From contig JACAUB010000001.1 in NCBI GenBank assembly GCA_013390605.1, positions 5,054,250 to 5,118,249 of the forward strand: a stretch of DNA of 64,000 nucleotides, written 5' to 3'. This DNA is from Bacteroidota bacterium (lineage in GTDB: Bacteria; Bacteroidota; Bacteroidia; Bacteroidales; Cfx3-03). The translations under genes were made by a program, and so were the position numbers. Below the pieces are notes generated by a model. It did no database searches. It saw only the letters and a list, made by a program, of their open reading frames with translations, and was not told the origin of the DNA. Of the stretch, positions 1 through 64,000 are shown one piece after another. Position 1 is the first letter of the stretch; every line of letters begins with the position of its first letter.

Positions 1-475
1 TTTTGATATTTCCTGGGAATATGGATGCGGTATGGCCATCTTCTCCAAGCCCTAGTATGATCAGATCAAATCGTGGTAGTTTATCCTCAACTAATATATT
101 TTCGGAGATGATTTTACCATAACGAATTACCTCATTTTCTGGTTCATTCTCTCCAAATATTCTGAATATGTTTTCTTTAGGAATGTTAAGATTCTCGAAC
201 AAGCTTAAACGTGCCATTTTATAGTTGCTCTCATTGTCATCAGGAGGGACGCACCTTTCGTCTCCCCAGAAAAATCTGACTTTATTCCAGTTCACCAGTC
301 CTGTATCATGTGAAGATATATGCTCGAAGATTTTTTTTGGTGTAGAGCCTCCGGATAACGCAACGGATAAAAATTCATCATCCTTAGTTTCTGCAATTTT
401 TTCACACAACAATGTTTCAATAAAGTCAGCCAACTTTTCGATGGTAGGCAATACTACAATTTCTTTTGGATTCAT
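1..475 (-). CDS. pgl: 6-phosphogluconolactonase (3' part runs off window)
   Basis: Manual translation from ATG at 475: MNPKEIVVL...VALSGGSTPK...FFWGDERCVPPDDNESNY...FDLIILGLGEDGHTASIFPG; lies directly downstream of zwf. Absent from the ORF track because no stop is in the window. Confidence 0.95.
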   Translation of the reverse strand, partial: MNPKEIVVLPTIEKLADFIETLLCEKIAETKDDEFLSVALSGGSTPKKIFEHISSHDTGLVNWNKVRFFWGDERCVPPDDNESNYKMARLSLFENLNIPKENIFRIFGENEPENEVIRYGKIISENILVEDKLPRFDLIILGLGEDGHTASIFPGNIK

Positions 476-516
476 ATTAGTGAGATCTTTTTATTGAAAT
501 ATTCATATCCTGATTT

Positions 517-2043
517 TTATAATTCGCAATATTCGCCATCATCAGCCAGATTTTTACAAGGATACCTCCATCCATCTCCCTTTTCTTCAAAAAGGGCCTC
601 TGCATTTTCAGGTCCCCATGTGCCAGCAGGATAACCATAAATCTTTTGACTGGGATCGTTGTTCCATACCTTTTGTATTGGAGCGACAAACTTCCAGGCA
701 GCTTCAACAGCATCGGCACGGGCGTATAAAGTCGAATCACCAATCATTGCATCGTAAATTAGTCTTTCATAAGCTGAAGGAAGATGAACATCAGAAAGTT
801 CTGAATAATGGAAGTCCATATTGACTCCTTTTACATTGAAACCCGTTCCTGGTTGTTTCAGACCAAATTTTAGTAAAATACCTTCGTCAGGTTGTATTCG
901 AATAATTAGTTGATTACCACTTTTACAAGTATCATCGTTTTGGAATAAGCTTTGCGGGGTTGGTTTAAAATGCACAACCACCTCAGTTACGCGAGTTGGA
1001 AGTCTCTTTCCTGTCCTGATATAAAAAGGTACACCACTCCAGCGCCAGTTGTCAATAAAGAATTTCATCGCAACAAAAGTCTCGGTACGCGATTCTGGAT
1101 TAACTCCTTTCTCATCACGATATCCGGGTATGTACTCTCCACGTACATGTGAAGTAATGTATTGACCGCGAATTACCTGCCGGGGAACATCTTCTTCGCG
1201 TATGGGTTTAAGCGATTGCATCACTTTCATGGTCTCATTTCGGATAGCATCAGCATCCATTGATGATGGTGGCTCCATTGCTGTGAGCCCAACAACTTGC
1301 AACAAATGGTTTTGAAGCATATCACGGAGTGCCCCCGATCCGTCGTAGTAACCACCACGACCTTCAACTCCAATACTTTCCGCGGAGGTAATTTCTACAT
1401 GATCTACATAATTCCGATTCCATAAAGGCTCAAAAATACCATTGGCAAAACGCATAACCAGAAGGTTTTGAACGGTCTCTTTTCCAAGGTAATGGTCAAT
1501 GCGGTAAATCTGGCTTTCATTGAAAGCCTCGTGTAACTGACGGTTGAGCATTAGACCAGATTCTAAGTCGTAGCCAAAAGGTTTTTCTATGATGAGTCGT
1601 TTAAAGCCATTAGAAGGATTACTAAGACCTACTTTTGCGAGGTTGCCTGATATTACACTAAACATACTTGGCGGTGTAGATAGGTAAAACATATAATTAC
1701 CATCAGTACCCTCATTTATATTTATCTTATTCAGCGTAGTTTTCAGACGAAGATATTCATCTGGTAATGACATATCCATTTGAAAATAGGATGTATGCGA
1801 GATAAACTCTTCAATTTGCTGTTCATTAAGGTGGATGTTTTCAGAAAAATTCCTGATTCCATCAGTCATCTTTTCATGGAATGCTTCATCTGTAATGGCT
1901 GTCCGGCTAACACCAAGAACGTGTAATTTCTCGGGAAGCATCTGTTGGTTATAGAGTGCATACAGTGCCGGAATTAATTTACGGTAGGTCAAGTCGCCAG
2001 AGGCGCCGAAAATGACCATTGTTTGGTTGTTTGGTTTTTCCAT
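517..2043 (-). CDS. zwf: glucose-6-phosphate 1-dehydrogenase
   Basis: GASGDL NADP-binding motif, EKPFG, RIDHYLGKE active-site signature; 508 aa. Confidence 0.98.
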   Translation of the reverse strand: MEKPNNQTMVIFGASGDLTYRKLIPALYALYNQQMLPEKLHVLGVSRTAITDEAFHEKMTDGIRNFSENIHLNEQQIEEFISHTSYFQMDMSLPDEYLRLKTTLNKININEGTDGNYMFYLSTPPSMFSVISGNLAKVGLSNPSNGFKRLIIEKPFGYDLESGLMLNRQLHEAFNESQIYRIDHYLGKETVQNLLVMRFANGIFEPLWNRNYVDHVEITSAESIGVEGRGGYYDGSGALRDMLQNHLLQVVGLTAMEPPSSMDADAIRNETMKVMQSLKPIREEDVPRQVIRGQYITSHVRGEYIPGYRDEKGVNPESRTETFVAMKFFIDNWRWSGVPFYIRTGKRLPTRVTEVVVHFKPTPQSLFQNDDTCKSGNQLIIRIQPDEGILLKFGLKQPGTGFNVKGVNMDFHYSELSDVHLPSAYERLIYDAMIGDSTLYARADAVEAAWKFVAPIQKVWNNDPSQKIYGYPAGTWGPENAEALFEEKGDGWRYPCKNLADDGEYCEL

Positions 2044-2260
2044 TACTTACTTTTTTACTATATAAGAACCACCAAACTGATTTCTCAGGAATGTCAGAAT
2101 TTTATGGCATCTGATTGATGGCATCTATTGTAGAAGTCAATATAAAGTAACGATTAGAGCAATACATTTGTTTTTCTCAATACTCTTTATGTTTCTGTTT
2201 TCAGCCTTCTCTGGAATAATGATTCTGCTTATTCTATATGGCGAATTGGTGCAATTAATC

Positions 2261-4027
2261 TTAACTTTCCCGCTTGTCGTGTAATAACAGGTTTATCGCA
2301 TCGTGCAGTGATCCTGCTTTGGTGATTGACCCCGCGTTTACAAAGAAAATTTCATCTGCATTTTCTATAGTATTCAGTCGGTGCGCAATGATAATGCGTG
2401 TAGTGTCGTTAGGAAGCTTTTTCAGAATTTTATCAAGTAGCTGTTCCGTAACGGTGTCAATATTTGCAGTTGCCTCATCAAGAATCAGCAACTTTGGTCT
2501 TCGTAATACTGCACGGATAAAGGCAATGAGTTGCTTTTGTCCGAGGCTGATACCATCGCCGGATGATTTTATTTCGGCAGTTAGCCCTCCATCGAACCGT
2601 TCGAGTAATCCGTCTAAACCCGATTCCGACAAAACCTTTGACAAGTCTTCGTTCGAAACATTTTTATATTGTGCATTTCCGTACAAGATGTTGTCGCGAA
2701 TAGTTCCACTAAAAAGAAAAGGTTCTTGCAAGATAAAACCGATTGAGGATGTGCGCGAGTTGATATCCATCGACCGGATATCCATACCATCAAGTATAAT
2801 TTGTCCTGAAGAGGGGTCGTATAGTCGTGCCATGAGTGAGGCCGTTGTTGTTTTCCCACCACCTGTAGGACCCACGAAAGCATAAGTCTTACCACGTTCC
2901 AGGTTGAAGCTCACATCTTTCAATATCTCATTTCCCTCATTATATGAAAACGAAACATTGCGGAATGACAACAAATAAGGAGTTTCTTCTTTTGTGATTA
3001 TCTCATGGACTTCTAGATTATTTTCGAGTACCAGTATCTGTGAAATACGATCCCAGCCAGCTAATGCCACCTGAAAGTTGGCCCAGAGTGCAGCTATTTG
3101 ACGTAGTGGATTATAGAATAGCGTAATATAAGCCAAAAAGCTGATAAGTAATCCCACCGAAAACTGTCCAACGGAAATCAGGTAAATACCAAATGCCAAC
3201 ACCACCATTTGTCCGATACTTGATGAGAATCCATAAACGGGCGTAAATATATTATTTGCAATACCAGCTTTCACTGCACTTTGATAGTTCTCCGTATTGA
3301 CTTCATCAAAGCGTTTACGGAAGTAGTCACGACGGTTAAAGGCAACAATCACCTTGAAGTTATTCAGACTTTCCTGAATTTCAGCACTCAGGCTTCCAGT
3401 GCTTTTCATATTGGTCGAGTTACGATTTTTTACCCAAGGGGAGATACTTCGTGTGAATATCCATAGTACGAGAGCCGGAGCCAAAGCTGCCAGCCCGAGT
3501 TTCAGATTGATGGAAAGCAGAAAGATTCCGGCTCCCAGCATCGTGAAAATACTACTCATAAACTGTACCATCGACTGCGAAAAGAACTGGTTGATTTTAT
3601 CAGTGTCGTTATTTACTCTTGAAATCAGGTCGCCTGCTTTATTCTGGTTAAAAAAATCAATCGGCAAATCCTGCAGTTTGTTAAATACGGAATTTCGCAA
3701 ATTAAATAGCATACGCTGTCCTACACGCCCCATTAATTGTGTCTGTGTGTAGCCACTCACTAAGGCTATGGCGAAAACGCAAAACAAAATAATGGAATAG
3801 TGAATTACTCCCTCGTAATGTTTGGTCACCACAAAACTATCGACGGCATGTCCCATCAAATAGGGGCCTACAAGATTTAAACCTGCATTAATGAAAATAA
3901 AAATCATGGCGATGTAGAGGTTTTTACGCTCTTCTCCCATCAGTGTCAATAACTGTTTGAAGATATTTGTAGTATTGACTTTTTCGTTGGACTGCAGCCC
4001 TTTTTTAATATTAAGATTATAGTTCAT
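2261..4027 (-). CDS. ABC exporter, fused TMD-NBD subunit (consensus catalytic residues)
   Basis: TM domain followed by GPTGGGKTT, ISLGQKQ, ILDEATA, IAHRL. Start placed at ATG 4027 (MNYNL), overlapping the upstream stop by 11 nt, rather than the track's 4066. Confidence 0.9.
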   Translation of the reverse strand: MNYNLNIKKGLQSNEKVNTTNIFKQLLTLMGEERKNLYIAMIFIFINAGLNLVGPYLMGHAVDSFVVTKHYEGVIHYSIILFCVFAIALVSGYTQTQLMGRVGQRMLFNLRNSVFNKLQDLPIDFFNQNKAGDLISRVNNDTDKINQFFSQSMVQFMSSIFTMLGAGIFLLSINLKLGLAALAPALVLWIFTRSISPWVKNRNSTNMKSTGSLSAEIQESLNNFKVIVAFNRRDYFRKRFDEVNTENYQSAVKAGIANNIFTPVYGFSSSIGQMVVLAFGIYLISVGQFSVGLLISFLAYITLFYNPLRQIAALWANFQVALAGWDRISQILVLENNLEVHEIITKEETPYLLSFRNVSFSYNEGNEILKDVSFNLERGKTYAFVGPTGGGKTTTASLMARLYDPSSGQIILDGMDIRSMDINSRTSSIGFILQEPFLFSGTIRDNILYGNAQYKNVSNEDLSKVLSESGLDGLLERFDGGLTAEIKSSGDGISLGQKQLIAFIRAVLRRPKLLILDEATANIDTVTEQLLDKILKKLPNDTTRIIIAHRLNTIENADEIFFVNAGSITKAGSLHDAINLLLHDKRES

Positions 4028-5768
4028 AATGATTTGTGCTGCGTTGAGAATTGAAAATTTGAACATATTCCGGACAAGTATCCATCAGTGTTTCATGAGT
4101 TCCCTTTGCCAAAATCTCGCCTTCTTCTAATAAAATAATTTGACCGTAATTCATGACCGATGCAATCTTTTGGGTTACAGAGAGTAAAGTTATGCCGGGA
4201 TAATTTCGAGCTACATTATCCAGAATTTTCTCTTCAGTCTGGCTGTCAACCCGGGCAGTAAAATCGTCGAGTAATAGAATTTTTGGATTAAGTGCCAGCG
4301 CTCTTGCTAACATGATACGTTGTTTTTGTCCACCTGATAAACTTGTGCCACGTTCGCTCACAATCGTGTCCATTCCTTCTGGCAGCGCATCGATAAAATC
4401 GTGTAGCTCGGCTGTTTCAATTGCTTTAGCAAGTGATTCACCAGTTACTTTCTCCTTAAATGCAATGTTTTCGCGAAGGCTCATGTTGAACATAATACTG
4501 TCTTGAAATACAAATCCGATCTGATCTTGAAATGTTTCTTTATTATAATCGTTGATGTTGATACCGTCAAACAGGATAGAGCCATTTGATGGTTGAATCA
4601 GTCCGGTGAGTAAATAGAGTAGCTGTGTTTTTCCGGCTGCTGTTGGTCCAATCACGGCTGTTCTGGTTCCGGGTTTCAGAATTAGTGAAACGTTTTTTAG
4701 GGCCGGTTTCTCGCCATAAAATACCGAAATATTTTGCATCTCAATGTCGCCAAGTAACGGGGTGCTCACTATGCCAGTATCGCGAGTTTCTTTAGCATCC
4801 AGAACAGCACAAATCCGGCCATATGAAACCGAAGCCTGTACCACGAAATTGCTGATGAATCCAATGATGATAATCGGAAAGATAAGTAATCCCAAATAAG
4901 AATTGAATGCTGCAAAATCTCCCAACGACATCGTGCCAGAAATTACGTAATGTCCGCCCAACGCCAGGATGGTAAGCGATGCCATATTGCTTACGAACAC
5001 GACTATCGGAATTAGCGTTGCAAAAAGTTTGAGAATGGACATTCCCAAATCTTTAGCTTGTGTATTGGCATCCATGAATTTGTTGTATTCAAGTATTTGC
5101 GAGTTCAAAACACGAACCAATGCTGCACCCATTATGCTTTCGTTGATGACTTTATTGAGCCAGTCAATTACTTCACGACTTTTCTTGAACAATACTCGCA
5201 CTTTACGGAACACAAAGAAAAATGCTAAACTGATAATTGGAATAATGGCAAGTACAGATAATGCCAGTTTCCAGTTAATCGAAAATAAAAGAATACTTGC
5301 ACCAATAATAATAAACACTGATGACGCAAGTGACACTACTGCCATCGATACAAATAATTTTACAGAATCAATATCAGAAGTGAGGTTGGTAAGTAATTTC
5401 GAGGGGTTTGATTGCTGAATAAACGCATAACTCTGGCGCGAAATCTTATCAGCAAGCTTTGTCCGCAAGTCGCGTGCAACTCTTTCCGAGGCGTAGGTCT
5501 GCAGAATACCCTGCAAAAAAGTAAATACGAAAATAATGAATGCAGCAATCAGGAACTCAATGATGATTTTTTGATATAAAAAAATCCCTTTCGAGAAATC
5601 ATCAATACCGTGTGAAATAAGTTTCGGAATTACTAAATTCGTCGCATTACTCAATAGTGAAAAACTGATCAGGCTGAAAATCATTAGCCTGTATGGCTTT
5701 AGAACTGCAAATATATTTGGTTTATTCGGTTTCCCTCCTGGTGTTTGTTCTTTATCTTTAATTGCCAT
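4017..5768 (-). CDS. ABC exporter, fused TMD-NBD subunit (degenerate catalytic residues)
   Basis: GPTAAGKT, LSGGQKQR, LLLDD (Glu replaced by Asp), VTQK (His replaced by Gln); heterodimer partner of the downstream gene. Confidence 0.9.
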   Translation of the reverse strand: MAIKDKEQTPGGKPNKPNIFAVLKPYRLMIFSLISFSLLSNATNLVIPKLISHGIDDFSKGIFLYQKIIIEFLIAAFIIFVFTFLQGILQTYASERVARDLRTKLADKISRQSYAFIQQSNPSKLLTNLTSDIDSVKLFVSMAVVSLASSVFIIIGASILLFSINWKLALSVLAIIPIISLAFFFVFRKVRVLFKKSREVIDWLNKVINESIMGAALVRVLNSQILEYNKFMDANTQAKDLGMSILKLFATLIPIVVFVSNMASLTILALGGHYVISGTMSLGDFAAFNSYLGLLIFPIIIIGFISNFVVQASVSYGRICAVLDAKETRDTGIVSTPLLGDIEMQNISVFYGEKPALKNVSLILKPGTRTAVIGPTAAGKTQLLYLLTGLIQPSNGSILFDGININDYNKETFQDQIGFVFQDSIMFNMSLRENIAFKEKVTGESLAKAIETAELHDFIDALPEGMDTIVSERGTSLSGGQKQRIMLARALALNPKILLLDDFTARVDSQTEEKILDNVARNYPGITLLSVTQKIASVMNYGQIILLEEGEILAKGTHETLMDTCPEYVQIFNSQRSTNHYEL

Positions 5769-5799
5769 TTCAATATATTCTATTTAAAATTTAATGGAG

Positions 5800-5807
5800 C
5801 AAAGTTA
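5800..5807 (-). promoter_or_regulatory. Bacteroidota -7 promoter element for the ABC operon
   Basis: TAACTTTG on the minus strand matches TAnnTTTG, ~30 nt upstream of the ATG. Confidence 0.55.
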
Positions 5808-6060
5808 AAACAACCCGTAATCAATTGTTGATAAACTTTAACATAACACGATTATTAGCAAAGTGGTTCAACAACATCTGAAATTCACAAATTTATTAAA
5901 GCTATCTTTTTCGAATAACATGCATAGCCATCTGTTATTCAATAAATCATAAATGCGCTCATTCTTTTTTAGTGTGTGTTTAATCAACATTGTGTTGATA
6001 GCTATGAAGATAAATTCTCATTATACAATTACGAAGTTAATCGGTTAAAATATACTGTCT

Positions 6061-6270
6061 ACTCTTCAAATATTTATTGATAATGAGGGTATAATGATCC
6101 ATCGATCCTTAATGAGTTTCCTTTATTTGCACCGTGCTTCCGCTATGACTCCCACTAATTATTGGAGCCATGGTGGAAGCACGCTGGATCTACGCTGGAC
6201 CCATGCCGGACTCAATGGTGGTTATGCTTCTGATATAGAATTATATAGCCTAAGTTAAATGAGGGAAAAA
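6061..6270. repeat. intergenic hairpin + phased 11-bp repeat element, copy A
   Basis: Ungapped match to 44801-45010 (155/210 identical by hand count). 20-bp stem 6133-6152/6164-6183; GGA-initiated units at 6164, 6175, 6186, 6197, 6208. Confidence 0.9.
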
Positions 6271-6686
6271 GAGTGTGGTAAATTGATTATGAATATGTTA
6301 CTTTTCATTATCTTAAACAATGCTATTCTATAAGCAATAATTTCACTTCGGAGTCGGAACATTATATGAATAACTATTTGTAAAATTTCTCAGATTATTG
6401 TGATGCCAGATATTCCGGATTGTATGACGATCTTTCATCCGTAAATAATTTTTAGATTGAGGTATGATGGAACTCGCATATTAAATTTACTACAGTGTCT
6501 ATGTTTGTAAAAACATACTCGTTTGATTACTAAGTTTATCAAACGCAAATGTTATTTCAGAAGGTTTTTTTAGATCTACTAAATAAGGCGATCCATAATC
6601 TTTAATGGCTGCTGATTTTAAACCTGCTGATAAAACGCGTAGATAAAAGCGGAATTTAATAGATAGTATAATGAATAATGTATTAT

Positions 6687-6717
6687 TAAGGGCACGATTT
6701 GATTTCTCGTGCCCTTG
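6687..6717. terminator. hairpin downstream of M16 peptidase (terminator or REP-like)
   Basis: AAGGGCACGA-N9-TCGTGCCCTT perfect 10-bp stem, ~18 nt past the stop codon. Confidence 0.55.
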
Positions 6718-6734
6718 TTTTAAATTGTGCTTTG

Positions 6735-9557
6735 TTATTTTGTTACTGGTTTTCCGTCTTTATCTAACAATATCGGATCACCTAAACCAAGCTCTTTCAA
6801 CTTTTCAAATTGAGTAGCCTTATCGCCAACAATCAAGTAAATTAATTTATCTGGATGAATTAATTTCTGTGAAAGTTTAGCATGTTCTTCCGGTGTCATT
6901 TTTTGAACAATAGCTTCACGCTTTTTAATGTAATCAAATGGGAAGTTATAAGTTACAATTGGTCCAAGCATCTCGTTTAGCTGTTGCAATGTTTCGAATT
7001 TCCCTGAATTACTCTTTAGCAAAGTACTCTTTACTTGATCAAGATCTTCTTTCGCAATTCCTTCAGTATACTTTTTAATCTCATCACGGATTATCTGCGT
7101 AGTCTCGAATGTTGAATTCGACTGTACTGCAGTACTTGCAAGAAATTGACCTACATAAGCAGCGCCAGTAAATCCGGAACGAGCACCATAGGTAAATGAT
7201 TTTTTCTCACGTAAAATCATATTTAAGATTCCATTGAAGTCGCCACCTAATTTGTAGTTTATCACAACAGCTTTATAATAATCCGGATCTATAAAGCTAG
7301 GTCCTGAATGTCCTACAAATACTTGTGATTGTTTTGCATTTGGTACATCTACAAAATAAATTCCCGGTTTAGCAGAAGTAATACTTGAAACCTCTGGGAT
7401 CTTAACATCCTTTGTTTTCCAATCTTTTAATCCATTAAATAGAGAAACTGCTTTCTCCTGGGTTATATCTCCCACTATGCTAATCTTTGCTACTGAAGGC
7501 GCAAAATAGTGATCATAATAGTTTTTAAGATCAGTAAGCTTTATTTTTTCAACTGATTTTATTGTTCCGGCAGCTTCGTTAAATAGAATGTTATTGGTTC
7601 CATAAACCAATTTACTGAATACACTTTGCGCAATTGAGGTCGGAGAAGTTTCAGTTCTTTTTAACCCTTCTATTGTTTGTCTTTTTGCAAGTGTAAATTC
7701 TTTTTCATCCCAGCGCGGTTCATACAACATCTCTTTAGCCAGTGCAAATGTTTCATCTAATTTGCTTGAAAGACAACTTCCGGTTATTAAAATAGACTCT
7801 TTACCCCCCGAAATATTTATATTCGCACCTAAATCCTGCATTGCTTCATCCAGCTCAACAGGCGTTTTTGACTTCGTGCCTTGATTCATTAATCGTGCTG
7901 TTAATGAGCCAACGCCAATCAAATCAGGATTGTCAAGAAGCATTCCGCCTTTCAGAATAATTGAGAATTCCACCAGTGGTATTTGACTTTTTTTAATTCC
8001 AAAAACAGGAATTCCGTTGGCTGTTTTATCTTTCCAGATTTTTGGAAGTGTAACAACTGGATCAGGACCTTTAACGGGCTCTTTTGTTCTGTCAATCTTT
8101 GAAGGTATGGGTTCGTACTTAGAAGCTACGGTTTCTTTTTTCTTCGTTCCTTGCTTGTCTATAGACTCCTCTTGCACCACCCACAACTTTGAATTTGATG
8201 CTGCTAAATCCGCTTTACCCTTAGGGACAATACTGGTGATCAGATAATTTTGATTCTTGATATATTTGTTATAAACTCTCCAGATATCATCTTTTGTCAC
8301 ACTCATCCTATTGTTGAAATCAGTTGTCATGAAATCTGGCGATCCGTTAAAAATATTGTAATCTCCTAACAACCTTGCTTTGTTTAAAACACTTCCACTC
8401 TGTCTGTAGAAACCATATTCAATACCTGCTTTTTGTCTTTCTACATCTTTATCTGTAAATCCATCTTTTTCAAATCGTTGAAAAGCTTCTTTTACGGTAA
8501 CTTCTACATCGCTTAATTTAATGTTTGGTAATGCAGTAACTGAAATGTCGAATGTTCCGGTAATCTCTGAGCTGCTGTGACGTGCTGAAACTGAAAGGGC
8601 AAGCTTTTTCTCTTCAACAATTACCTTATATAGAGGGGAGTTATTTCCTCTCGCAAAAATACGTCCGAAGAAATCAAGGGCATAAGCATCTTTATTATAA
8701 TCTTCAACAGTAGGGAACTCCATTGTAAGTCTGGGTGCATTCGCAAGATTATCTTCACAATATGCTCTTACTGTTTCATTCAGCGTAACTCCCATTTTAG
8801 GTAATGGTTGAAGTGCCGGACCGGATTTTATTTCGGCAAAATATTTTTCAATCCACTTCTTTGTTTGAGCTACATCAATATCACCGGCTACAATTAATGT
8901 AGCATTACTCGGTGCGTAATACTTTGCATGAAAGTCTAATACATCCTGAAGTGAGGCGGCTGCAAGATCTTCCAAATCGCCAATAACAGTATGTCCGTAT
9001 GGATGGGTTGCCGGATACATTAGTTTAGTCGATATATATTGACTTTGCGAATAAGGTCTGTTATCTCCCTGACGTTTTTCATTCTGAACGACATTCTGTT
9101 GGGTGACAAATGTTTCCTGATTTACTTTGCTTAAAAGGAATCCCATTCTGTCTGATTCCATCCATAATGCCATTTCAACAGCATTTTTGGGAACTACTTC
9201 AAAATAATTTGTTCGATCAGTGTTTGTGGAACCATTTACACTCGTTGCACCAGCAGTCTGAAGTTTCTTGAACCATTGTCCTTGTGGAATATCTTGCGAT
9301 TCGTTGAACCTAAGATGTTCGAACAGGTGGGCAAATCCTGTTTTGCCTTGAACCTCTCTTGCTGAACCAACATGATAAACTACATACACTGCTGCTATTG
9401 GGTTCGATTTATCAACATGCAGAATTACATTCATTCCGTTGGATAGTACATATTTTTCGTAAGGGATTTTAAATTCCTTGTTCTTCTCCACGCCAAAAAG
9501 TGCGATGTTAAAGCAAAGTGATAGCGTAATTACCATAAATGACAGTTTGTTTTTCAT
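6735..9557 (-). CDS. M16 family zinc peptidase (pitrilysin/PqqL-like), secreted
   Basis: Signal peptide; inverted zinc motif HLFEH; NGSTNTDRTNYFE; duplicated M16 halves; 940 aa. Confidence 0.93.
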   Translation of the reverse strand: MKNKLSFMVITLSLCFNIALFGVEKNKEFKIPYEKYVLSNGMNVILHVDKSNPIAAVYVVYHVGSAREVQGKTGFAHLFEHLRFNESQDIPQGQWFKKLQTAGATSVNGSTNTDRTNYFEVVPKNAVEMALWMESDRMGFLLSKVNQETFVTQQNVVQNEKRQGDNRPYSQSQYISTKLMYPATHPYGHTVIGDLEDLAAASLQDVLDFHAKYYAPSNATLIVAGDIDVAQTKKWIEKYFAEIKSGPALQPLPKMGVTLNETVRAYCEDNLANAPRLTMEFPTVEDYNKDAYALDFFGRIFARGNNSPLYKVIVEEKKLALSVSARHSSSEITGTFDISVTALPNIKLSDVEVTVKEAFQRFEKDGFTDKDVERQKAGIEYGFYRQSGSVLNKARLLGDYNIFNGSPDFMTTDFNNRMSVTKDDIWRVYNKYIKNQNYLITSIVPKGKADLAASNSKLWVVQEESIDKQGTKKKETVASKYEPIPSKIDRTKEPVKGPDPVVTLPKIWKDKTANGIPVFGIKKSQIPLVEFSIILKGGMLLDNPDLIGVGSLTARLMNQGTKSKTPVELDEAMQDLGANINISGGKESILITGSCLSSKLDETFALAKEMLYEPRWDEKEFTLAKRQTIEGLKRTETSPTSIAQSVFSKLVYGTNNILFNEAAGTIKSVEKIKLTDLKNYYDHYFAPSVAKISIVGDITQEKAVSLFNGLKDWKTKDVKIPEVSSITSAKPGIYFVDVPNAKQSQVFVGHSGPSFIDPDYYKAVVINYKLGGDFNGILNMILREKKSFTYGARSGFTGAAYVGQFLASTAVQSNSTFETTQIIRDEIKKYTEGIAKEDLDQVKSTLLKSNSGKFETLQQLNEMLGPIVTYNFPFDYIKKREAIVQKMTPEEHAKLSQKLIHPDKLIYLIVGDKATQFEKLKELGLGDPILLDKDGKPVTK

Positions 9558-9935
9558 TGTTCCTCCATAATTTTAGGGTTGATAAAATTAAATTGACCGT
9601 GGCCACTTCTTATTTCTGGTAGATCAAAGTATGGGTGATAAATAAATGTATTTTTTTCTGGCTTGAAATTTTAAATTTTAGTTCAGATTGATAAGTCAAT
9701 TAAAATTCTTGAAGAATATTTCAATAGTGAATTTTTAGTAAAGCTATGATTTTTATTTTAATAAGAGATAAAGTCTTATGTTTTTAAATTCTTTCTTTCT
9801 AGTTTTTGGAGATTATAGAAGATGTTTCTGGAGAATTAATTTTATTTCTTCACTTTGTCTAATATTCTATATTCATCATTTCCATCAACGTAATTAAGAT
9901 CCGGTAGTGATCAAACGATAAATGGATCTTTATAT

Positions 9936-10060
9936 ACCCCTTTAGATGAATTAAATTTCGACGGATAGATGATCAGATAGTTGACATATTTGACTTCTAC
10001 AAGCCTGAAAGCTTAATCGATTAATTTTGACCATATTTCAAATCAATTCATCTAACGGGT
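9936..10060. mobile_element. MITE-like element, ~125 bp
   Basis: Imperfect TIRs ACCCCTTTAGATGAATT ... AATTCATCTAACGGGT, flanked by direct repeat TTATAT (TTTATATA if ends are drawn at 9937/10059); no coding capacity. Confidence 0.6.
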
Positions 10061-10188
10061 TTATATAATTTGTAACTAGTTGGTATATTAGTAAATGTGA
10101 ATCAAAATTAATGCATAGTTAATATGAAATTAATCTTGTTCGGAGTTTATAGATCTATTTTTGGACGATAACATTAAGAATCTTAGTA

Positions 10189-10797
10189 ATGCCTCTTGAT
10201 TTAATATTATATATCACGAAATACGGGTATCTGGCTATTTTTTTACTCGTTTTTCTTCAGGAAATAGGAGCTCCCAATCCCATTCCCAACGAATTGGTGC
10301 TTCTCTTTTCCGGATACATGATATTTTTAGGGATACTTAAACTACCATTAGTTATCCTCGCTGCTATACTTGCCGACTTTATAGGAACCAGCATATTGCA
10401 TACTGTGTTTTATTTTTCAGGAGCTTACATTCTTCAACACAAACCACGTTGGTTACCAATTCCAACCCAAACTATTCATAAACTTAAACAACGAATTTCT
10501 AAAAATGGCCTTGGTGGAATTTATATTGGTCGACTAACTCCTTTTATTCGTGGCTATACATCTGTCATTGCCGGATTACTTCAAATTGAAGCCAGAATAT
10601 TTTTACCAATTGCGTTGATCACTGCTTCGATCTGGGTCACAATGTATGTAACGGCTGGTATTTTACTAGGCCCTTTCTGGAGTCAGGTTGTGGCAAATAT
10701 CAATAATATTAAATATTACATGTTGTTTATATTTTCTGCTGGTCTATTAATCATCATTATCCGTTCATTAATAAAATACAGAACTGTAAAAAGATGA
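10189..10797 (+). CDS. DedA family membrane protein
   Basis: YGYLAIFLLVFLQEIGAPNPIPNE and GRLTPFIRGYTSVIAG motifs; hydrophobic, 202 aa. Confidence 0.9.
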   Translation: MPLDLILYITKYGYLAIFLLVFLQEIGAPNPIPNELVLLFSGYMIFLGILKLPLVILAAILADFIGTSILHTVFYFSGAYILQHKPRWLPIPTQTIHKLKQRISKNGLGGIYIGRLTPFIRGYTSVIAGLLQIEARIFLPIALITASIWVTMYVTAGILLGPFWSQVVANINNIKYYMLFIFSAGLLIIIIRSLIKYRTVKR

Positions 10798-10949
10798 ACA
10801 CTAAGTGGGCATTCTTTCTTTTGATTTGAAATATAAGTGGCATGCAAGTGAATGATAAAATGATGAAACGAGCATGTTCTAAAAGTAAAGAAGCTAAAAC
10901 TAATTTAATATACGAGTTCTATAAACCTTAATTTAAAAACTTATAACTG

Positions 10950-11987
10950 ATGAAAGTACATGTTGTTTCGGAATCAATATATATTACAAAAGGCAATGGT
11001 GTCCATACGGCTTTTATGGAATTAATCGAATTACTGAAAGAAAAAAATGATGTAGAGGTAGTTGTAAATGAGGAAGGTCATGGCGATGTTTTTCATTGTC
11101 ATACTTATGGGCCGTATTATTTTTGGAAAGGTCTACGATATAAGGGGCGAAGAATCCATACCGTACATGTTATTCCTGATTCTATCAAAGGGTCATTGCC
11201 TTATTGGCGAATATTTATGCCTTTTGTTAAATGGTATTTCAAGATGGTTTATTCGTATGCAGATGTTTGTCTAGCCATTTCTCCAATGGTTGAACAAGGA
11301 ATCAAAGATCTGGGTGCTAATACACGAATAGTAAAGCTATCTAATCCTATTCATGTTGAAAAATGGAAACGTACAGCTGAAATGCGAAGTGAGGGACGTA
11401 GAATGTTAGGTTTATCAGATACTGATTTTGTAGTATTAGGAGTGGGGCAACTACAAGGGAGAAAAGGGGTAGAAGATTTTCTCGATGTTGCTGAATCCAT
11501 TCCTGAAGCGCAGTTTGTTTGGGCCGGTGGCAGGCCTTTTGGTGTATTTACTGAAGGTATAACGCGAATTGATGCAAAAGTTGCAAAGTCAGCACAAGTT
11601 AAATTTACCGGGATGCTCGATTTAGATAAAATGCCTTTTATATATGCGGCAGCTGATTTATTATTATTTCCTTCTTATCAGGAGAACTGTCCGTTGGCTC
11701 CGCTGGAAGCTGCAGCTTCAGGTATGCCAGTAGTTTTCAGGAATATTAAAGAATATACTTTACTATATGAAAATACTTATCTGAAAGCGAATACTACATC
11801 TGAGTTTATTGAACTTACAAGAAGATTGATGCACGACAAATCTTTCTATGAACAAGGCTTGAAAATTTCAGAAGAGATGATCATGCAATTTGATAAAAAG
11901 ATAATCAGGGAAAAGTTGATACAACTCTATCAGGAGTTAAGTTATAATAGAAATAGAATCCCGCTTCACAAATTGTCTGTCCGATAG
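10950..11987 (+). CDS. glycosyltransferase family 4 (glycolipid synthase-like)
   Basis: GVGQLQGRKGVEDF and FPSYQENCPLAPLEAAASG (E-x7-E) GT-B motifs. Confidence 0.88.
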   Translation: MKVHVVSESIYITKGNGVHTAFMELIELLKEKNDVEVVVNEEGHGDVFHCHTYGPYYFWKGLRYKGRRIHTVHVIPDSIKGSLPYWRIFMPFVKWYFKMVYSYADVCLAISPMVEQGIKDLGANTRIVKLSNPIHVEKWKRTAEMRSEGRRMLGLSDTDFVVLGVGQLQGRKGVEDFLDVAESIPEAQFVWAGGRPFGVFTEGITRIDAKVAKSAQVKFTGMLDLDKMPFIYAAADLLLFPSYQENCPLAPLEAAASGMPVVFRNIKEYTLLYENTYLKANTTSEFIELTRRLMHDKSFYEQGLKISEEMIMQFDKKIIREKLIQLYQELSYNRNRIPLHKLSVR

Positions 11988-12237
11988 TCAATCCGTCTTC
12001 TAATCATTTATATTTTAGTACTATTATGAAAATAGATTATGATAAGAGTCCTGATCGATTTAATCCTTATTCCCTGAAAATCAGAACTAATCGGTTTCGT
12101 ATATGCCTTAATATGATTGAAAAAGAAATGATTTAAATAAAACATTATTGATTCTTCTTATCATAACTTCAGGCTTTTCTAATCCGCCATTAGCAGTTGT
12201 CGTAAATATAGAACTGTCAGGATCGGTATATTATGAT

Positions 12238-13656
12238 TTACTTTAATGGTAATTTAGACTCAAATACTTTAAATCTAGTGTCAAGGTTTCTTAACAATTG
12301 TTTTTTAACGGCATCCTCTTTAATAAAACTATATGTAATACTATTGTACACAAACTGTTTTATATCTGAATAGCTGATGTTTCTATATCTCTTTGCAAGT
12401 AGTACATATTGTTCTGTCATGCTGGTTCTTAGAATGCCCGCGTCGTCAGTACTAATTACGATAGGTACTCCAAATTCCTTATAGAGGGTTATTGGATGAC
12501 GATCATCTTTTACTTTTAAAATAAACTCATTACTTGCCAGATTTATTTCTACCGGGATTTTATTCTTGCTCATATAGCGTAATAGCTCATAGCAATTCTC
12601 TTCATAAGGGATGTCGACACCGTGACCTATCCGATTTGCTTTTGCAGTATAAATAGCTGAACTTATATGCCATGTAAGTTCTTCCGGCTGGACAAGTCCT
12701 ATTGTAAGTTCACCCGCATGCAAGGTGTATTTTACATCAGGAAAACGAGAATGACAATATTTAAACATGAGCATGTGTAACCAGTAATCTTTCATCGAAA
12801 CTTCACCATCTTCAGGCGCAACGATATTTACTCCTGCAATTAAAGGACTATTATTTGCTGAGATAAAACTTACAACCAGTCTTTTAAAGAGATCAACCGG
12901 ATCCATAAATCGTAGTACGAAATTTTGATATCTCATTGTAAAATGATCATCATCTATCTTTAAACTGTTATGCCGTTTTGCAATAAAATCTTTGTTGAAA
13001 CTTTCTGCATATCCTTTCGCACCTCTTTGAAGAAAAGTATAGTATAGCGAGTCAAACAACTGCATAATCGCTTTCTCATTATGGTTTTCTGATAATTGAC
13101 GCAATTGGGGATTGTAAATATTTAAATCAGCACTCGGCATTTCAAAAATTACGGGAGATAATTGTGTTTCAATGTAGCTTAAGTTTTCTTTAATAGCTCT
13201 GTTTTTTAATTCTAGTAATCCTTCATCGAAATGACCATCTATAACATGCCAAAACTTATCAAAAGAATCGAAAAATAATTTATCAGAAGGGTAATCCACA
13301 TTATTGTAGTCTTTTACTGACCAATTCTGCATAATTTTTAACTTATATTTTTCTAGTTCGCCAGAACGCTGTAGTGTCGAAAATTGTTTCCATGATCCGT
13401 TTGAAGGTTTCTCTTTTTCAACCTGCATTGTTTCAGTGTTCAAATAAAGATTCTCTGATATGGCTCGTTTAAGAAGTGATTCGGCATATATTGCTCCTGA
13501 ATAATGATGATGTAAATCGCCACCTTTAGGCATTTGAGAGAAGAATGCAATTAGGGAAGCTTCATTGTTTCTTATTTTTTCAAAGTATTGATTTACATTC
13601 TGAGAAAAACCGATATTTAGTATGAGTGTAAGCGCAAGCGTTAAAAGAAATTTCAT
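12238..13656 (-). CDS. secreted adenosine deaminase (ADA2/ADGF-like)
   Basis: Signal peptide; MPKGGDLHHH, LHAGE, RIGHG, ISTDD metal and catalytic motifs. Confidence 0.88.
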   Translation of the reverse strand: MKFLLTLALTLILNIGFSQNVNQYFEKIRNNEASLIAFFSQMPKGGDLHHHYSGAIYAESLLKRAISENLYLNTETMQVEKEKPSNGSWKQFSTLQRSGELEKYKLKIMQNWSVKDYNNVDYPSDKLFFDSFDKFWHVIDGHFDEGLLELKNRAIKENLSYIETQLSPVIFEMPSADLNIYNPQLRQLSENHNEKAIMQLFDSLYYTFLQRGAKGYAESFNKDFIAKRHNSLKIDDDHFTMRYQNFVLRFMDPVDLFKRLVVSFISANNSPLIAGVNIVAPEDGEVSMKDYWLHMLMFKYCHSRFPDVKYTLHAGELTIGLVQPEELTWHISSAIYTAKANRIGHGVDIPYEENCYELLRYMSKNKIPVEINLASNEFILKVKDDRHPITLYKEFGVPIVISTDDAGILRTSMTEQYVLLAKRYRNISYSDIKQFVYNSITYSFIKEDAVKKQLLRNLDTRFKVFESKLPLK

Positions 13657-14011
13657 ATTCTATATTTTAGATTTCAGGTTATTTATGAAATAAAAGTTGT
13701 GAGGAGCCATGCTTTAATTCATCTTTCAAAAAGCAATTATATCAACCTAAATGAGTTGCTTCTATGCTCATAAAACAATTATTATTTTTCAAAATTACTA
13801 CTTTATCATTAAAAACTGATGGAATTTATTTTTATTGACAACCGATAACAAATGAAAGATTAATAGCATTTTACCACTTGTAGAATATAGATTGCAATTT
13901 TGTTTCTTAAGTGTTCTTTTAATGGTTTGATACTTTTGATTAGAAAAACCTAATGAATAAGAAACTTACTTATCTTTGGTTATTGTAGTATAAATGATAG
14001 CACGTAAAAAG

Positions 14012-14875
14012 ATGAAAAAATATCTGATGTTGGCAGCTGTAACATTCACTCTATTTGCATTTATGAGTGATAAAAAAGCATATCAATTATTTGATACCAA
14101 TGGGAAAGAATCCCAATATGTTAAACTGCTGGAAGCTGCTAAAAATGCTGATGTAATTCTTTTTGGTGAGTTGCACGATAATCCTATTGATCATTGGCTG
14201 GAACAAGAATTAACGAAAGATCTTTATACGATAAAGAAGCAAAATCTTATATTGGGTGCTGAAATGTTCGAATCTGATGATCAGATTACTGTCGATGAAT
14301 ACCTTTCAGGTGCTGTTTCCGAAAAGACATTAAAAGAAGAAGCCAAGCTATGGACCAATTTCCCCAGCGACTATAAGCCTTTATTAGATTTTGCTAAGAA
14401 GAATAAACTACAATTTGTAGCTGCCAATATCCCTCGTCGGTATGCCAATATGGTTTATACAAAAGGATTAGAAAAACTTGATAGCATCAATGGAGAAGCC
14501 AAAAGATGGATTGCTCCACTTCCAATTCAATATGATGGGACACTGAAGTGTTATGCAGATATTTTCAAACAGGCTCAGGGTCATGGAGGTCAAAACCTGC
14601 CTAAGGCACAAGCTATCAAGGATGCGACTATGGCATACTTCATTCTGAAGAATATCTCTGTCGGGAAGACCCTCATTCATTTTAACGGTTCTTATCACAG
14701 TGATTGGCATCAGGGAATCGAGTGGTATCTCAGAAAATCAAATCCAGCTTTGAAGATCTTAACCATTGGATCTACTGAACAGGAGAAGCTGGACGAACTG
14801 GACAAGGAAAACCTCGGGCTGGCTGATTTTATCCTTTGTACACCTGCATCGATGAGCAAAACTTATCGTCCTTAG
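14012..14875 (+). CDS. ChaN family (heme/iron-associated) exported protein
   Basis: VILFGELHD, LGAEMFE, DYKPL, QAIKDATMA, HFNGSYHS. Start at MKKYL preferred; TATCTTTG -7 box at 13971-13978. Confidence 0.8.
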   Translation: MKKYLMLAAVTFTLFAFMSDKKAYQLFDTNGKESQYVKLLEAAKNADVILFGELHDNPIDHWLEQELTKDLYTIKKQNLILGAEMFESDDQITVDEYLSGAVSEKTLKEEAKLWTNFPSDYKPLLDFAKKNKLQFVAANIPRRYANMVYTKGLEKLDSINGEAKRWIAPLPIQYDGTLKCYADIFKQAQGHGGQNLPKAQAIKDATMAYFILKNISVGKTLIHFNGSYHSDWHQGIEWYLRKSNPALKILTIGSTEQEKLDELDKENLGLADFILCTPASMSKTYRP

Positions 14876-15174
14876 CTTTTTGTTTTATATACAATTATCT
14901 AAAATTTTACTCACTCATTTATAGTTGTTCTATCTAAACGGTAAAACGATCAGGGACTTAATATCTATGGATTTTTATTGAACTAATTTTATTATAAATA
15001 GTTGTATTAGCAGTCTAAATTCAATAATCATACTTCGTTTTAATCCCCTTTCATTATAACTTGACGATTCCACCACTGTTTTAAAGGGGAAGTTTTTAAT
15101 GTAACGCTGCATAATCGGTCTTAGATCCGGCGTTTATCAATTAATGATGTAACACATTTAAAATTTCTTTAATT

Positions 15175-17076
15175 ATGGAACAGTCTTTCGACCCCATTAA
15201 AAACATCTATTTTCCTTCGAAGGAAATCTTGAAAAATGCGAACGTTAAGAATTACGAATCACTTTACGCTAAGTCAATAGAAGATCGTGAAGGGTTTTGG
15301 GCTGCCGAAGCTGCGAAGCTTGCGTGGTATAAGAAGTGGAATAAAGTAGTTGATGATAGTGAAAAACCTTTTTACAAATGGTTTACCGGTGGTAAAATCA
15401 ATATTATTCACAATGCATTAGATCGGCATCAAAAGAATGCTACGCGGAATAAGCTTGCAATCGTTTGGGAAGGCGAACCGGGAGATGTTAGATCTTTTTC
15501 GTATCATGCATTAAATCGCGAAGTTTCCAGATTTGCAAATGTCCTAAGAGCCATGGGTGCGCGAAAGGGTGAGGTGGTTACAATATATATGCCGCAAATA
15601 CCTGAAATGGTCGTCGCTATGCTGGCTTGTGCTAAGATAGGAGCGCCACATAGTGTTGTTTATGGTGGCTTTAGTGTAGAAGCTTTGGCTGAGCGGATTG
15701 AAGATGCCCAAAGCAGAATTCTCATTACTTCGGATGGTGGTTTTCGTAGAGGAAAGCCAACACAGTTAAAGAAAATAGCTAACGAAGCGATGCAGCGATC
15801 GGCAACTATTGAGGTCTGTATTACGGTGAAGCGCACTGGTGAAGAATGCTACATGGAAAATGATCGCGATTTCTGGTATCATGATCTCATGGGGATGCCT
15901 ATAGCCAATTCAGGAAGTCAGACTGAACAAACAGATGCTGAAGACCCACTCTTTATTTTATACACTTCAGGCACTACCGGAAAGCCCAAAGGTCTTGTAC
16001 ATACCCATGGGGGTTATGCTGTATATACTTCTACTACCTACAATTATGTATTTGACATTAAACCTGAAGACCGTTGGTGGTGTGCTGCTGATCCGGGATG
16101 GATTACGGGACACAGTTATATTGTTTATGCTCCACTGATTAATGGTGCCACCATCATGATGTATGAGGGGGCACCCAATCATCCTTATCCTAACAGGTGG
16201 TGGCAGATTGTTGAAAAATATGGCATTAATATTTTATATACTTCTCCTACAGCCATTCGGGGGCTCATGCGTTTCGGTGCTTCGTGGGCTGATCGACACA
16301 ACCTTAGTTCATTACGATTATTGGGTTCTGTTGGCGAACCGATTAATCCGGAAGCCTGGAAATGGTATAATGAGGTGATTGGAAAAAAACGATGCCCTAT
16401 TATGGATACCTGGTGGCAGACTGAAACCGGTGGTTTTATGATTACACCATTACCGATCATGCCTCTGAAACCGGGTTCGGCTGCTAAGCCTTTCTTTGGA
16501 AACGAAATAGCAATAGTTGATGATCAAGGTATTGAAGTTAAGCAGGGCGAAGAGGGTAATCTGATCATTAAGAATCCATGGCCGGGAATGGCCAGAACAA
16601 TATTAGGTGATCCTAAACGGTTTGTTGAAAAGTATTGGGAAAAATACAGTAAGCAAGGATGGTATCTGGCCGGTGACTCTGCACGGATTGATGAAGACGG
16701 CTACTATTGGATTATAGGTAGAATTGATGATGTAATTAAAGTGAGTGGATACCGTTTGGGTTCTGCTGAAATAGAGAGTGCCTTGGTCAGTCATCCTGCT
16801 GTTGCAGAAGCAGCAGCCATTGCTTTGCCCGATGAGTTACGAGGAAATATCATCCATACAACGGTAATTTTACGTCAGAACGTTACAGCTAGTCCTGCAC
16901 TTGTCGAAGAGTTGAAGATGCACGTTGAAAAGGAGATAGGGCCTATTGCTCGCCCTGCTTTTGTGGAATTTGCCGAATCATTACCTAAAACCCGTTCCGG
17001 AAAAATCATGCGTAGATTGTTAAAAGCACGCGCTCTTGGACAGGATATCGGCGATATTTCAACACTTGAAGAATAA
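15175..17076 (+). CDS. acs: acetyl-CoA synthetase
   Basis: YTSGTTGKPKG, ADPGWITGHSY, DTWWQTETGG, LPKTRSGKIMRR. Confidence 0.96.
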   Translation: MEQSFDPIKNIYFPSKEILKNANVKNYESLYAKSIEDREGFWAAEAAKLAWYKKWNKVVDDSEKPFYKWFTGGKINIIHNALDRHQKNATRNKLAIVWEGEPGDVRSFSYHALNREVSRFANVLRAMGARKGEVVTIYMPQIPEMVVAMLACAKIGAPHSVVYGGFSVEALAERIEDAQSRILITSDGGFRRGKPTQLKKIANEAMQRSATIEVCITVKRTGEECYMENDRDFWYHDLMGMPIANSGSQTEQTDAEDPLFILYTSGTTGKPKGLVHTHGGYAVYTSTTYNYVFDIKPEDRWWCAADPGWITGHSYIVYAPLINGATIMMYEGAPNHPYPNRWWQIVEKYGINILYTSPTAIRGLMRFGASWADRHNLSSLRLLGSVGEPINPEAWKWYNEVIGKKRCPIMDTWWQTETGGFMITPLPIMPLKPGSAAKPFFGNEIAIVDDQGIEVKQGEEGNLIIKNPWPGMARTILGDPKRFVEKYWEKYSKQGWYLAGDSARIDEDGYYWIIGRIDDVIKVSGYRLGSAEIESALVSHPAVAEAAAIALPDELRGNIIHTTVILRQNVTASPALVEELKMHVEKEIGPIARPAFVEFAESLPKTRSGKIMRRLLKARALGQDIGDISTLEE

Positions 17077-17085
17077 GTTTTATCT

Positions 17086-17124
17086 AAAAGAAGAGGCTGT
17101 TTTTTTTATGCAGCCCCTTCTTTT
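17086..17124. terminator. bidirectional intrinsic terminator between acs and GH3
   Basis: AAAAGAAGAGGCTGT...GCAGCCCCTTCTTTT between convergent genes. Confidence 0.75.
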
Positions 17125-17150
17125 GCTTAATATTCAATATTTTAAATGCT

Positions 17151-19475
17151 TTATCTTTTATATTTAATAACTCTTTTGTCTTTAATTACACCTTTCCAAT
17201 TTAATCCGAAGGCAAAGTCATAAACATTCTTTTCTGTATCAACGTAGCATTTCATATCGCGTGGTACATCTTCAAATTGTTCTTCAACCGTTTTCATGTT
17301 TACAGGCATCTGAAAAGGCAATAATCCTGAGGGTTCTGAAGAACCTGTTAAGACGTCTAGAATCGCTTGATTCTGAACGCCAAAATGGATTAGGATTGCA
17401 CTTGCACTTTTTTCGATTTCTGAAAATACCATAGGATTCGAAACCTTAACAATAACAATTACCGGCTTATTACCCATTTTTGCTTTGGTTTCGTTAACGG
17501 TTTTCATATCGTTGCTATTCGAAGCCACCGATGTTTTGTCTTTAAATGAACGATTCGTAAAACTTTCTAAAGGGCTTCCGCCTCCAACACTGATCTTCCG
17601 GGCAAAAGTTGCTTTATAGGGCTCGTATTGTAGGCTGATGGGCACATATCCGTTTCCATTCTGTTTCACGTCTGCTGATGAATACCCAACTCCTCCCTTT
17701 GGGCTGTCAATAAAAACCAACGCTATATCTGCTTTTTCCGGGGTTTCCACAACCTGAAAATATCTGTTTGCAAGTTCTGGTTTGATCGCATCTTCCCATT
17801 TCTCAGTTGTTTCAACACCAAACCAGTTGCGTCCACCTGGAATATATTTCTTGGGTATATACACCTTCAGCTGTTTTTGTAATGGTAGGGTTTTCTTCTG
17901 ATTTTTCAGCATCACAATTGAACGCAATTGTGCATCATATCCGGCTTTCATAAATTCAGGATTCCCTACGGTTTTCACTGTTTCGGCAACATCGAGGTAG
18001 GGATTCTCAAACAAACCGACTCTGAATATATTACGCAATAAACGTACTGCTGATGTTTCAAGGCGTTTACGCATATGTTCTTCTCCATATTTCGAAACGC
18101 CCATTTTATAAGCTTCAATCACGGGCCCCATTTCGTTGTTGCCCCCAAATTGATCAATACCAGCTTCGATAGCTTTAAAGTGGCGTTCGACTTCAGTTAG
18201 TTTTTCAACACCCCAACATTTTCCTTGAAACAAATCAATGGCTTTTGTGTCTTTGGTAATCATCCAATCAGTGCATACAACTCCATCGTAACCATATTTT
18301 CCCCTTAATAAGTCTGTTATTAAATATTTATTGTAGCTGTTGCCAACATTCTCACCATTTACCTTGTCTTGATTAAACGAAATAGTGTAATATGGCATTA
18401 CTGCTGATGCAATTTTAGTTGCACCTTCCAGTTTAAAAGCACCTTCGGTAAATGGTTTTAGGTGGTCCTTTAAATTATTGCCGGGATAAACAGCATAAGC
18501 GCCATAGCCAAAATGAGCATCGCGACCTCCTTCTTCAGGTCCACCGCCAGGCCAGTGTTTTACCATTGCATTTACACTTTTATAGCCCCAGCCCCCAGCG
18601 ATCATAGAACTGCCTGTCGATGTCTGAAATCCATCTACGTAAGCTCTGGCCATATCTGTGGTCAGATTTGGGTCTTCGCCCATTGTTCCGTCAAAACGAC
18701 TCCAACGTGGTTCAGTGGCTAAGTCTATTTGGGGAGAAAGTGCAGTTGCAATTCCTAATGCACGGTATTCTGTAGCTGCAATCTGCCCAAATTGTTTCAT
18801 TAGCTGTGGGTCGAAAGAAGCTGCAATACCTAAACTTCCCGGCCACATCGATATTTTACCTCCTGATCCTGCATTATATTCAGCATATGCGTCGCTACCA
18901 TGACGTGGATCGGAGCTATTATTGGCAGGTATTCCCAAACCGATTCCTTCGACCAGAGCTTGTGCGTTATTATTCCATTGTGCGGCAATAGCAGGACTTT
19001 GAACAGAAGTAATCAGCACATGCCGTAGATTATCTTTTGTCAGAAAGGTTTTTTGTTGATCAGATAAGTCGCTGGCCAAAGCGCCACTTTCAGAAAATGG
19101 TTTATTATTGTAGGTTCCACTGAACTGGCCTCCTCCCATTGCCGCAATGGCTTGGTGGGCACTATACAGCATCAGTCCTGCAATTTGTTCTATCGACATT
19201 TTTGAAGCCAGATCTTTGGCTCGTACATCAACAGGCAAACGCCAATCTTCATATATATCCAGTTTCCCGTTTTTATTCAGATCTTTAAAAGCGAACCCAT
19301 CAATTGTTAAGATTTGAACACCGGAAGTTGGCGCATAGCCAAGTGTTTGCCCTCCTTCGTTTTTGATCAGTTTAAATCCTCTTTTGTCTGTTGCCGTCCA
19401 TTTCGGACAGTGACCAAAGCAAAAAAGTAAAGTTGCTAATACTCCTAATAAACAAATGTTTATGCCTCTTTTCAT
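17151..19475 (-). CDS. glycoside hydrolase family 3 (beta-glucosidase-like)
   Basis: SSDPRH, EPRWSR, MVKHWPGGG, MPYY, GVVCTDW nucleophile motif, PSGLLP C-terminal domain. Confidence 0.92.
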   Translation of the reverse strand: MKRGINICLLGVLATLLFCFGHCPKWTATDKRGFKLIKNEGGQTLGYAPTSGVQILTIDGFAFKDLNKNGKLDIYEDWRLPVDVRAKDLASKMSIEQIAGLMLYSAHQAIAAMGGGQFSGTYNNKPFSESGALASDLSDQQKTFLTKDNLRHVLITSVQSPAIAAQWNNNAQALVEGIGLGIPANNSSDPRHGSDAYAEYNAGSGGKISMWPGSLGIAASFDPQLMKQFGQIAATEYRALGIATALSPQIDLATEPRWSRFDGTMGEDPNLTTDMARAYVDGFQTSTGSSMIAGGWGYKSVNAMVKHWPGGGPEEGGRDAHFGYGAYAVYPGNNLKDHLKPFTEGAFKLEGATKIASAVMPYYTISFNQDKVNGENVGNSYNKYLITDLLRGKYGYDGVVCTDWMITKDTKAIDLFQGKCWGVEKLTEVERHFKAIEAGIDQFGGNNEMGPVIEAYKMGVSKYGEEHMRKRLETSAVRLLRNIFRVGLFENPYLDVAETVKTVGNPEFMKAGYDAQLRSIVMLKNQKKTLPLQKQLKVYIPKKYIPGGRNWFGVETTEKWEDAIKPELANRYFQVVETPEKADIALVFIDSPKGGVGYSSADVKQNGNGYVPISLQYEPYKATFARKISVGGGSPLESFTNRSFKDKTSVASNSNDMKTVNETKAKMGNKPVIVIVKVSNPMVFSEIEKSASAILIHFGVQNQAILDVLTGSSEPSGLLPFQMPVNMKTVEEQFEDVPRDMKCYVDTEKNVYDFAFGLNWKGVIKDKRVIKYKR

Positions 19476-19492
19476 GTCTGAATTGGATTATG

Positions 19493-21118
19493 CTATTTCT
19501 TTGTTGGGAAATAGAAACTGTTCAAAAAATCATAACGTTTTTCGAGATCACTATTTGTTGTTATATGTGTATCCACATCAATTTGAAGAACTCCAGGTAC
19601 CACTTTATTGTTAATTGCCGGCCATTTAGTAACACCTAACCCATTAGGATTTCCTGTCTTAACGAAATTTAAATAATAAGATTGAAAAATTTCGGAAACA
19701 ACAAAATCATCTTGTTGCCAATCGTAAACCCGATTTGTATACAGGTTTCCCATTGCATATTCAATATCTGCTGAATGTACAGCTCCTGTTGCTTTTGGGG
19801 TTTTTGAAATATTTTTAGCAGGCGCATCCTGAACGCCACCGGCTAGTCCAGGTATTTTATTTCCCATTGTTGCCACCATATCTGGTCGTGGATGACAAAA
19901 AAGATAGCGAAATACTGGCTTTCCGCCGGTCTTTTTTTGGATATCTGTCCATTTCCATGTGCTGAATCCAATAAACATATCAGAAGCGAGGTCGGTAGCT
20001 GCAGATATAACTGAAGCATCATCCGTTACATGATACAATTCAATTATTTTATCAGCCTTATCTCCAAATCTGTTTTTCACCACCTCTTTAAAATTGACCA
20101 AGGTAGGTTCTTTGCCTCCTAATAAAAACTGATAAACCATCTCCTGTGAGTTCCAACCTATCAATGAAGGTATTTTGGCTTGTTCCCCATTGGAATAAAT
20201 ATCGACAGGCGATTTGGGTAAGAAATATCCATCAATAGTGGATGAAAATTGTCCCTTTGCTGCTAAAAGTTTTTCGGCAGGAATAGCTCTAAGACTTAAA
20301 AGCGTTTCGGCATTAAGGCTTTTGGCAACTTTTTGACCGTTTTTTTCTGCCTCAGCTAATGGGATAGGAGAAAGAGCTCCCATTAATGAGCCACTTGACC
20401 CGATTGCTCCTGAGATTAGATCTTTTGATAAGGGTGAACACATTTGGGCACTTACAGATATTGAACCGGCTGACTCACCTGCTATAGTTACCCTTTGGGG
20501 ATCACCTCCAAAAGCAGAAATATTTGCTTTAACCCATTTCAAAGCAGCTGTTTGATCCAGATATCCGTAATTCCCTGATGCATGTCTGGGCGACTCACTC
20601 GATAATTCAGGGTGTGAAAAGAAACCAAAAATACCTAACCGGTAATTTACAGTAATGGCGATGATGCCTTTTCTAGCCAAGGTTTCACCGGCATAACGTG
20701 GTTCACAACCACCACCTGCTACCAGACCACCTCCATAAAAGTAAACCAATACAGGTAATTTTTCATTACCCGTAACTGCCGGTGTCCATATATTCAGGTA
20801 AAGACAATCCTCACTCATTTTGTCGGAACCAAAATTCATATCACCAAATAAGGCAAGTTGCATAGGTCGCGGTCCGAACTTAATCGCTTCTCGAATGCCC
20901 TCCCAATTTTTAACAGGTTGAGGTTCTTTCCATCTGTTTTCTCCTACAGGAGGAGCTGCAAAAGGAACCCCTTTGAAAATTTTTACTCCTGAATTATTGA
21001 TTCCTTCAATAACCCCATTGGCAATTTTTACTTTTGGTGCATTATTGTTTAATTGAGCAAAAGTTGATGAGCTAATTGCCAGTAACATCAATGAAAACAC
21101 TAAGTATACTTTATACAT
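19493..21118 (-). CDS. carboxylesterase type B, secreted
   Basis: FKGVPFAAPP, SEDCLYLNIW, GESAG nucleophile, HSADI. Confidence 0.92.
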   Translation of the reverse strand: MYKVYLVFSLMLLAISSSTFAQLNNNAPKVKIANGVIEGINNSGVKIFKGVPFAAPPVGENRWKEPQPVKNWEGIREAIKFGPRPMQLALFGDMNFGSDKMSEDCLYLNIWTPAVTGNEKLPVLVYFYGGGLVAGGGCEPRYAGETLARKGIIAITVNYRLGIFGFFSHPELSSESPRHASGNYGYLDQTAALKWVKANISAFGGDPQRVTIAGESAGSISVSAQMCSPLSKDLISGAIGSSGSLMGALSPIPLAEAEKNGQKVAKSLNAETLLSLRAIPAEKLLAAKGQFSSTIDGYFLPKSPVDIYSNGEQAKIPSLIGWNSQEMVYQFLLGGKEPTLVNFKEVVKNRFGDKADKIIELYHVTDDASVISAATDLASDMFIGFSTWKWTDIQKKTGGKPVFRYLFCHPRPDMVATMGNKIPGLAGGVQDAPAKNISKTPKATGAVHSADIEYAMGNLYTNRVYDWQQDDFVVSEIFQSYYLNFVKTGNPNGLGVTKWPAINNKVVPGVLQIDVDTHITTNSDLEKRYDFLNSFYFPTKK

Positions 21119-21405
21119 AATCAGATTTTTATAATAAGTTCCTTTTGATAAATGTATTCATAAAACCTTTTGGTTTTTATGCTTTTGTAAAGTTATAAAA
21201 CCCTTTTGATTTATGCTCTTTTAATTGTGAAAATTGAAAAGAACTTCATAACTTTACTGCATCTGTGAAGGCAAAAAATAAAATAAATTTTGATATAAAG
21301 CCAAATTGAACAGATATCTACAAAAGAAGATTACTGTTGTATTTCGGACGAACAGATAAAATTCAGCAAAGAGCGTTTTGATAAAAATTGAATCAGAAAC
21401 AAGCT

Positions 21406-23235
21406 ATGAAAAAGATTTTCCAAGTTATTTTATTGTGCATGTTCTTTCTTTCATCACAAGCACAGCAAAAAGCAAATCCAAGATTAATTATTCGTGGGGA
21501 TGACATGGGGTCATCACAGTCCAGTAATTTAGCCTGTCTGGAAAGTTATAAAAACGGAATTGAAACTTCCATTGAGGTGATGGTCGTTGCACCATGGTTT
21601 CCCGAGGCCGCCAGACTACTCAAAGAAAATCCCGGAGTCGATGTGGGCTTGCACCTTACGATAACTAGTGAATGGGACAATATTAAATGGCGGCCGCTCA
21701 CACATTGTCCTAGTCTTACAGATAAAAACGGATATTTCTTACCTATGATGTGGCCAAATCCGAATTATCCCGGTCTTGCTATAATTGAGAATAAATGGAA
21801 ACTTGCTGAGATAGAACAAGAATTTCGGGCTCAAATTGAAATGGCACTCAAGAATATTCCTCATTTGAGTCATTTGTCCGGTCATATGGGATCAACGAAC
21901 TTTGATAAAAAAGTAGAAGAATTAACTCAGCGGTTAGCATCTGAATACAATTTGACACATAAAGGTGATGGTGCAGATCCCGATTCTGGAATTAACGGTA
22001 TTGGGTATGATGGTCCTCATAAGACTTCCGCTGAAAAGGAATCCAGTTTTATAAAGATGCTAAACAGGCTAGAGGCCGGGAAAACTTATGTTTTTGTGGA
22101 TCATCCGGCATTAGATAATATCGAAATTCAAGCGGTACACCATATTGGGTACGAGGATGTGGCCAAAGATCGGCAGGGAGTGATAGACCTTTTTACAAGC
22201 AGTAAGATAAAAGAGCTGATCCGTGAAAAAGGTATAGAACTGATTAATTACAACGATGCGACCAAAGCATTGCCCCGTAGTACTCCCGAAATGGAGAAAG
22301 TTTCTTCGAAAGGGATCAGTAATTATTTGAAAGCTGTTAAAGAAAACAAACAAGATCTACATAGTCTAATGATTTTACGTCATGGTAAAGTCATCGCTCA
22401 AAGTTGGTTTGGTGATAATGCTCCAAACAAGAATCATATCATGAATTCTGTTAGCAAAACTTTTACTGCTACCGCTATTGGTTTTGCAGTTGCTGAAAAT
22501 CGATTAAAGGTTACGGATAAGGTAATCTCTTTCTTTCCAAACGATTTGCCAGAAACCATCTCTCCTTATCTGGCCGAATTACAGATTCGCGATTTACTGA
22601 CCATGTCTGTAGGTCACGATATTGATCCTACAGACAAAATCCGAACCCAGAATGGCAGCTGGGAGCGCTTGTTTCTGGCTACCCCAATTGTATATAAACC
22701 AGGAATTAAGTTCGTCTATAATAGTATGGCTTCGTATATGCTTTCTGCTATTGTGACGAAAGTTACGGGAGAAAAAGTGATCGATTATTTATATCCCCGC
22801 TTATTTCGTCCGTTAGGAATTACGGGTGCAGTATGGGAAACCAGTCCAACTGGCATAAATAAAGGTGGCTTTGGTTTATACATAAAAACGGAAGATATGG
22901 CCAGGATGGGGCAATTCTTATTGCAGAAAGGTAACTGGAATGGAAAACAGCTATTGCCGGAAGCATGGTTTGATGAGGCTACTTCAGTCAAAATTACTCA
23001 GTCACCTGTGTGGGTCCCTTCAAACATCAAATCGAAAGACAGTGATTGGGTGCAAGGATACTGCTATCAGTTATGGCGTTGTCGTAATAATGCTTATCGC
23101 GCCGATGGTGCTAATGGTCAGTTTATTATTGTTTTACCTGAAAAGGATGCAGTAGTTGTTACGACTGCCAATATCAATGATATGCAGGCTGAGATTAATC
23201 TTATCTGGAAGTATTTGCTACCAGCATTTGAATAA
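21406..23235 (+). CDS. fusion: YdjC/ChbG-like carbohydrate deacetylase + beta-lactamase-family serine hydrolase
   Basis: N-terminal RGDDMG, VGLHL, SGHMG, DHP; C-terminal SVSK (SxxK), LLTMSVG, YNS, RADG; signal peptide from ATG 21406. Confidence 0.82.
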   Translation: MKKIFQVILLCMFFLSSQAQQKANPRLIIRGDDMGSSQSSNLACLESYKNGIETSIEVMVVAPWFPEAARLLKENPGVDVGLHLTITSEWDNIKWRPLTHCPSLTDKNGYFLPMMWPNPNYPGLAIIENKWKLAEIEQEFRAQIEMALKNIPHLSHLSGHMGSTNFDKKVEELTQRLASEYNLTHKGDGADPDSGINGIGYDGPHKTSAEKESSFIKMLNRLEAGKTYVFVDHPALDNIEIQAVHHIGYEDVAKDRQGVIDLFTSSKIKELIREKGIELINYNDATKALPRSTPEMEKVSSKGISNYLKAVKENKQDLHSLMILRHGKVIAQSWFGDNAPNKNHIMNSVSKTFTATAIGFAVAENRLKVTDKVISFFPNDLPETISPYLAELQIRDLLTMSVGHDIDPTDKIRTQNGSWERLFLATPIVYKPGIKFVYNSMASYMLSAIVTKVTGEKVIDYLYPRLFRPLGITGAVWETSPTGINKGGFGLYIKTEDMARMGQFLLQKGNWNGKQLLPEAWFDEATSVKITQSPVWVPSNIKSKDSDWVQGYCYQLWRCRNNAYRADGANGQFIIVLPEKDAVVVTTANINDMQAEINLIWKYLLPAFE

Positions 23236-23356
23236 TCAACTGATATAAATGGCTTTTGAACTCGGACAAGATACAGGTGATCTACACTTCAAAATCAGTT
23301 CTTCGATTCTCCTACATTTATGTTCGGATTTTAAAATCGCCCTTTTCCTTTTCAAT

Positions 23357-23465
23357 TTTAATTCTATTCAAAGTCTAATACAGCATTAGGCTTTGAATAG
23401 AGTTAGATTAGAATATGATTAGGGTCAGATTAGGATTACTTCATCTTTATATATTGATAATCAGA
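23357..23465. repeat. hairpin + phased 11-bp repeat element, divergent instance C
   Basis: Stem 23360-23379/23385-23404 (two G.T pairs); TAG ending at 23389, 23400, 23411, 23422, 23433; TGATAATCA at 23455. Confidence 0.75.
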
Positions 23466-23527
23466 TAGATATAGAATGTGCTTACTATGAAAAAAGAATT
23501 GAAATACAAGATAGATTCTATCAGCAT

Positions 23528-23570
23528 AAAATAGTTCACACCGACTATCATATCATAGCCGGCGTGACTA
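23528..23570 (-). terminator. intrinsic terminator of the GH27-esterase-GH43-GH43 unit
   Basis: Minus strand TAGTCACGCCGGCTAT-N6-ATAGTCGGTGTGAACTA then TTTT; wobbles favour the minus strand. Confidence 0.65.
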
Positions 23571-23584
23571 AAGTTGCATTGTTT

Positions 23585-24586
23585 TTAACGTTTAATAATC
23601 TTTTTACTTACACCTTCAAAGGTTAGTTTTACCGGATTAATCAGGCCATCTTTGGTAAAACTAAGCGTGTCGATACAAAGTACGCGATGGTTTTGATTCG
23701 TCTCTTCAAGAGGGCGGCGATGATAAACAATATACCATATGTCTTTGCCCGGAATCTGGATAAAGGAATGATGTCCGGAACCAGTGGCAACTTTTAAATC
23801 TTGTTTTAAAATTTTGTCAACACGTTTAAAGGGTCCTAACGGAGAATCAGCGACGGCATAGGCTACCGAATAATCCGGTCCTGTCCAGCCACCTTCGGCC
23901 CAGGTGAAGTAGTATTTCCCATTGCGTTTAATCATGCACGGGCCCTCTACATATTTATCGGGCGTAATTTCCTTGAAGATTGTTCCATCATCGAAAGGAA
24001 TAAATCCGGTAAGGTTTTTATCCAGTTTTGCCACATTGCAATGTCCCCACCCACCATAGAATAGATAAGCTTGTCCGTTATCATCGATAAAGACGTGTGG
24101 GTCGATAGGTTGGGCTTTATTATGAAACTTGTCGATCAATGGTTTCCCAATCGCATCTTTAAAAGGACCCTCGGGTTTTGAAGCAATAGCAACGCCAATG
24201 CCTCCATATTGTTGATCGTTCTGGATGTCGTTAGCAGCAAAGAAGAAATAGTATTTTCCATTGGCAAAGATGGGTGAAGGTGCCCAGACAGCACGTTTGG
24301 CCCACTTTATATTGGTCGTATCTAGAATATGGGGATGCTTTGTCCAGTGAATAAGGTCTTTCGACGAAAAAGCATCGAAATAAGTCTGTTTGTCGTATTC
24401 GGCCGAATAAGTTGGATATATCCAGTATTCCTTTCCGAAAATTCTACTTTCAGGATCGGCATACCAACCCTTGACAATTGGGTTTCCGGATGTTAATGCC
24501 TTTTGTTTGTTTTGAATTGTGCTGCTTTGCGAAAACGCTGAAGTAGCGAAAAGCGAGAGCAAACATAAAGTTAGTAATGGTTTCAT
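23585..24586 (-). CDS. glycoside hydrolase family 43
   Basis: YADP, WAPS, IDPHVF, VEGP, SGHHS five-bladed propeller motifs; signal peptide. Confidence 0.9.
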   Translation of the reverse strand: MKPLLTLCLLSLFATSAFSQSSTIQNKQKALTSGNPIVKGWYADPESRIFGKEYWIYPTYSAEYDKQTYFDAFSSKDLIHWTKHPHILDTTNIKWAKRAVWAPSPIFANGKYYFFFAANDIQNDQQYGGIGVAIASKPEGPFKDAIGKPLIDKFHNKAQPIDPHVFIDDNGQAYLFYGGWGHCNVAKLDKNLTGFIPFDDGTIFKEITPDKYVEGPCMIKRNGKYYFTWAEGGWTGPDYSVAYAVADSPLGPFKRVDKILKQDLKVATGSGHHSFIQIPGKDIWYIVYHRRPLEETNQNHRVLCIDTLSFTKDGLINPVKLTFEGVSKKIIKR

Positions 24587-24708
24587 AGTTGAATAGAGAT
24601 GGAGTTTTCAAAGGATAAAGGTAGTTATTGTTTAATTATTTATCCTTGGGGAACTCCATTTTATTCAGTGATGTGCAATGCGCATAATTCTAATAAGCTG
24701 TAAGGTTT

Positions 24709-25698
24709 TTATTCTTTTACTTCTTTGACAATCCGTAATGTATTACCAGTGTCTTCCATTTCGAATAGGCGAGGCCGTGAATTTCTATTATTTGGGGCGT
24801 GGAGTATCATCATTAACTTACCTTCAAAGGAGGTGAATACCATTCCGTGTCCTCCATCGTCTTTATAAAGCGGTTCGGCCTGTTGTGTCCAGGGGCCAGC
24901 GAGCTTACCCGATTCGGATATGGCAATACCTTCAGTATATCCTCCGGTTCCTCCACTCGCCCAAATCATGTAGAGTTTTCCGGTTTTTCCTTTGTAGAGA
25001 AAACAGCCATCTGTGACATTATTTCCATATTGCTTACCCATCTTACTCCAGGGAGCCTCGTTGCCATAAAATAATGTTTTAGGTTCGCCAACAATCTCTG
25101 ATAAATCGTCTTTCAACTGAACATAACATATTGAACCGTTTGTAATCTGAACCCATTCATGGCAAAATACCATATATGGAATACCGTCTTCAGACCAAAG
25201 TGTGCCATCAAGGGTCATCATATCGACAGGTAGCGTAGCGTGATTTTGAAAAGGCTTAAAAGGGCCCGTTGGCGTATCACCTACCATGATTTGAGATCCA
25301 CGTGTGACACGGGGAAGCCAGTCTCTCCATTGTTCTGAAAACTTATGTTGTGTGTCGAAAGTCAGGAATAGATAATATTTCCCTTTATACGCATGTAGTT
25401 CAGGGGCCCATATACTTACAATGGGTATTTCGCCCCAGATATCCTTTGGGGCATCGTAGATTGTAATGGGGCCTTTCCAATTTAAAAGATCTTTACTTGA
25501 ATAACATTTTACACCTCTCCAACCCGGACCTACTATATAGTAAGTTTTCGTGGTTGGATCAGGATAAATACACATGTCGCGCCAATGCATGTCTGCCAGC
25601 TTAACAATCTTGTCTGCCTGCACTGATGTTTGTGCTTTCAACTCAATCATGACTGAACAGTTGATTAGGATCAATATTGTAAAAATAAACTTCTTCAT
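24709..25698 (-). CDS. glycoside hydrolase family 43
   Basis: WRDM, WAPELH, TLDGTL, HEWVQ, VTDG, DGGHGM; signal peptide. Confidence 0.85.
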   Translation of the reverse strand: MKKFIFTILILINCSVMIELKAQTSVQADKIVKLADMHWRDMCIYPDPTTKTYYIVGPGWRGVKCYSSKDLLNWKGPITIYDAPKDIWGEIPIVSIWAPELHAYKGKYYLFLTFDTQHKFSEQWRDWLPRVTRGSQIMVGDTPTGPFKPFQNHATLPVDMMTLDGTLWSEDGIPYMVFCHEWVQITNGSICYVQLKDDLSEIVGEPKTLFYGNEAPWSKMGKQYGNNVTDGCFLYKGKTGKLYMIWASGGTGGYTEGIAISESGKLAGPWTQQAEPLYKDDGGHGMVFTSFEGKLMMILHAPNNRNSRPRLFEMEDTGNTLRIVKEVKE

Positions 25699-25705
25699 GC
25701 GTATG

Positions 25706-26650
<945 letters not shown>

Positions 26651-26695
26651 TTATCATGTTATAATAGTCTGGAGGAAAAAATAGCTTCTGATAAT

Positions 26696-28066
26696 TTATT
26701 TTATGACGGTTAGTCTATAAAGTCCGGCACCATGATGATTGATTACAGGTGCAAATTCGTTAGAGAAAACTCCGATGACTTTATTTGTCCAAACATCCTT
26801 AATGGTGCATTTGCCCTTAATCCCCAGTTGAGATAATTTCACCGGGATTGTCAGTTTTTCTGAATTTTTTTCATAATCCGTAGCATTAAATACGGCAAGA
26901 TATTTATCACCTGTTTTGGGATCGTCGGCAGTCCAGGCTATAAGGTCATTGTTCCTAAAGAGTTGCTTGTTGTTGGTGCTGTGTTGATTTACCTCGAGCA
27001 TCCCTTTATTGGTAATCAACGATAAAGTAGAAGCATCATTATCTGGAAGATTGCCACCAAACATCAACGGTGAGCGGAAAATGGCAAAAAGCGACATCAT
27101 GGTTATTCGTTCGTCTTTTGTAAATGCACTCATTCGGTTATCTCCTCTTTCGGCTCTGATTCCGATTCTACCTAATGGAAGCATATCAGCATCAGGAAAA
27201 TGTCCGTCTCCAATATATGGGGACCATCGATCGCAAACCTCAAAATGCTCTTTAAGTTGTTTCCAGTTGTCCCAAAAGTCACCTACAGTACGCCACATGT
27301 TTGCATGGGCCATTACATGGTCAGCATTTGCTATTGGCGTTTCTCCAGGCGAAGTGCTTAATACAATTGCACGTCCGCAATCATCAATAGCTTTTCTGAT
27401 CATCTCAATTTCACCTGTGTGGTAGGGTACAGAAAGGTCGTCAACTTTCACAAAATCGAGGCCCCATGAGGCATAGAGTTTAAAAAGTGAATTATAGTAT
27501 GCTTGTGCACCCTCCTTACCGGCAACAACTGTGTACATGTCGCCTAGCCAATTACAAAGTGTGTCTTTTGAATAAACATCTTGTGCTTTTGCAGTGCTGC
27601 CAAGAATAGGCGTATTTTTAGCTACTGCTACTTTGGGAATACCTCGCATAATATGGATGCCAAACTTCAGTCCTTTGCTATGAATATAATCGGCAAGCAA
27701 CTTAAATCCTTTACCATTTGCAGCTGATGGAAAACGAACTGGACTTGGCAGAAAACGTCCATATTCGTCCATTACATAAGATGGATCTTTTTCATTATAG
27801 CCGTGTGCTTTGTCGTTATCAACATACCATCGGATATCAACAACAATATATTCCCAACCTGCCTTTTTAAGATATTTTGACATGTAGTCGGCATTAGCTT
27901 TTACTTCAGCCTCCACTACAGTTGGACCAAAACAGTCCCAACTATTCCATCCTAAGGGTGGGGTCTTAGCCCAGTTAAGAAAGTTGGAGTTGCTTGATTT
28001 GTTTTGGCCAAAAGTAAATAAAACAAGAACCGTAAATAATACACTTAAAAAGTAATGTTTTTTCAT
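26696..28066 (-). CDS. glycoside hydrolase family 27 (alpha-galactosidase / beta-L-arabinopyranosidase-like)
   Basis: TPPLGWNSW, VVDIRW, WGLDFVKVDD, MWRTVGDFWD, PDADMLP. Confidence 0.9.
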   Translation of the reverse strand: MKKHYFLSVLFTVLVLFTFGQNKSSNSNFLNWAKTPPLGWNSWDCFGPTVVEAEVKANADYMSKYLKKAGWEYIVVDIRWYVDNDKAHGYNEKDPSYVMDEYGRFLPSPVRFPSAANGKGFKLLADYIHSKGLKFGIHIMRGIPKVAVAKNTPILGSTAKAQDVYSKDTLCNWLGDMYTVVAGKEGAQAYYNSLFKLYASWGLDFVKVDDLSVPYHTGEIEMIRKAIDDCGRAIVLSTSPGETPIANADHVMAHANMWRTVGDFWDNWKQLKEHFEVCDRWSPYIGDGHFPDADMLPLGRIGIRAERGDNRMSAFTKDERITMMSLFAIFRSPLMFGGNLPDNDASTLSLITNKGMLEVNQHSTNNKQLFRNNDLIAWTADDPKTGDKYLAVFNATDYEKNSEKLTIPVKLSQLGIKGKCTIKDVWTNKVIGVFSNEFAPVINHHGAGLYRLTVIK

Positions 28067-28316
28067 AAAGGCATTTTTTGAAGAATGTTTATAATGAAAT
28101 GTAATGAAGATTTAGTAGTAAATATATCTGAAGTTTTGAGCTTTAGAATATTTAAAATTCAATTAGCGAAATAGATTGCTTTAAAACAATGAATAAATAA
28201 TACAAAAGTAAAATTAAACAAAACAGCATTTGTTTTACATTAATAAGTAAAAAAAATGATGAGATCTCTAAGATGAATATAGGGCGTTTTTAAAAAAAAG
28301 AAAGTATGCTTAAATT

Positions 28317-28355
28317 AGAAGGGAAGTGTTACTTTAACCTCAACACTTCCCTTCT
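28317..28355. terminator. stem-loop downstream of susD (terminator or stabilising hairpin)
   Basis: AGAAGGGAAGTGTT-N11-AACACTTCCCTTCT perfect 14-bp stem. Confidence 0.7.
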
Positions 28356-28395
28356 TCTTATATCATTATGCTATTGAAACCAGTATTCAGTAATG

Positions 28396-29943
28396 TTAAT
28401 ATCCAGTGTTTTGAGTATATAATCCTGGAGCCGCATCTAACTGTGATTGCGGAACCGGATAAACGATATATCCTGCAACTACTTGATTCATTTGTTTTCT
28501 GGTCAAATCATCAACAGCTATCCAGTTATTCATAGTTGTTACCAGATTTCCGCTTCTTTGTAGATCGAACCAACGGTTACCTTCATCAGCAAATTCTCTC
28601 CTTCTTTCATCAAAAAGTTGTGCCAGAGTAACATTTACTAAAGGAACAGCTCCTATTCCGGCTCTGGTTCTAATTTGATTTACTACTGCGTCAACATCAG
28701 TTGCTTGTGAACCAGGAGCACCATTTAAAACACATTCAGCTTTCATCAATACAATATCCGTATACCTGATGGCGATAAAGTTTATGCCCCAATCAAAACG
28801 ACTTGTCGATGGAATCTTCGTGAAATCAAGATACTTTTGAAAAAATGGTCGGGTTTCCGTACTGCCTGCATTATTGTATGGCGCTGTATGGATTGTGAAA
28901 GCTTTACGTACATCGTTGGCTGCATATTTACTCAATAAATCATTTGAAACTGGAATAGCTTCCAGACTTCCGTTTGACTTAGAGTCATTTATTGATTTAA
29001 AATACATGTTTGGGGCCAGATCCCACGGATAGGTTGCTCCATATATAGAGCTGGTGCCACTGGCTCCAGTTACATACATTACATCAAACACAGCCTCTTT
29101 GTTACCGGTAGATGTCGGGCTTTGATTGGAGTATGAAAATATATTAGCGAAGTTTGGATTGAGGGCAAATGAACCGCTACTGATAATATCCTGTAAGAGA
29201 GGTAAAGCCAAATTCCATTCACTCAATCCCAGACCTGGACCTTCTACTCCATAAGTAGGGCCTGAACGAGCCATATAAACTTGTGCCAGAAGTCCTTCAG
29301 CAGCATATTTAGTTGCTCTGCCAACATCTACCCCTGTGTATGATGTAGGTAAATTTGCTAAGGCCAACTGTAGGTCTGCAATAATTAATTTATATACGTC
29401 AGCTACCGGACTACGTTTAATTGTATTTGCTTCGGAGGCCAATACCGTATGATCAATAATAGGAACCTTACCAAAATATCTTACTAAATCGAAATAAAAG
29501 AAGGCTCTTAAGAAATGCGATTCAGCATCTAATCTGGTTGCTAAAGTTGTAGAATTGATGGTAGTACCATTTTTCTTGATTTGTTCTATTACTTCGTTTG
29601 CACGAAATATTCCATTAAAATCAGTACTCCATGCCTCTTCAATATATGTGTTACCGGTTATGGCCTTTTGGAAACTGTTGATGGGGTCCCAATCCCTTAC
29701 GCCTAAATCAGATACTCCATAAATATTGTCAGAACGGATTTCTGAAAGGTTGAGTAATCTATCAGGATAGCCTCGTAGATCGCTATAAATCGCATTTACG
29801 CCCTGAATAAAATCACTTGGAGATTGATAAAACGTAAGTGTTGTACCCTGTGAAATTGGGACTTGATTTAGATCCTTATTGCACGAAAAGGACAGGATGC
29901 TAAATGCTATTGCGAGTATAAAAAATATCTTCTTCATTTTCAA
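28396..29943 (-). CDS. susD: SusD/RagB family glycan-binding lipoprotein
   Basis: Lipobox FSC; FLRAFFYFDLVRYFG, IRYTDIVLMKAE, ERRREFADEGNRWFDL, YPVP; follows susC. Confidence 0.95.
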   Translation of the reverse strand: MKMKKIFFILAIAFSILSFSCNKDLNQVPISQGTTLTFYQSPSDFIQGVNAIYSDLRGYPDRLLNLSEIRSDNIYGVSDLGVRDWDPINSFQKAITGNTYIEEAWSTDFNGIFRANEVIEQIKKNGTTINSTTLATRLDAESHFLRAFFYFDLVRYFGKVPIIDHTVLASEANTIKRSPVADVYKLIIADLQLALANLPTSYTGVDVGRATKYAAEGLLAQVYMARSGPTYGVEGPGLGLSEWNLALPLLQDIISSGSFALNPNFANIFSYSNQSPTSTGNKEAVFDVMYVTGASGTSSIYGATYPWDLAPNMYFKSINDSKSNGSLEAIPVSNDLLSKYAANDVRKAFTIHTAPYNNAGSTETRPFFQKYLDFTKIPSTSRFDWGINFIAIRYTDIVLMKAECVLNGAPGSQATDVDAVVNQIRTRAGIGAVPLVNVTLAQLFDERRREFADEGNRWFDLQRSGNLVTTMNNWIAVDDLTRKQMNQVVAGYIVYPVPQSQLDAAPGLYTQNTGY

Positions 29944-29958
29944 ATGGTTTGTTGATGA

Positions 29959-32900
29959 TTAAAATGTGATATTTAACCCTACTATTAATGATTTCGCTAA
30001 TGGTAAACCACCATAGTCTCCAGGTGCCAGATAGTTGGCATTCCCACTTAGGTCGGTATTTGTTGCATCTGGATTAGCACCACCATAATAATAGTCGCGT
30101 CCAAAGAAGTTCTCGGCAGTGACATATATACGTGCACCCTGTATTATATTCTTTTTAATCAGACTTCCCAAATTATAACCTATTGTTATATCGCGTATTC
30201 GTACATAGTTAGATGAATATAGCCAGTCGGTATTTACAATTCTGCCAAATGTAGAATACACTTTACTAACACGACCGGCTCCCGGTTGATTGGCTGACTC
30301 CCATCTGTCTAAATAGAATGAAGGCGCATTATCTGTAAATCCCTGACCAGTTCTCGTAAGAGCACGTCCCAGAAGCGAATAAATTGATCCACCATTCTGT
30401 CCCTGTATCAATATACTCAGATCAAATCCTTTGTATTTAAAGGTATTGGTTATACCCCATGTATAATCAGGATTCGGATGACCTACGATTTGACGGTCAT
30501 TTGCATCAATCACACCATCGGGAACACCTTTCGGTCCGCTAATATCTTGATATTTGGGATCCCCAACGGTTTCAGTTCCATACATAGCTACTTTATTTGT
30601 AATATCGGCTTGTGTTAAACACCCATTTTGTCTAATGACGAAAATACTATTAACAGGCTGTCCTACTCTCAAAATAAAGTTGGAGATATCAAAAGAAGAA
30701 GGTATTAAAATTTGAGTTTGGCCGGGACCTAGAGCAACAACTTTATTGGTGTTATGACTAATCGTAACGGATGTATTCCATTGAAATTTACCAACAAAGT
30801 TATGAGAGGTCAACTCCAATTCTTCACCTATATTTCTTACAGAACCTGTATTGTTTAAATAGGTTGAAAAGCCTGTAACTTCAGGTACCTGTACATTCAG
30901 CAACAATTGTGTGTTCAGCTTATTATAGTAATCAAAAGATCCTGTTAGACGATTGTCAAAGAGACCAAAGTCTAAACCAAGGTCATACGTAACAGATCTT
31001 TCCCATTGCAAATCAGGATTTGCAATTTTACTTGGCGACTGACCTATCACTGCTGCTAATGTCGTTCCAAATGCATAACCTGAGGAAACAAGTGTTGGAA
31101 TTGGAGCATAGTCTGAACCTAAATTGTTAGTGCCATTGGCACCATAACTTCCTCTTATTTTTAAATCACTAATTACATGAATCTTACGCATGAAATCTTC
31201 TTTAATGATGTTCCATCCGATAGAAGCTGAAGGAAAAATACCGTATTTAGAATTGGCTCCAAATCTGGAAGAACCATCTTCACGTAAACTTGCAGAAAGC
31301 AGATATTTATCATTATAGCTGTATTGGACACGGCTAAAGTATGATAGCAAAACGTTCTGTGTAGAAGAAGAACTTCCTGTAACTGCAGAGGCCGCATTTA
31401 ACGTTTGTATTACACTACTGGTATAGCCACCACTTGATGCCAGCGATGAGTTATCCGTTCTGTCGTAGTTATATGATTGACCAAGCAACACATTCAAATT
31501 ATGTATTTTATCAAAGGAAGTATTGTATGACAATGTATTTTCATTTACAAAAGTTTGTCGTTTGTAAGTGTTGAATGAGCCTGTAGTATTCGATGTAAGT
31601 GCTTTTGCAGCTGGATCAAACGTCCGGCTAAGCAAGGTGCTCGAAACAGTATATGGCACATAAGAGCGCGAGTTATTATCCGTATTATCTAAGTTAATTG
31701 ACGATCTGAAAGAAAGTCCTTTCATTAATTCGTATTCGCCATATAGAGTAGCTAGTGTACGATATCTTTTTGTTTCTCCTACAATGTTTTGAAGCTTAGC
31801 AAGAACACTATTTGTAGTATTGCTCCATGCATATTGTCCATTATTAAATGAGTTTGCATAAGCACCAGCAGTTGACTCTTGTACCGGGCTCATACTTAAG
31901 GCTTGATGATAAATATTATCTTTACCTTCAACCCCCGGATCTTCGATAATAGAATAAGTTGGCGCAATGTTTATACCCATTTTGAAATGGTTTGTGGCCT
32001 TAACCTCAACATTGGCTCTTGCAGAATAAGTGGTGTAACCCATATCTTTAACAAAACCATCCTGATCAGAGAAATTTCCTGATACGAAATACGTTACTAC
32101 ATCATTACCGCCACTGGCCGTAAGTTCATGGTTTTGCATTACACCTGTTCTGAATATCTGGTCCTGCCAGTTTATGAAATCTAAACCGGGATGACCTGCT
32201 TGTGACCAACGAGGATCTAGAAAATAGTTGACATTAAATGATCCGACAATTGCAGTTCTTGCTGCAGCATCATCCGTCACCTTTGCACCTTTTGCCCCAT
32301 AAGTAGCAAGATATTGCCCATTGATTATCTCAGTAGCTCTATTTATCCAACCCTGACCATCCAACATATTTACTTTTCTACTGGCTTGGTTTATACCCAT
32401 GTATGTGTTGTAGGTGATTTTGGGTTTCCCCATCTGACCTCTTTTGGTTGTGATAAGTACAACTCCATTTGATGCTCTTGAACCATAAATAGCAGCTGCA
32501 GCAGCATCTTTCAAAACCTGTATTGACTCAATATCATTAGGATTAATATTATCTAGAGGATTTCCTGTAGCAAAATTTCCGGCACCATTAGTCGAAGCTG
32601 TTGACAGAGGGAAGCCATCGATTACATATAAGGGTTCATTGCCAGCACTTATTGATCCTGTGCCACGCACCTGAATACTAAAAGCTTTTCCGGGAACACC
32701 AGTTGTTTGTTTAACATTAATACCGGCCATCTGTCCAACCAAAGCCTGGTCTACTCGCGTAATCGCACGTTCATCCAGATTCTTGTTTTTGAATGTTGCA
32801 ACTGAACTTGTTACATTCGCTTTCTTTTGCGTTCCATAACCAATTACAACTACTTCATCCAGATTCTTTACATCACGAACAAGCTTTATATCTATTCTGG

Positions 32901-33480
32901 ATTGTCCTGCCAAAGCTATTTTTTGTGTTAAATAGCCCAGGTAGGTTATTCTAAGAACTGCGTTTGGATTTGTGATATTCAATGAGAACTTCCCATTCGC
33001 ATCAGTTACTGTAGCTTGTTTTGTGCCATCAACTACAATCGTTACACCGATAAGGGTTTCTCCATTATCAGAATCCGTTACCGTTCCGGTAATCTTTATT
33101 TGTTTCTGTTGGGCCTCGGAGGTAATAACAACAAGGTTGTTTTCCATGAACTTGCAGTTCAGTTTTGCTTGTGAACACAATGAGTTCAGAACAGCTACGA
33201 TATCTTTCTTGTTCGCTTTAAGAGATACGGATTGTGATAAATCAACATAATCTTCGTTATAGAAAAACGTAAAGTTTGACTGATTTTCTATTTGTTTTAT
33301 TACTTCTTTTAAAGAAGTATTTGTTGCATTGAGTGTAATATCTCTGTTCTGGGAGTAAGCGGAAGCATAAATTGTTCCCATGCTTACAAATAATAATATC
33401 AGGCCTATTTTCATGACTCTGAAAATTTGTATCCTCTTATAAAAATAAAAAGAACGGTGGAAGTAAAAACTATTTTCCAT
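29959..33480 (-). CDS. susC: SusC/RagA TonB-dependent transporter with N-terminal signalling extension
   Basis: STN-like N-terminus, [41 protein letters not shown], C-terminal Phe. Confidence 0.96.
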   Translation of the reverse strand: [1173 protein letters not shown]

Positions 33481-33492
33481 AATTTTGTGATT

Positions 33493-33592
33493 GATTTTAA
33501 GTTAAATACAAAGTGTCGCTTTGCTACACAGTAATGAGTGGCTTAAAGTTAGAGGCGGGAAATATTGCAGTATTTTCCGCTTCGTTTTTTTT
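33493..33592 (+). ncRNA. candidate cis-antisense sRNA to the susC 5' UTR (DonS-like); 5' end approximate
   Basis: Plus-strand TAATTTTG (-7 box) at 33480-33487 overlapping the susC start codon; plus-strand 14-bp hairpin 33552-33583 with three G.U pairs followed by T8. Confidence 0.65.
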
Positions 33593-33638
33593 ATTATATC
33601 CTTTCACATAGGCAAACTCTTTTTGGTTCTCTTATCCT

Positions 33639-34820
33639 TTATTTTTTAATGAATTTATCTTTTCTGCCAGGATTCTCCCAAATCACAACCTTTTTACCAG
33701 TAATTTCATATTCGATAGGTGAGGTTATTTTCAAGGCTTCCAGAATTTGTTCGGGTGTTGACTCTTTTATTTTGCCACTATAGCGCAGCTTTTTAATCGC
33801 TTCGTTCTTAAATTGTATGGTTACATCAAATCTGCGTTCTACTTTTATCATGATACTCTCAAGTGTTTCATCGAAAACAAGGAAGTAACCATCTTTCCAT
33901 GAAATATCTTTTTCTTCTAATGTGCTTATTGGTTCTATACTATTTTGCGTTTTTTGAGGTAGATTAGAAATGGAAGTATCTTCTTTTATAGCTCTTTTGA
34001 GAAGTTTTTTATCTGATAAATCATAAAATTTGATATTTCCAACTGTCTTATTAAAAATTGCTTTTTGGTTAGGCTTTAATAAATAATTTGAAACACTTCC
34101 ATCCATCTCAAACTTTTCCACTTTAACTGCTCCCCTGATTAATGTCGTCTCAATCGTATTCTCCTCACTATAGGATTTGACATTAAATGAAGTGCCTAAT
34201 ACCCGAAGAGTCAACTTGCTGGTTTGAACAAGAAATGGCTTGTTTTTATTCTTGGCTACATCAAAATAGGCTTCCCCGTCCAGAAAGACTTCACGATCTT
34301 TTTTGTTAAAATCTGTACTATATTTCAAAACACTACCGGCATTCAACCACACTTTACTTCCATCAGCTAAAACCATTTCAGTTTTTGATCCTTTTGGTGC
34401 AGTAATTTGAGTTAACACTTTTCCTTCAACAGAATCAATGGGCGTTACAAAAAAATGCCGATAAATAAAAAGTGATGGTAGACCAATAAAGATTAACGTT
34501 ACGGCAGCATAAGTTAATACATTCCTGATGATTTTCCAACCCGTTACATAGACTGTAGGCGTTTCATCTTCTAAATTCGATTGATATTGAATTAATTTAA
34601 GTAAAAATTGTTCTTTAGATTTGTTTTTATCCCATTCATTCATTCCTGCTCCAGCGGAAGCAATATCCCATGACTTGTGAAGCTTTTCTAATATTGCTTT
34701 ATTTTCAGACGAAAAACTTTTCCAACGCTCTACTTGAATAGTTTCGCTTTCATCAGTTTCGCCACTCAGGTATTTTGTTAACAAGACTATATTGATGTCT
34801 TTAAGATTTTCTTCCATCAT
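33639..34820 (-). CDS. FecR family anti-sigma factor
   Basis: One TM helix; LADGSKVWLNAGS, LDGEAYFDV, VLGTSFNV, SWKDG. Confidence 0.93.
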   Translation of the reverse strand: MMEENLKDINIVLLTKYLSGETDESETIQVERWKSFSSENKAILEKLHKSWDIASAGAGMNEWDKNKSKEQFLLKLIQYQSNLEDETPTVYVTGWKIIRNVLTYAAVTLIFIGLPSLFIYRHFFVTPIDSVEGKVLTQITAPKGSKTEMVLADGSKVWLNAGSVLKYSTDFNKKDREVFLDGEAYFDVAKNKNKPFLVQTSKLTLRVLGTSFNVKSYSEENTIETTLIRGAVKVEKFEMDGSVSNYLLKPNQKAIFNKTVGNIKFYDLSDKKLLKRAIKEDTSISNLPQKTQNSIEPISTLEEKDISWKDGYFLVFDETLESIMIKVERRFDVTIQFKNEAIKKLRYSGKIKESTPEQILEALKITSPIEYEITGKKVVIWENPGRKDKFIKK

Positions 34821-34844
34821 GATACATTTTTATCCTCTCCCATT

Positions 34845-34873
34845 AAAAGCGATTCAGAATGAAAAAACCCCTA
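34845..34873 (-). promoter_or_regulatory. putative ECF-sigma promoter for fecR-susCD
   Basis: Minus strand TAGGGG-ttttttcattctgaat-CGCTT just upstream of fecR; resembles GGGG...CG(T/C) elements seen before Bacteroidota fecR genes (inference). Confidence 0.35.
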
Positions 34874-35019
34874 TGTGCATCTTAAAAAAGTTAATATTAC
34901 TTATATTAATATTGAATACTATCTTTTATGAGATATAAAATTTAGAAAATAGTTATAAGCTAAGGGACGAAGGGTGATGTTTTAAAAGAAGAAAGGATCT
35001 TGATTAAGGGATATTTTAT

Positions 35020-35568
35020 CTATAAATAACTATCTAGTTCAGCTCTGACAATTTTTAAAGCTTTGCCCATTTGGTTTTCAATTGTCTTTATTGAAAGCGA
35101 TAATGAAGTAGCTATTTCTTTGTATGACATGTATTTAAATCTGCTCATCAAAAAGATTTCTTTGCATTGCTGTGGTAATTTATTGATAGCATTATTCAAC
35201 GCTTCTTGCAAATCTTTATTCACCAGATCGGCAAAAATATCTTCATATGAATCCATCATCTCATCTTTGAACTGATCTGCATATTGTTCTTCAATCTTTT
35301 TGTGCTTTAAAAAATCCAGACAATCATGTTTGACCGATGTCATTAGATATCCTTTTACAGACGACTGTGAAGGAATATTTTTACGATTTATCCAGAAGTC
35401 AACAAAAACTCCTTGCACAATTTCTTCAGCAATAGTTGGTTGTTTTACATAAAAATTTGCAGAAGAACATAAAGCAGCATAATACAAGTCGAAGCATAAG
35501 TTAATTGCTTCAACACTGCCTTCTTTTAAAGCTGTAATTGTTACTTGCTCAAGTTCTCTTAGTGTCAT
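35020..35568 (-). CDS. ECF RNA polymerase sigma-70 factor (Bacteroides expansion family)
   Basis: AEEIVQGVF, LPQQCKEIFLMSR, SYKEIA, TIENQMGKALK. Confidence 0.93.
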   Translation of the reverse strand: MTLRELEQVTITALKEGSVEAINLCFDLYYAALCSSANFYVKQPTIAEEIVQGVFVDFWINRKNIPSQSSVKGYLMTSVKHDCLDFLKHKKIEEQYADQFKDEMMDSYEDIFADLVNKDLQEALNNAINKLPQQCKEIFLMSRFKYMSYKEIATSLSLSIKTIENQMGKALKIVRAELDSYL

Positions 35569-35726
35569 GCGTTGCTAATGTGGCTGCTAAATTTAAATAA
35601 ATAGCGTTCAAATATGTTCGTGTAATTCCTCAACTGCAAAGAAGTAAAAAATGCAAAGATTATTTTTGATGTTACACTTTCGAGATTGTAAAGCTAAGGA
35701 AAAGGAATTTAAAAATAGAAGGAAAT

Positions 35727-36326
35727 TTATAGATATCTTAAGATCAAATCACCTGCTTCCTTTAAATTTTCTCCAAATGAGATAATCCCCTCTTCATGAC
35801 CACCCATTACTAATACCTTCTTTTCGAGAAGATCAGTGGTGTTGAATAATCTCTTTATTTCTAATGCCATCTGGGGTGTGCCATATTCAACATTGGATGA
35901 GGTTGTTGGAATCTGATTGAGTAACTTATCCCACATCTGCTTATTGTGGATATGAATGATTGCCTGGGTTCGTAGATCCATTTCATAGACGGCAGCATGG
36001 GTTAACGATTCAGCAGATGCTTTGATCTGACCTTTACAGGTTAGTTCGTTTTTTGAAAAATTATAGTCGATAACAGTAGAATAATGGTTTGTGGATAAAT
36101 TTTCAAGATGCCCGGTTGATGTTCCCGAGATTAGAAATTCCTTATCAGTAAGACGGATACTGATATTTCCATATCCGATTCCATTTGGATAAACACCAAT
36201 CAGTTTGTTGTTAAAGAGAATATTACGCCAATGATTTATTTCAGTAATGACCTCCTCTTTTAAGGGATCTGTCTGAATCCAATTACATTGGAACTTTATG
36301 CTACCGGTTTCATTAGAAGTTGTCAT
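35727..36326 (-). CDS. class II aldolase/adducin family protein
   Basis: GYGNISIR, SAESLTHAAVY, IIHIH, GHEEG metal-binding residues. Confidence 0.82.
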   Translation of the reverse strand: MTTSNETGSIKFQCNWIQTDPLKEEVITEINHWRNILFNNKLIGVYPNGIGYGNISIRLTDKEFLISGTSTGHLENLSTNHYSTVIDYNFSKNELTCKGQIKASAESLTHAAVYEMDLRTQAIIHIHNKQMWDKLLNQIPTTSSNVEYGTPQMALEIKRLFNTTDLLEKKVLVMGGHEEGIISFGENLKEAGDLILRYL

Positions 36327-36602
36327 GCTATTTTAATAAAATCGAGCAGACTGAAAAAAGGCCTGATCTGCTTATGGGAAATTTAAATCTTAATTTATGA
36401 ATTTTAAAGGTATAATTGCAAATGTATTAATTTTTCTTTGCTTTAATTTGAGTTAAGTTTTAAAGTAAATTTGTTTAATTGTAGCCTGCTATTATTTCAA
36501 TACTATATTGTATTAATAGATTCTATAATCATTTGGGTTTTGAAATCTCTTCATTTTTCATATTTATTTTAAGCTGATCAGAGCTAACCAAAATTAGTAA
36601 CT

Positions 36603-38756
36603 ATGTCAAAAAATATTTTCTTATTACTACTCAGTGTAGTTTTTGCAGGTCATCTATTTGCACAATTGCCCAAGATTGTCAATATAGAAACTAAGAATAC
36701 TATCCTTCTTTATCGAGTTGGGCAGGATCAAAAGTTAATCCAGTCATATCTGGGAAATAAACTATTTCAGCCGGGTGAGTATGATAAGCTAAAAGCGGGA
36801 AAATTTGAAGCCTATATAACAGCAGGTACTTCAAATCTGTTTGAGCCATCTATTCGTGTAAAACATGCTGATAATAACCCTTCGCTCGACTTACAATATG
36901 AAAGTCACAAAATAGTTAAGCAAGATGATGATGTTACACTCACAACTATTAAGATGATTGATCCTCAATATCCATTTGAGGTAACATTGTTTTTTAAAGC
37001 TTATTATAATGAAGATGTTATTGAAGAATGGACTGAAATTAAACACAAAGAGAAGAAACCGGTTGTGTTGTATAATTACGCATCTTCGACCTTACATTTT
37101 GATGCTAAGAACTATTGGCTAACTCAGTTTCATGGTAATTGGGCAGAGGAGATGCGCATGCAGGAAAGTCAACTTACATCAGGTATTAAAATTATTGATA
37201 GTAAGTTAGGAACGCGCGCCCACATGTACCAAACACCTGTTTTCTATCTATCTCTAAATGAAAAATCAAATGAGAATACCGGTGAACTTATAGCAGGTAC
37301 ACTGGGTTGGTCTGGTAATTTTCAGTTTACCTTTGAAATCGATGAGAGAAATAACCTTCGGGTAATCTCGGGAATCAATCCCTATGCTTCAGAGTATAAA
37401 TTAGAACCAGAGAAGGTTTTTAAAACACCCTCTTTTATTTTTACATATAGCAATAGTGGTAAAGGATTAGCCAGTCGTAATATGCATCAATGGGCCCGTA
37501 AATATGGTATACTCGATGGAGATAAGCCTCGTTTAACACTTTTGAATAACTGGGAGACTACTTATTTTAGCTTTAATGAAGAGAAATTAGCCGGATTATT
37601 TGACGATGCAGTCAAGCTTGGTGTAGATCTATTTTTACTTGATGATGGCTGGTTTGCCAATAAATATCCTCGTAATAATGATAATGCAGGACTGGGTGAT
37701 TGGGAAGAGAATAAAGCTAAACTTCCCGGAGGCATAGATGCACTTATAAAAGCGGCTCAACAAAAAGGCTCCAAGTTTGGTATTTGGATTGAACCTGAAA
37801 TGGTAAATCCCAAAAGCGAATTGTATGAAAAGCATCCTGATTGGATTATCAAGTTACCTAACAGATCTGAAAATTATTACCGTAACCAGTTAGTTCTGGA
37901 TTTAACCAATCCTCAGGTACAGGATTTTGTGTTTGGAGTGGTTGATAATCTGATGACAAAACATCCTGAAATTGCATTCATTAAATGGGATTGCAACAGA
38001 ATGATTACTAATGGTTATTCTCCGTATCTGAAAGAAAATCAATCACATCTCTACATTGATTATGTGAATTCACTTTATAAAGTCTTTGATCGCATGCGTC
38101 AGAAGTATCCTCATTTGCCAATTATGCTTTGTTCAGGTGGTGGTGGCCGTGTTGATTACGGTGCATTAAAGTATTTTACTGAATTCTGGCCTAGTGATAA
38201 TACTGATGGATTGGAGAGAGTCTTTATTCAATGGGGATATTCGAATTTCTATCCTTCTATTACTTCATGTAATCATATTACTTCATGGGGTAAACAGTCA
38301 TTAAAGTTTCGTACTGACGTTGCCATGATGGGAAAGATGGGCTATGATATTCCTGTGAAACATATGACCGATCAAGAATTAAAGTTTAGTCAAAATGCAG
38401 TTGCAAACTATAAACGACTAAATAATACTATTTGGTTTGGTGATCTTTTCCGATTAGTTTCGCCGTATGATGAAAGCCGTGCAGTGTTAATGTATGTAAA
38501 TACCGAAAAGAACAAAGCAGTATTATTTTCATATACCTTAAATCCACGATATGGTGAATTCTTCCAGAAAGTAAGATTACAAGGTTTGGATGCTGCTAAA
38601 ATGTATAAGGTTGAGGAGACTAACATTAATTTGCGTCAAACCTTTATGGAAAGTGGAAAGGTGTTTAGTGGAGACTTCCTTATGAAGGTTGGTTTAGAAG
38701 TTTCTGCTAACAATTCATTAAATAGCGTGGTACTCGAAATCACTGAAGTGAAGTAA
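36603..38756 (+). CDS. alpha-galactosidase, GH36
   Basis: LLNNWE, LLDDGWF, FGIWIEPEMV, IKWDCNR, CSGGGGR, WPSDNTD. Confidence 0.95.
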   Translation: MSKNIFLLLLSVVFAGHLFAQLPKIVNIETKNTILLYRVGQDQKLIQSYLGNKLFQPGEYDKLKAGKFEAYITAGTSNLFEPSIRVKHADNNPSLDLQYESHKIVKQDDDVTLTTIKMIDPQYPFEVTLFFKAYYNEDVIEEWTEIKHKEKKPVVLYNYASSTLHFDAKNYWLTQFHGNWAEEMRMQESQLTSGIKIIDSKLGTRAHMYQTPVFYLSLNEKSNENTGELIAGTLGWSGNFQFTFEIDERNNLRVISGINPYASEYKLEPEKVFKTPSFIFTYSNSGKGLASRNMHQWARKYGILDGDKPRLTLLNNWETTYFSFNEEKLAGLFDDAVKLGVDLFLLDDGWFANKYPRNNDNAGLGDWEENKAKLPGGIDALIKAAQQKGSKFGIWIEPEMVNPKSELYEKHPDWIIKLPNRSENYYRNQLVLDLTNPQVQDFVFGVVDNLMTKHPEIAFIKWDCNRMITNGYSPYLKENQSHLYIDYVNSLYKVFDRMRQKYPHLPIMLCSGGGGRVDYGALKYFTEFWPSDNTDGLERVFIQWGYSNFYPSITSCNHITSWGKQSLKFRTDVAMMGKMGYDIPVKHMTDQELKFSQNAVANYKRLNNTIWFGDLFRLVSPYDESRAVLMYVNTEKNKAVLFSYTLNPRYGEFFQKVRLQGLDAAKMYKVEETNINLRQTFMESGKVFSGDFLMKVGLEVSANNSLNSVVLEITEVK

Positions 38757-38770
38757 ATAATAATGCTAAA

Positions 38771-38816
38771 ATGGTCGTCAAAATCATGCCATATTAATTT
38801 TGACGACCATATTTTT
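38771..38816 (+). terminator. intrinsic terminator after GH36
   Basis: ATGGTCGTCAAAAT / ATTTTGACGACCAT perfect stem followed by T5. Confidence 0.75.
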
Positions 38817-38912
38817 GCCGTTTTTATTATGATAATTATTTCAGATCAGTGATTTTCAGATAACTTTTAATCAAAGACTTTCTTAAAATAATACATCTTT
38901 TAAAGCGATTAT

Positions 38913-38951
38913 AAAAAGATGGGAGGGTATCAGTATTGAGATGCCCTCCCA
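38913..38951 (-). terminator. intrinsic terminator after GH105
   Basis: Minus strand TGGGAGGGCATC...GATACCCTCCCA then TCTTTTT. Confidence 0.7.
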
Positions 38952-38962
38952 CTTTGTGATTT

Positions 38963-40135
38963 TTATTTGTAATTTTTATTCTCAATGCTTAGCGTGCCTA
39001 AAATAAATGAAGTTACACCGGCAAAGGTATTTACTTCTTTCGGTTGATTCACATAAACTGTATAGTTGTCTTGTACACCGATGCTACTACAGTCGTAAAT
39101 ATCCACAAGTCCTGACGTATTAATTTTTGCCTTTTTAATCATACCAGAATACGCATTTTTAATTACGGGCTCGTATTCTGATCTGCTAACATATCCCTTT
39201 TCGATAGATTTATTTATGAGATAAATAAACATACCTGTTCCTGATGTTTCGTTCCAGTTGTCAGACAATTCCGGTTTGTCTACAACCTGACACCACATAC
39301 CCGTTTTAGGATCCTGACAGCCTTTTAATCCTTTGCATAGCTTTTTTAGGTGAGAAAGAATAATTGCTTTATTGGGATCATTTTTTGGTAAAAAGTCAAA
39401 AATATCAGCAATTAGAATGGCATACCAGCCAAGACCTTCGCTCCATACATCTGAAGCAAGCCCTGTGTTTTTATCTGCCCAATGAGCTTTTTTGCTTTCA
39501 TCCCATGCATGCAACAATAAACCGTTCGGTTTTTGGCAATGTTCTACAATCAGTTTCATTTGTTTCGTTACCTCATTAAAGGCAATTGTACTATCTCCTA
39601 TAATTTTACCATATCTAGCCATAAATATCTGACCCATAAATACCCCATCTACCCACATCTGATTTGTTGCCCAGGTTCCATGCCAAAAGCCGCCATCAGC
39701 GTTTCTGGGATAGCTTTTAAAACCATTAAAAATTGTTTTAGCCGCAATCTTATATTTTTCGAGATGTGTTTGCTCATACATAAAGATAATAGCATATCCC
39801 GGGATAAAATGATCTAAGGCATTTGGTTTAAAGTCAGAAATATTCCCAGCCTCATCAACCTGTTGATCTACATAGCGTTTTATATAGTTGAAATAGTTTA
39901 TATTGCCCGTTGCTCTCCACATTTTCTCCATGGCAAACATGGCATAACCCGCTTGCCAGTCAAAATGGGTCGATTTGCTGCGCCAACAAATACTATCAGG
40001 GTTGGGAAATTTCTTGATAAAACTATTTGCGGTTGCAACTGACCAGACAATGGGCCCGGTTTGAGCATTTGATGTGCCTAATTGGATGAGCGAAACAATA
40101 ATAAAGATTGTTGCTTTTAGGGAAAATTGTCTCAT
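38963..40135 (-). CDS. GH105/GH88 unsaturated glycuronyl hydrolase (start uncertain: 40135, 40159 or 40228)
   Basis: GGFWH, QMWVDGVFMG, LLHAWDE, WSEGLGW, WCQVVD, ETSGTGMF; signal peptide from MRQFS. Confidence 0.85.
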   Translation of the reverse strand: MRQFSLKATIFIIVSLIQLGTSNAQTGPIVWSVATANSFIKKFPNPDSICWRSKSTHFDWQAGYAMFAMEKMWRATGNINYFNYIKRYVDQQVDEAGNISDFKPNALDHFIPGYAIIFMYEQTHLEKYKIAAKTIFNGFKSYPRNADGGFWHGTWATNQMWVDGVFMGQIFMARYGKIIGDSTIAFNEVTKQMKLIVEHCQKPNGLLLHAWDESKKAHWADKNTGLASDVWSEGLGWYAILIADIFDFLPKNDPNKAIILSHLKKLCKGLKGCQDPKTGMWCQVVDKPELSDNWNETSGTGMFIYLINKSIEKGYVSRSEYEPVIKNAYSGMIKKAKINTSGLVDIYDCSSIGVQDNYTVYVNQPKEVNTFAGVTSFILGTLSIENKNYK

Positions 40136-40316
40136 AAGAAGGCTGATTTTTTTAGGCATTATCCTTTCAAACAATATAAAATGACTGTAAAAGAGCAAGC
40201 GGAGATGAACTACATTTTCATTTCTCAAATTAGATTTGTTCTTATTTTGAGATGTGCCTACTAAAAAAGTATTTGGCTGTATTTAATCTGACCCTTATAT
40301 TTATCACCTGATAATA

Positions 40317-41723
40317 TTATCTTTCCTCATTATACACCTGTAGTTCAGCTATAGATGCCTGATGATCCGCTTTTTCAATAGAGATTCTTATCTTGTTTCC
40401 CCAAACCCTTTCAAAGCGATGAATCTTGATTTTATTCTTATTTTCACCTTGAAATAGAGTCTTCCAAACCCCACTCTGGCAATATTCCAACTTGTAGTTA
40501 CTAATATTAGGACGTTCCTCTGCAACTACAATGGTATTAAACCCCTTCTCCTGTGCAAAATCAATTTCATACCATGGGTTCTTTACTTCAGGGTTAGAGA
40601 TCCAGGAAGAATGAAAATCATCATCATTGGCAAAATCCATAATATTCATATCATCGCTCCAGCTTGAATTTGCAGCTTGTCCTTTAGCCAGATTGGTTGA
40701 GATAATTGGTGCCTCTAATTGTGGAAGCTTAGTTACGGGCCCTTCATTTTTCCAGAGCTTTCCTATTTCCTTTAGTGCTGTCAATGCATTATCATCGAAT
40801 AGTCCATCCCGGTTGGGAGCTACATTTAAAATGAAATTACAATCTACATTATTAAAAGGGATGATATTTTCATTGACTAACTTCGCTGGATCTTTAACTG
40901 GTTTTGTTGGAAAATCAGTTTTCCAGAACCACGAGCCGTTTAATGGTAAGCATGCCAAGGCTGGCATATTATTATGCTCTTTGGATATGCGCTGACCGGC
41001 ACCCATTTCGTAAGTTTTAATATCGGTATAATACAAGCCTTCGGCAGGATATTTAGCACCGTTTAAATCCATGATAACACAATTTGGCTGTAAAGCTTTT
41101 ACCAAATGATATATATCCTCAAAGGGTATGTCGTCATAAGATATTCTTGACCATGGAGCATCCCATCCATCAATAATTAATGCTTCAATAGGGCCATAGT
41201 TGCTTAACAGCTCGGTTATCTGGGCTTTTATCATTTCAAAATGTTGCGGCTTAATAGCATTTGGCCGAAGCTTATGATGGGTGTCAAGGATAGAATAATA
41301 CAGCATTACTTTTAATCCATTGGCTCTAAAAGCATTTACGAATTCTCTCACCACATCTTTTTTAAACGGACTGTTCATCACATTATAATCAGTTGTTTTC
41401 GTATCCCAGATACAAAAGCCGCTATGATGTTTTGTCGTTAAACAGCCATAACTCATATTCGCTGATTTGGCAGCTTTAGCCCATTGATCACAATCTAATT
41501 TTTTAGGATTAAATAGACTGGGAGAGGTTTCCGGGTCAGGCCAATCCTGGTTTGTATAAGTTGGAATGTTGAAATGGATAAACATCCCGAATCTTAAATC
41601 CACAAATTGTTGTTGAAGTTTTGAAAGCGGTAGTGGGGATCTGGTAATGTTGTTTTGTGCTTTTAATTGATGTGTTCCTAAAAGTAGTAAACAGAGGGTA
41701 AAAACAATAGATCTTGTTTTCAT
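40317..41723 (-). CDS. alpha-L-fucosidase, GH29, with C-terminal F5/8-like domain
   Basis: RFGMFIHF, TTKHHSGFCIW, YYSILD, ILNVAPNRDG. Confidence 0.9.
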   Translation of the reverse strand: MKTRSIVFTLCLLLLGTHQLKAQNNITRSPLPLSKLQQQFVDLRFGMFIHFNIPTYTNQDWPDPETSPSLFNPKKLDCDQWAKAAKSANMSYGCLTTKHHSGFCIWDTKTTDYNVMNSPFKKDVVREFVNAFRANGLKVMLYYSILDTHHKLRPNAIKPQHFEMIKAQITELLSNYGPIEALIIDGWDAPWSRISYDDIPFEDIYHLVKALQPNCVIMDLNGAKYPAEGLYYTDIKTYEMGAGQRISKEHNNMPALACLPLNGSWFWKTDFPTKPVKDPAKLVNENIIPFNNVDCNFILNVAPNRDGLFDDNALTALKEIGKLWKNEGPVTKLPQLEAPIISTNLAKGQAANSSWSDDMNIMDFANDDDFHSSWISNPEVKNPWYEIDFAQEKGFNTIVVAEERPNISNYKLEYCQSGVWKTLFQGENKNKIKIHRFERVWGNKIRISIEKADHQASIAELQVYNEER

Positions 41724-41862
41724 AGTAGTTTTAGATTTATTTAATGATGCTTATGCGCGTTATTAGAACGGAATATAGATATTATTAACGCAAATATAGC
41801 GTATTATGCAATTATCTTTAATAGATATCGACAAGGTTAAGACCTCTACTCGTAATTTTTCT

Positions 41863-43113
41863 TTATAGTCTGACTTGTCCGTCCCCATCCACCAGCCATT
41901 TATAACTGGTTAGTTCTTCAAGTCCCATTGGTCCACGTGCATGTAATTTCTGGGTACTGATGCCTATTTCAGCACCTAACCCAAATTGTGCCCCATCGGT
42001 AAAGGCAGTAGAAGCATTCACGTAGATAACTGCTGCATCAACTAATTTTTTATATCTGTCGGCAATAATCTTGTTCTCAGTAATAATAGCTTCACTATGT
42101 TTCGAACTGTATTGTGCAACATGAGCTAAAGCCTCATTAAAGTTTTCTACTGTTCGGATTGACATTTTGTATGATAGAAACTCTGTTGAATAACTATCCT
42201 CTGTTGAGGGTTTTAAAAGTTCGGCAGGATAAAAGCCAAATAGTACTTCGAACGCTGATTTATCTGCGAAAATCTCTACATTGCTTTCCGCTAGTTTTTC
42301 ACATAAATAGGGGAGTTCCTTCAATCGGCGATGATTAATAATTAAACAGTCTAAAGCATTGCAAACACTTACCCTGCGTGTTTTTGCATTGGTTATGATG
42401 GCTTGTCCTTTTTCAGCATTACCATATTCATCAAAGTATGTGTGACAAATCCCTGCACCGGTTTCAATCACCGGAATTGTAGCGTTCTCCCTGACAAAAT
42501 CAATGAGAGCCTGGCTTCCTCGAGGTATGAGTAGATCAACATAATTACGTGCCTTCAAAAGTTGGGCTGTTGCTTTGCGTTCGGGAGGAAGCAGACTGAC
42601 CAGATTAGGATCAACATGGTGCTCAATGAAAACATTGCGAATAATGCTAACAATGGCACGATTTGAGCAATCTGCGTCGCTCCCCCCTTTCAACACACAA
42701 ACGTTTCCAGACTTTAAACATAATCCGGCCACATCAAACGTTACATTAGGTCGCGATTCGTAAATAATACCAATCACTCCAAATGGTACGCTCACTTTTT
42801 TTATAGTTAACCCATTAGGGCGAATAGTTTCTGAAAGTATGCTTCCAAGTGGAGATGGAAGTGCCTCTACGTTTTTTAAATCGGTAGCAATAGCCTCAAT
42901 ACGACTGGTAGTTAATGTGAGACGGTCATATCTTGGATCGGCTGGGTCCATGCGTTCAAGATCTTTTGCATTCTCATCAAGAATATACTGCATGTTGGAA
43001 ATAGCTGCATCTGCAATGCAATCAATCAATTGATTGATCTGTTCACTTGTTAGGAGTGCTGTAGTCTGAGTTGCTTCTTTTGCCGATCTTAATATGGCTT
43101 CAGTTGTATTCAT
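41863..43113 (-). CDS. proA: gamma-glutamyl phosphate reductase
   Basis: [55 protein letters not shown]. Confidence 0.97.
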
Positions 43114-43152
43114 ATTGTAAAAGATTAAATCGAAATGATGTGAAGCTGCTTC

Positions 43153-44253
43153 TTAAGTATTAGATTCGAAAAGATAAAGATGATCATAGTGAATTATGGG
43201 TTGTTTTTTCTTTTTCCCTGCCAACTCGCCGGCTTTTTCAGAATCATAAAGTGTTTTTCCTAATCCAATCTCCTCTCCATGCTGATCAATAATCTTGATA
43301 ATATCCCCTTTTTTGAAAAATCCTTTAATGCCGGTTACTCCTATTAGCAAAAGACTGGATGCCTTATCCGAAAGGAGTGCTTCGCAGGCTCCCTCATTGA
43401 TCAACACTTCTCCTTTTGTGAAGCTGTCAGAATGTGCTAACCACTTTTTGATACTTGATGATTTTTTTTCATTAGGAACAAAATGAGTGTTTAATACAGA
43501 TGAGGCTGAATCCAGCAAATCGATCAGGATATTGTCACTCTTGCCGTTGGCAATATGAACATGAATTCCCTGTTCTGCAATCTTACGGGCAATGGTCATT
43601 TTTGTAATCATCCCACCTCTTCCAAATTCTGATTTAGAGGTTTGGATATAATCAGACAAGTCGGAAGTGTCAGGTTGTACTACTCTAATTACTTTTGCAT
43701 CCGGGTTGTCCGGATGGTCTGTAAAGATGCCATCAATATTACTTAGAATGATCAGTGCCTCGAGATCCATCATTGTTGTAATGAGTCCTGAAAGTTCATC
43801 GTTGTCTGTAAACATGAGTTCTGTTACAGAAATTGTGTCATTTTCATTAATGACAGGTAAAACATTATTCTCTAGCAATGTGTTCAGACAGTTCTTCATA
43901 TTCAGATAATGCCTTCTGTCTCTGAAATTATCTTTTGTCGTGAGTACCTGTGCACAAATAATTCCATATTCGCTAAACAGATCATAATAACGATTGATTA
44001 AACGTACTTGTCCAACTGCAGACCATAGTTGACGTGAAGAGACCGTGTCAAGTTTATTCTTAGGGTGTACTTCGCTACGGCCGGCAGCAACAGCACCTGA
44101 AGAGATCAGGATAATTTCAATGCCTTCTTTTTTCAAGCGAGCTATTTGGTCGGCTAGTTGAGCCATTCGTGCAATGTCAAGGGTCCCATCGGCTCGTGTA
44201 AGCACATTGCTTCCTACTTTTACTGCAATTCGTTTGTATCTGCTATTCATCAT
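43153..44253 (-). CDS. proB: glutamate 5-kinase with PUA domain
   Basis: VKVGSNVL, SSGAVAAG, NENDT, DNDELS, GRGGMITK. Confidence 0.97.
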   Translation of the reverse strand: MMNSRYKRIAVKVGSNVLTRADGTLDIARMAQLADQIARLKKEGIEIILISSGAVAAGRSEVHPKNKLDTVSSRQLWSAVGQVRLINRYYDLFSEYGIICAQVLTTKDNFRDRRHYLNMKNCLNTLLENNVLPVINENDTISVTELMFTDNDELSGLITTMMDLEALIILSNIDGIFTDHPDNPDAKVIRVVQPDTSDLSDYIQTSKSEFGRGGMITKMTIARKIAEQGIHVHIANGKSDNILIDLLDSASSVLNTHFVPNEKKSSSIKKWLAHSDSFTKGEVLINEGACEALLSDKASSLLLIGVTGIKGFFKKGDIIKIIDQHGEEIGLGKTLYDSEKAGELAGKKKKQPIIHYDHLYLFESNT

Positions 44254-44263
44254 TAATTGGTAT

Positions 44264-44293
44264 AAAAAAAATCCGAAGATTGCTCTCCGGATT
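44264..44293 (-). terminator. attenuator terminator in the proB 5' leader
   Basis: Minus strand AATCCGGAGA-GCAA-TCTTCGGATT then T-run, ending 10 nt before the proB ATG; GNRA loop; no long co-oriented gene upstream. Confidence 0.85.
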
Positions 44294-44340
44294 CAGATTA
44301 TTTCATTGTTAAACAAAGTAGTTTTAAGAAAACAGTAAAG

Positions 44341-44463
44341 CTAATCTGTATTGACAATCATATCCGGAGAAAAAAAACATAAAACAAGCGGTCGGCCTGT
44401 ATAAGCTGATAGAGCCTGAGGTCGTGTAACTGCGTGTAGTAAATATGTTTTATTTTTGATCAT
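44341..44463 (-). CDS. putative 40-aa leader peptide of proBA (MIKNKTYLLHAVTRPQALSAYTGRPLVLCFFSPDMIVNTD)
   Basis: ATG ~30 nt downstream of a -7 box; its last 10 codons contain the sequences complementary to the terminator 5' arm. Confidence 0.65.
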   Translation of the reverse strand: MIKNKTYLLHAVTRPQALSAYTGRPLVLCFFSPDMIVNTD

Positions 44464-44492
44464 CAGATTGATTCGATTTGCTTTTGATAAAG

Positions 44493-44500
44493 CAAAGATA
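44493..44500 (-). promoter_or_regulatory. -7 promoter element for leader-proBA
   Basis: TATCTTTG on the minus strand (TAnnTTTG). Confidence 0.65.
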
Positions 44501-44800
44501 ACAAAAGTGATTTTAAACATATTGAAAATTAGCAAAATGAATAATAAATAACACAATTGGGTGATATTATTATAATTTTTAACATGAATATATTCTGAAA
44601 ATAGCACTTAATATTGATACGAAAACAGGCTTTTATGCTACTAATTCATTTTGAAATCATATTTATATCTTTGCTTTAATGTAGACGCTTTTATTTTTAG
44701 CAATTTGGGTATCTAAAGCAAGTCACAGCTCTATACCACAAAATAAATAACCTGTATAAAATTAGGAAGCGATAAATCAAAATAAGAAATAACACCTTTT

Positions 44801-45010
44801 ATTCTCCAAATAATCATTGATAATGGAGGTATAATGATGCTTCAATCCCCAAAGTATTCTATTTGCTTACTCCATGATTTCACCATGCCTCCCATTATTT
44901 GCAGGAGTCATGGCGGAAGGATGCCGGATCCACGCCGGACTCACACCGGACCCAATGGTAGTTATATATCTGATATAGAATTGTATAACCTGTGTTAAAA
45001 TAGGGAAATC
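44801..45010. repeat. intergenic hairpin + phased 11-bp repeat element, copy B
   Basis: Collinear with 6061-6270 at offset 38740; GGA units at 44904, 44915, 44926, 44937, 44948; more degenerate stem. Confidence 0.9.
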
Positions 45011-45178
45011 GAGGAAGGAGAGATTGTAATCTTTTGATTATTAATATAATATTGTTTGAAGTAATGTGACTTATATAAAAAACGGAAGCTTTAATAATTA
45101 AACGTTTTTTGTTGTAAGCAACGGCTTTAACTTTTTTATCTTTGATCATAAATGCAAACTTTTTAATACGCTGAGTCA

Positions 45179-45901
45179 ATGGATGCATCATTATTATTTA
45201 GCGAGATCAGAGATTTTTGTCTATCTAATGCGAATGTGGAGGTCGCTAAGAGCTCTCAACGTTTCTTCAAAGAACACTACGATGGATATGGACTTACAGC
45301 TCCGCAAGTTCATCAAAAAGTAAAAGAGCTGTTACATAAAAAGGAGCTAAATCAATCCATTATTTTATCAGCAATGCCAATGTTTTTGGAGAATGGAAAA
45401 TACGAGGAGATCTCTTTAGGTCTTTTACTCTTAAATGGCTTCTCAAAACAATTTACAAGAGAGACATTTAACGAAATCAGTACATACTTTTCGAAAAGCA
45501 TCGATAATTGGGCACATGCTGATATTCTTGGAATGTTCATCTTGCCTAAATTTCTCCTTCAAAACATTGTTGAATTAAATGATTTTGATACGTGGATCTC
45601 TTCTCCTTACAAATTCCAGCGGCGATGTATTCCGGTTACTTTTATTAAACCTGTTAAAGTAAAAAAAGAAGTATCTACTTATATCGATTTTGTCAAAACC
45701 TTAATGGATGATAAAGAAAGAGAGGTGCATCAAGGGATGGGATGGTTTTTGCGAGAAGCCTGGAAGATTGAACATAAAGAGGTAGAAACTTTTTTATTTG
45801 ATCGAAAGGAGACTGCTCCCAGGTTGATCGTTCAATATGCTTGTGAGAAAATGACGGCAGAAGAGAAAAAGCGTTTTAAAAGAACTGATCAAAAAAGGTA
45901 A
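45179..45901 (+). CDS. DNA alkylation repair protein (AlkD-like HEAT-repeat glycosylase)
   Basis: IDNWAHAD, FQRR, VHQGMGWFLREAWK, YACEKM. Confidence 0.85.
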   Translation: MDASLLFSEIRDFCLSNANVEVAKSSQRFFKEHYDGYGLTAPQVHQKVKELLHKKELNQSIILSAMPMFLENGKYEEISLGLLLLNGFSKQFTRETFNEISTYFSKSIDNWAHADILGMFILPKFLLQNIVELNDFDTWISSPYKFQRRCIPVTFIKPVKVKKEVSTYIDFVKTLMDDKEREVHQGMGWFLREAWKIEHKEVETFLFDRKETAPRLIVQYACEKMTAEEKKRFKRTDQKR

Positions 45902-46007
45902 ATTCACTTTTTGATGATGCTAAAATCATAAGAAAACTGCAAATCATGGGATCAAGATAAGGTTAAAGGTTTATGTTTCTATTATCGAAGCATTATTTTT
46001 TCAAAAG

Positions 46008-46247
46008 ATGAAGGATATTGTTAATCACCTTATTCCATTCATATTGCCAATAACGGTACTGGTATTAGTCCCTCAATGGATTGAACCCAATATAGTAGTA
46101 AGTTCTATTCCCGTCTTATTATTAGGTAGTGCTTTTATTGGTTTGGAACATCTTGTTATGTTATTGACGTTATTATCTTTTATAAGAATTGGGAAAGGTA
46201 TATTAGCTCTCTGGATTCCTGCAAAAGAATTCATCGAAATAAGATAG
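46008..46247 (+). pseudogene. truncated isoprenylcysteine/phospholipid methyltransferase-like membrane protein
   Basis: Two TM helices then GKGILALWIPAKEF, a decayed form of GKGTxAPWxPxxxL; stops before the expected GPYxxVRNPM motif. Confidence 0.55.
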
Positions 46248-46521
46248 GAAATTAAAAAACCATTGTGTAACAAAAAAGTTTTTCTATCTTTGGGATAACT
46301 AATTGTTCTCTCATGTCTTATGGATTTTTTTTTACCCTTTTGGATAACAGTAAGTTTTACACTTATTGAATGGTTTTAAAAAGTTTTCTAATCAGAACAT
46401 TCGGTTTAAAAATCATATTAAACCAGATGAGCATGTTCGTTTGGCATGATTCAAAGAATCAAACACTGATGTAAATTTAACAAGTAAATTCTAATAGCCT
46501 TTTACTAAAAATTAGTTACTG

Positions 46522-48600
46522 ATGAAAACAACATTACTCTTACTCTTCTTTATCGCATTAACAATGGTCGTTACCAGTCAGAATCCCAAACGATTCAATG
46601 ATGCACAGTTAATCTCCACCGGTGTTTACTATTATCCCGAACATTGGGATCCATCGCAGTGGGAACGCGATATCAAAAACATAGCCGATATGGGTTTTGA
46701 ATATACCCATTATGCTGAATTTGCCTGGGCACAGTTAGAACCTGAAGAAGGGAAGTATGATTTTGCATGGCTTGATAGAGCTGTCGAACTTGCTGCTAAA
46801 TACAAGATTAAAGTTATCATGTGTACTTCAACCTGTACACCTCCCGTTTGGCTTGTACGTAAGCATCCTGATATACTTGAGAAAGAAGAGAATGGTACAA
46901 GTCTGGATCATGGATCACGTCAACATGCATCTTTCTCAAATAACTATTACAGACAATATGCCTTGAAGATGATTGCTGAGTTGGCAAAACATTATGGAAA
47001 CAATAAAACGATAATGGGTTGGCAAATCGATAACGAACCTCGTGCTTTCTATGATTTCGGTAATGATGCTCAACAACGTTTTCGCGATTGGTTAAAACAA
47101 AGATACAAGACCATAGATGCTTTAAATGCAGCCTGGGGTACCTCTTTCTGGAGTGAAGTATACAGCGACTTCTCACAAATTAATATTCCTTTACGTTCGC
47201 AATGGGGAATGAATTATAATCAGGTGTTAGATCATAACCGTTTTGTAGCCAACGAAACTGCAACGTTTCTTGATGATCAGGCTAAGGTGGTTCGTAAATA
47301 TGTTTCACCTGAACAATGGATTACTTCTAACTATATTCCAAATATCACCGAGGGCTATATTGGTGCCAGTCATGAACTCGATTTTGTTACCTACACTAAA
47401 TATATGGTCTTTGGCCAGTATAAAGGGGTGGGGAAAAAAGGATATCGTATGGGAAATCCTGAAAACATCTCTATTCCTAACGATTTCTTCCGACCATTAA
47501 CTTCGGGTGTCTATGGGGTGATGGAACTTCAGCCTGGCCAGGTTAACTGGGGCTCTATTGATGCTCAGCCTGCCCCTGGTGCCGTACGTATGTGGTTGTG
47601 GCATGTCTTTGCAGGTGGAAGTAAATTGGCTTGTACCTATCGTTTCCGTTCTCCATTGACGGGTTATGAGCAATATCATTATGGCATCATGAGTTATGAT
47701 GGAGTTACTCCAACACCGGGCGGACTAGAATTTCAGCAGTTTATGAAAGAGATTACGCTACTTCGTAAACAATATGACCCTTCTGCAAAGGTTCCTTCAG
47801 ATCTTGCCAGGAGAAAAACTGCTATCCTTTATAATTATGAAAATGTATGGGGAATGGAACAAAACAAGCAGACCACTGAGTGGAGTTCTTTAGGCCATAT
47901 CAACAAATATTATCTTCCATTGAAATCTTTCGGTGCAGGGGTCGATTTCATTAAAGATTCAATGGACTTCTCAAAATATCCTGTTCTGATTGCTCCAGCT
48001 TATCAGCAAATAGACAAAGCCTTAATTGAAAAGCTTACCAACTATGTTAAGAATGGTGGTAATTTGGTAATGACTTGTCGTTCCGGGCATAAAGATCGCG
48101 AGATGCATCTTTGGGAATCTAAATTTGCAGAACCTATTTATGATTTAATCGGCTCTGAAATAGAATTCTACGATTTGCTAATGCCTCATGCACCCGATAC
48201 CATTAAAATGGATAACAACAAATATGGTTGGACAAGTTGGGGTGAAATTCTGAAACCTAAAGCAGGTACTGAAACATGGGCAACCTATCAGGGTGATTTC
48301 TACGCCGGTAAACCTGCCGTAATATTTCATAAATTGGGTAAGGGAACTGTTACTTATGTAGGCGTAGATAGCAAAAATGGTGATATGGAACTCGCGGTTC
48401 TTAAAAAGTTATATAAGAAACTAGCTATTCCAGTGATGAATTATCCAACCGGAGTGATGGTTGAATACAGAGATGGCTTTGGGATTGCTGTAAATTATTC
48501 AGATAAGAATTACGATATGCCATTACCTGCAAATAGCGAAGTATTGATTGGTAAAAAGGTTATCAAGCCTGCTGATGTATTGGTTTGGAAAATAAAATAA
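46522..48600 (+). CDS. beta-galactosidase, GH42
   Basis: YYPEHW, EFAWAQLEP, WQIDNE, MELQPGQVNW, EQYHYG. Confidence 0.94.
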   Translation: MKTTLLLLFFIALTMVVTSQNPKRFNDAQLISTGVYYYPEHWDPSQWERDIKNIADMGFEYTHYAEFAWAQLEPEEGKYDFAWLDRAVELAAKYKIKVIMCTSTCTPPVWLVRKHPDILEKEENGTSLDHGSRQHASFSNNYYRQYALKMIAELAKHYGNNKTIMGWQIDNEPRAFYDFGNDAQQRFRDWLKQRYKTIDALNAAWGTSFWSEVYSDFSQINIPLRSQWGMNYNQVLDHNRFVANETATFLDDQAKVVRKYVSPEQWITSNYIPNITEGYIGASHELDFVTYTKYMVFGQYKGVGKKGYRMGNPENISIPNDFFRPLTSGVYGVMELQPGQVNWGSIDAQPAPGAVRMWLWHVFAGGSKLACTYRFRSPLTGYEQYHYGIMSYDGVTPTPGGLEFQQFMKEITLLRKQYDPSAKVPSDLARRKTAILYNYENVWGMEQNKQTTEWSSLGHINKYYLPLKSFGAGVDFIKDSMDFSKYPVLIAPAYQQIDKALIEKLTNYVKNGGNLVMTCRSGHKDREMHLWESKFAEPIYDLIGSEIEFYDLLMPHAPDTIKMDNNKYGWTSWGEILKPKAGTETWATYQGDFYAGKPAVIFHKLGKGTVTYVGVDSKNGDMELAVLKKLYKKLAIPVMNYPTGVMVEYRDGFGIAVNYSDKNYDMPLPANSEVLIGKKVIKPADVLVWKIK

Positions 48601-48641
48601 AATTAATCGGGATGGTTTAAACCAAAATCCGGGTTAAATCA

Positions 48642-48831
48642 GAGGCCACTGAAAAAGTATATCTTTAATTAAGAACACTTAAGGAGGGTTCGTTATAAGT
48701 AAAATAGACGCTCGAGAATCGCATATACGAAAACGTTCTCCACAGGTGTCCGAATAGATAAAAAGAAAAGAGGCTGATCATGACTTATGATACAGCCTCT
48801 TTTAATTTTAAAGGACTTTTCCTGTGGCCTC
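48642..48831. mobile_element. MITE, 190 bp, inserted into a terminator
   Basis: 17-bp TIRs GAGGCCACTGAAAAAGT / rc GAGGCCACAGGAAAAGT (15/17); exact 8-bp TSD TTAAATCA at 48634-48641 and 48832-48839. Confidence 0.85.
48766..48803. terminator. terminator-like hairpin inside the MITE
   Basis: AAAAGAGGCTG...CAGCCTCTTTT perfect 11-bp inverted repeat. Confidence 0.65.
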
Positions 48832-48848
48832 TTAAATCATCCCGTTTT

Positions 48849-50342
48849 TTATAATTCCTCAAATACCTTTATAATCTCCTCAATCGGTTCTGTCCCAACC
48901 GATACTCTTAATAGCTCAGCCTTCAGACCAATACTTTCAAGATACTGTCTTCCCTCTGTCGTTTGTAACAGGTCGAAATGTGCCAGATAGACATAAGGCA
49001 TGGCCAACGTAAACTCTGTACCAAAGCTGGGCCCTTTGGGAAAACGAAGATGATCATAATAGTGATGTAATTTCTTATCAAAGATGATGGAGATTAGACC
49101 AGGAAGGGCAAGATCATTTTTTCTAACCTTTAGAAAGTTATCCAGATACTCAGGATTCAACGCAGAATAGATAGCCGTTATCTTTTTAGAATGTTTAAGA
49201 TAGTCGAGTAGTGCATAGGTGTTTTCTGATATCTTTTCCACCCTCGATTTATAGTTGATTATTTTGAAAGCTAATCGTTGAATATCTTTGATATAAGGTT
49301 TTTCAACCAGCTGTCTGATTTCTGTATCACATTCAACAGCTATCTCACTTTTAGGATTCAAAATAATAGCACCCATCATTACGTCTCCATTGCCACAGGC
49401 AAATTTAGTAAGACTTTCTGCAATGATATCTGCATATTCCAACACCTCCATATTGTATGGGGTGGCAATAGTGGCATCAATAATTAGTGGAACGTTGTAT
49501 TTCTGTGTAATCTTACGTAAACGGGGTAGATCCAAACACTGAATCAATGGATTATTTGGAACCTCCGTAATCAATCCGGCGACATCAGCATGATTGATTG
49601 CAAGCCAACTCTCTAATTCGTCCAGATTGTTAGAGGTAATCTGGAAATATTTATCATTACTATATTTTTTAATAATTTCTATCGTGTCCAGATAGAGCCA
49701 ACCCAATTGAATGAAGACGGTTTTCCCTTTTCTAATCTGAATTGTACGAATGGCTTCGAATGCAGTATATACTGCATTCATTCCTGTATTACAAAGAATC
49801 ACATCGTTAGAGGATGAAATTTCATAAGCCTCGGCCAACGTTTTTTTAATAACTTCCTCTGCTCCACCATCTATATTCCTCTCTTCGTCAAATGGCGCTG
49901 AAAGAATACCTTGATTTAATAAATAATTCTCACCTTTACGGGATGAGGGATTAAGCCCATTATTCTGTATAAAGCTCTTAATCTGACTCAGTATTTTTGT
50001 TTCCTTTTCTACCTGGATAAAATCGAATCCATTATCACTTATGATAGATAGATTCTGGTCTAATTGATTGTTTATCAATGAAACGGCATGAGGAGAAGAA
50101 ACAGGAATCAGGTCGAATGCTGAGGATATCCCTTTTGTTTCCAAAATGGAGTGTTGTACTTTATGAATGAGTTTATTCATAAAGAACCGAGGATAGCCCG
50201 ACTGTAATTTTTGCATTACATATGGGTTTTTACTCTCGTATCCAATAACATCAGCAATAGTGGGTAGGCTAACCGATACGGCATGTGGATTATCAATGGG
50301 TATTGACGTACCACATGGAATATGTTGGGGTATCTTTTTCAT
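48849..50342 (-). CDS. PLP-dependent Cys/Met metabolism enzyme, cystathionine gamma-synthase-like (long form)
   Basis: AVSVSLPT, GYPRFF, TGMNA, EVPNNP, ESLTKF (PLP Lys), GPSFGTEFTL, LLRVSVG. ATG 50342 is preferred because a TAACTTTG -7 box lies at 50364-50371. Confidence 0.8.
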   Translation of the reverse strand: MKKIPQHIPCGTSIPIDNPHAVSVSLPTIADVIGYESKNPYVMQKLQSGYPRFFMNKLIHKVQHSILETKGISSAFDLIPVSSPHAVSLINNQLDQNLSIISDNGFDFIQVEKETKILSQIKSFIQNNGLNPSSRKGENYLLNQGILSAPFDEERNIDGGAEEVIKKTLAEAYEISSSNDVILCNTGMNAVYTAFEAIRTIQIRKGKTVFIQLGWLYLDTIEIIKKYSNDKYFQITSNNLDELESWLAINHADVAGLITEVPNNPLIQCLDLPRLRKITQKYNVPLIIDATIATPYNMEVLEYADIIAESLTKFACGNGDVMMGAIILNPKSEIAVECDTEIRQLVEKPYIKDIQRLAFKIINYKSRVEKISENTYALLDYLKHSKKITAIYSALNPEYLDNFLKVRKNDLALPGLISIIFDKKLHHYYDHLRFPKGPSFGTEFTLAMPYVYLAHFDLLQTTEGRQYLESIGLKAELLRVSVGTEPIEEIIKVFEEL

Positions 50343-50419
50343 TCTTGCAATAATTTGATATTGCAAAGTTACATCAACATCTCGAATTCGTGCCCTTATT
50401 TTTTACACCGTACTAAACC

Positions 50420-50449
50420 CGTAAGGACAAGCTGAGACTTGTCCTTACG
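50420..50449. repeat. REP-like palindrome
   Basis: CGTAAGGACAAG-CTGAGA-CTTGTCCTTACG perfect 12-bp stem, no T-tract. Confidence 0.55.
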
Positions 50450-50504
50450 AATATAATCGTATCGGCAACTGTATAACTGTAAGAAGAGACCGTAGCCTGT
50501 CTTT

Positions 50505-52958
50505 TTATTTTACAATATTGAAAACCACCTTTGCGGATTTTATTCCTGGCGACGAAAAAGTTACAGTGGCACTTCCTTCTTTCATACCTGCCTGAATATA
50601 TGCTACTAATTTCCCTTTGAAGATTTGGCGACTGGATGTTTTATACTGTGTTGTATCTCTTGGATTTGAATTTTCCAGTCCTAATAATGTTGCCGAACCA
50701 TTAATCGTACAAGTAACAACATTATCAGATAAGAATACAGGATTGCCGGCTTCATCAACTATGGATAATTCGATATGAGCAATGCCTCGTTTAGAAGCAC
50801 TAAGTTGTTTTTTGTCAGAGAAAGCCAACAATGCTGAAGAATTACCGGAAGTCTTTATAATAGAAACATGCAGTTTGTTCATTTCATCTGTTGCTACAGC
50901 CTTTAGTGTACCTGCTTCGAAAGGAACGGTCCAGTTCATAACACCACTTTTTTCAAAATCAGCCCTGTTTTTTTTACCCAATGATTTATCGTTTAAGAAA
51001 AGTTCAACCTCTTTACAATTGGTAAAACAGTTGACTCTTACAATTTCTCCTTTCGCGTAATTCCAGGTAGGGTCAGCATTTTTCTGATCCCATGGCGAAC
51101 CGGCTCTCTCTACTTTTGGAGGGATAGTGGTTCCAATATAAACCATTGGTTGATCACTCCATAGACTTTGTCTGAAGAAATATTCAGGTTTCTTTAATCC
51201 ACCAAGATCTAACAATCCTGATGTGCTATGCTTTGCCGGAAACATTCCTGCTTCTCCAAGATATTCGATTCCTGTCCATAAGTATTGGGCAGAGATGAAT
51301 TCCTTTTTGTCTACATCATTCCAGACTCCTTTTCCAAAACCATTTTCACTGCCCATAATGATTCGGTTAGGATATTTCTTATGATCGTCAATATATCTGT
51401 ACTCCTGATAATTATAACCAACAACATCAAGTGCATCGGCATAGCCTGTTTCATTGGAGATAAGTACTGCCGCTAATGCAGCAGTAACCGGGCGAGTTGT
51501 ATCATATTGTTTTACGGTCTTTACCAGCTCTTTCGCTATTACACCCAGCCGGTTTGAGTTAGGCATTTCGGGATGGTAACCTCTTCCATAGATTTGTGGA
51601 TTTGTACCAATATCGAGTATCGGATGAGAATAGGGGTCGTTTGGATAATCAAGTTCATTCCCAATACTCCAAAGAAAGATAGATGGGTGGTTTCTGTTTC
51701 TTAACAATTGATCGTGGAGGTCTTTTTCATGCCATTCTGCCCATACTTCATGATACCCTTCTGTGCTTGGTTTTCCTACATTCCATCCTTTTACCCATTT
51801 ATTTTTACCAGCTTCCCATTCATCGAAAGCCTCATCCATTACCAGAAATCCAAGTTTATCGCAAAGATCGTACAACTCAGTAGCATGTGGATTATGGCTC
51901 ATCCTGATTGAGTTACATCCCATTTCTTTGAGACGTAGTAGTCTACGTTCCCAGATTCCGTTTGGAACAGCTGCACCCAGACAACCTGCATCATGATGAA
52001 CGCAAACTCCTTTTAATTTCATAGGTATCCCATTCAAGGTAAAGCCTTTATCTGCATCGAAATGGAAAAAGCGGATACCAATTTTTGTATCTATCATATC
52101 AAGTACCACAGCACCCTGCTTAATGGTAGTCGTTAAAGTATATAGATTTGGATGATCTATTGACCAGAGGTCTGGCTTCAGAACATTCATTGAAACGTCC
52201 AGATTGTTATCAATAGATGCTGAAACTGAAATTGACTTTGAACTTCGTGCTACTATTTTCCCATTCTGGTCAGCCAATTTGTTTTCTACGTCCACTTTCT
52301 GGTTTAAGGCTGTGTTATTTTCAATCGATACTTTTACCGCAACTGTTGCTTTGTCTTTATTCACTTCAGGAGTGGTAGCAAAAATACCCCATTGTTTAAT
52401 ATGGAGTTTGTTGGTGGAAATGAGAAATACATTTCTGTATATTCCAGAACCAGCATACCAACGTGAGTCGGCAAATTGTTGATGGTCTACTTTTACAGCC
52501 AGGACATTGGTCTTTCCAATATTGAGGTAGGGTGTCAGATCGTATTGGTAGGAAATATAGCCGTTAGGTCGTTTTCCAAGATAATGACCATTGATCCAGA
52601 CCTCACCATTCTTGGAAACTCCTTCAAAATAGATTGCTACTTGTTTCCCTTTATCAGATATTGGAATAACAAAATTCTTGCGGTACCATGCTATACCAGT
52701 TGGCAAATATCCGGTAGCACTTGCCCACTTACTATCAAAAGGACCTTCTACTGAATAGTCGTGTGGTAATTCTACATTCCGCCATCCATTATCGTCAAAA
52801 GAAACCTCAAAAGCTTTCTCCGAATCGCCTTTAAAGAATTTCCAGTTTTCATTAAATAACACTGTCTTGCGTCCGGAATATTGCGAAGGTGTTTGTGCAA
52901 ATGATGCCACTGCAACGAATTGCAAAACAAGGATTAAGAAACAGATTTTACGAATCAT
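50505..52958 (-). CDS. glycoside hydrolase family 2 (beta-galactosidase-like)
   Basis: LPHDYS, SRWYAGSGIYR, KGVCVHHD, RMSHNP, WSIGNE, YLGE. Confidence 0.93.
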   Translation of the reverse strand: MIRKICFLILVLQFVAVASFAQTPSQYSGRKTVLFNENWKFFKGDSEKAFEVSFDDNGWRNVELPHDYSVEGPFDSKWASATGYLPTGIAWYRKNFVIPISDKGKQVAIYFEGVSKNGEVWINGHYLGKRPNGYISYQYDLTPYLNIGKTNVLAVKVDHQQFADSRWYAGSGIYRNVFLISTNKLHIKQWGIFATTPEVNKDKATVAVKVSIENNTALNQKVDVENKLADQNGKIVARSSKSISVSASIDNNLDVSMNVLKPDLWSIDHPNLYTLTTTIKQGAVVLDMIDTKIGIRFFHFDADKGFTLNGIPMKLKGVCVHHDAGCLGAAVPNGIWERRLLRLKEMGCNSIRMSHNPHATELYDLCDKLGFLVMDEAFDEWEAGKNKWVKGWNVGKPSTEGYHEVWAEWHEKDLHDQLLRNRNHPSIFLWSIGNELDYPNDPYSHPILDIGTNPQIYGRGYHPEMPNSNRLGVIAKELVKTVKQYDTTRPVTAALAAVLISNETGYADALDVVGYNYQEYRYIDDHKKYPNRIIMGSENGFGKGVWNDVDKKEFISAQYLWTGIEYLGEAGMFPAKHSTSGLLDLGGLKKPEYFFRQSLWSDQPMVYIGTTIPPKVERAGSPWDQKNADPTWNYAKGEIVRVNCFTNCKEVELFLNDKSLGKKNRADFEKSGVMNWTVPFEAGTLKAVATDEMNKLHVSIIKTSGNSSALLAFSDKKQLSASKRGIAHIELSIVDEAGNPVFLSDNVVTCTINGSATLLGLENSNPRDTTQYKTSSRQIFKGKLVAYIQAGMKEGSATVTFSSPGIKSAKVVFNIVK

Positions 52959-52995
52959 TGTTTTTATTATTAAGGTTGTTTGCTTTTATCAGTCA

Positions 52996-55623
52996 TTATA
53001 TTGAGAACCAATAGTTAAGTTTTATCAGGAAAACTGATTTTGGGAATATATTTTTGATGTTTCCTATCGCATCAGATACTGAGTTATAGCCGGGTGTGAT
53101 GTATTCAGTTCTGTCTTGAGACCATGCAAAGTAAATTTGGGAACCAGGGCGATATTCCCATCTAAATACAAAATTTGACCGGAATTGATCGAAGTTGAAA
53201 TCCGGATTAGAGAAGGAATATGTGATATGCGAACTTCCATTCTCAGATACATTATAAGTGCTATTATTCATTACAGGACTTAACAGTGAAAACCTGTTTT
53301 GATAATTGGCATCCCGGGGATTTGTAACGACTTTAAAGTCTGAATATTTACCAACGGATGCAAATGGACTTCCATAATATTGGATGGAAAGTTCAGGAGT
53401 GATATTATAATCTATTCTGAAGGTGGCACTTAATGTATGTTGGTCAATTTTCCCCAATATATATCTGTTTTCATTGCCTACAGATTTAGTATCAACATAT
53501 TGTAGGTTGTCTTTGTTGCTGGAATAATTGACACTCATTGAGAATTTCAATGTATTTAGTGGCATTATAGACACGCCTGGTTCAACTGAATAATATCTGC
53601 TACTTTGATTACCAGATGCTGATACGTATGTGTTTAAACTGAAGGTTGTTTTTTTCGAAGGATCCGTTCCCACTGAAAAAGAGTTGACCCACAGTGACGG
53701 AACCAACATTGCATAGCCTCCACGTAAAATTCGTGTATCAAGGGCTTGTGAGGTGTAGTTCAGCGAATTATTGATGGTCCATTTATTGAGAAAACCAAGA
53801 TTTATATTTAAGTTGCCACCTGATGATAGATGGTGCATTCCAAAATCCCAGTTATTAATCTGGCTTATGCCGATATTATAAGTCCTGAAAATAGAAACCG
53901 GTTTGACTATAAAATAAGAAAGAGAGGATGTCTGTTTGAAAATATCGGATGTAGACATATACCCTATATCATTGAAATCGAGCCCTGGAGAACGCCAGTT
54001 GAATTCAGATGAATAACGCCATAATCCTTTACTGCCTTTTCCTATTTTAATTCTTCCGCCATATCCCGAAAGTTGTGTTCGGGTACTATCGTAGTGAATA
54101 TTTTCAGCATCCGGGCGTTGATAATATCGAGCTGACGAGTATTGGAGTTCTTTAAGGGCAGCTGTATTTCCTTTAATGTTACTACCCACTAATTTTACAT
54201 CAATATAAAATTCCTTATCATTCCATTGGTGAAGTAAATCGAGACCTCCGGTTACTGCATCCCGATTTAGGAAATTGAGATTGGCATTATCAATAAAGCG
54301 ATTTGTTGATGTAAGTATTCCTCCAAGCATCGTGTTTCCCTGTCGGAAATCTTGTTGCACACGGACGATAGTATAGCTGGTTAATGGATCAACACTTTCT
54401 TTACTCCTCTTGCCTAGTGAGTCTATTTTTGCATGTTCATTGGCTGTAAGACTTTGTAATACACCTACTGAAAGTCCATTTGATGATTTTCCGCTAATTT
54501 TTACAGCGCTTAGGATCGTTGTATTATCGGGGAAATCCATATGTTCATTATTTTTTAAACTGGGATAATAACTGGGTGCATGGCCAATTCGTCGACTGTA
54601 AAAGAGACTTGCATCACCCATGTCAAAACTAAAAATATTTGCTCCTTCCAGAAAGAAGGGTCTCTTTTCTCCATAAAAAGTTTCAAATGCAGAAAGGTTC
54701 ATCACTGAAGGATCAGATTCGACTTGTCCAAAATCGGGATTTACGGTGACATCGGCGGTGAAATTACTCGATAGTCCAATCTTTGCATCGATCCCTGCAT
54801 TCCCAAACCAGCTCCGTCCTTTATTTGCAAAAGGGTTTTCTGGTTCTTTTTTGAAAGTATTCAACTTTCCAAGTGTGTAGGGCATAATTTCTATTCGGCG
54901 CGATTTTGGTAATCCTTTAATGTCTTGCAATTCGCCAAACATATACAATATTCCCGGACTTTTCGACGATTGCAACTCCCAATCACTCTCTTCTTGTAAA
55001 CGATCAATCCAACGCCAGCAATGCATACCCCACACCTGTTCATAATTACTACTATAACGCAGCTGACTTAACGGGATCTCAAATTCTGCAATCCATGCCG
55101 AGTCCGTTTTCCCAACTTTCCCTTTCCAGACAGCATTCCAATTTACATCAAAACTGTTGTTCGTTAATACCATGTCTATTTTTTGTCCTCCGGCTGTCAG
55201 ATCAAATTCAAATCCTGTCCGATGATCATGGTAACTATCAAAAGTAATGCCTGCTATGTCGCCGGCAAGCTCATCACGTCTTCCTGCCTTTTGGGATATC
55301 TTTTTTGGCTCATGGTCAATTGCCCGAATTGCTACATAAATGTTTTTATCATCGTACAATACTTTTAGCTCAGTGGGTTGCGATGGCTTTCCCCCTTCAT
55401 TGGGAACCCATTGTGTAAAGTTGCTGGCCCATTCACCCGTTTTCCAGCATGCATCGTTTAAAACACCGTCAATTACCGGCTTTCCTGTTGTTAAACGAGA
55501 AGTATGATAAACTCTTACTGGCTTTTGGTGTAGATCTTTTAATGTGTCAGTCGGTGTTATAGAATAGATCTGCGTTTTGAATAATAGGAATACAATGAGC
55601 GTGACAAGTGATTTTGTGTTCAT
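52996..55623 (-). CDS. DUF5916 / CBM9-like domain exported (probable outer-membrane) protein
   Basis: PVIDGVLND, WIAEFEIPLSQLRY, TVNPDFGQVESD, EKRPFFLEG, FYSRRIG; C-terminal KLNYWF. Confidence 0.8.
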   Translation of the reverse strand: MNTKSLVTLIVFLLFKTQIYSITPTDTLKDLHQKPVRVYHTSRLTTGKPVIDGVLNDACWKTGEWASNFTQWVPNEGGKPSQPTELKVLYDDKNIYVAIRAIDHEPKKISQKAGRRDELAGDIAGITFDSYHDHRTGFEFDLTAGGQKIDMVLTNNSFDVNWNAVWKGKVGKTDSAWIAEFEIPLSQLRYSSNYEQVWGMHCWRWIDRLQEESDWELQSSKSPGILYMFGELQDIKGLPKSRRIEIMPYTLGKLNTFKKEPENPFANKGRSWFGNAGIDAKIGLSSNFTADVTVNPDFGQVESDPSVMNLSAFETFYGEKRPFFLEGANIFSFDMGDASLFYSRRIGHAPSYYPSLKNNEHMDFPDNTTILSAVKISGKSSNGLSVGVLQSLTANEHAKIDSLGKRSKESVDPLTSYTIVRVQQDFRQGNTMLGGILTSTNRFIDNANLNFLNRDAVTGGLDLLHQWNDKEFYIDVKLVGSNIKGNTAALKELQYSSARYYQRPDAENIHYDSTRTQLSGYGGRIKIGKGSKGLWRYSSEFNWRSPGLDFNDIGYMSTSDIFKQTSSLSYFIVKPVSIFRTYNIGISQINNWDFGMHHLSSGGNLNINLGFLNKWTINNSLNYTSQALDTRILRGGYAMLVPSLWVNSFSVGTDPSKKTTFSLNTYVSASGNQSSRYYSVEPGVSIMPLNTLKFSMSVNYSSNKDNLQYVDTKSVGNENRYILGKIDQHTLSATFRIDYNITPELSIQYYGSPFASVGKYSDFKVVTNPRDANYQNRFSLLSPVMNNSTYNVSENGSSHITYSFSNPDFNFDQFRSNFVFRWEYRPGSQIYFAWSQDRTEYITPGYNSVSDAIGNIKNIFPKSVFLIKLNYWFSI

Positions 55624-55817
55624 CTTTCTTATTTTTATGAGTCAAGCATTTGGGTTGATAAATCAAGAACGAGCAACTATTAATAGTTATTAATAAATAA
55701 ATGTTAGATTAACACTTAAACAAATAAACTAATATATTTGTAATTTATAAAAGTTGCTCAAAAATAACGATTAATCTATTCCATACCCTTATTTTGTTAA
55801 TGAAATAACACCACCAA

Positions 55818-58800
55818 ATGATGAATAAATTTACTTTATTATTATTTTATTTTATTGGGCTCTTCTCTTTTACTGTCTCTGCTCAGCAGAAAGGATTTCT
55901 GGAGAATGTGTACGATTATATTGAGAACATCAATATGTTTGAGCTAAATCAGGAACCCGGACATGTTCCTTTAATGATTTATGGATCGGTTAAAGATGCA
56001 ATGCAAAATAATCCACAGCGATCTTCTTCGTTTATATCATTAAATGGAACCTGGAAATTCAACCTATCTGAAAATCCTGATCAGTCGCCAAAAGACTTTT
56101 TTAAACCCAGTTTTAACGATGCACAATGGGGAACTATCAAAGTTCCATCAAACTGGCAGATGCAGGGATATGGACATCCCATGTTTCGAAATGTGACACA
56201 ACTGTTTAAACCAAACCCTCCCAAGATTCCTCACGATTATAATCCGGTTGGCTCTTATCGTCGTACTTTTCAGATTCCCGGTGATTGGAAAGACAAACAA
56301 GTTCTGCTTAGGTTGGAAGCTGCTGCTTCTGCTTCATTTATCTGGGTGAACGGTAGAGAAGTAGGATACAACCAAGGAGCCATGGAACCTGCAGAATATG
56401 ATATAACAAAATATATTAAGCCCGGCAAGAACTCGTTGGCCATTAATGTTTATGCCTATTCTGATGGCTCATACCTCGAATCACAGGACATGTGGCGCCT
56501 CTCCGGGATATTCCGTGATGTTTCATTAACTGCTACTCCCAAAATACATCTGCGTGATTACTATGTGGTGACCGATCTCGATGCTTCCTATTGTGATGCA
56601 CAACTAAACATAACCACAGAACTTAAAAATTATACAAAACAAAGTGTCAAAGGCTATTCGGTCAGAGCTTCCCTCTATGATGAAAAGGGTAATCTGATCA
56701 TGAAGCCTATCAGCTCTTCGACTATATCGCTCGATGGACAGCAGGCTTCTCAGGTTAAAATCTCTTCTGTTATACAGAATCCTGAAAAATGGTCGGCCGA
56801 GCACCCAAACCTTTATCAACTAGTTCTCGAATTGATAACTCCTGATAGTAAGGTAGCTGAGGTTTATTCAGAAAAAATTGGTTTCAGGAAAGTTGAAGTG
56901 AGACATCAGGCACTTTATGTAAATGGCGTTCCTGTTAAATTGAATGGCGTAAATAGTCACATGCAACATCCTGATACGGGTCATGCTATGGATGTAGAAA
57001 CTATTCGGAAGGACTTAACGTTGATGAAGCAGTTTAATATAAACTGTGTACGCACATCGCATTATCCTCCAAATATTGAATACCTCAAGATGGCTGATGA
57101 GCTTGGAATGTATATTGTTGACGAAACAGGCGATGAAGCACATGCAACCGAATATATCTCAGGACTTCCGGAATGGAGAGCACAATATGTGGAACGTGTT
57201 CAAAAAATGGTACTGCGCGATCGGAATCATCCTTCTATCATCATCTGGAGTGCTGGTAACGAAAGTGGCACAGGTAATAATATCTGTGCAGTTATCGAAG
57301 AGGGAAAACGATTAGATCCCAGTAGACCAGCATGGATGTATGGTGGTAACACTACTGATTTTCCGGGTAAGAATCCAATGACCTGTGAAGATATCATTGG
57401 TCCTCGTTATGCAACCCCATTTGAACTAAAGACATTGATTGGCGAAGTTCCCGAAAATATAGATCCACGACCTTCATTTATGGATGAATATTGTGCAGCA
57501 ACCGGAAATGGTTTAGGCGGAATGGATGAATATTGGGATGTAATTTATCAATACCCACGCTGTATAGGAGGCGCTATCTGGGATTGGGTTAGTCCCGCGC
57601 TCCGTACCAAATATATTTATGCTGAAGATGCATCACCACTTAAAAACAATGGTGCCATCATAGGACGTGCCAAACTAGTGGATGGAAAATTTGGAAAGGC
57701 TCTATCTTTAAGTGGACATGATGAGTTTGTTGAAATCTATCGCGATCCTGCTTTAGATATTACCGGCAAACAGTTAACGCTGTCATGCTGGCTTCGTCCT
57801 GGCAAATGGAATGGAAATGGTTCTTTTATCACCAAAGGAAAGTATCAGTTCGGTTTACAACAAATATCAAAAGATACGCTTGAGTTTTATCTGACGGGCT
57901 CAAAGAAACAACAACTCCATGCAGCAGTTCCTTCTAATTGGGAAGGTGCCTGGCACCATCTGGCTGCAACTTACAATGGAAAATTGATGTCATTATATGT
58001 TGATGGAGCAATGGTTATTTCAAAGAACTACACTGAGTCGATCGAAAACAAACCCTTCCCTGTAAATATTGGCCGCGATGCAGAAATACACGGACAAGAA
58101 CATAATGGATATTTAAGCAATGCCGTTATTGATCAGGTTAGCATCTTCAACAAAGTGGTTCCGATTGATCAGCTACAAAACCCTGTTGAAGCTTTAAAGA
58201 AAAGTTCGCTACTCTGGCTTGATTTTGATGAGTTGAAAGAAAAGGGCGAGTTTTTCAGTATGGGGATTGGCGGACGTAGTTATGGAATGGTATGGCCCGA
58301 TCGTAACCCACAGCCCGAGTTATGGCAGGCTAAGAAATCGGCTCAGCCTGTAAAGGTTGATTTGATTGATGCGGCTACCGGAACAGTGGAGGTACTGAAC
58401 CGCTATCATTTTACCAATCTAAATGAGTTGGATGCTGTTTGGCAGTTGCAGGCCGATGGTGATATCCTTCAAAACGGCACACTCAACCTTTCATTAGCCC
58501 CTCTCCAAAAAGCAAATGTAAAAATTCCATTTGTAAAACCTCAAATACTTCCGGGCAAAGAATATCGTTTATTAGTGAGCTTCCGTCTGAAAAGAGATGA
58601 GTCGTGGGCAAAGAAAGGGCACGAAGTAGCATGGGATCAATTGGAACTCCCATATAAGGTGCCAGTTATTGAAATTGAGAAAACGATTAAAGCAGCTGCA
58701 CTTTTAACTACACCTGAAACTATTTCTGTAAAAGGTGAAACATTCAATTATACGCTAGATAAAAACACCGGAACATTTTCTTCTATGCAGTATCAAGGCA

Positions 58801-59606
58801 AAGAGTTAATTAATCAAGGACCGGTTTTAAATGTATGGAGAGCCTCCGTTGCTAATGAACGCGATGACTGGACTACATGGAGTGCAAACACCCTTATTAA
58901 GGCCGAAGGAATGGGTAATGATGCAGCAAATGGTTGGCGCACGATTGGACTCGATCGTCTGATCCATAAAGTTGATCGTATCTTTACACAGAATAAACCT
59001 ACAGGCGAGGTCGTTATAGATGTTGAAGAGCATGCCCAGGCCAATGATTACAGTACTGCATTTATGAATCACTATGTCTATACAATCAATGGCGATGGAG
59101 AAATTACTATTAATCATACTGTCACTCCCTGGGGCTTAATGCCGACCTGGATTCCTAAAGTAGGTATTCAGTTAATTTTAAACCCTACGATGAATAAAAT
59201 TGCATGGTATGGTAGAGGTCCGATCGAAACCTATCCTGATCGGAAGACTGGTGCCAAAATTGGTGTTTATGCAAGTACCGTTCAGGATGAGTATGAGCCC
59301 TATGTCATTCCACAGGATTATGGAAATAAAACCGATGTACGTTGGTTTAAAGTAGAATCTAAAGAAGGTATTGGGTTACAGATTTCCGGAAGTGATTTAT
59401 TTAACTGTAGTGCACAGCAATATTCAACGGATAATTTAACCCGAGCATCTTATCCTTTCCAGTTGAAACCTTTTAACGGTATTACACTCAATGTGGATTA
59501 TGCTTTAAGTGGGGTGGGTTGTACAGCTATTTCTGTACTCAATAAATATCGGGTTACACCTCAGGAATATCACTTCATTACAAAGCTTAAACCTTATATG
59601 AACTAA
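55818..59606 (+). CDS. LacZ-type GH2 beta-galactosidase with inserted LamG-like domain
   Basis: YLESQDMWRLSGIFR, VRTSHYP, RDRNHPSIIIWSAGNE, GGAIWDW, WHHLAATYNG insert, WYGRGP small-chain domain. Confidence 0.92.
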   Translation: MMNKFTLLLFYFIGLFSFTVSAQQKGFLENVYDYIENINMFELNQEPGHVPLMIYGSVKDAMQNNPQRSSSFISLNGTWKFNLSENPDQSPKDFFKPSFNDAQWGTIKVPSNWQMQGYGHPMFRNVTQLFKPNPPKIPHDYNPVGSYRRTFQIPGDWKDKQVLLRLEAAASASFIWVNGREVGYNQGAMEPAEYDITKYIKPGKNSLAINVYAYSDGSYLESQDMWRLSGIFRDVSLTATPKIHLRDYYVVTDLDASYCDAQLNITTELKNYTKQSVKGYSVRASLYDEKGNLIMKPISSSTISLDGQQASQVKISSVIQNPEKWSAEHPNLYQLVLELITPDSKVAEVYSEKIGFRKVEVRHQALYVNGVPVKLNGVNSHMQHPDTGHAMDVETIRKDLTLMKQFNINCVRTSHYPPNIEYLKMADELGMYIVDETGDEAHATEYISGLPEWRAQYVERVQKMVLRDRNHPSIIIWSAGNESGTGNNICAVIEEGKRLDPSRPAWMYGGNTTDFPGKNPMTCEDIIGPRYATPFELKTLIGEVPENIDPRPSFMDEYCAATGNGLGGMDEYWDVIYQYPRCIGGAIWDWVSPALRTKYIYAEDASPLKNNGAIIGRAKLVDGKFGKALSLSGHDEFVEIYRDPALDITGKQLTLSCWLRPGKWNGNGSFITKGKYQFGLQQISKDTLEFYLTGSKKQQLHAAVPSNWEGAWHHLAATYNGKLMSLYVDGAMVISKNYTESIENKPFPVNIGRDAEIHGQEHNGYLSNAVIDQVSIFNKVVPIDQLQNPVEALKKSSLLWLDFDELKEKGEFFSMGIGGRSYGMVWPDRNPQPELWQAKKSAQPVKVDLIDAATGTVEVLNRYHFTNLNELDAVWQLQADGDILQNGTLNLSLAPLQKANVKIPFVKPQILPGKEYRLLVSFRLKRDESWAKKGHEVAWDQLELPYKVPVIEIEKTIKAAALLTTPETISVKGETFNYTLDKNTGTFSSMQYQGKELINQGPVLNVWRASVANERDDWTTWSANTLIKAEGMGNDAANGWRTIGLDRLIHKVDRIFTQNKPTGEVVIDVEEHAQANDYSTAFMNHYVYTINGDGEITINHTVTPWGLMPTWIPKVGIQLILNPTMNKIAWYGRGPIETYPDRKTGAKIGVYASTVQDEYEPYVIPQDYGNKTDVRWFKVESKEGIGLQISGSDLFNCSAQQYSTDNLTRASYPFQLKPFNGITLNVDYALSGVGCTAISVLNKYRVTPQEYHFITKLKPYMN

Positions 59607-59609
59607 CAT

Positions 59610-59650
59610 AAAAAAAGGAGTAGTTCAATTACGAACTGCTCCTTTTTTTT
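59610..59650. terminator. bidirectional intrinsic terminator
   Basis: A7-GGAGTAGTTC-aattac-GAACTGCTCC-T8 between convergent genes. Confidence 0.85.
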
Positions 59651-59664
59651 AAGATAAATTTAGA

Positions 59665-61728
59665 TTACCAGATGTTAGCTCTCTTCTCTTCAGGAATAAA
59701 CCTTTTATCGGTAGCTTTAATGTTAAATGCCTTATAGAATGCAGGAATATTATAAACGATTCCATTTACGCGGGCAATACCAGGTGAATGAACATCTTCT
59801 TTCAAACGACGCATAAGCTCCTGATCCCGAATATTGTTTCTCCAAACCTGTGCATACGACAAGAAGAAACGTTGATCGATCGTAAATCCATCAATCTTTT
59901 CGGTCTGGTCTTTTCCCTGTAATGCCTTATGAAGTGCATCATACGAAATATTTACACCGCCCAAGTCGGCAATGTTTTCACCTGTTGTTAATTTGCCATT
60001 AACATGTAGCGAGTCCAGAATTTTATAATTATCATACTGATCAATGAGCACTTTGGTTTGTTTTTCAAACTTGGCAGCATCATCTTTTGTCCACCATTCG
60101 TGTAAGTTTCCAACTTTATCATACAAACGACCCTGATCGTCGAAGCCATGTGTCATTTCATGACCAATCACTACACCAATTGCACCATAATTAACAGCAT
60201 CGTCAGCATCTGTATAGAAGAAAGGAGGCTGTAGAATTCCGGCAGGGAAAACAATCTCGTTCATATTTGGACTATAATAGGCATTAACCGTTTGAGGAGT
60301 CATCCCCCATTCAGCACGATCAACAGGCTTACCAATTTTGTCAAATTCTCTTCTCACTGCAAAACGATTGGCATTCATCACATTTACAAAATATGAATCT
60401 TTCGATACCGCTACTTTTGAATAATCAATCCATTTATCAGGATAGCCAACCTTGACATTGATTTTTGCAAGTTTAGCTTCAGCCTCTTTCTTTGTTGCAT
60501 CACTCATCCATTTCAGGTTCTGAATTCGTTCATTCAGCGCAACCTTTAGATTGCTTACTAACGTAATCATACGTTCTTTAGCCTTTGCAGGAAAATATTT
60601 TTCAACATACAATTGACCAACAGCTTCGCCTAACGAACCGCTTGTTTCGTCAACCACACGTTTCCAACGGGGTTTCATCTGTTTGATACCCGAAAGGACG
60701 GTTCCAAAGAAGGCAAAATGTTCTTTATCGAAAGCTGATGAGAGATAGCTTGATGATGAACGAACCAGATTCCATTTCAGATAAGTTTTCCAATCATCAA
60801 TAGAAACAGTAGAAGTTAATTTTGCCATAGCCGTAAAGAACTTAGGCTGGCCAACATTGAGATCTTTTGTTTGAGTCAGGCCAATGTTATTAAAGTAAAG
60901 AGCCCAATCGAACTGAGGAGCAATTTTTTTAACTCCTGCTAAATCCATTTTGTTATAGTTCTTGATAGGGTCGCGCAGTTCGAGACGAGTAGATGAGGCA
61001 GTAGCCAATGCAGTTTCGATTTTCAGAACCGTTTCAGCACTTTTTGTAGCTACATCGTTTGCTTGTCCTAACAATACAAAAGTACGAACGAGGTGTTTCT
61101 GATACTCGGCACGAATTTCTTTTGAACGGCCATCAGTTGCGAGGTAATAATCTCTATCAGGCAACCCTAGTCCACCTTGTCCAAGTTGTGCAATTACCTT
61201 TTCGCTGTTTTTTTCATCCTGGGCTGAATAGATATTAAACAGACCAGGCATTCCTGCTGCATGATTATAGGCAATTTGTTTCTGAAGATCGGCTACCGTT
61301 TTCACAGCATCAATCTTGTCAAGTTCAGCCTGAATGGCTTTTACACCATCTTTCTCAATCTTTACTGTGTCCATACCACTGGTATAGAAATCACCGATTT
61401 TTTGTTTTATGGAGCCGGCCTTTGCGCTTTTATCAGCAGCAGCCTCTTCCATGATGCCTTTCAGCTGGGTAGTGTTAAGCTCGTCAATTTCTTCAAAAGC
61501 ACCAAAACGGCTTTTGTCGGCAGGAATAGGATTGTTTTTTAACCAGCCACCATTGGCATACTGGTAGAAATCGTCGCCTGGCTTTGCAGAGGTGTCGAGA
61601 TTTGCACTATTAATTGCTAATTCCACTTTTTTGTTGGTTTTTTTGTTGCCGCAGCTAACCATAAAGGTGACGGCAAGAGCTCCTACTAATAGCGTAGAGA
61701 GCGATTTGTAAATAAATGGGTTGTTCAT
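59665..61728 (-). CDS. pepO: M13 family metalloendopeptidase (PepO-like), lipoprotein
   Basis: Lipobox VSC; DDFYQYANGGW, VNAYY, HEMTH, GENIADLGG, DVHSP. Confidence 0.93.
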   Translation of the reverse strand: MNNPFIYKSLSTLLVGALAVTFMVSCGNKKTNKKVELAINSANLDTSAKPGDDFYQYANGGWLKNNPIPADKSRFGAFEEIDELNTTQLKGIMEEAAADKSAKAGSIKQKIGDFYTSGMDTVKIEKDGVKAIQAELDKIDAVKTVADLQKQIAYNHAAGMPGLFNIYSAQDEKNSEKVIAQLGQGGLGLPDRDYYLATDGRSKEIRAEYQKHLVRTFVLLGQANDVATKSAETVLKIETALATASSTRLELRDPIKNYNKMDLAGVKKIAPQFDWALYFNNIGLTQTKDLNVGQPKFFTAMAKLTSTVSIDDWKTYLKWNLVRSSSSYLSSAFDKEHFAFFGTVLSGIKQMKPRWKRVVDETSGSLGEAVGQLYVEKYFPAKAKERMITLVSNLKVALNERIQNLKWMSDATKKEAEAKLAKINVKVGYPDKWIDYSKVAVSKDSYFVNVMNANRFAVRREFDKIGKPVDRAEWGMTPQTVNAYYSPNMNEIVFPAGILQPPFFYTDADDAVNYGAIGVVIGHEMTHGFDDQGRLYDKVGNLHEWWTKDDAAKFEKQTKVLIDQYDNYKILDSLHVNGKLTTGENIADLGGVNISYDALHKALQGKDQTEKIDGFTIDQRFFLSYAQVWRNNIRDQELMRRLKEDVHSPGIARVNGIVYNIPAFYKAFNIKATDKRFIPEEKRANIW

Positions 61729-62115
61729 AAATGGATGTTTTTTTGTGATAATGTAGATCATTGCCTAATAATCCTTCGAAATTCAACAGGAATATTTAAA
61801 GGCTTTTAAGTAATGAAAGTAAGGGTTTTTACAGTTAAAAATTAATCGATAAAAATAGATATTGTTAATGATTTTCATCTCTTTTTCTTTCTTTTTTTAT
61901 CGAAATAAATCGATACTTACAAAAAAAAATGCAATCATCCAATAGGTGAAAAATTCATAACTAAACCAAATAGATGCATAAAGGGGAAACCTGAGGTATA
62001 TATTAAAGGTTTAAATTGTTAAATAGTTAACAGTAGTCATTAAAATCTAAAAAACTAAGTTGTAACGCACACAAATACAATACGTAATAAACTTTATTAA
62101 AGATGCAAACTTTTC

Positions 62116-62145
62116 TTTGCCAATTCACGGAATTATTTAAATTTG
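62116..62145 (+). promoter_or_regulatory. -33/-7 promoter for the EF-G paralog
   Basis: TTTG (62116-62119), 18 nt, TAAATTTG (62138-62145), upstream of ATG 62184. Confidence 0.6.
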
Positions 62146-62183
62146 CGAGTACAGATATTAATTAATTATTAAATTTTAATGAT

Positions 62184-64000
62184 ATGAAGGTCTACAATTC
62201 GAATGAAGTAAAAAATGTGGTACTCATTGGAGGAGCGAAAACCGGCAAGACAACCCTGGCAGAGTGTATGCTCTTCGAGAGTGGGTTGATCTCACGCCGG
62301 GGATCCATTGAGGACAAGAATACCGTTTCTGACTACCGCGCGATCGAGTTAGAACGTCAAAATTCAGTATCATCTACAGTATTATATGCTGAATTTAATG
62401 GAAAGAAGATTAATATTATTGATGCTCCAGGTTTTGATGATTATGTAGGGGAGGTAGTATCAGCTTTAACTGTTTGCGACACAGCCATTATGTTGGTGAA
62501 TGCTCAAAACGGTGTTGAAGTAGGTACTGAAATTCACTGGAGAAATACCAGAAGACAAAGTACCCCTGTTATTTTTGCTGTAAACCATCTAGACCACGAA
62601 AATTCAAATTTCGACGAAACAGTTCGTCAGTTAAAAACCCAGTTTGGGAAGAATCTTGTAATTTGCCAATATCCTGTTAATCCAGGTATTGGTTACAATG
62701 CACTTATCGACGTTCTTCAAATGAAGATGTTCAAGTTCGTCGATGGAAAAACAGAGATATTAGATATTCCGGAATCGGAAAAAGAAAAAGCAGAAGAACA
62801 TCAGTTGGCACTTATGGAGTCGGCAGCTGAAAGTGATGAAGCATTGATGGAAATCTTCTTTGATAAGGGTATCCTTACTGAAGAAGAAATGGTCAAAGGA
62901 TTTTTGTTAGGATTAACTTCACGTGGTCTATTCCCACTATTTTGTATAGATGCAAAGCACAATTATGGTGTAAACCGATTGATGCAATTCATTCTGAATG
63001 CAGTTCCTTCCCCTCAAGATATGCCCGGTCGTAAAACCAATGCCGGAACTGAATTAAAATGCGATCCCAAAGCACCAATGTCGTTGTTCATTTACAAAAC
63101 TGCCATTGAAGAACACCTTGGCGAGATGAGCTTCTTTAAAGTCTATGCCGGCGAAGTTACCGAAGGTATGGATATCTCAAATGGAAATAACGGACAAAAA
63201 GAGAGAATTTCTCAGTTGTTTGTTGTCTCAGGAAAAAAACGAGAAAAGGTTGAGAAAATAGTTGCCGGCGATCTGGGTGCTGCCATTAAAATGAAATCAG
63301 CACACACCTGTGATACCCTTAACTCATTGAAAAACCCGGATATTCAAATTGAACCAATTAATTTCCCGGCCCCAAAAATCAGTATGGCTGTCCGTGCAAA
63401 AAATCAGGCTGACGAAGAAAAACTGGGAACATTATTACATGAATACAATAAAGTTGATAAAACTTTTTCAGCAAACTTCTCTAAAGAGCTAAAACAGAAT
63501 ATTGCACAAGCTCAGGGAGAGTTGCATTTAAATACAGTGAAGTGGTTGGTTGAGCATATCAACAAAATTCCTATTGAATATTATGCTCCTAAGATCCCAT
63601 ATCGCGAAACTATTACCAAGCAGGCCAAGGCAATGTATCGTCATAAAAAACAATCGGGTGGTTCCGGACAGTTTGGAGAAGTACATATGTTGATTCAGCC
63701 CTATTTTGAAGGCATGAAACACCCAACCGAGTTTCCGGTACGTGGTGTTGAAGAACACATTCTTCCTTGGGGTGGTAAGTTGGTTTATCATAACTGTATC
63801 GTAGGTGGTGCAATTGATGCCCGTTTTATGCCAGCTATCGTAAAAGGATTGATGGAAAAGATGGAAGAAGGTCCATTAACCGGTTCATATGCACGCGATA
63901 TTGCTGTTTACGTATTTGATGGTAAGATGCACCCGGTAGATTCTAACGAAATCTCCTTTAAGCTGGCCGGACGTAATGCCTTCCGCGAAGCCTTTAAGAA
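62184..64000 (+). CDS. fusA2: elongation factor G paralog (EF-G2), 3' end beyond window
   Basis: Manual translation: MKVYNSNEVKNVVLIGGAKTGKTT...DAPGFDDY...NHLD...PKIPYRETI...HKKQSGGSGQFGEV...DGKMHPVDSNEISFK. Confidence 0.92.
   Translation, partial: MKVYNSNEVKNVVLIGGAKTGKTTLAECMLFESGLISRRGSIEDKNTVSDYRAIELERQNSVSSTVLYAEFNGKKINIIDAPGFDDYVGEVVSALTVCDTAIMLVNAQNGVEVGTEIHWRNTRRQSTPVIFAVNHLDHENSNFDETVRQLKTQFGKNLVICQYPVNPGIGYNALIDVLQMKMFKFVDGKTEILDIPESEKEKAEEHQLALMESAAESDEALMEIFFDKGILTEEEMVKGFLLGLTSRGLFPLFCIDAKHNYGVNRLMQFILNAVPSPQDMPGRKTNAGTELKCDPKAPMSLFIYKTAIEEHLGEMSFFKVYAGEVTEGMDISNGNNGQKERISQLFVVSGKKREKVEKIVAGDLGAAIKMKSAHTCDTLNSLKNPDIQIEPINFPAPKISMAVRAKNQADEEKLGTLLHEYNKVDKTFSANFSKELKQNIAQAQGELHLNTVKWLVEHINKIPIEYYAPKIPYRETITKQAKAMYRHKKQSGGSGQFGEVHMLIQPYFEGMKHPTEFPVRGVEEHILPWGGKLVYHNCIVGGAIDARFMPAIVKGLMEKMEEGPLTGSYARDIAVYVFDGKMHPVDSNEISFKLAGRNAFREAFK

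Follow-up and report, generated by a model that had tools for sequence, protein, structure and literature searches.

A family of interspersed, non-coding foldback repeats was identified in the genome of a Bacteroidales bacterium (G000; 5.63-Mb assembly, 98% complete), two copies of which (A and B) lie in the 64,000-nucleotide stretch of DNA analysed here (C1:5054250-5118249; the window). The stem of the repeat carries a TCC/GGA base-pair triplet every 11 positions, arranged as five inverted units, a loop and five direct units. The family can be counted among the palindromic intergenic repeats of bacteria, a broad and known class within which its architecture is unusual. The reading that we prefer is of a genus-restricted foldback repeat that acts like the ERIC, BOX or REPIN elements, and we consider the chances of this being correct to be about evenly balanced. 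The host was placed in Bacteroidales, and the best relatives of the glutamate-kinase-like ORF in the window are Bacteroidales MAGs (64% identity).

Copies A (6061-6270) and B (44801-45010) align without gaps, with 155 of 210 columns identical (74%); this count agrees exactly with that of a first-pass annotation of the same DNA, and the sequence and coordinates that it gave for both loci were confirmed. The family is detected by nhmmer at E 1e-17 to 1e-41 in a first pass and at 1e-56 to 1e-67 with a profile, and thus the match between the two window loci is far above chance. The 210-bp extent proposed in the annotation was too narrow. In copy A, the conserved block spans 6043-6268 on the + strand (-165 to +60 from an anchor at 6208), as delimited by the information-content profile and covered by nhmmer and covariance-model matches, and is followed by a weakly conserved tail (6269-6343, + strand; 0.4-0.6 bits), with pairwise BLAST extents reaching +100 to +135. 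The block contains a quasi-palindromic core (6080-6236, + strand) centred on a dyad at 6158, which was located from the dyad register, the pair table and an RNA fold. Within this core, a left arm (6080-6152) of five inverted, degenerate 11-nt units is separated by an 11-nt loop (6153-6163) from a right arm (6164-6236), all on the + strand; the two inverted units reported previously are the two best-kept of the five, and the structure is a 5+5 quasi-palindrome. The sequence shows five direct 11-nt units (GGA N8) at 6164-6218 (+ strand), exactly in phase, with starts at 6164, 6175, 6186, 6197 and 6208. Tandem Repeats Finder reports a period of 11 nt, free of indels (0%), for each copy (copy A, 6163-6203, score 33; copy B, 44923-44954, score 43), in keeping with the exact 11-bp phase that had been described.

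The register of copy B is that of copy A shifted by 38,740 bases: the conserved block lies at 44783-45008 (+ strand; anchor 44948, dyad 44898, palindrome 44820-44976, direct units 44904-44958), and the weakly conserved tail, from information content and pairwise BLAST extents, at 45009-45083 (+ strand). The TGATA boxes that had been placed almost symmetrically about the dyad are present in copy A, one at 6078-6085, about -80 from position 6158, and the other at 6231-6239, about +73 from it. Both loci had also been described as intergenic, and our own crude ORF caller (ATG starts only, at least 100 codons) places each of them between ORFs.

For the family as a whole, copies were anchored on the fifth GGA unit (window position 6208 in copy A), and the anchor offset is constant in 20 of the 21 full copies that have the motif, the exception carrying an 11-nt tandem duplication. 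Across 20 ungapped anchored copies, information content goes up at -165 and down after +60, beyond which a weakly conserved stretch extends to about +135. The conserved block of ~225 bp holds a quasi-palindrome of ~155 nt, and the repeat overall measures ~300 bp. The best dyad register is -50.0 in 20/20 copies, with runner-up registers offset by 5.5 (equivalent to one unit), and in the per-position pair table the arms are complementary between k = 3 and about 78. At k = 8, 19, 30, 41, and 52, a T-A pair is present in 19-20 of 20 copies, and C-G pairs adjoin these T-A pairs. The two arms are conserved to different degrees (1.55 bits/position for the right arm vs. 1.11 for the left). For units 1-5 in 38 copies, GGA is found in 31, 17, 33, 38, and 38 copies in the right arm, and TCC in 36, 18, 17, 4, and 8 copies in the left arm; in unit 2, GAA (16 copies) goes together with TTC (17 copies). 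Conservation in the family peaks at direct units 3-5.

Folded as RNA, positions 6073-6243 of copy A form one long hairpin on either strand, with energies of -56.4 kcal/mol (z -3.97) and -51.2 kcal/mol (z -3.76) for the two strands. Pairing was then scored over 38 sequences, from which two metagenome copies with 1-nt insertions (L231 and L236) were omitted to keep columns fixed. Under the dyad structure of 53 pairs, which was derived from those same sequences and is therefore favoured over slid controls, 78.3% of cells are paired, compared with 33-45% when the partner is slid. Changes on both sides of a pair are seen in 20 pairs and 75 cells, vs. 9-14 pairs and 17-29 cells with a slid partner; shuffled alignments, a control that is inflated by the relatedness of the copies, give 47 +/- 6.4 both-side-changed cells, and 0 of 500 reach 75. 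Most of this covariation comes from the central helix of ~20 bp and its 11-nt loop (6133-6183 in copy A, + strand), where pairing extends to 85.5% of cells and both sides have changed in 12 of 26 pairs (38 sequences); in the outer helices, just 64-77% of cells are paired. A test on 31 sequences had a similar outcome. RNAalifold applied to 31 copies does not return the long hairpin, giving two short helices in another register, and on ungapped stacks it gives a weak consensus structure, also in another register.

The aligned copies thus support the view that pairing has been kept by compensatory changes. A structured RNA was among the options raised in the first-pass annotation; these changes back its hairpin, whether in an RNA or a DNA form. 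Templated correction of quasi-palindromes can also create compensatory changes in long inverted repeats, so the changes need not mean selection.

The geometry of the repeat is strict. MAFFT places only four indels across 31 aligned copies, one of +11, one of -11 and two of 1 nt, and the tail of the same copies, unlike the near-gapless core, does have gaps. The earlier suggestion that spacing is under constraint is therefore borne out by the rarity of indels that break the phase, two of the four being of exactly 11 nt. Median identity among copies is 66%. In four pairs of copies at the same locus, overall identity is 64-82% with 0 gap columns; it is 75-89% in the right arm and 51-80% in the left. 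Length, phase and pairing persist as the sequence changes.

The exact 11-bp phase, the conserved GGA core, the gain and loss of whole units and the near-invariance of units 3-5 in primary sequence would all also suit an assembly site on duplex DNA, at which a regulator, a nucleoid protein or a transposition protein would occupy ten 11-bp sites (five inverted, five direct) cooperatively from one face of the helix. The repeat unit of the parC locus is likewise 11 bp long, a spacing near one helical turn. The numbers recall parC of plasmid R1, which has two sets of 5-fold iterons bound by ParR (PMC2241845). parC is one plasmid locus beside parM and parR, whereas the present element comprises 20 dispersed chromosomal copies without such genes nearby, and its two sets of units, unlike those of parC, are inverted and complementary. 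Duplex binding does not predict mirror changes between the arms, yet these occur in 20 of 53 pairs; moreover, the left-arm units are degenerate (down to 4/38 and 8/38 for TCC in units 4 and 5), the scan of 37 neighbouring ORFs described below includes no partition, replication or recombinase gene, and there is no match on plasmids or phages. We regard a duplex-DNA assembly site as quite improbable.

A profile search of G000 with nhmmer gives 23 loci, namely 20 distinct full copies, two redundant copies at contig ends, and one degenerate copy. One of the redundant copies occupies the first 242 bases of its contig and is an exact inverted duplicate, flank included, of the copy near 10.2 kb; the other, on a contig of 1.2 kb, duplicates the copy near 1.748 Mb. 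The degenerate copy (G000:C1:1342059-1342215; nhmmer E 5e-9) has a 22-column gap, equal to two units, in its direct-unit array (MAFFT). The copies are single and scattered over 5.2 Mb of G000, and a third copy is found 14 kb past the end of the window. With its flank, the inverted duplicate at the start of the large contig takes up the whole of C1:1-306 and matches exactly the copy near 10.2 kb and its non-repeat flank within C1:10085-10465. This could stem from misassembly at the end of the contig, or else the genome may really carry an inverted duplication on either side of about 10 kb.

Among congeners, G001 has 13 copies in the stretches that were fetched, and BLAST finds no copy in G002 or G003, nor in 37 genomes of other families. 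A covariance model finds none in 149 genomes from other genera of the order (18 candidates per genome scored, under strict filters). An exact-pattern scan of the genomes of 185,579 species yields three stretches, one of which is a true copy (in a Bacteroidales MAG), and a metagenome scan yields 13 contigs, 11 of them carrying copies, from source relatives 79-91% identical to G000. The family is, as far as found, restricted to one genus. A plasmid or phage origin was dropped, there being no pattern match in viral contigs and no match on plasmids or phages.

The copies fall into two subfamilies. Subfamily 2 consists of six G000 copies that share a longer common homology (-320 to +171), with terminal inverted repeats at three of them and parts of these repeats at two more. 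The three copies, at C1:559066, 1748274, and 4645749, have inverted repeats of 21-26 bp of a type identical to that of an ISL3 element outside the window (C1:4997246-4998792; 1.5 kb), the second ORF of which encodes a DDE_Tnp_ISL3 transposase (E 4e-52). The reading frame of this ISL3 element is broken into two ORFs (131 and 272 codons), and part of its right end reads as N. The possibility that the core is carried by the ISL3 element itself was ruled out, as nhmmer gives no match in six ISL3 loci at E <= 10. ISL3 matches are strong in G000 and G001, weaker in G002, and not found in G003. A unit of ~490 bp of this MITE type is present at six loci in metagenome relatives, none of which (0/6) holds a G000 copy, and the terminal repeats are visible in metagenome locus L231. 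Likewise, none of the seven loci of MITE-type copies in G001, which were assigned by their shared upstream block, is common to G000. Subfamily 2 has evidently been captured between ISL3 ends and moves as a MITE of ~490 bp.

By our criteria, flanking inverted repeats of at least 11 bp are missing from copies A and B and from another 14 of the 20, so that the terminal repeats expected of a MITE are found in subfamily 2 alone and not in the window copies. The mobile element considered in the first-pass annotation is therefore a sound description of one subfamily, with its ISL3-type terminal repeats and its differing loci in relatives, and lacks support for copies A and B, which have no outer terminal repeats. 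The question of an IS end divides in the same manner: the core itself is no IS end, and one subfamily sits between IS ends. That the window contains no recombinase or transposase holds for the ISL3 transposase, none of the matches listed lying inside the window.

Presence and absence at otherwise matching loci, as expected of MITEs, is observed. The C1:728851 locus, of subfamily 1, measures 13 bp in G001 vs. 397 bp in G000, the insert being longer than the conserved unit and without a duplication; the copy A locus measures 27 bp in G002 vs. 803 bp in G000; and in G001 the element is absent from the loci of both A and B. Target-site duplication is not visible at the three MITE-type copies, in the C1:728851 filled/empty pair or in L231, and no copy shows a clean boundary of insertion; the flanks are too diverged for exact junctions. 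Some copies of subfamily 1 are shared between species. Two G001 copies fall within alignments of about 3 kb (81% and 84% identity) that also take in G000 copies, and two of three subfamily 1 copies from metagenomes are at G000 loci; in L236, the left flank is no longer alignable and the element still is.

Two further loci in G001 were noted. The copy at L036 (G001:C257) 1464-1715 is at the position of the G000 copy C1:2293951-2294206 (near 2.294 Mb), to which it is 69% identical, and by eye is much closer to the G000 copy C1:614853-615098 (near 0.615 Mb). This mismatch hints at conversion between copies or at repeated insertion at one site, and the closeness to another paralogue complicates a reading of vertical inheritance. 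At L152 (G001:C169) 1512-1750, there is a copy where G000:C1:239327-239801 has 474 bp without a detectable copy, and this G000 stretch could be a decayed copy or a replacement.

The variable presence of copies between congeners, the existence of one clearly MITE-type subfamily, the avoidance of divergent promoter regions (2/20 copies), as shown by selfish insertions, and the faster divergence of same-locus copies (64-82%) than of their mostly coding flanks (81-90%) would agree with a decaying selfish repeat of no host function, in which the palindrome is kept by arm-to-arm templated correction and copies persist by chance. We judge this unlikely: at a median identity of 66% the copies are nearly indel-free in the core, with some indels consisting of whole units, the right arm is still well conserved in same-locus pairs, and correction between arms leaves the asymmetry of the arms unexplained.

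All 20 copies are intergenic, located between convergent (7), co-directional (11) or divergent (2) ORF pairs, and at least one flanking ORF points toward the element in 18 of 20 copies. A Pfam scan of 37 of the 40 flanking ORFs identified, among other families, SusD, histidine kinases, PurL, lipases, an ECF sigma factor, GH92, redoxin, a Crp-type regulator and Fic; no transposase, recombinase, integrase, partition or replication protein is among the 37. The three flanking ORFs outside the scan are window ORFs read as an ABC transporter, an M16 peptidase and a glutamate kinase. An identification as integron attC sites was set aside, given that the copies are single over 5.2 Mb and that no integrase is among the scanned neighbours. 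In L002 (G000:C1:4239135-4242331), the copy near 4.2407 Mb and an adjacent Crp-family regulator gene occupy, at 1375-2570, one stretch of 1,195 bp relative to G002, which has 11 bp at this site; related genes are found elsewhere in G001 and G002.

The intergenic position of every copy beside unrelated genes, the occurrence of some copies at the same loci in related species, the covariation that backs the hairpin and the asymmetric conservation, with a well-kept stretch of about 45 nt, would be compatible with paralogous sRNA genes, in which each copy specifies its own structured RNA of ~170-300 nt and the 3' arm (GCCGGA-N5 repeated) serves as a seed or a protein platform. In addition, Bacteroides has multicopy sRNA families, such as the 14-member FopS (PMC11697453). 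FopS resembles the present family as a multicopy non-coding family of the same order with a conserved sequence block, and differs in that its RNAs are about 65-70 nt long with canonical promoters (PMC11697453), whereas the present element is 225-300 bp long, lacks such a promoter motif and has no evident sequence relation to FopS.

TAnnTTTG is the promoter consensus of Bacteroidetes, and in the 20 copies neither strand has the motif at a conserved position, in a search limited to this consensus. Sigma-70-like sites are not above the level of shuffles (4 vs. 3.1 +/- 1.8), and copy A has 0 terminator-like sites. G-U-type pairs are balanced between strands (157 on the + strand and 140 on the - strand; 41 vs. 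40 in the central helix), and G-U is not in excess over A-C on either strand. There is no strand bias relative to flanking ORFs, 11 upstream ORFs reading in with the sense orientation and 14 downstream ORFs in antisense, and no clear bias relative to replication, with 12 copies co-oriented vs. 8 not (origin near 4.55 Mb and terminus near 1.9 Mb, from cumulative skew). Perfect 12-mers of the conserved arm number just four outside the elements genome-wide, which is not above a rough chance estimate. All of these points argue against sRNA genes. A CsrB-like sponge for CsrA was rejected, CsrA being missing from 4/4 congeners. An RNA gene in each copy is, on balance, a doubtful reading that retains some credibility. 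A search of the whole window against Rfam gives 0 matches at the gathering score and none inside the element at E <= 1; the sole match at E <= 1 is to a snoRNA model at 5966-6028 (E 0.5) and is unrelated. Thus, the element does not correspond to an Rfam family, a possibility left open by the first-pass annotation.

Coding capacity was also considered. Copies A and B both contain a 54-codon ORF of the same length and frame (6094-6258 and 44834-44998, both on the + strand), which might be taken for a small protein gene, and this frame is open in 9 of 20 copies. In the other 11, it has in-frame stops or no start, and among the nine open-frame copies the differences at codon positions 1, 2, and 3 (604, 551, and 617) show no relief at the third position; the conservation of the peptide merely tracks the nucleotide conservation of the repeat units. 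The ORFs were judged to be non-genes, a small protein being extremely improbable and rejected as a candidate, and a decayed coding repeat, another of the alternatives put forward earlier, is contradicted by the same lack of third-position relief.

The closest general parallels are with known interspersed repeats. ERIC (also IRU) and BOX are intergenic, non-coding imperfect palindromes of 100-200 bp, which are interspersed in the genomes of enterobacteria and pneumococci, respectively, and form long hairpins. They occur in tens of copies, in either orientation and often at gene ends, and the internal units of BOX are modular and variable in number. The present element resembles both in being an interspersed, non-coding, intergenic, long-hairpin palindrome in tens of copies. 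It is unlike them in its stem of 5+5 phased 11-nt units with a TCC/GGA triplet, and in its confinement, as far as found, to one Bacteroidales genus, and no relation in sequence to either would be expected.

REPINs are non-autonomous elements mobilised by RAYT, in which two inverted halves form a hairpin whose stem is kept by compensatory change (PMC3116915, PMC3337134). The present element shares with REPINs the hairpin of two inverted halves, the compensatory change, the lack of autonomy and long persistence in a lineage; unlike REPINs, it is longer and is built of tandem units. A REPIN with its RAYT was rejected as an identification, there being 0 matches to PF01797 (Y1_Tnp) among seven candidates in G000, while control genomes responded. 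The nearest described case within the order is BrickBuilt of Porphyromonas gingivalis, a Bacteroidales MITE with an internal 23-nt tandem repeat and 19 copies that are always intergenic (PMC4596501). The present element also has an internal tandem repeat, and its units form a foldback, unlike a simple tandem array; no target duplication was visible beside its diverged flanks. Compared with IS-derived MITEs, subfamily 2 is bounded by terminal repeats of an ISL3 element of the same genome, and subfamily 1 lacks outer repeats. A narrow search of the literature on such repeats in Bacteroidetes found no element of this design.

If the element does act like ERIC, BOX or REPIN repeats, it would function as a hairpin of nucleic acid, irrespective of its orientation. 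The likeliest site of action would be in read-through transcripts at gene 3' ends, an RNA stage that is wholly conjectural, or in single-stranded or cruciform DNA. As a spacing of 11 positions is about one A-form turn, the repeated triplets would be expected on one face of the helix, where they would suit binding by a repeated or multimeric protein, and the better conserved right arm would hold the sequence-specific part. The higher conservation of the right arm is not predicted by a plain orientation-free hairpin, and stands against our preferred reading. The hairpin looks orientation-free, yet something appears to read the right-arm sequence, and the two conflict.

A bolder version of the same idea, which we put forward tentatively and think more probably wrong than right, is that the hairpin of ~150 nt, as RNA or as folded single-stranded DNA, is a ruler-like platform for an oligomeric protein, with five TCC/GGA triplets placed one A-form turn apart and internal loops between them; this platform would be kept by the host, and its capture in an ISL3-type MITE would be secondary. 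To our knowledge, Hfq, ProQ and CsrA are absent from the phylum, and a platform of this kind, if true, would represent a new kind of RNA- or DNA-protein system there.

Interspersed palindromic repeats are common, and their functions are mostly unsettled. The present family is an unusually clean case, by virtue of a strict geometry (dyad, 11-nt phase, and gain or loss of whole units) that is maintained despite drift to a median identity of 66%, and of the contrast between a mobile ISL3-MITE subfamily and a subfamily that is partly at the same loci across species. Should a partner protein or a defined transcript be found, the family would show how a helical-phase repeat is read, as well as how a transposon picks up a host element. 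Should nothing bind or transcribe it, it would be one more genus-specific repeat, of use mainly for strain typing and as a cause of assembly breaks.

Several minor observations were made in the vicinity of the window copies and in a congener. A low-depth contig from a peat metagenome joins 6117 to 6192, omitting 74 bases (6118-6191) roughly centred on the dyad of copy A, and may come from a relative in which the hairpin is deleted or from the assembler having cut across the palindrome; contigs of four DNA runs aligned to 5300-7200 are mostly the product of cross-mapping between paralogues. A second dispersed repeat of ~80-110 bp, unrelated to the element, lies 90 bp past the tail of copy A, at 6433-6512, with weaker similarity to about 6540. 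It has 56 nhmmer matches in the genome (strands not de-duplicated) and is also present in all three congeners, and contig depth over it is ~20x that of its flanks in one sequencing run. In the congener G003, where the family is missing, another palindrome of 11-nt units, of GGGTAGGGAAA type and followed by a GATATA-like box, occurs in about three copies, at L163 (G003:C173) 460-546, L247 (G003:C278) 1076-1168 and L183 (G003:C577) 11-134. One of these copies is about 270 bp from two tandem units of ~0.9 kb, each of which contains a 253-codon Y1_Tnp ORF between 23-bp inverted repeats.

Follow-up and report, generated by a model that had tools for sequence, protein, structure and literature searches.

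The systems closest to the element reported here are IS-derived prokaryotic MITEs generally and, within the Bacteroidales, the BrickBuilt MITE of Porphyromonas gingivalis. In those parts of a published account that describe them (PMC10969869), IS-derived MITEs are elements of <500 bp that are non-coding, intergenic, dispersed and prone to form stem-loops, that share their terminal repeats with a resident autonomous IS and vary in presence between strains, and in which the target duplication is seen in young copies only and fades with age; the family described here resembles them in these respects, with a perfect target duplication at one of its long-form insertions. BrickBuilt, as portrayed in part of the paper devoted to it (PMC4596501), is likewise a Bacteroidales MITE whose interior contains short units arrayed in tandem, with ~19 copies per genome, an always intergenic location and a narrow host range, all of which recall the present family, and promoter activity has been reported for it. 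A full-text search of the literature on ISAon1 found no paper, and searches on ISL3, MITEs and Bacteroidetes gave no description of the present element among the papers listed. We describe it here as a new MITE family, with a likely ISAon1/ISL3 driver, from an uncultured environmental genus of the Bacteroidales.

The window analysed, a 64,000-nucleotide stretch of chromosomal sequence, contains two copies of this element (referred to below as copies A and B) which an earlier note had reported from the letters alone as a non-coding repeat of 210 bp at 6061-6270 and 44801-45010. The hand count given there, 155/210 identical positions (73.8%) without gaps, was reproduced exactly, while the 30 shifted registers used as a control for the match gave a maximum of 91/210. 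The repeat itself therefore stands, but its length needs to be revised, as the similarity between A and B sets in abruptly at ~6058/44796 and has faded by ~6299/45048 (as judged from 20-nt bins and nhmmer), and this sharp onset and later fade indicate an element of ~240–255 bp and not 210 bp. Both copies belong to the short form of the family and were matched on the + strand by the nhmmer family profile, copy A at 6058-6299 (G000:C1:5060307-5060548, E 1.7e-63) and copy B at 44796-45048 (G000:C1:5099045-5099297, E 6.9e-65). The housekeeping genes around the two copies, which encode an ABC transporter, an M16 peptidase, a DNA alkylation repair enzyme and glutamate 5-kinase, are mutually unrelated, as the note had said. 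A second dispersed repeat of ~95 bp, unrelated to the palindromic element, is also present in the window at 6433-6527 (+ strand) and near 10863-10956 (- strand); it has ~60 blastn matches in the source genome at 73–90% identity, many copies in all three congeners and no Rfam match, and one of its copies lies directly upstream of the palindromic element at 767k.

BLAST and two iterations of nhmmer were run against the window's own genome (215 contigs totalling 5.63 Mb, 98% complete and 36.7% GC; this source genome is referred to as G000 and its congeners as G001, G002 and G003), which was the check on copy number that the note had proposed. This identified 23 non-overlapping nhmmer loci in G000, 22 of them strong (E <=5e-46) and one degenerate. 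The strong set includes two assembly duplicates, C1:3-229 of the 10 kb copy and contig C54 of the 1748 kb copy, which leaves 20 distinct intergenic copies plus the degenerate one, so that both members of the original pair are real but belong to a family of ~20 copies of which the window holds two. At the start of contig C1, 2.6 kb of sequence duplicate the ~8–12 kb region in inverted orientation (G000:C1:1-271 and 10120-10455), and both this and the C54 repeat of the 1748k copy probably arose as artefacts of assembly at repeats. Overlap with an ORF of at least 100 aa was seen for none of the 21 C1 loci, and the genes neighbouring the 20 distinct copies are convergent in seven cases, divergent in two, and tandem in 11 (in either direction). 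The copies are also present, at repeat-level depth, in DNA contigs from four sequencing runs. The block conserved across copies is an imperfect palindrome of ~255 bp, and the sequence of the array which it contains has no other occurrence in G000 outside the family.

Each window copy contains an inverted repeat of 23 nt. The central hairpin of copy A (6130-6186) has 23-nt arms at 6130-6152 and 6164-6186 which are 83% complementary and separated by an 11-nt loop. Five phased 11-nt units, read off the sequence, occupy the right arm of this copy at 6164-6218 (+ strand), and five corresponding units are found in copy B at 44904-44958 (+ strand), offset by +38740 from those in A; Tandem Repeats Finder reports a period of 11 in both (6163-6203 with 3.7 copies, and 44923-44954 with 2.9 copies). 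The arrangement of inverted units, 11-nt spacer and five units in 11-bp phase that had been read by eye was thus recovered. The five tandem units, with the consensus GGAnnCAyGCC, make up the right arm of the palindrome, and the left arm mirrors them in degenerate form. The TGATA boxes earlier placed about the dyad are present on both arms, with the right-arm CTGATA nearly invariant across the family. In the alignment of the 20 copies (214 columns), column i pairs with column 192-i outward from the 11-nt loop over ~45 positions, and at the 33 specified stem pairs 81.8% of cells are standard-paired versus 32–42% when the partner is slid by 1–3 columns. Two-sided changes involve nine pairs and 25 cells compared to 14.6 in shuffles, a value reached by 0/500 shuffles, although related sequences can exceed such shuffles without any structure.

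Conservation of spacing, which the note had seen in the pair, extends to the further copies, none of which breaks the phase. The sole internal indel in the 20-copy alignment is the duplication of a left-arm unit, AATGAATTCAC, in one copy (G000:C1:559112-559447; alignment A2, columns 38-48), and because this is exactly 11 nt the phase is preserved even where the length differs. The gapless 11-nt phase would have been kept because the hairpin and array tolerate whole-unit changes only. One low-depth contig from a peat metagenome run (X2) joins window position 6117 to 6192, skipping 74 nt (the left arm with the loop and the initial units of the right arm), which could mean either an allele in which the hairpin is deleted or an artefact of assembly.

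Part of the family takes a longer form in which the same core lies between perfect 22-bp terminal inverted repeats, giving an element of 491 bp. When long forms were aligned (five from G000 and five metagenomic, all from different loci), similarity was found to end exactly at GGATCAGTCGGAAAAGTTGGGG and, on the other side, at its reverse complement; these boundaries are common to the 10 aligned sequences, and the perfect 22-bp repeats are retained at both ends in three G000 copies and at one end in a fourth. A genome search with the 22-mer (<=4 mismatches) returned 22 sites, and an inward-facing pair 1547 bp apart marks an IS (G000:C1:4997246-4998792) situated 55 kb upstream of the start of the window; the observation that the window contains no transposase was correct, with the matching one located outside it. 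The downstream ORF of the IS matches Pfam DDE_Tnp_ISL3 (E 4e-52) and the NCBIfam model 'ISAon1 family transposase' (453 bits, cut-off 250); for the upstream ORF the match is to 'ISAon1 family transposase N-terminal region protein' (152.5 bits, cut-off 55). As both ORFs match ISAon1 models, the two-ORF layout is normal for this IS group and does not represent a break. The long MITE and the IS share only their 25–33-bp ends, and the interior of the MITE including the core is unrelated to that of the IS. It should be noted that the IS copy has a long poly-C and an N run inside its right terminal repeat (G000:C1:4998630-4998770; locus L105, 1735-1855), which makes the 3' end unreadable and means that its integrity cannot be judged, and that no target duplication was found in its flanks. 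Fragments of the transposase also occur in G001, where the family is present (95% identical), and in G002 (90% identical), yet no core copy was found in the latter. The left module of the long MITE (profile ~1-137) occurs alone at ~11 other loci (G000:C1 near 3417708, 1188161, 2342874, 3280635, 1949758 and 4667932, and further loci at 1203993, 652337, 3634412, 4704955 and C10:54), several solo 22-bp terminal repeats are found in G000, and other small elements probably use these IS ends.

A perfect target duplication was found for one long-form insertion. Two loci in one metagenome record set (L092 and L093) have outer flanks which are adjacent in G000 and match overlapping halves of the long-form profile (267-491 and 1-337), and the 8-mer CAATCCAT abuts both element ends (8/8). 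The flanks converge on a single site in G000, 4750663-4750670, which reads CAATAGAT and is without the element. Eight bp is the usual length of target duplications in the ISL3 family. When eight long-form insertions were compared by eye, the duplication was 8/8 in one, 6/8 in one, and <=4/8 in six.

These two loci were part of a larger set of 10 from related strains, identified in metagenome contigs scanned exactly with the invariant positions of the family, with flanks that are 79–93% identical to G000. Seven of these are long-form (L092 and L093 being the halves of one insertion) and three are short-form. The six long-form insertions have their G000 counterparts near 1830 kb, 959-961 kb, 1156 kb, 3262 kb, 4750 kb and 4537-4543 kb, and none of these sites holds a copy, which constitutes a presence/absence polymorphism and makes the copies usable as markers of strain-level insertion polymorphism. 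The six sites empty in G000, the 8-bp duplication, and the terminal repeats which the long forms share with an IS identify this non-coding, dispersed set of sequences as a MITE family. Of the explanations offered in the note, it is the non-autonomous mobile element that accounts for the ~20 intergenic copies, the filled and empty sites, and, in the long subfamily, the 22-bp ends identical to those of a resident IS and the duplication.

Beyond these strains the family has a narrow distribution. Across 41 genomes of the order, matches are confined to G000 and the congener G001 with the addition of one weak 36-nt match, the congeners G002 and G003 have no match to the family core, and annotated plasmids and phages gave no blastn match to the core. 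The relatives often lack the element at orthologous sites, in comparisons too diverged to yield base-exact ends: the intergenic region holding copy A is 27 bp in G002 versus ~800 bp in G000, the counterpart of the 728k short-form copy is 13 bp in G001 (where the site is empty) versus 397 bp in G000, and the 4240k locus is 12 bp in G002 versus 1195 bp in G000, where it comprises the element and a MarC-family gene. At the copy B locus, the G001 flanks are 1685 bp apart without the element, and only one flank matches in G002. Base-exact empty sites were sought for copy A in G002 and G001 and for L090 in G000, but the intergenic DNA is too diverged or contains other insertions. The MarC-family membrane protein gene adjoins the element at G000:C1:4240564-4241534 (locus L002, 1375-2570), and both are absent at the orthologous site in G002, where a version of the gene, 76% identical, is found at another location. 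In G001, an extra ORF of at least 439 aa, absent in G000 and G002, is located between the ABC transporter and M16 peptidase orthologues (locus L061, G001:C179:1-2376, at 1058-2374) and is open at the locus end; our guess, from the sequence, is that its product may be a membrane protein.

An exact-pattern scan of a genome collection found two loci, one in a Bacteroidales MAG and the other in Streptomyces. The latter, from Streptomyces bungoensis (L085/L115; L115 ~1480-1540, - strand), is intergenic and has three tandem 11-nt units, GCCGGACTyAT, followed by an inverted copy; the units are almost identical to those of the core, the locus matches the 30-nt pattern, and it is the only one in that genome. 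We take this to be a chance match, though a striking one.

Taken together, we think it probable that the window loci are old short-form MITEs of a genus-restricted family whose long forms were moved in trans by an ISAon1/ISL3 transposase with an 8-bp target duplication. In this scheme, the core palindrome of ~255 bp would be seated between 22-bp terminal repeats which are the ends of the resident IS, the DDE transposase of the IS would act in trans to cut at these repeats, and the cut element would be inserted elsewhere with duplication of 8 bp of the target. The short forms, including both window copies, would have spread by the same route and later have lost their recognisable ends. The long subfamily is the younger of the two, and coverage of the long-form profile forms a continuum from 1-491 (three copies) through 1-490, 5-461, 81-480 and 59-437 to core-only matches (~160-460). 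A relic of the terminal repeat (17/22) is found ~30 nt to the left of the core in two of the 14 short forms (null P 0.0007 for >=16), and in the other 12, including both window copies, the terminal-repeat match is at background; the best ungapped matches for the window copies are 10/22 on the left and 11/22 on the right. Terminal-repeat relics picked out by eye in copies A and B were dropped as they were not above background when tested. No target duplication is visible in the short forms, including those in the window, and as the window copies have neither relic nor duplication, we infer rather than observe their mobilisation by the ISAon1/ISL3 transposase. A match to an IS end, which the note had named as counting against its own reading, is found for the long subfamily only; the window copies have no recognisable IS ends.

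The absence of a relic from 12 of the 14 short forms is what might be expected had the core been an independent mobile or recombining module in REPIN or foldback style, with short forms that spread alone and one that was later captured between ISAon1/ISL3 ends. The short forms also end at similar places with weakly inverted ends, the core has nothing in common with the IS interior, and the occurrence of the left module by itself suggests modular assembly. Nonetheless, long and short forms are connected by copies of intermediate profile coverage, two short forms keep an ISL3-type relic, the array is carried by no other element in the genome, and no Y1/HUH transposase is present (PF01797 had 0 matches in this 98%-complete genome, and the same search matched 6/14 control genomes). 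The lack of a Y1 transposase excludes a REPIN/RAYT system, and we regard independent spread of the core as a possibility of a doubtful kind. The uneven conservation of the core raises a different question, since pairwise identity among the short forms is 82% in the right arm compared to 62% in the left arm and 61–63% in the outer parts, and simple neutral decay is not a sufficient explanation for this. The right arm is also better kept in three orthologous pairs (74%, 86% and 81% versus 59%, 78% and 55% for the left arm), although both arms diverge faster than the flanking genes, and the array stands out as GC-rich against a genomic GC content of 36.7%. Such conservation could reflect either selection on an array that binds protein or gene conversion from copy to copy, and the array itself may bind the transposase or another protein, or may be a mere hairpin-forming passenger. 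That it would be a functional module, protein-binding or structure-forming, which selection has kept after insertion is a tentative suggestion that we consider unlikely, but such a role would explain why the array has outlasted the terminal repeats and stayed GC-rich at 37% GC; it could, for example, be an internal landing site for the small protein of the upstream ISAon1 ORF or for a protein of the host that recognises direct repeats spaced by one helical turn. Improbable, too, is the proposal that host or element has recruited the right arm as a binding platform, in which five sites on one face of the helix would serve a protein that recognises direct repeats ~11 bp apart and would be retained by selection after insertion. 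The better-kept right arm, its GC content, and a phase that is never broken other than by the one 11-nt indel are in keeping with this, but no candidate protein is known, the copies lie in any orientation beside unrelated genes and often between convergent ones, the orthologous cores diverge faster than their flanking genes, and gene conversion could homogenise the arm as well. Should the conservation of the array reflect function, the family would offer an example of selection acting on the interior of a MITE.

The compensatory changes in the long hairpin could also be read as those of a structured small RNA encoded by the element, or of a hairpin with a stabilising, terminating or regulatory action in read-through transcripts. 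Copy A has a fold z-score of -4.0 on the + strand (-2.95 on the - strand), and stable stem-loops are commonly described for MITE transcripts in parts of a published account (PMC10969869). Against this, the fold z-score of copy B is only -1.6, the RNAalifold consensus is weak (-8.2 kcal/mol), and mismatches in the central stem are G-U in 25 cases and A-C in 28 (sums over the per-pair table), numbers so similar that neither strand is favoured as RNA. The Rfam search which the note had suggested gave 0 matches in the window at gathering score (Rfam 15), and a permissive scan of eight copies with E up to 1 found generic hairpins only, the best scoring 35 bits where the cut-off is 96. Nor was a T-run noticed after any hairpin in the sequence. 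The Bacteroidetes -7 promoter motif has the consensus TAnnTTTG, and this was found at a shared position in fewer than two of the 20 copies on either strand. We consider the structured RNA put forward in the note to be very unlikely as a result of the missing Rfam family and promoter motif and the equal treatment of the two strands. Scarcely credible is a family of small protein genes, although both window copies have a 54-codon ORF at an equal offset (copy A 6094-6258 and copy B 44834-44998, both + strand in the ORF list and open frames without gene support) with an upstream GAGGG/GGAGG, and the frame from the shared ATG is open in eight of the 20 copies. The other 12 have stops or no start codon, the frame is closed in the long forms, and the codon-position entropy (0.77/0.64/0.75, with no excess at the third position) and a synonymous fraction of 0.24 in all three frames indicate that there has been no selection at the protein level. 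The 54-aa ORF was rejected as a gene on these grounds.

A MITE family moved by an ISAon1/ISL3 transposase remains our preferred explanation, and the striking pattern seen in the window is explained in outline as mobile DNA, with the conservation of the array being the point of wider interest. Arrays of the iteron or centromere type are similar in having direct repeats in exact 11-bp phase, as in parC of plasmid R1 with its 11-bp repeats, but the present family is spread over ~20 chromosomal sites next to unrelated genes, where no partition or replication genes adjoin it, and the iteron, centromere or arm-site recombination locus suggested in the note is a poor fit for this reason. REP and REPIN sequences (RAYT) share with the family a dispersed intergenic location, imperfect palindromes of two inverted halves and ~20 copies, but REPs are much shorter than the units here, and one subfamily carries terminal repeats of the DDE type together with a target duplication. 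The ISL3/ISAon1 IS has the 22-bp inverted repeats of the long forms, one insertion of which shows the 8-bp duplication, whereas our elements are without a transposase and have an unrelated interior. In typical IS-derived MITEs, as parts of one account have it (PMC10969869), the sequence is AT-rich, while in this family the interior is GC-rich and outlasts the terminal repeats in old copies; the sharing with the IS is here limited to the 22-bp ends, and the interior is a palindrome of 11-nt tandem units. The likeness to BrickBuilt is one of description, as the relevant part of its report (PMC4596501) gives 23-nt units forming a minisatellite between a leader and a tail, whereas the present family has five 11-nt units, fixed in number, which form one arm of a hairpin.

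What the first reader, a model, noticed from the sequence alone, without database searches (positions are those of the whole stretch)
44254..44500. Complete leader-peptide transcription attenuator in front of proBA
Seen on the minus strand, in order: a -7 promoter (44493-44500); a 40-codon ORF (44463-44341); and a GNRA-looped terminator with a U-tract ending 10 nt before proB. The ORF's 3' end carries TCTCCGGAT (44370-44362) and CAGATTA (44348-44342, overlapping the stop codon). These are perfectly complementary to ATCCGGAGA (terminator 5' arm, 44292-44284) and TAATCTG (44300-44294), giving a two-helix antiterminator that excludes the terminator. Pro codons lie at 15, 25 and 33; the first two are each preceded by an Arg CGA codon (TRPQ, GRPL). 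Inference: a ribosome paused at Pro15/Pro25 leaves the antiterminator free and proBA is read through, whereas one reaching the last codons blocks it. Known precedents: proBA is T-box controlled in Bacillus subtilis, and Pro-codon leaders (mgtL, mgtP) control Mg-transport genes in Salmonella. I know of no described ribosome-mediated attenuator for proline biosynthesis in Bacteroidota. Caveat: only three non-tandem Pro codons, so the sensor could be an RP-type arrest motif or another signal.
Basis: partly seen in the sequence, partly recalled or inferred. Interest (0 to 1): 0.85.

Follow-up and report, generated by a model that had tools for sequence, protein, structure and literature searches.

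The report
Leader-peptide attenuator before proline genes
A short conserved upstream reading frame followed by a transcription terminator sits directly in front of the proline-synthesis genes proBA, and most likely lets the cell switch these genes on when proline for protein synthesis runs short.

Summary
The 40-codon frame, the promoter box and the terminator are kept in all 3 relatives whose proB upstream DNA could be read (L002, L003, L024). A fifth peptide (P0003) is in the protein collection.

- **Conservation.** Arg-Pro at codons 14-15 and 24-25 is invariant in 5 of 5 peptides. It is always written CGA-CCT and CGA-CCG in the 4 DNA copies. The rest of the peptide drifts (pN/pS 0.36-1.11).
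- **No separate promoter.** The T-tract ends 10 nt before the proB ATG.
- **Genomic context.** The same genome has classical leader-peptide attenuators before hisG, trpE, trpB, pheA, ilvD, asnB and cysE.
- **Weaker points.** The proB leader has no run of Pro codons. The antiterminator is strong in 2 of 4 copies and weaker in the other 2.
- **Distribution.** The element is confined to one genus-level lineage.
- **Data gaps.** No RNA data were available.

Verdict: a real ribosome-mediated attenuator, probably proline-sensing, and a new variant of a known kind.

The parts
44493..44500 (-). Bacteroidota-type -7 promoter box TATCTTTG (TAnnTTTG), 29 nt before the leader ATG
   Evidence: Sequence. 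Kept as TATCTTTG in L002 and L003 and as TACCTTTG in L024. The same box lies 19-26 nt before the leader ATG of the hisG, trpE, asnB and trpB leaders of this genome. The consensus itself is recalled knowledge.
44341..44463 (-). Leader ORF: 40 codons plus TAG
   Evidence: A 40-codon ORF with aligned start and stop is present in L002, L003 and L024. No indels fall inside it. The other two frames carry stops in nearly all copies. Gene callers extend it to 59 aa from ATG 44520, but that extension is closed in L003 (open frame 47 aa).
44419..44424 (-). CGA-CCT, Arg14-Pro15: proposed sensor codon pair 1 (block RPQA)
   Evidence: Invariant in 4 of 4 DNA copies and 5 of 5 peptides. No conserved RNA helix covers it.
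44389..44394 (-). CGA-CCG, Arg24-Pro25: proposed sensor codon pair 2 (block RPLV), exactly 10 codons after pair 1
   Evidence: Invariant in 4 of 4 DNA copies and 5 of 5 peptides. It sits in the loop of hairpin H1. Its first base is 21 nt upstream of the antiterminator strand.
44384..44400 (-). Hairpin H1: ACAGGC-CGACC-GCTTGT (codons 22-27), possibly an RNA polymerase pause hairpin
   Evidence: In the 10-pair extended form, 3 pairs change on both sides and 87.5% of cells are paired. Its function is inferred.
44362..44370 (-). Antiterminator 5' strand TCTCCGGAT (codons 32-34)
   Evidence: A perfect 9-nt complement of 44284-44292, reached in 2 of 5000 shuffles. Pair counts: 6 pairs never vary, 1 is compensatory (UA to CG in L024) and 3 cells are broken.
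44345..44351 (-). 5' strand ATACAGA of the conserved spacer hairpin; pairs with 44311-44317
   Evidence: RNAalifold consensus. 7 pairs, 1 compensatory (AU to GC in L024), 96.3% paired.
44311..44317 (-). 3' strand TTTGTTT of the spacer hairpin
44294..44300 (-).
   Evidence: Invariant in 4 of 4 copies, but its partner is CAAACTA in L003. No covariation. It coexists with the terminator in the minimum-energy fold.
44264..44294 (-). Intrinsic terminator: stem GAATCCGGAGA / TCTTCGGATTT, loop GCAA, T-run to 44264
   Evidence: 100% of cells are paired in 4 sequences, with 2 one-sided changes. It is present in L002, L003 and L024.
43153..44253 (-). proB, glutamate 5-kinase (366 aa), starting 10 nt after the T-run
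   Evidence: TIGR01027, 333.2 bits against a cut-off of 186.
41863..43113 (-). proA, glutamate-5-semialdehyde dehydrogenase (416 aa)
   Evidence: NF001221, 517.2 bits against a cut-off of 289.

Best explanation
This is a ribosome-mediated (leader-peptide) transcription attenuator of the proBA operon.

**Proposed mechanism.**
1. Transcription starts a few bases after the TAnnTTTG box at 44500-44493.
2. The 40-codon leader is translated while RNA polymerase moves on.
3. If nothing holds the ribosome, it runs over codons 32-40. There it covers the antiterminator strand (codons 32-34) and the sequence around the stop codon.
4. The terminator at 44294-44264 then forms, and transcription ends 10 nt before proB.
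5. If charged tRNA-Pro is scarce, the ribosome waits with Pro15 or Pro25 in its A site. Both codons are preceded by Arg CGA. The segment at codons 32-34 stays free and pairs with the terminator's 5' arm as soon as that arm emerges, so proBA is read through.

**Shown.**
- The parts exist.
- They are conserved.
- There is no room for a second promoter.
- The genome uses this type of control at 7 other operons.

**Inferred.**
- The ORF is translated.
- Pro15 and Pro25 are the sensing codons.
- The ribosome positions decide the fold.
For: 1. **Anatomy.** The -7 box, the 40-codon ORF, the 11-bp terminator with 8 T and proB 10 nt further on are all present.
2. **Conservation of the frame.** All 3 relatives with readable upstream DNA (L002, L003, L024) keep a 40-codon ORF with aligned start and stop. 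Gaps lie only outside it. The other frames carry stops in nearly all copies.
3. **What is conserved matches a leader peptide.** Overall pN/pS is 0.36-1.11. R14 P15 Q16 A17, R24 P25 L26 V27, S32 P33 and N38 are invariant in the 4 aligned peptides. RPQA and RPLV also stand in P0003.
4. **Control in the same genus.** In the pheA leader only the Phe/Tyr run is invariant. Its own CGA-CCT (R13 P14) is lost in G002 and G003. By analogy, the invariant blocks of the proB leader mark its regulatory codons.
5. **House style.** A genome-wide scan found 20 terminators placed just before long ORFs. Seven have leader ORFs with runs of the cognate residue: hisG HHHHHH, trpE WWW, trpB WWW, pheA FFFFYFFYFY, ilvD IIVVIILLL, asnB NNNN and cysE CCCIC. 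The 41-codon pheA leader also has its antiterminator strand inside the ORF's 3' end, at codons 36-39.
6. **Antiterminator.** The 9-nt perfect complement was reached in 2 of 5000 shuffles (window) and 4 of 5000 (L003). One pair is compensatory in L024. With the 3' arm blocked, this pairing is the best fold in 4 of 4 sequences (-23.2, -18.1, -20.0 and -15.5 kcal/mol). The terminator state scores -25.2, -25.6, -22.3 and -23.1.
7. **Ribosome masks.** Masking a ribosome footprint at Pro15 or Pro25 leaves the antiterminator in window, L002 and L003, and at Pro15 only in L024. Masking at Pro33 removes it.
8. **Relatives without the element.** They carry a plain promoter box or a neighbouring gene in front of proB.
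Against: - **No enrichment and no run of Pro codons.** Pro is 3 of 40 codons against 3.95% genome-wide. Every other leader in this genome has a run.
- **Uneven antiterminator.** The longest perfect complement is 6 nt in L002 (437 of 5000 shuffles) and 5 nt in L024 (1922 of 5000). L002 has a C.A mismatch and L024 has two broken pairs.
- **Stop-codon geometry.** In thermodynamic folds the antiterminator also forms with no ribosome and with a ribosome masked at the stop codon. Termination therefore depends on timing, which I could not test. Codons 32-34 lie just behind a ribosome sitting on the stop.
- **Peptide-level conservation.** Q16 and A17 are kept through synonymous changes. This hints at selection on the peptide, not only on codons.
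- **Small data set.** Only 4 DNA copies from one lineage exist, so covariation statistics are weak (control (a): 5 of 500).
- **No expression data.**
Confidence: 0.6

Rival explanations
1. Arrest-peptide attenuator. The nascent chain (RPQA ... RPLV ... SP) interacts with the ribosome tunnel and stalls translation. Stalling might depend on free proline or another metabolite. The position of the stalled ribosome then sets terminator or antiterminator. This would work like TnaC or SpeFL rather than by tRNA charging.
For: - Conserved residues are spaced along the last 27 residues, and they are amino-acid conserved through synonymous changes (Q16 CAG/CAA, A17 GCT/GCC, S32 TCT/TCC).
- No Pro run is present, unlike the runs in the 7 other leaders.
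- From recall, TnaC ends in Arg-Pro-stop.
Against: - The rest of the peptide is free to vary, and the N-terminal 13 residues are unrelated in L024.
- No match to any family.
- The same genome uses plain codon-run leaders at 7 other operons.
- The nucleotide invariance of CGA, CCT and CCG is not explained by a peptide-only model.
Confidence: 0.12
2. The ORF is incidental or only a spacer. A trans-acting factor (an RNA-binding protein) or a ligand binds the two CGACC motifs or hairpin H1 and decides between terminator and antiterminator.
For: - CGACC occurs twice, 30 nt apart, and is invariant at the nucleotide level. One copy sits in the loop of a covarying hairpin.
- The pair CGACC-N25-CGACC occurs once in the genome.
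Against: - The 40-codon frame, start and stop are kept in a copy whose first 13 codons are unrelated (L024), and indels avoid the ORF.
- Nothing reached any Rfam family's gathering score; the best were MicC at 26.7 bits against 90 and L31-Firmicutes at 22.4 against 33.3.
- One occurrence of the motif pair is what chance gives (expected 1.4).
- No candidate binding protein is encoded next to the operon.
Confidence: 0.1
3. The sensor is arginine, or arginine and proline together. The invariant CGA codons are read only by tRNA-Arg(ACG/ICG), so a shortage of that charged tRNA would stall the ribosome at the same two places.
For: - Arg CGA is invariant at both sites in 4 of 4 DNA copies, although CGA is only 14% of Arg codons.
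- Only the anticodons ACG, CCG, CCT and TCT were found among 49 tRNAs.
Against: - The operon makes proline precursors, and proC is present elsewhere.
- Two single Arg codons are a weak sensor compared with the runs of 3 to 10 codons in the other leaders.
- No link of proBA to arginine synthesis was tested.
Confidence: 0.08
4. Not a regulator. It would be an independent small gene or small RNA with its own promoter and terminator. proBA would then be expressed by constant leakage through the terminator.
For: - Gene callers annotate a 59-aa hypothetical protein here.
- The element is confined to one lineage, while relatives express proB from a plain promoter.
Against: - There is no room for a proB promoter after the terminator (10 nt).
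- A strong terminator (11 bp, T8) with no bypass would starve an essential biosynthetic operon.
- A complement to the terminator arm lies inside the ORF.
- The design is the same as at 7 amino-acid operons of this genome.
Confidence: 0.07

Closest known systems
Classical leader-peptide attenuators of amino-acid operons (trpL, hisL, pheL of Proteobacteria; recalled). The 7 leaders found in this same genome belong to the same kind.
   Same: - Promoter, short ORF, alternative antiterminator/terminator and first biosynthetic gene, in that order.
- The antiterminator strand lies at the 3' end of the ORF, as in this genome's pheA leader.
- Codons of the pathway's end product lie upstream of that strand.
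   Different: - No run of cognate codons: three single Pro codons, two of them in invariant CGA-CCN pairs exactly 10 codons apart.
- No conserved 1:2 pairing that would enforce termination without translation.
- The spacer between the stop codon and the terminator is longer, 46 nt against 24-34 nt.
Salmonella mgtL and mgtP Pro-codon leaders. Only the search listing and abstracts of PMC3641672, PMC5299641 and PMC6460261 were seen; the details are recalled.
   Same: Pro codons in a short leader ORF couple translation speed to transcription of downstream genes.
   Different: Those leaders control Mg2+ transport and virulence genes, not proline synthesis. mgtP uses consecutive Pro codons that depend on EF-P. 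They occur in a different phylum and show no sequence similarity.
T-box control of proBA in Bacillus subtilis
   Same: The same operon, the same logic (uncharged tRNA-Pro leads to read-through) and the same output (an intrinsic terminator).
   Different: A T-box reads the tRNA directly without translation. No T-box match was found here in an Rfam scan with E up to 10.
Inhibitory codon pairs CGA-CCG and CGA-CGA of yeast. Seen: the abstract of 10.1101/755652 and passages of the review PMC7829197.
   Same: The same codon pair, CGA followed by a Pro codon. In yeast it leaves the A site empty, and extra tRNA partly rescues it. That is the property a tRNA-supply sensor needs. Here CGA must also be read by an ACG-derived anticodon.
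   Different: It has been shown in yeast only, and the review says so for bacteria. In this genome CGA-CCN pairs are not avoided: 186 of 1420 Arg-Pro pairs (13.1%) against a 14% CGA share.

Membership tests
Ribosome-mediated (leader-peptide) transcription attenuators | A short ORF lies between the promoter and the first structural gene and is kept open in relatives. | tested here: met
   A 40-codon ORF with the same start and stop in 4 of 4 DNA copies. No indels fall inside it. The other frames carry stops in nearly all copies. Translation itself is not shown.
Ribosome-mediated (leader-peptide) transcription attenuators | An intrinsic terminator lies between the leader ORF and the structural gene, with no promoter after it. 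| tested here: met
   An 11-bp stem, a GCAA loop and T8 ending 10 nt before the proB ATG. It is kept in L002, L003 and L024 with 100% of cells paired.
Ribosome-mediated (leader-peptide) transcription attenuators | An antiterminator excludes the terminator, and one of its strands lies where a translating ribosome can cover it. | tested here: inconclusive
   Codons 32-34 are complementary to the 5' arm. The complement is 9 nt in window and L003 (2 and 4 of 5000 shuffles), 6 nt in L002 and 5 nt in L024. There is 1 compensatory pair and 3 broken cells. It is the best alternative fold in 4 of 4 sequences.
Ribosome-mediated (leader-peptide) transcription attenuators | Codons of the cognate amino acid lie at conserved positions upstream of the antiterminator strand. 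| tested here: met
   Pro15 and Pro25 are invariant in 5 of 5 peptides. Pro25 begins 21 nt before the strand.
Ribosome-mediated (leader-peptide) transcription attenuators | A run or clear excess of the cognate codons (typical of the family rather than strictly defining). | tested here: not met
   3 of 40 codons, none adjacent, against a genome Pro frequency of 3.95%. All 7 other leaders of this genome have runs.
Ribosome-mediated (leader-peptide) transcription attenuators | Read-through rises when the cognate amino acid or its charged tRNA is limiting. | not testable with these tools
   This needs Term-seq, reporter or in vitro assays.
T-box leaders (Rfam RF00230, accession recalled) | A specifier loop and a T-box antiterminator that match the covariance model. 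| tested here: not met
   cmscan of 43900-45300 with E up to 10 lists 5 weak matches and no T-box.
Known Rfam amino-acid leader families (His, Trp, Thr, Leu leaders, Bacteroid-trp; names recalled) | A match to a curated model. | tested here: not met
   No such family appears. The 7 other leaders of this genome also give no Rfam match at E up to 0.01.

The most novel reading that the evidence does not exclude
The sensor is not a run of codons. It is two invariant CGA-CCN codon pairs placed exactly one ribosome footprint (10 codons) apart.

- With CGA read by an inosine anticodon in the P site, decoding of the next Pro codon becomes slow and unusually dependent on the supply of charged tRNA-Pro. 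This is what happens with the yeast inhibitory pair CGA-CCG.
- A ribosome held at Pro25 would make the next ribosome queue with Pro15 in its A site. This would give a switch-like response from single Pro codons.
- The design would avoid consecutive Pro codons, which stall ribosomes whatever the proline supply.

If true, this would be the first bacterial use of an inhibitory codon pair as a metabolite sensor, and the first leader-peptide control of proline synthesis.
Probability: 0.2. Interest if true: 0.75.

Novelty: new variant of a known kind. Interest (0 to 1): 0.55.

Why it matters
- **Gap in known regulation.** In the cases I recall, proline synthesis is controlled by feedback inhibition of ProB (E. 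coli) or by a T-box (Bacillus). I found no leader-peptide attenuator for proBA in print. The searches were made, plus passage searches in PMC2965389, PMC9723704 and PMC1262725. These cover open-access text only.
- **A design question.** Proline is an awkward signal for this mechanism, because runs of Pro codons stall ribosomes on their own. This element shows one way a cell may solve that: single Pro codons in a fixed Arg-CGA context at a fixed spacing.
- **A testable set.** The genome has eight leader-peptide attenuators of one design (His, Trp twice, Phe/Tyr, Ile/Val/Leu, Asn, Cys and this one). None is matched by Rfam. That makes it a good set for studying attenuation in Bacteroidota, where translation initiation and promoters differ from the model organisms.
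- **Limit.** The element is confined to one genus-level lineage.

Tried and rejected
- **Known RNA families.** cmscan of 43900-45300 at E up to 10 gave only 5 weak matches: MicC 26.7 bits against a gathering score of 90, L31-Firmicutes, two snoRNAs and IsrM. All are below gathering and were rejected.
Rejected. It coexists with the terminator and has no covariation.
- **A conserved pairing of the 5' UTR with the codon 32-34 segment (a '1:2' helix).** It appears in the full-length folds of window and L002 only and not in the alifold consensus. Not adopted.
- **The 59-aa ORF from ATG 44520 as a real protein.** No Pfam or NCBIfam match. The extension is closed in L003 and overlaps the promoter box. 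Rejected in favour of the 40-codon ORF.
- **Wider homologues of the leader.**
  - Blastn of the leader against 103 loci found only L001, L002, L003 and L024.
  - The peptide profile over 401 genomes of the order gave 27 genomes at E up to 0.05, of which only the 3 of the own genus (G000, G001, G002) are real. I inspected 5 of the others (L120-L124): all lie in or on the opposite strand of long coding regions. The rest, at E 0.015-0.05, were not inspected.
  - The pattern scan of genome contigs gave 39 stretches. Two are the known relatives (L170, L171). L143 and L166 are chance matches in GC-rich coding DNA. The other 35 were judged by title only (other phyla).
- **G003.** Its proB contig ends 16 nt upstream of the gene, and no other contig holds the leader.
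- **A paralogous link to the pheA leader** (shared CGA-CCT and AAAACATAT). Rejected. The spacing and frame differ, and the pheA Arg-Pro is not kept in G002 and G003.
- **RNA evidence.** No RNA holder was listed.
- **Read laying on two DNA runs.** X2 holds an identical 202-nt piece. X1 holds low-depth (2-4) contigs of a relative. Differences could be read only at 44295-44374 and 44437-44516. Codons 14-15 and 24-25 lie near contig ends and could not be read.
- **Tools and files not available.** Supplementary tables of PMC9723704, which list its structured 5' regions, could not be seen and might name a proB leader in Flavobacterium.
Full report
**1. Observation.**
- TATCTTTG lies at 44500-44493.
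- An ATG at 44463 opens 40 sense codons that end with TAG at 44343-44341. The peptide is MIKNKTYLLHAVTRPQALSAYTGRPLVLCFFSPDMIVNTD.
- The four complementary segments are TCTCCGGAT (44370-44362), CAGATTA (44348-44342), TAATCTG (44300-44294) and ATCCGGAGA (44292-44284).
- The hairpin is GAATCCGGAGA-GCAA-TCTTCGGATTT with a T-run to 44264.
- Ten bases later proB starts at 44253 (TIGR01027, 333 bits), followed by proA (NF001221, 517 bits).
- Nothing in Rfam reaches a gathering score.

The leader folds better than its shuffles (z = -2.77). A 9-nt perfect complement to the terminator's 5' arm in the 190 nt upstream was reached in 2 of 5000 shuffles.

**2. Relatives.**
A proB search of 41 related genomes found the gene in 20. 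I read the upstream DNA of 15 loci.
- The two same-genus genomes G001 (L002) and G002 (L003) carry the whole leader.
- In the third, G003, the contig ends 16 nt before proB, and no other contig holds the leader.
- The 11 loci from other families show a neighbouring gene or a different upstream sequence with no matching leader.

Other searches gave the same narrow picture.
- Of 80 metagenome loci found with ProB, 1 (L024, ProB 77% identical) has a terminator within 150 nt upstream.
- Of 89 loci with at least 200 nt upstream, I printed the 25 with the longest gaps. Only L002, L003 and L024 end in a terminator hairpin. Many of the others have a TAnnTTTG-like box about 20-25 nt before the ATG.
- The peptide profile over 401 genomes of the order found only the own genus.
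- A pattern scan of the genome collection (185,579 species by the tool's description) found only the two known relatives.
- The protein collection holds three gene calls of a 59-aa version. One of them (P0003) is a fifth, otherwise unseen, peptide.

The element is real, inherited, and confined to one genus-level lineage.

**3. Is the ORF a coding frame?**
- All four DNA copies have exactly 40 codons with aligned start and stop.
- The alignment puts gaps in the 5' UTR, in the spacer after the stop and in the terminator loop, but none in the ORF.
- The other two frames carry stops in nearly all copies.
- The 59-aa extension is closed in L003 (open frame 47 aa) and overlaps the promoter box.
- Overall the peptide is not under strong purifying selection (pN/pS 0.36-1.11). 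The first 13 residues of L024 are unrelated to the others.
- Conservation is concentrated in R14 P15 Q16 A17, R24 P25 L26 V27, S32 P33 and N38. The two Arg-Pro blocks are also present in P0003.
- At the DNA level, CGA-CCT and CGA-CCG are invariant, while neighbouring codons show synonymous changes.

This pattern is what a leader peptide shows: an open frame of fixed length, a free sequence, and a few fixed codons.

**4. Context in the genome.**
A scan for strong terminators placed 5-90 nt before a long ORF, and not behind another gene, gave 20 sites. Seven besides proB have a short ORF with a run of the cognate residue before an amino-acid gene:
- hisG: MNFITLHHHHHHT...
- trpE: ...NNWWWR...
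- trpB: ...YWWWH...
- prephenate dehydratase: ...FFFFYFFYFY...
- ilvD: ...IIVVIILLL...
- asnB: ...LLNNNNL...
- cysE: ...CCCIC...

Four of the seven, and the proB leader, have a TAnnTTTG box 19-29 nt before the leader ATG. The 41-codon pheA leader has its antiterminator strand inside the ORF's 3' end (codons 36-39), as the proB leader does (codons 32-34). So this organism uses leader-peptide attenuation as its standard control of amino-acid operons, and the proB element is built the same way.

The pheA leader serves as a control. In the four genomes of the genus only its Phe/Tyr run is invariant. Its own CGA-CCT, present in G000 and G001, is lost in G002 and G003. The invariant blocks of a leader in this genus therefore mark the regulatory codons. 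In the proB leader those blocks are the two Arg-Pro pairs.

**5. RNA structures.**
- *Terminator.* 100% of cells are paired, with two one-sided changes.
- *Antiterminator (codons 32-34 with the 5' arm).* Of 9 pairs, 6 are invariant. One is compensatory (U-A to C-G in L024). One cell is broken in L002 (C.A) and two in L024. The perfect complement is 9 nt in window and L003, but only 6 nt in L002 and 5 nt in L024. Even so, with the 3' arm blocked it is the best fold in 4 of 4 sequences.
- *X1 relative contig.* A low-depth contig (X1, depth 4) changes the fourth base of the strand from C to T. This keeps a G.U pair and turns Pro33 into Ser. A single contig at this depth may be in error.
It has no covariation and is broken twice in L003.
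- *Competing helix.* AUACAGA:UUUGUnU fits the L003 change (G.U to A-U) and has a compensatory A-U to G-C pair in L024.
- *Hairpin H1.* A further conserved hairpin (codons 22-27, extended in L003 and L024 by different, compensating pairs) shows CGACC of Arg24-Pro25 in its loop. In three of four copies it is followed by a U-rich stretch. I read it as a possible pause hairpin, which is inference.

Four related sequences cannot give reliable covariation statistics.

**6. Mechanism.**
Footprint masks were applied to the transcript cut before the 3' arm.
- A ribosome with Pro15 or Pro25 in the A site leaves the antiterminator in place in window, L002 and L003, and at Pro15 only in L024.
- A ribosome at Pro33 removes it.
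- The antiterminator also forms with no ribosome and with a ribosome masked on the stop codon.

In this model termination therefore needs a ribosome passing over codons 32-40 while the polymerase makes the terminator. The strand lies just behind a ribosome that waits on the stop. This timing is the least secure step.

Proline sensing is inferred from the operon's function, from the fixed Pro codons and from the house style. It is not inferred from codon excess, because Pro is 3 of 40 codons against 3.95% genome-wide.

**7. The Arg-CGA context.**
- The genome's tRNA set (49 found) has Arg anticodons ACG, CCG, CCT and TCT only. By established knowledge of bacterial tRNA-Arg(ACG), CGA must then be read through inosine wobble.
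- CGA is 14% of Arg codons. CGA-CCT is 5.1% and CGA-CCG 1.7% of Arg-Pro pairs.
- In yeast, CGA-CCG is an inhibitory pair that leaves the A site empty and is partly rescued by more tRNA (abstract of 10.1101/755652). The review PMC7829197 notes that this has been shown in yeast, not in bacteria.
- This suggests that the pair makes single Pro codons sensitive to tRNA-Pro supply.
- The 10-codon spacing equals about one ribosome footprint (recalled).
- Against this reading, CGA-CCN pairs are not avoided in this genome's genes: 186 of 1420 Arg-Pro pairs, or 13.1%.

I give this reading about 0.2.

**8. Rivals.**
The rivals are an arrest peptide, a factor that binds the CGACC motifs, arginine sensing, and a non-regulatory small gene. 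Each is set out with its evidence in its own section. None explains the whole pattern as well as the attenuator. The arrest-peptide reading cannot be excluded from sequence alone.

**9. Novelty.**
Full-text searches and passage searches in three papers found no leader-peptide attenuator of proBA. PMC9723704 reports strong clues for leader-peptide attenuation upstream of amino-acid biosynthesis operons in Flavobacterium. It names conserved 5' elements upstream of pheA and hisG, and does not mention proline in the main text. Its supplements were not available. I rate the finding a new variant of a known kind. It is interesting for its sensor design and for the eight-member set of attenuators. 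It is limited by its narrow distribution and by the lack of expression data.

Noticed in passing
Own genome outside the window: L127 (hisG), L128 (pheA), L129 (trpE), L130 (ilvD), L131 (asnB), L132 (cysE), L133 (trpB): Seven classical leader-peptide attenuators with runs of the cognate residue: HHHHHH, FFFFYFFYFY, WWW, IIVVIILLL, NNNN, CCCIC and WWW. None matches any Rfam family at E up to 0.01. As far as I recall, Asn and Cys leaders are rarely described.
   Followed up: partly
Own genome, contig C1, minus strand, position 2458379 in reverse-complement coordinates: A second Cys-rich short ORF (MENMILNLHTCCCSCRTITCWGCCVFKYD) with a terminator lies before a 146-aa ORF. It may be another Cys-responsive leader. 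The downstream gene was not identified.
   Followed up: no
window 44341-44520 (-): Gene callers annotate a 59-aa hypothetical protein here and in two relatives (P0001-P0003). It is most likely the 40-codon leader ORF wrongly extended across its own promoter box.
   Followed up: yes
Own genome, contig C1, 3424040 (+), 3444790 (+) and 1816431 (minus strand, reverse-complement coordinates): Three identical copies of a short ORF (MQSRAAEMLLLVFIDF) plus a terminator lie 71 nt before the start of a 654-aa ORF (MSELNKDFIENGSYNADNIQ...). This could be a large repeat or an assembly duplication.
   Followed up: no
window 44883-44922 (+): A weak match to the L31-Firmicutes ribosomal protein leader (22.4 bits against a gathering score of 33.3, E 0.055). 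Probably chance.
   Followed up: no
window 40317-41723 (-), 45179-45901 (+), 46522-48600 (+): proBA is flanked by an alpha-L-fucosidase with an F5/8 type C domain, a DNA alkylation repair protein and a GH42 beta-galactosidase. The proline operon sits alone among unrelated genes. proC lies elsewhere (C1:3292389-3293153).
   Followed up: partly
G029, 10 places: An 8-Mb genome of the same order has 10 identical copies of a 70-aa open frame with one in-frame TAG that weakly matches the leader profile (E 0.03). It is probably a repeated mobile element unrelated to this finding.
   Followed up: no
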